From contig JBHLOI010000080.1 of assembly GCA_048940645.1 (NCBI GenBank), positions 1 to 12,975 of the forward strand: a stretch of DNA of 12,975 bases, written 5' to 3'. The position numbers and the translations under genes are program-made. Positions 1 through 12,975 of the stretch are shown piece after piece; within the stretch, counting starts at the first letter, position 1, and each line of letters opens with the position of its first letter. The DNA is from Promethearchaeota archaeon (GTDB lineage: Archaea > Asgardarchaeota > Lokiarchaeia > Sigyniarchaeales > SOKP01). The notes under the pieces are model-generated. The model was given only the letters and a program-made list of their open reading frames with translations, had not been told where the DNA came from and searched no databases.

Positions 1-41
1 ATTTAAATAGAAAAATTAATAGAAAAAAGGGTAAAATAATT

Positions 42-1019
42 ATGGCAATTCAATGGGGAAAAATGATTTTACACGGGATTCTCTCTGCTATATTTTATAT
101 CGCTGTTCCTCTTATTCTCTTTTATGTTCTTGAACTTTTTAACATAATGACTTTTTCTGAGAGTTTTAGAACCTCAGTTCTTATATTTGGTATTATTGGA
201 GTGGTAATTTCTATGCTTAGACATGCTTTTCCTGAAGATACATCGGCAAATAGGCTTATTAGATTTGGAATTACCGTCTATTCTGGAATTTTTCTCTTCT
301 ACATATTTGGAGGATTTGAACCTGGAAGGAGTTTGGGAACTTATTCTATTGATTATACTAGTCCACTGATCTCTGTCCAAGCTTTTTTAGGCTTACAATT
401 AATTGCGTGGTTATTTTTAGGATCTACTATAATAAGAGGGTTACAATATTTAATAGAAGCTATAGAATTACGTAAAAAGAAAGAATACAGAGTTACGGTT
501 AAAAAACAATTTAGAGTAAGCAAAATTTTCAAAGTGTTAGGAATACTCGCAAGTCTTGCAATTTTAGGATATTTTGGTAGCATAGTTTATAGTGGATTAA
601 ATGTAGACTTTAATCTTCAAAATATGGCTTATGATTATGATAATAATGGATCTCCTTCAGATTTTACAGATGATTCTTTAAGCCTTAATGTGACTTTTGA
701 TGTTGGTAATGCGGGTATATACGCCTTTCATAATGTGTCTTTAAATGCTGAATTATTTACAGTAGAAACTGATAATGCTTCTGCTTTACCATGGCACATA
801 AGAATAGGAGGAATTCCTAGTCCATATCAAAAAACATTTCATTCATTTACTAACACAGTGAATCAAACTATTTCAATTAGTATAACTAATACCACTATTA
901 TCTATGGTTTAATGACCACTGATGCTGATTTAGCACTGAGACTTTCATTTTCAACAACATATGCAGGGATTTTTATTGCGTTAAATGTTTCTCTTCCATT
1001 TCCATGGACGCATCCTTAA
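42..1019 (+). CDS. Uncharacterised membrane protein (about 5 TM helices plus an extracellular beta-rich, possibly LEA_2-like, C-terminal domain); paralog of 1188..2162
   Basis: 325-aa ORF with four hydrophobic segments in aa ~9-138, a basic linker (ELRKKKEYRVTVKKQFRVSK) and a fifth TM at ~162-184. The C-terminal domain is beta-rich and carries 7 N-x-S/T sequons. It aligns end to end with the next ORF (AIFYIAxPLIL, FPxDTxxNRLI, FGGFxPGxxLGTY, LGLQLIAWL, YAGI). Confidence 0.85.
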   Translation: MAIQWGKMILHGILSAIFYIAVPLILFYVLELFNIMTFSESFRTSVLIFGIIGVVISMLRHAFPEDTSANRLIRFGITVYSGIFLFYIFGGFEPGRSLGTYSIDYTSPLISVQAFLGLQLIAWLFLGSTIIRGLQYLIEAIELRKKKEYRVTVKKQFRVSKIFKVLGILASLAILGYFGSIVYSGLNVDFNLQNMAYDYDNNGSPSDFTDDSLSLNVTFDVGNAGIYAFHNVSLNAELFTVETDNASALPWHIRIGGIPSPYQKTFHSFTNTVNQTISISITNTTIIYGLMTTDADLALRLSFSTTYAGIFIALNVSLPFPWTHP

Positions 1020-1187
1020 ATAAAATCTCTATTTTTTAAAATTTTCTTTTTTTAATTTACTTTATTGAGTATTCTGAATCAAGTTATAACTTTAAAAATC
1101 TTAAAGTGAAAATTTAAATAAAACTTAAGAGATTCTAAAGGTAATGTTTCAACTATACAGAATTATTAAAAACTAGGTCAAAAAGTA

Positions 1188-2162
1188 ATGGAAATTCAAT
1201 ACTCTAAAATGATTCTTTATGGATTAATCAGAGCTATCTTCTATATAGCTATACCTCTCATTTTAATTACCCTTCTTTCAGTTTATGACATCATTACATT
1301 TAGTAATAGCTTTATTATTAGCCTACTAATTATCGGAATCATTGGAGTGGGTTTAACAATCCTTAAACGTATGTTTCCAAAAGATACCATGAGCAATCGT
1401 CTAATAGCTTTTGCAGTGGCTATTTACCAAGGTATTTATTTGTTCTATCTTTTTGGAGGTTTTACTCCTGGAGTAAAATTAGGTACTTATTATATTAATA
1501 CAGCTGAAGCCCAAGTTCTTTTGGGGCTTCAATTAATCGCTTGGTTATTACTAGGAATAGCTGGGGTTTCAGCGATTCAGCATTTAATTGAAGCTTTTGA
1601 GTTAAAAAGACAAAAAGAATACATTTTGAAAGGCAAAGAACGTTTTAAAGTAAGCAAACTATTCAAGATATCTGGATTATTGCTTAATATATTTATGATT
1701 GGATATATCTTAAGTATAGTTGTTAGCGGTTTAAATCTAAATATTGATATACATGAGATTAGCCCGGGGGATATAGGCTGGAACACTGGCACGCTTCCAA
1801 TTGATCCAAGCGACGATACAATAAACATTACAGTATATTTCGACGTTAGAAATATGGGACTATATTCCGTTCAAGATATATTTCTTGATGTTGATATTTA
1901 TACAGAGACTACAGAAAATCCTATTACTCTTCCCTGGTATACAAAAGTAGGAGAAGTAAATAATGTTTATTATAAAAAGTTTAACTTTCTAACAATAACT
2001 CCGAACCAAGCTATTACAGTTGATATTGATCCTACCTATGCTCCAGGGCTAGCCATCACAGATGCTACATTAAGATTAAAGATATCATTTAAAAGTTACT
2101 ATGCTGGTATTTTAATTAATCTAAACACATCAATATTAACAGATTGGTATGCTCTTATCTGA
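1188..2162 (+). CDS. Uncharacterised membrane protein (about 5 TM helices plus extracellular domain); tandem paralog of 42..1019
   Basis: 324-aa ORF with the same topology and conserved blocks as the upstream ORF; followed by a T9 tract. Confidence 0.85.
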   Translation: MEIQYSKMILYGLIRAIFYIAIPLILITLLSVYDIITFSNSFIISLLIIGIIGVGLTILKRMFPKDTMSNRLIAFAVAIYQGIYLFYLFGGFTPGVKLGTYYINTAEAQVLLGLQLIAWLLLGIAGVSAIQHLIEAFELKRQKEYILKGKERFKVSKLFKISGLLLNIFMIGYILSIVVSGLNLNIDIHEISPGDIGWNTGTLPIDPSDDTINITVYFDVRNMGLYSVQDIFLDVDIYTETTENPITLPWYTKVGEVNNVYYKKFNFLTITPNQAITVDIDPTYAPGLAITDATLRLKISFKSYYAGILINLNTSILTDWYALI

Positions 2163-2175
2163 TTCTTAAAAACTC

Positions 2176-2184
2176 TTTTTTTTT
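2176..2184 (+). terminator. Archaeal-type oligo(T) terminator
   Basis: Run of 9 T starting 14 nt after the stop of 1188..2162. Confidence 0.45.
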
Positions 2185-2233
2185 ATTATACCCTTATTAT
2201 CAAACTTTTTGTTTGATTAATAACTTATAGACG

Positions 2234-2246
2234 TTTATTTTAAATT
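2234..2246 (+). promoter_or_regulatory. Putative TATA box for the selenoprotein gene (probably a leaderless mRNA)
   Basis: TTTAAA at 2239-2244 lies about 25-30 nt upstream of ATG 2269, and no SD motif precedes the ATG. The AT-rich background lowers specificity. Confidence 0.35.
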
Positions 2247-2268
2247 CTTTAATATTATTAGTATAAAT

Positions 2269-2781
2269 ATGAGTGAACAAGAACCTCCAAGACCAAACGG
2301 ATTACCAGTTGGTTCTAAGGCACCTTTATTTGATACTACCGATATCTATGAGAATAATGTAAATTTAGATAAGTTATTAAAATTATACAATGGAGTACTT
2401 ATTGATTTTTTTCGAGGTAACTGGTGAAATCATTGCAAAACTCATTTAAGTCTACTTACAGAATTTAAATCTGAATTTGAAAAACGGAATATTAAGGTGA
2501 TATCCATAGCAAGTGACAGTCCAAGGCTTTTGAAAAGTTTTAAAGAAGAAAACAATTTTGATATTGATATTATATCTGACCGAAAAACCAAAATTATTAA
2601 GGATTATGATGTATATTGGTTTGCTCCCGGTGGTGCTAAAACTATGAAAGTAAAACAAGCAGTACCCAGTAAATTTTTGATCAACAAAAACAGAGAAATT
2701 GTTTGGACATATATTGGAAAGAATAAAACGGATAGGCCTTCAATAAAATTAATGACAAAAATAATAGATGAAACACTTTAA
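2269..2781 (+). CDS. Selenocysteine-containing peroxiredoxin-like (AhpC/TSA, thioredoxin-fold) protein, UxxC motif, 170 aa
   Basis: Manual translation from ATG 2269 gives MSEQEPPRPNGLPVGSKAPLFDTTDIYENNVNLDKLLKLYNGVLIDFFRGNW*NHCKTHLSLLTEFKSEFEKRNIKVISIASDSP...QAVPSKFLINKNREIVWTYIGKNKTDRPS...ETL. The only internal stop (TGA 2425-2427, codon 53) sits at the first Cys of the Prx-like F[YF]RGxWCxxC motif. The frame continues into the track ORF 2497..2781, and a SECIS follows the stop. Confidence 0.93.
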
Positions 2782-2852
2782 AATCCCTATAAGAATGATT
2801 TGAACATAGAAAAATTAGATGTTTAAGGACTGCCTAGCAAGGGTAAGGGATT
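2782..2852 (+). promoter_or_regulatory. Eukaryote-like SECIS element in the 3' UTR
   Basis: Helix I: AATCCCT (2782-2788) / AGGGATT (2846-2852). Core: ATGAT (2795-2799) / GGAC (2827-2830), giving tandem G.A/A.G pairs. Helix II: TTGAACAT (2800-2807) / ATGTTTAA (2819-2826). Apical AAAAA (2810-2814) is separated from ATGA by 11 nt. Confidence 0.85.
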
Positions 2853-2862
2853 ATTGTAATAA

Positions 2863-2868
2863 TTTTTT
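2863..2868 (+). terminator. Oligo(T) terminator candidate after the SECIS
   Basis: T6 tract 10 nt after the SECIS and just before the stop of the convergent gene, which would keep the SECIS within the transcript. Confidence 0.35.
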
Positions 2869-2870
2869 AA

Positions 2871-3701
2871 TTAGCTCTCATAATATTTATAAAATCCTTT
2901 TCCTGTCTTTCTTCCCAAATCTCCTCTATCAACCATGTTCTTGAGTTCTTGAGGTGGTTTATCATTTGGATCTCCGCTTTCCTTATAATAAGACATCTCT
3001 ACATCATAAATAATATCTAAACCAACATTATCCATAATCTCAAATGGTCCAATACCCATATGGGTAAATATTTTCCATGCTTTATCAATTGTTTCGATAT
3101 CTGCTACACCTGCAGCCCACATTTTTAAGCAATCTTTCTTAACTGATCTCCACATTCTGTTAAACACAAATCCAAAACTTTCTTTTTTCAAAATTATTGG
3201 AGTTATATCAATACTTTGAACGAAATTAACCCCAATTTTAAATGTTTCATCTGAGGTTTCTGTACCTCTCATTATATCAGCCATGGGTAAGGCATATAAG
3301 TTATAAAAGTGAAGGTTTAATACCTTCTCTTTCCTGTCTACAACATCCTCTATTCTTGAGACTGGAAATGATGAACTATTAGTAGCAATAATAGCATAAG
3401 ATGGAGCTGCTTTATCTATTTGAGAAAATATATCTTTTTTTAATTCCAATTTTTCTGGCACAGCTTCTATAATCAGATCAGCATCTGTTATAGCTTCAGC
3501 AAGAGTGTCATGAAGGGTTACTTCCCCAGGAATACCTTTCATTTTTTTCTTTCGATTCATTCTTCTTACAAACTTCTCTAAAAAATTCCTGACTGTATCA
3601 TAAACACGTACAGAATATCCACTCATAGCAGTTCGTTCTATTATTTGTTGACCCATTGTACCGGCTCCTACTATAGCTACAATATTAATTTTCTTAACCA
3701 T
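2871..3701 (-). CDS. 3-hydroxyacyl-CoA dehydrogenase family protein (NAD-binding), 276 aa
   Basis: Rossmann motif VAIVGAGTMG, DLIIEAVPEKLELKK, ATNSSS, HFYN, GFVFNR, GPFEIMDNVGLD and GDLGRKTGKGFY. Start moved from 3761 to ATG 3701 (MVKKINIVAIVG) because the extra 20 codons of the track ORF cover AT-rich promoter sequence. Confidence 0.9.
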   Translation of the reverse strand: MVKKINIVAIVGAGTMGQQIIERTAMSGYSVRVYDTVRNFLEKFVRRMNRKKKMKGIPGEVTLHDTLAEAITDADLIIEAVPEKLELKKDIFSQIDKAAPSYAIIATNSSSFPVSRIEDVVDRKEKVLNLHFYNLYALPMADIMRGTETSDETFKIGVNFVQSIDITPIILKKESFGFVFNRMWRSVKKDCLKMWAAGVADIETIDKAWKIFTHMGIGPFEIMDNVGLDIIYDVEMSYYKESGDPNDKPPQELKNMVDRGDLGRKTGKGFYKYYES

Positions 3702-3736
3702 CTTATATCTACCAAATCTCCCTAAAGTATACAATA

Positions 3737-3770
3737 TTTTTATATAATAGATAAACCTCAATTTATATTA
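3737..3770. promoter_or_regulatory. Divergent promoter region with back-to-back TATA-like boxes
   Basis: TTATATA on the - strand (3741-3747) and TTTATATT on the + strand (3762-3769), each about 40 nt upstream of its divergent ATG (3701, 3811). Confidence 0.35.
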
Positions 3771-3810
3771 AATCTACATCTTCAATTTAAAAAAAAGAGA
3801 TTTTATTAAA

Positions 3811-4755
3811 ATGGAGATTAATAAAATAAGAAATGTATTGGTTGTTGGTGCTGGCACTATGGGTCATGCTATTGCCCAAGTTTACGCACAACATGGCTTT
3901 GATGTGTTTTTAATTGATTTAGACCAAAAAATGTTAGATCATGCCCTCACCTTGATAAAATCTAATTTAGAATTATTGTTAGAACATAATAAATTAAGGG
4001 AAGAGATTACCTCAATATTTAACCATATTCATACGTCCACGAATATTGAAGGATTTGCTTCAGAGGTAGACTTAGCCATCGAAGCTGTAAATGAAGTTCC
4101 TGAAATTAAGAGGAAAGTATTTAAACAATTAGATAAATTCTGTTCTCAAGATACGATTTTAGTAAGTAATACCTCTGGTTTAAATATTTTTGAAATTGCT
4201 GACGTTAGTTATCCTCAACGAATAATTATACATCATTGGTTTTGCCCAGCCTACATAATGCCATTGGTAGAAATTGTACCCGGTCCGAGTACATCCTCTG
4301 AAATAATTAATTTATCCGTTCAATTAATGAAAATACTTGGTAAAAAACCAATTGTATTAAATGAGTATGTTGATAATTTCATTGTTAATCGAATTCAGAG
4401 AGTTATTATGGTACAAGCATGGGAAATGATTCAAAAGGGTTGGGCCACTCCTGAACAAATAGACTATGCTGTAAAGACCGTTTTAGGGGTAAGACTTCCT
4501 GTGCAAGGAATAGTACAATCCCAAGATTTTACAGGACTTGATTTAATTTTAGACAAGCAAAAAGAATTTAGGACAAATAAACGTTATCCTCAAGTCCAAG
4601 AATTAGTAGAACAAGGAAACTTAGGAGTGAAATCAGGTAAGGGTTTTTATAATTATGGTGATAAGACAGAATTAGAAGTTCTTAGAAAAAGAGATGAACT
4701 CTGTTTGAAAATGCTGGATTATCTTGAACGATTAAAATTATTTGACCCTCTCTAA
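3811..4755 (+). CDS. 3-hydroxyacyl-CoA dehydrogenase family protein
   Basis: VLVVGAGTMG, DLAIEAVNE, SNTSGL, HWFCPAYIMPLVE (catalytic His/Glu), FIVNRIQ, DFTGLD and GNLGVKSGKGFY. Confidence 0.92.
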   Translation: MEINKIRNVLVVGAGTMGHAIAQVYAQHGFDVFLIDLDQKMLDHALTLIKSNLELLLEHNKLREEITSIFNHIHTSTNIEGFASEVDLAIEAVNEVPEIKRKVFKQLDKFCSQDTILVSNTSGLNIFEIADVSYPQRIIIHHWFCPAYIMPLVEIVPGPSTSSEIINLSVQLMKILGKKPIVLNEYVDNFIVNRIQRVIMVQAWEMIQKGWATPEQIDYAVKTVLGVRLPVQGIVQSQDFTGLDLILDKQKEFRTNKRYPQVQELVEQGNLGVKSGKGFYNYGDKTELEVLRKRDELCLKMLDYLERLKLFDPL

Positions 4756-4772
4756 AATATTAATCAAAAAGA

Positions 4773-5876
4773 TTATTCTACTTTTTTAATCATTTCTTGT
4801 TTATATCCAGTTATTACCTTTACCAAACCCTTAAGTGATTTATCGATTTCAAAATCTCCTGTATCAACTCGTAGGCATTCTAGATTTCTTATTTTTTCTT
4901 TTGTTGAAATGATTATCATATTTTCTTTACCGACTTTTTTTATCACTGGAGGGGTAAATTGCTTATTTCCTCTTCCAAAAATAAAACCTTGCCCTCCAAT
5001 TGGCGTTACAACAATTTTTACTTTTCCGTATTTTTCTAATAACTTTAAAATTGCCTTTTCATTTAAATCAGCTCCAATAAATTCTTTATTATATATTGCA
5101 TCAACTCCGAACAAATTTTTTTTTAAATGCAAATGGTCTGTAATTGATTTAACAGTTGTTCCAGGGCCTAATAAATATAGTGTATCATCTTCCATTTTCT
5201 CTATTACATCTAAAGCGATTTCATGTTTATTTTCTTCAACAGAACTTCCTATTATAGAACCGTCTTTACTAGATTGGATTAACTTTTGAATTTTAGGGAC
5301 TTTCAAAAAACCATATAATTTTGAATCTAATCTTCCTTGACGAAATGAATCTTCATTTATATCTAAAACTTCTCTTTCTTCAGTATCTATATTTTCCATT
5401 AAGAAAGCTTCAAAAAGTTGAGCAGCAGCTCTGGGATTTAGAGCAAATATAGAACTAAACATTTTTACTCCTGAAGGGATTGCAATAACTGGTTTCTTCA
5501 TATCAATCGCGTCGTAGATATCTCTTGCAGTCCCATCTCCTCCACAAAATATTAATAATTCGATTTCCTTCTTCAGCATGGTTTTTGCTATTCTTATTGT
5601 ATCTTCTGAGGTTGTTTCAATCCCGATTTTATCAATTACCTCAAACTTATATTTATGGGGTTTAATAAGATCTTCTCCCATTTTGCCAGGAGCTACTAAG
5701 AAATAAAAATCATCTACATCTTTTAGATTAGAGAAAAATTCCATCATTCGAGAAGGAGCTATAGGAGTAGCGCCCATCTTTAAAGCTTGTTTATAAATAT
5801 CTCCATCTGTACCTTTTAAACCTACACTGCCTCCCATTCCGGCGATAGGATTGACGATTAATCCTATTTTTTTCAT
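4773..5876 (-). CDS. ATP-NAD kinase family (AcoX-like) protein
   Basis: IGLIVNPIAGMGGSVGLKGTDG, GGDGTARD, IPSGVKMFS, LGPGTT, TPIGGQGFIFGRGNKQ and LRVDTGD are typical of this archaeal/bacterial subfamily. Confidence 0.9.
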   Translation of the reverse strand: MKKIGLIVNPIAGMGGSVGLKGTDGDIYKQALKMGATPIAPSRMMEFFSNLKDVDDFYFLVAPGKMGEDLIKPHKYKFEVIDKIGIETTSEDTIRIAKTMLKKEIELLIFCGGDGTARDIYDAIDMKKPVIAIPSGVKMFSSIFALNPRAAAQLFEAFLMENIDTEEREVLDINEDSFRQGRLDSKLYGFLKVPKIQKLIQSSKDGSIIGSSVEENKHEIALDVIEKMEDDTLYLLGPGTTVKSITDHLHLKKNLFGVDAIYNKEFIGADLNEKAILKLLEKYGKVKIVVTPIGGQGFIFGRGNKQFTPPVIKKVGKENMIIISTKEKIRNLECLRVDTGDFEIDKSLKGLVKVITGYKQEMIKKVE

Positions 5877-5998
5877 AATTAATTAATAATATTATAAAAT
5901 CTGTAGTTAAATATAATTAAGTATGTTAAATAACGTCATTTACTTAAGTATAGGTTATTCTATTTAAACATAATTTAATTATCAATAAAAACTAAAAT

Positions 5999-7957
5999 CT
6001 AAGTAATGATGGGGATACTTTTATCTATGAAGATTTTGGTTATCAAAGGTTCAAGAGAAGGGATATCTTTCATCTGAATTTCCTTGTTTAATCGGTAAAA
6101 TTCCCTAAAAGTCTGCCAAGCATCTTTATCTTCCTTTAATTCTTCAATGAAAAATCTAATCCTCTGTTGTGCCGAATATGATTGCCCTTTAAATAAATAA
6201 CACACTAGAAAGGGATAAAGTGAATTCATAATAATAGTATATTCCCCAAAGTTAGCCCTATTGAGACCCTCAGAGAAGATCTCATCACTAAAGGAATTTA
6301 TAGCTGTTAAAAAACCTCCAAAAAGATGATCCTCGAAAGACCACTCTTTTACAAATGATTCAGAGAAGATAGGTGTCCCACCCTCTGAAATAATCAGAAG
6401 AATGATAGGGTCTTCATCAGTAAGCTTAGGCACAATAATTTCCCGTTTTCGAATCATTCTCTCCATCTGCTCATTTGGGCGCGCTAACTCCATACGTTTG
6501 GATAATGGTGCTTTTGATACTTTTAATTTATCCCATACATCTAATTTTTTGAGTAATTCATCATGCTCGTTTGATATTTTAATTGCTAACCGATTAAGTC
6601 CATAATTTTCTGCTATTTCCTGAGCTTTAGTCAAGAATTGCCGAGCTTTTATCATATTTAAGGTGATTAATGACAATCTTGCTTGTAATAAATATGTTTC
6701 CGCTAATAAGGAATAAGAGCGTGTGTTTTTAACATTGTCAAATAATTGAGAAATATAAACTTGTAATTCACCTAATATTTCTGGTTCATTAGTCTCATAT
6801 AATTCAATTAGAAGTAAATCACACAGATTAAGGAGAGCTTTTTTTAAAGCTTCAAGAAAAGTGATTCCTTCTTCAATTAATTGTTTTAACATCTCTTCAG
6901 CCTTACCCCGATTGAAAGCGCGGGGGCTATTTTTCAGGTATACTGCCCTATCTATGCGATAGAGTTGATTAAATAAATGCTTTTCATTCTCTTCTCGATC
7001 GGCGATTTGTTTCATTCGATTCAAATATCGCTGTGCCATTTCCAGATCGTTCATATCCAGAGATAAATGAAATAAAGTATCAGAAACAAAAAGTATTTCA
7101 AGATTTCTACCGCGCTTTTCCTTAAGAGTTATACTTTTTTCCAAATTTTCTAAAGCTCGGGAGAAATCTCCTTTTTCTTGGTAATTAATCCCAATATTAT
7201 TGTACATATTTGACATTAAATATAAATCATTTGCTTTCTCTGCGAATGCTAAAACTTTTTCAAAGTAACAAAGAGCCAGATCTAATTCACCTTTCAACCC
7301 GTAAATAGCTCCAAATTGCGCATCACACTGATGAATAATTTGCTTTAAGTTAAGATTCTTAGCAAGAATTTTACATGATTCTAAATATTCTGAAGCATGG
7401 TTTAAGTCTCCACTTTTCCAGGAAAGCTCTCCAAGTTGTAAAAGAGAAAAAATAATATCCGTATTGATCTCGAGTTCTTGTCGTAATGCTAGAGCTTGTT
7501 CTGCATATTCTATGCTTTTTTCTAATTCTCCTTTAAGGGGATAAGTCCAGCCTTTTATATATAGAATATCTGCCTCTCTTTTTTTGAGTTCTGTGGATAA
7601 CTCTTGGGGAAGGGTCTTCAGTAATTCTTCACATTTTTTGATAAACTTAACAGATTCATTTACCTTTGACAAAGCAAGGGTATTTGCCATTTGAATATAG
7701 ACATCAAGTAACAAAAGGGAATTTTCAAGCTTTTGACTTTCACGATAAGCCTTTTCGGCATATTTTGCAATTTCATTAATATCAGAAAAATAACGCCTAG
7801 CTAGTTTACTTTTAAACGTATAATAAGATATCCGCTCATGAGAAGAGAGATCCTTTTTCTTTCCAAAATCGTTTACTATTCGAAGAGCTTTTTCAATATT
7901 ACCTTCTTCAATGAACTTTTTTGCTCGAATTAGTTCCTTTGGCTCTGAATAAGACAT
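5999..7957 (-). CDS. Tetratricopeptide-repeat protein with a C-terminal longin-like domain (Lokiarchaeia-type family)
   Basis: Several TPR-like helices (GELEKSIEYAEQAL, GDLNHASEYLE, GELDLALCYFEKVL, NNIGINYQEKGDFSRALENLEKS). The last ~135 aa (PIILLIISEGGTPIFS...LFGGFLTAINSFSDEIF) follow the longin beta-beta-alpha pattern. Confidence 0.85.
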   Translation of the reverse strand: MSYSEPKELIRAKKFIEEGNIEKALRIVNDFGKKKDLSSHERISYYTFKSKLARRYFSDINEIAKYAEKAYRESQKLENSLLLLDVYIQMANTLALSKVNESVKFIKKCEELLKTLPQELSTELKKREADILYIKGWTYPLKGELEKSIEYAEQALALRQELEINTDIIFSLLQLGELSWKSGDLNHASEYLESCKILAKNLNLKQIIHQCDAQFGAIYGLKGELDLALCYFEKVLAFAEKANDLYLMSNMYNNIGINYQEKGDFSRALENLEKSITLKEKRGRNLEILFVSDTLFHLSLDMNDLEMAQRYLNRMKQIADREENEKHLFNQLYRIDRAVYLKNSPRAFNRGKAEEMLKQLIEEGITFLEALKKALLNLCDLLLIELYETNEPEILGELQVYISQLFDNVKNTRSYSLLAETYLLQARLSLITLNMIKARQFLTKAQEIAENYGLNRLAIKISNEHDELLKKLDVWDKLKVSKAPLSKRMELARPNEQMERMIRKREIIVPKLTDEDPIILLIISEGGTPIFSESFVKEWSFEDHLFGGFLTAINSFSDEIFSEGLNRANFGEYTIIMNSLYPFLVCYLFKGQSYSAQQRIRFFIEELKEDKDAWQTFREFYRLNKEIQMKDIPSLEPLITKIFIDKSIPIIT

Positions 7958-8039
7958 ATTTTTTCTTAGAAATTATTAAATCAAATGGCTTGGATTATCA
8001 CTTTCCATATACAAGTTACATATTAAGAAAATTACAATT

Positions 8040-8061
8040 TTAAATATAGTTTAAATATAGT
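8040..8061. repeat. Tandem 11-bp direct repeat (TTAAATATAGT x2)
   Basis: Exact copies at 8040-8050 and 8051-8061 in the divergent intergenic region. Confidence 0.6.
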
Positions 8062-8266
8062 TAAAATACGTAAAATCACGTACTTATATCTAATTAAAAA
8101 GAATAATAAAAAATTTTCTCCTTTATTCCAAATTATTTCTTTATAGAGATTTCTATAATTTTTTCTTCCTTCTTCTTAACATCTTTAATTGAAATCAATT
8201 AAAATAAAATATAAATAAAAAAATGACAAAGTGATACAATATAATAAATTAGAAGAATGATAAAAA

Positions 8267-8740
8267 ATGGCACAAAATTTTGAATTAAATTTAGGTAATT
8301 TGAAAATAGACCAATTAAGTTTTGTTTATAAGGACATAAAAAAACATGCAATAATTATGGAAAATTTGTATGGAATTCCAAAATTTGCACAAATGGAAAA
8401 TATAACTCATCACGAGGCTACCTATCGTGGTAAAGAAGTAACTATAATAGTGGATTATGCGTTTAGCCGTCTACTTAACGTACAAATTGAGTTGCAACAA
8501 TGGAAGAGTGGGGATTGTCTTTTTAAGGAATTCATAGATCATGGGAAAGAAGGACTTCATAGCATAGGTGTGTATGTGGATGACTTAGACGCATATATAA
8601 ATGAATTTAAGAAAAAAAATATAGAAGTACTACAAACCGGTCAAGTTGGTAAACAAAAATTTGTATATTTAGATACTGAAAAAACATTTGGCGTTTTGTT
8701 AGAAATATCCACAACAGTTAAACGTCGAAAAAAGAAATAA
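8267..8740 (+). CDS. VOC/glyoxalase superfamily protein (methylmalonyl-CoA epimerase-like)
   Basis: IDQLSFVYKD, QIELQQ, EGLHSIGVYVDD and FVYLDTEKTFGVLLEI match the Glyoxalase_4-type pattern. Confidence 0.85.
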   Translation: MAQNFELNLGNLKIDQLSFVYKDIKKHAIIMENLYGIPKFAQMENITHHEATYRGKEVTIIVDYAFSRLLNVQIELQQWKSGDCLFKEFIDHGKEGLHSIGVYVDDLDAYINEFKKKNIEVLQTGQVGKQKFVYLDTEKTFGVLLEISTTVKRRKKK

Positions 8741-8792
8741 AAGGTCTTTTTAACTATTCTATTTTTTTCAATTAAATTTAAAAAAAAGAAGA

Positions 8793-9647
8793 TTAAATTT
8801 TTCTTCCTGTTTTTCTCCTTGCTCTTTTGTAAAGTCTATCTAATACACCACGCATATCATCAGGATTTTCCCTCATCGTTTTTAATTGAATAGCGGCATC
8901 CCCTGGTAGGATTTCAAAACGTTCTTCTAAAATCTTCTCAATAAATTCACCAGCTACTTCTTCAGCTGTCATTAATCCACCTGATTCTGAAATTATTGCG
9001 CATTCTGGGGGTTTAAATTTATTTTCTTCGGCAAAACCGGGAGTGTCCGTATCAGTAGGAAAAAGGATTGAAACTTTAATATTATAAGGTAATAATTCAT
9101 GTCGTAAAGCCTCTGCTAATCCAAAAATAGCATATTTAGTCGGAGCATAAGTTACAAATCCCATAATCCCCATAAATCCCATAACTGAAGATGTAAAAGA
9201 TATATGTCCATTTTTTGCTTCCATAAAGTAGGGTAAAATGATGAGGGTGGGAACCAGTTGTCCATAGTAGTTAATATTCATATTTGTTTTAAAATCTTCA
9301 AGGGTTAATTTTTCAAGATATTGCGCATAAGCAAAACCTACAAAATTAAATAGATAATCTGGAATTTTATTTCTTTTAATTATATCCGTTAAAAGTGGTT
9401 TCAATTTATTCATATCTGTAGCATCGCAAGCAATAATCTCAATAAACTGGGAATCATCAAGTTTTAATTTATTACATTCAGTTTGAGTTTCTTTTAATGC
9501 ATCCAACCCTCTCGCAATAATACAAACACTCCCTCCTAATTGGACAAATAACTTTGCTACTGCTTTCCCCATCCCTTTGGAGCCACCAGGAATAATTGCA
9601 TACTTTCCTTTAAAGGCTTCCTGAGCTAATAATTCTTCATCCGCCAT
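8793..9647 (-). CDS. Short-chain dehydrogenase, 3-ketodihydrosphingosine reductase (KDSR/Tsc10)-like
   Basis: PGGSKGMG, IIAR (NADPH-type), SSVMG, catalytic YAPTK and the KDSR-subfamily signature FPTDTDTPGFAEENKFKP. Confidence 0.85.
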   Translation of the reverse strand: MADEELLAQEAFKGKYAIIPGGSKGMGKAVAKLFVQLGGSVCIIARGLDALKETQTECNKLKLDDSQFIEIIACDATDMNKLKPLLTDIIKRNKIPDYLFNFVGFAYAQYLEKLTLEDFKTNMNINYYGQLVPTLIILPYFMEAKNGHISFTSSVMGFMGIMGFVTYAPTKYAIFGLAEALRHELLPYNIKVSILFPTDTDTPGFAEENKFKPPECAIISESGGLMTAEEVAGEFIEKILEERFEILPGDAAIQLKTMRENPDDMRGVLDRLYKRARRKTGRKI

Positions 9648-9686
9648 TTATAATCAATTGCATTTGTGTTCATTTAAATTTAAATT

Positions 9687-9718
9687 TTTAATTTTTCAAA
9701 AAAATTTGAAAAATTAAA
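9687..9718. terminator. Perfect 14-bp inverted repeat (hairpin) between the two SDR genes
   Basis: TTTAATTTTTCAAA (9687-9700) - AAAA - TTTGAAAAATTAAA (9705-9718), separated by 4 nt from the stop of 9723..10535. Confidence 0.55.
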
Positions 9719-9722
9719 CTAC

Positions 9723-10535
9723 TTAGATTTCAGATTTAAAATAATAAGCTGGAACACCAACTTCAGCTATGCCTCCGTCAATTGGGAAATTATGTCCAGT
9801 TATGAAATCCGATAATTTAGATGCCAAAAATAATACAACATTTACAACATCTTCTACAGTTCCCATTCGATTTAATGGAGTTTTAACATGACCATCATCC
9901 ATTATCATTTTAACTACATCCTCTCTATTATCATAAATTCCAGTTATATGATACCCTGGAGAAATTGAATTAACGGTTATTTTTGGAGCAAGACTTTGAG
10001 ATAACATTTGAACCATAGCAATAATTCCAACTTTACTTAAGGAGTAAACAGGAGTCTTATTATCGATTTTCATTCCTGCAATTGATGCGGTGTGAATTAC
10101 CTTTCCTGCTAAGGGTTCAAAAGTCTGCTTTTTCATTCTTTTACATATACTTTTAGAAACTAACCACTGACCTTTAAGATTTATTCCTAAAATTCTGTCC
10201 CAATCTTTTTCTTTTGTTCTTAATAAATCCATTCCATATGGATATCCTACTCCCGCATTATTGAATAAAAGGTAAACATTTTCTAGGTCTTGGAATGCTT
10301 CTTTTGCCATTTCTTCTACTTGATCTGATTTTGAAACATCGCAAACGATAGGAATGACTTTTTGATTTGTTTTTTGAGTAATTTTTTTACTTGTTTCTAC
10401 TAATAACTCTTCATTAATATCTACTAATACTAAATCTGCTCCTCGTTCAGCAAAAGCAAGTGCTACACCCTTACCAAACCCCGAAGCACCTCCAGTGATT
10501 AAAGCACCTTTTCCTTCAAGAAATTTTTCAATCAT
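9723..10535 (-). CDS. Classical SDR oxidoreductase (FabG-like, NAD-preferring)
   Basis: TGGASGFG, LVD (acidic residue indicating NAD), FNNAG, catalytic YSLSK, VNSISPG, PLNRMG and ITGHNFPIDGG. Confidence 0.92.
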   Translation of the reverse strand: MIEKFLEGKGALITGGASGFGKGVALAFAERGADLVLVDINEELLVETSKKITQKTNQKVIPIVCDVSKSDQVEEMAKEAFQDLENVYLLFNNAGVGYPYGMDLLRTKEKDWDRILGINLKGQWLVSKSICKRMKKQTFEPLAGKVIHTASIAGMKIDNKTPVYSLSKVGIIAMVQMLSQSLAPKITVNSISPGYHITGIYDNREDVVKMIMDDGHVKTPLNRMGTVEDVVNVVLFLASKLSDFITGHNFPIDGGIAEVGVPAYYFKSEI

Positions 10536-10736
10536 TTTAATATCACTTTTTTCATTCCGTATTATATTTATACTATGTTAAGATGATATTTATAGTTAAA
10601 AAAAGTAGATTTGTAAGTAAAATTATTTATTTAATCTTAATCCTTAAAACAAATAAAAGAAATTCACTTCAAAACCAAAAATTTAATTATTTAGCTCTTT
10701 TTAAGAATTAATATAGAAACGGCATGTGATTCAAAT

Positions 10737-12317
10737 ATGGTTGATAAAATTATTCCTTTCTTAATTAATATCTCTGAAGTCATTTCTGCTCGTTCTAGAG
10801 CTACTTTACTGGATGAAATGGCGATGGCATTAATCGAATGTATAAATATTTATGGTAAAACACTTAATAAGCTAGGAAAAATAAATAGAATTTCCGTTTG
10901 TTTCTGGCCAGTGAAATTAGTACCTTTAAATGAAACTAGAGCGTGTGTATGCAGCTACTTACTAAATAAGCAAGAGAAATTTAATTTTGGTAAATTTTCT
11001 CAAATGCCACCACCGCCCCAAAATGTAATAAAGGGCGCGGATCCAGTGTCATTTCTAAATGCTTTACAGTCATATAATAGCGGTTACTTAAGAAAAAGTA
11101 AATATTTTAGAAGAGGTACCGTAATTCAAGAAGCATTATTTAACGCTAGTGAAGTTGAATATTTTAAGAACTTCTTCTTAAATCAATATGGTATCGGGTC
11201 TTTCGGAGAACCTTACTTTGTTTTGGAAGGAGGACCAATTCCAAAAAGCATTAATCAAGCAAAAATTGTGCCAGAAATTTTAGAATACATTTCTCAAAAA
11301 GATGTTAGAATGCTTGATGATTACGGTACGAGCATTTCAAAACTATGCGAAGTATGGATACAACGAGGAACTCAAGATGCTGATAAGATAAGAGGTAAAA
11401 AAGTGGATACTAGTGAGGAAGAAAAGCAATTAGCCTCACTAAATAAGGAATTGGAGGCTGAAAAAGCAAGAAAAATAGAAACTTCTCCAGAAGAATTAGT
11501 GAAATCAGGAAAGTATAAAATTAATGATAAATCAAGTGATTTTTACAATAATAATAATGCGATTAAAAACAGTATTGATCGCATTAGAAATGCCATAAAT
11601 AAGAATGATTTATTTGAAGTAGAAGAATCAGTTAAGGATTTAGAAATCAAATATCAAGATTTAGGCAATTCAATAAGTAGATATACAAGTGAACTTGCTC
11701 AATTAAGAAAAAATGTTCAGAAAGAAATAAGCGATTTAGAGAAGACTAAGCAACAAAAGATTAGAGAGTTAGAGAAAAAAATATCAGAAGTGAAAAGTAA
11801 AATTGACTCGAAGCATAGTGAATTAAGCAGTGATTTAACCAGTGCTGAGGATACGGTTGCTAAAATAAAATTAGAAAAACAATCTTGCTTAGATAATCTC
11901 GAGAAGGTAAAAGATAGCGAGATGACAGGAGTTCAAGATTTTTTTAAGAATTATTCTATAGAAATTAAAACTCAAAATGTAGTTGTTGGAGTCCCAATGT
12001 TCATTTTTTACTTTATAAACCCCAATACACGTAGAACAACAGAGAGGGCTCCTGTATTACCTATGCTTATCGAAAAAGGTAAAATTCATAGAACCAAAGT
12101 TACAGATGCTTTTAGAACTAAATTGAGAGATTTAATGAATAAAGATAACGCAATGATAAATCTTGTTGAAAAAGGTGGAGAAACTGGTAATCTTATGGAT
12201 ATAAAGAATCTCGATACTCAACTTGATGAAGCTATTAATGATTTACGTATAAGGAAGGTACTAGGTAAAAAAGAAGCTGAAAAAGCTAAGGATGTTATTA
12301 ATAATTTAGTATGGTAG
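10737..12317 (+). CDS. Uncharacterised coiled-coil protein
   Basis: 526-aa ORF with a GTGAT motif upstream. A K/E/Q-rich heptad region (aa ~225-395) is flanked by globular N- and C-terminal parts; T tracts follow the stop. Confidence 0.85.
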   Translation: MVDKIIPFLINISEVISARSRATLLDEMAMALIECINIYGKTLNKLGKINRISVCFWPVKLVPLNETRACVCSYLLNKQEKFNFGKFSQMPPPPQNVIKGADPVSFLNALQSYNSGYLRKSKYFRRGTVIQEALFNASEVEYFKNFFLNQYGIGSFGEPYFVLEGGPIPKSINQAKIVPEILEYISQKDVRMLDDYGTSISKLCEVWIQRGTQDADKIRGKKVDTSEEEKQLASLNKELEAEKARKIETSPEELVKSGKYKINDKSSDFYNNNNAIKNSIDRIRNAINKNDLFEVEESVKDLEIKYQDLGNSISRYTSELAQLRKNVQKEISDLEKTKQQKIRELEKKISEVKSKIDSKHSELSSDLTSAEDTVAKIKLEKQSCLDNLEKVKDSEMTGVQDFFKNYSIEIKTQNVVVGVPMFIFYFINPNTRRTTERAPVLPMLIEKGKIHRTKVTDAFRTKLRDLMNKDNAMINLVEKGGETGNLMDIKNLDTQLDEAINDLRIRKVLGKKEAEKAKDVINNLVW

Positions 12318-12368
12318 TATTTTTTTTAAGATCTAATTTTTATTATCATTTTTTTTAGTGTTTCTTTA

Positions 12369-12542
12369 CTAATCTCCAAAATATTCCATTGTAATTCCAC
12401 AGCATTCAGGAATAGTTTGATACCCGCAAGTTTCTGTATTACAACAACATAATAAGTATCCATCTTTCACAATCATAGATTTATCGCAACATGTAGGAAC
12501 TTCATGCTCACTTCCACAAACTTTACAAACTAATTTTGGCAT
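12369..12542 (-). CDS. Small cysteine-rich metal-binding protein (two desulforedoxin/zinc-ribbon-like modules), 57 aa
   Basis: MPKLVCKVCGSEHEVPTCCDKSMIVKDGYLLCCCNTETCGYQTIPECCGITMEYFGD contains 10 Cys. An AGGTGAT SD-like motif just upstream of ATG 12542 supports this start over 12572. Confidence 0.8.
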   Translation of the reverse strand: MPKLVCKVCGSEHEVPTCCDKSMIVKDGYLLCCCNTETCGYQTIPECCGITMEYFGD

Positions 12543-12775
12543 TTTTTTATCACCTGTCATTGAAATTACCAAATTAAGAATAAAAAAGACTATACTAAAA
12601 TGCTTCTTTTATTTAATATAAAGTAGAGGTATAATACCCATTATGAAATTAAATTAATATCATCTAAACTTTTATGAGATATTAGATTCCAGATTTTAAG
12701 AAAAAATTCATTTAAAACATTTCAATTATTATATTTCTTACTTACGAGTTTTAAAGATTAAAATGGAGAAGTTTT

Positions 12776-12975
12776 ATGGCTGACAAACTAAATTTAAAAA
12801 AAACATTTGAATTGTATAAGGAGGCGCTAAATTTAATTCCAGGGGCAATATTAGGTATCCGTAGACCCTATAATTTTGTTGAGGGAGAATATCCTATATT
12901 TTTTGAAACCGCAAAAGGAGGAAAAGTGATTGATGTTGATGGAAATGAATATATTGATATGCTTTGCGCATACGG
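12776..12975 (+). CDS. Class-III PLP aminotransferase, 5' part (GSA-aminomutase-like; resembles 3-aminobutyryl-CoA aminotransferase); runs off the window
   Basis: Not in the ORF track. GGAG at 12765-12768, then ATG 12776: MADKLNLKKTFELYKEALNLIPGAILGIRRPYNFVEGEYPIFFETAKGGKVIDVDGNEYIDMLCAYG, containing the class-III motif DVDGNEYID. Confidence 0.88.
   Translation, partial: MADKLNLKKTFELYKEALNLIPGAILGIRRPYNFVEGEYPIFFETAKGGKVIDVDGNEYIDMLCAY

Follow-up and report, generated by a model that had tools for sequence, protein, structure and literature searches.

SECIS elements of the kind named lokiSECIS matter because they link archaeal and eukaryotic selenocysteine (Sec) decoding, and the evolutionary significance of the class has already been published (Mariotti et al., 2016, PMC4989117; Huang et al., 2024, PMC11227280). 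According to the main text of Mariotti et al. (2016), a lokiSECIS is defined by an AUGA, a 9 bp stem, and a GA after the stem. Its loop comprises 11 nt, of which the first five favor A and the last is an ultraconserved G that usually follows an A, and the elements are located close to the stop codons of PrxL, VhuU, and HdrA–VhuD genes. Huang, Xiao, and Zhang surveyed more than 400 Asgard genomes, and their main text describes a type I eSECIS-like element as the major form for prxL, with a stem of 7–15 bp, no more than two mismatches, a loop of 8–20 nt, and a lower stem plus an internal loop (Huang et al., 2024). The euryarchaeal vhuD and hdrA versions of SECIS are also described as carrying AUGA_GA/AA in the main text of Mariotti et al. 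(2016).

We analyzed a stretch of 12,975 nucleotides, hereafter referred to as the window, and compared its segment 2782–2852 with these descriptions. The AUGA of the window (2795–2798) lies directly 5' of the stem, as published, and the 9 bp stem and 11 nt loop agree with the dimensions of both Mariotti et al. and Huang et al. The apical loop AGAAAAAUUAG (2808–2818) follows the published rule of an A-rich start and an A-G end, and G2828 and A2829 provide the GA (or AA) expected 3' of the stem. The element is located just past the stop codon of a gene with an in-frame UGA, in a genome with archaeal/eukaryal-type Sec machinery, and SBP2 was detected neither here nor, according to its main text, in the study of Mariotti et al. 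(2016). No difference in the defining features was found. An earlier note on this DNA had stated that such elements were published for Lokiarchaeota, and the window's element agrees with each point of Mariotti et al. (2016). The exact PrxL protein of the window is absent from the supplement of Huang et al. (2024), which contains an orthologue that is very similar by eye (Lokiarchaeia_GCA_016839745_U_3).

Judged from sequence comparison, it is highly probable that 2782–2852 belongs to the lokiSECIS kind, the eukaryote-like SECIS of type I known from Lokiarchaeia, and that it serves as a 3' UTR signal recoding UGA 2425–2427 as Sec via aSelB and a kink-turn reader. The element is a correct identification of a known kind, and hence a further ordinary, well-supported example. 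What this instance adds is a cleanly delimited conserved unit consisting of UGA, a 367 nt spacer, the SECIS, and a T-run, together with 50-odd aligned relatives.

The PrxL gene and its in-frame UGA

Translation table 11 splits the reading frame upstream of the element into two ORFs of 52 and 94 aa (2269–2427 and 2497–2781, + strand). Readthrough of TGA as selenocysteine (U) joins them into a single Prx-like (PrxL) frame of 170 codons (2269–2781, +), the product of which matched the Pfam families AhpC-TSA (4.9e-23) and Redoxin (1.5e-17). The TGA at 2425–2427 (+), a putative selenocysteine codon that is kept in orthologues, occupies the first position of the redox box U53-N-H-C56 in the context FFRGNW-U-NHCK. 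For annotation, the two short ORFs are best treated as one 170-residue selenoprotein gene.

The PrxL gene ends with a TAA stop codon (2779–2781), and the AUGA starts 13 nt past it. From UGA 2425–2427 to the AUGA the distance is 367 nt, which, as a distance, bears out the earlier estimate of about 370 nt. The spacer between the PrxL stop and the end of a convergent minus-strand ORF (2871) comprises 89 nt (2782–2870), again as previously noted. This convergent ORF is a 3-hydroxyacyl-CoA dehydrogenase gene (2871–3761, −; Pfam 3HCDH_N, 5.5e-40), which bounds the spacer and lies outside the recoding unit. A second, divergent 3-hydroxyacyl-CoA dehydrogenase gene is located at 3811–4755 (+), and the PrxL neighborhood also contains genes for an NAD kinase (4773–5876), a TPR protein (5999–7957), and two short-chain dehydrogenases (8793–9647 and 9723–10535, both −). 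No Pfam family was assigned to the ORFs at 42–1019, 1188–2162, and 10737–12317.

Predicted structure of the element

In the minimum free energy (MFE) fold, helix I is formed by AAUCCCU (2782–2788), the first base of which adjoins the stop codon, and AGGGAUU (2846–2852); covariation points to the same pairing. Helix II pairs 2799–2807 with 2819–2827, as indicated by the MFE fold and covariation, and its 5' strand was also recovered by the pattern scan. It consists of nine pairs without mismatch, seven Watson–Crick and two G-U, and only one of the nine is a G-C pair. The earlier note had described helix II with one G-U; this is true of the inner 8 bp (2800–2807/2819–2826), to which U2799–G2827 adds a ninth pair and a second G-U. 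In the apical loop, an A5 run (2810–2814) begins after 11 nt from AUGA.

The strand 2793–2798 is predicted to be the bulged strand of a kink-turn, comprising G2793 (−1b), the loop A-A-U (2794–2796), and G2797 and A2798, which engage in sheared pairs. On the opposite strand, 2828–2830 supplies the GA of the G·A/A·G tandem and C2830 (−1n). The sheared pairs G2797·A2829 and A2798·G2828 open helix II, and the 3 nt bulge A-A-U is closed by the pair G2793–C2830. Read as sequence, the core G / A-or-G-A-U / G-A … G-A / C is that of a canonical kink-turn with a 3 nt bulge. Helix I, the AUGA/GA core, and the position of the A5 run all agree with what had been noted before.

The same fold contains a third helix, the mini-hairpin UGCCU-AGCAA-GGGUA (2831–2845), inserted in the non-bulged strand as the T-helix of a k-junction-like core. 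The earlier description as a "two-helix hairpin" is therefore incorrect: as modeled, the three helices form a three-way junction with a k-junction-like core, and not a plain two-helix eukaryotic architecture. A T6 run, probably an archaeal oligo-T terminator, lies 3' of the element (2863–2868). Folding of 2775–2870 gave an MFE of −16 kcal/mol with a z of −1.15, 27 of 200 shuffles being as stable; as this value is not significant, folding energy was not counted as support.

Sister elements and Sec machinery in the same genome

The genome (3.83 Mb, 29.8% GC, 89.6% complete) was scanned with a strict pattern of AUGA, a 9 bp stem with at most one mismatch, an 11 nt loop with at least three A in the first five positions and an AG end, and then GA or AA. 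This pattern occurred 9 times, versus 0, 1, 1, 2, and 0 times in five Markov-1 simulated genomes, and model R1 gave 11 matches in the genome with E below 0.01. The covariance model R2 was built from the eight other genomic copies only, with the element of the window left out, which makes the test free of circularity. Of the R2 matches in the window, the element scored best, with 39.5 bits and an E of 2.6e-7. Its second match in the window, 11547–11589 (+) (23.6 bits, E 0.0014), was judged a chance occurrence in AT-rich sequence, because it has no AUGA, sits inside a coding sequence without in-frame TGA (ORF 10737–12317), and was missed by R1.

Most of the other genomic copies are located at or just past the ends of genes with in-frame TGA. 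Copies lie behind three gene pairs in which an HdrA-type gene (1–4 U) precedes a two-U FlpD/MvhD (VhuD) gene; two of the three VhuD genes had Pfam matches of 1.9e-37 and 1.9e-42, and the third was recognized from the motifs UGYSAADLAG and GU. A further HdrA gene, with two U, has an element directly behind it. A VhuU-like ORF of 50 codons with the motif RCFD-C-U-LSCAAH (L024:2888–3040, +, equivalent to G000:C94:43487–43639) is followed by its own SECIS, and its stop codon is the UGA within the AUGA of that SECIS. The main text of Mariotti et al. (2016, PMC4989117) likewise describes a stop within the AUGA of its own SECIS for VhuU.1. The VhuU-like ORF is situated just downstream of a hydrogenase large-subunit-like frame. 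The comparison with other selenoprotein genes proposed in the earlier note thus came out positive for genes of the hdrA, vhuD, and vhuU types. R1 gave no match to the SelD 3' UTR element of this genome, which fits the published statement that the SPS lokiSECIS differs from the others.

As for the Sec machinery, a tRNA-Sec gene (C101:14409–14501) lies directly beside a SepSecS gene (476.7 bits). The contig that carries tRNA-Sec also carries a SelB-like gene scoring 235.7 bits, just under the cut-off of 242.25 bits, and a PSTK-like gene scored 168 bits, below its cut-off of 290.5 bits. SelD (187 bits) has an in-frame TGA in G-U-S-C-K. SBP2, the L7Ae-domain protein that recognizes eukaryotic SECIS, had no evident counterpart in a Pfam L7Ae search of this 89.6% complete genome; the matches were two L7Ae-family genes, both short (79 and 47 bits), and a 348 aa frame that scored below threshold. 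The L7Ae and L30e loci of the genome are on C88 and C52.

Conservation and covariation among orthologues

A search of species-representative genomes yielded 41 PrxL orthologues with 64–90% identity, nearly all labeled Promethearchaeota/Promethearchaeia or with another Asgard name. TGA was present at the homologous codon in all 41, and also in every match of the phylum sample that spans this codon. AUGA, a 9 bp stem, and an 11 or 12 nt loop were located 2–14 nt past the stop codon in 40 of the 41, and R1 detected the element of the remaining one. Conservation behind Sec-type orthologues, on which the earlier reading depended, was accordingly found in 41/41, with stems that covary.

Covariation was evaluated in a structural alignment of 53 aligned matches. 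Compensatory changes were seen in 9/9 pairs of helix II, where 90% of cells were paired; in helix I, 6/7 pairs had changed on both sides and 77% of cells were paired. Overall pairing reached 85% of cells versus 67% in shuffles, none of 500 shuffles being as good. These figures lean high, because the alignment is itself a fit to the model and the relatedness of the sequences overstates the number of independent events. In a control with the 3' partners slid by 1–3 columns, pairing was 32–51%. The variety of stems with matching partners (UUUGAACAU, CUCGUGUGU, CUUAUGUAU, UCUGGAUGU, and UUCGAGGGU) makes the conclusion of covariation safe all the same. The first pair of helix II was non-canonical in 22 of the 53, as at 3b·3n of kink-turns.

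The AUGA was invariant in alignments A1, A2, and A4 and across 51 true elements, as were the AAA and terminal G of the loop among the aligned elements. The trinucleotide 3' of helix II was GAC in 49 and AAC in 3 of the 53 aligned matches. At the columns of G2793 and C2830, G and C were found in 51/51 true elements; the sole deviant at the closing pair was the C70 copy, with U and A, and the SelD element has C and G by eye. At the position of helix III, 50/51 elements have a hairpin that begins 1–4 nt past the GAC and whose stem comprises 4 bp or more, two or more of them G-C, versus 29% of shuffled segments. The center of its loop reads G-C/U-N (GCAA, GUGA, GCGA, GCU) and is often GNRA-like in the elements examined. 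The stem is mostly conserved CC/GG, and covariation consequently argues only weakly for this helix. A run of five or more T was present within about 25 nt 3' of 46/51 elements, versus 16% of random windows, which fits a transcript that includes the whole element. One further R1 match, L059:3–80 at 23.4 bits, has no AUGA and was dropped.

Cys-type controls and distribution in the phylum

With filters off, R1 scored no more than 17.8 bits for Cys-type homologues, versus 47–92 bits for Sec-type genes. The Cys-type set contained two own-genome paralogues, five Asgard homologues (27–28% identity), and one bacterial homologue, and the best score, 17.8 bits, was obtained near, not behind, an own-genome paralogue. 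Since no close Cys-type PrxL orthologue exists among the 151 genomes of the phylum, the contrast between Sec-type and Cys-type genes rests on homologues of at most 28% identity; behind these distant homologues the element is absent, as the earlier note required.

In the phylum sample of 151 genomes, with an R1 match threshold of E ≤ 1e-5, 31 genomes were positive: G000, all 25 others of the window's family (2–9 matches each), and all five of one other family (one match each). SepSecS was present in 30 of the 31 positive genomes, the exception being 85% complete, and the other 84 SepSecS-negative genomes gave no R1 match. Nor was any match obtained in the Sec-using families f2, f7, f8, f13, and f19, from which it follows that R1 is specific to a family-level variant. 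Sec-using families negative for R1 fit the reported diversity of Asgard SECIS forms.

Alternative explanations

The core of the window's element is a standard K-turn of the type bound by L7Ae, and snoR21, a C/D-box family, gives the best Rfam match over exactly 2782–2852 (21.6 bits, E 1). Both would be expected of a stand-alone kink-turn RNA that has nothing to do with recoding, whether a box C/D sRNA or a regulatory site bound by L7Ae. However, the snoR21 score is far under the gathering threshold of 45 bits and is explained by the shared kink-turn, and the remaining Rfam matches are sub-threshold snoRNA, CRISPR, and miRNA noise. There is no RUGAUGA C box (AAUGAUU is found instead), no CUGA D box near the 3' stem, and no C'/D' boxes or guide, and the 9 bp stem and A-rich 11 nt loop are fixed, unlike those of sRNAs. 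Strong copies lie 0–14 nt 3' of TGA-containing ORFs in most cases, and within the 151-genome sample they are confined to Sec-using genomes, apart from the one 85%-complete genome without SepSecS. We regard this explanation as extremely improbable. The same holds for the view that TGA 2425 genuinely ends translation or arose as a disabling mutation, which would leave a split gene or pseudogene and a relic element. The division of the frame by table 11 is what this view would predict, but the TGA sits exactly on the first redox-box position and is kept in 41/41 orthologues, which are as little as 64% identical and in which the frames flanking the codon are uninterrupted. Moreover, the genome has tRNA-Sec, SepSecS, and a SelD with its own TGA, plus SelB- and PSTK-like genes.

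Hardly more credible is a mere 3'-end hairpin of convergent genes with a role in termination or mRNA stability, whose SECIS-like letters would be coincidental. The hairpin does fill the spacer between convergent genes with a T6 run behind it, and its AU-rich stem does not exceed shuffles in stability. Nevertheless, in a generic hairpin, covariation of the stems would not go along with invariance of AUGA, GA(C), AAA, and the terminal loop G, and the motif occurs at about 10 times expectation, with most copies behind TGA-containing genes. Helix I, which covaries, closes only after helix III, so that the transcript must continue past it. A terminator scan found nothing here, although a sigma-70/intrinsic-terminator scan is uninformative for an archaeon.

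Proposed mechanism of UGA recoding

If 2782–2852 acts as a lokiSECIS, the PrxL transcript would run through the element to the T6 run, and the RNA would fold into the three-way junction of helices I (2782–2788/2846–2852), II (2799–2807/2819–2827), and III (2831–2845). On the eukaryotic model, an archaeal factor would bind both the kinked core and the 11 nt loop with its A-rich start; candidates are a protein with the L7Ae fold, the ribosome, and aSelB. This factor would deliver SelB/EFSec–GTP–Sec-tRNASec to a ribosome paused at UGA 2425–2427, such that selenocysteine, instead of termination, would enter the U-x-x-C redox box. What the sequences show directly are the features of the element, their conservation and covariation, their association with TGA-containing genes, and the Sec machinery of the genome; we infer that the element is transcribed, folds in this way in the cell, is bound by such a partner, and brings about Sec insertion.

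Comparison with other SECIS elements and the k-junction

The element resembles eukaryotic SECIS (SECIS_1, form 1) in several respects. By analogy, it would act from the 3' UTR at a distance, here 367 nt; it shares the AUGA_GA non-Watson–Crick kink-turn core and a lower helix I; and its apical loop contains adenines that are unpaired and keep a set spacing to the core. In contrast to eukaryotic SECIS, the upper stem of the window's element is shorter (9 bp), the element class abuts or overlaps the stop codon, and the 3' strand carries a third helix across from the bulge. The Rfam SECIS families gave no match, either at the gathering score or at E up to 10, in agreement with the main text of Mariotti et al. 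(2016, PMC4989117). The previous reading as a eukaryote-like SECIS behind an archaeal selenoprotein gene is supported, with the AUGA_GA quartet and the apical adenines present; the third hairpin and the failure of the Rfam SECIS models to match speak against a plain two-helix eukaryotic architecture.

With euryarchaeal SECIS (Methanococcales/Methanopyrus), the element shares an archaeal 3' UTR location and the aSelB, PSTK, and SepSecS machinery. However, the fold of 2775–2870 has neither the GAA_A bulge nor consecutive G-C pairs in the upper stem, and the distinction from the methanogen GAA/A type drawn in the earlier note was therefore justified.

A further likeness is to the k-junction of the TPP riboswitch (Wang, Daldrop, Huang, and Lilley, 2014, PMC4005666), in which G·A/A·G pairs also open the NC helix; this likeness is one of secondary structure only. 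Unlike the k-junction, the window has 4–5 unpaired nt between helix I and the G-C closing pair, and the biological roles are unrelated. Helix III and the invariant G-C closing pair are not mentioned in the main texts of Mariotti et al. (2016) and Huang et al. (2024), the figures and the Mariotti supplement being places where they may appear, and a literature search found no paper combining SECIS, Asgard, and three-way junction. Helix III together with the G-C-closed bulge is possibly an undescribed detail, not a discovery. Helix III might make the Loki-family SECIS core a k-junction with an invariant G-C-closed bulge that serves as a required recognition module for an archaeal SECIS-binding factor and was lost toward the two-helix eukaryotic SECIS; we put this forward tentatively and consider it rather unlikely. 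The kink-turn with a G-C-closed 3 nt bulge and a third helix may guide experiments on the archaeal SECIS-binding factor.

Additional elements and loci

By eye, the SelD element of this genome (L002:2506–2590, +, equivalent to G000:C76:32449–32533) has the same three-way plan, although its unconstrained MFE fold differs. It comprises helix I AGAUG/CAUCU, a UUGA…GA core closed by C-G, a 7 bp stem, an AAA bulge plus a ministem CACC/GGUG (type II-like), and the helix III hairpin CCACC-UGCGA-GGUGG.

A strong lokiSECIS at L019:2989–3072 (+) (G000:C11:63388–63471; R1 65.1 bits) lies in an AT-rich spacer, upstream of which there is no obvious long TGA ORF, only a small CxxC…CxxC micro-ORF ending in K-UGA-UAA. 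At three orthologous loci, L050:2752–2832, L056:2735–2815, and L063:2704–2784, a second full-scoring element (84–85 bits) was found about 700 nt downstream of the first, which suggests tandem PrxL selenoprotein genes in those MAGs. Near-identical Loki-type PrxL and SECIS loci were also found in MAGs labeled Nanopelagicaceae bacterium, Hodarchaeota, Odinarchaeota, and Thorarchaeota (L040 (DATKTW010000172.1), L029, L030, and L061); these labels are probably artefacts of binning or labeling.

Two small predicted membrane ORFs with clustered TGA, LQL-U-G-U-GG-U-YY and GGG-U-GC, are each followed by an R1 match (G000:C121:12402–12482, −, 40.4 bits, and G000:C120:11717–11797, +, L026, 64.3 bits). 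Finally, an ORF of 111 codons (L021:2667–3002, +, on G000:C57) contains adjacent Sec codons in PDVG-C-U-U-EKV, has no Pfam family, and is followed 8 nt downstream by a lokiSECIS-type element (C57:32994–33068; R1 38 bits). It is a candidate for a selenoprotein family without a name.
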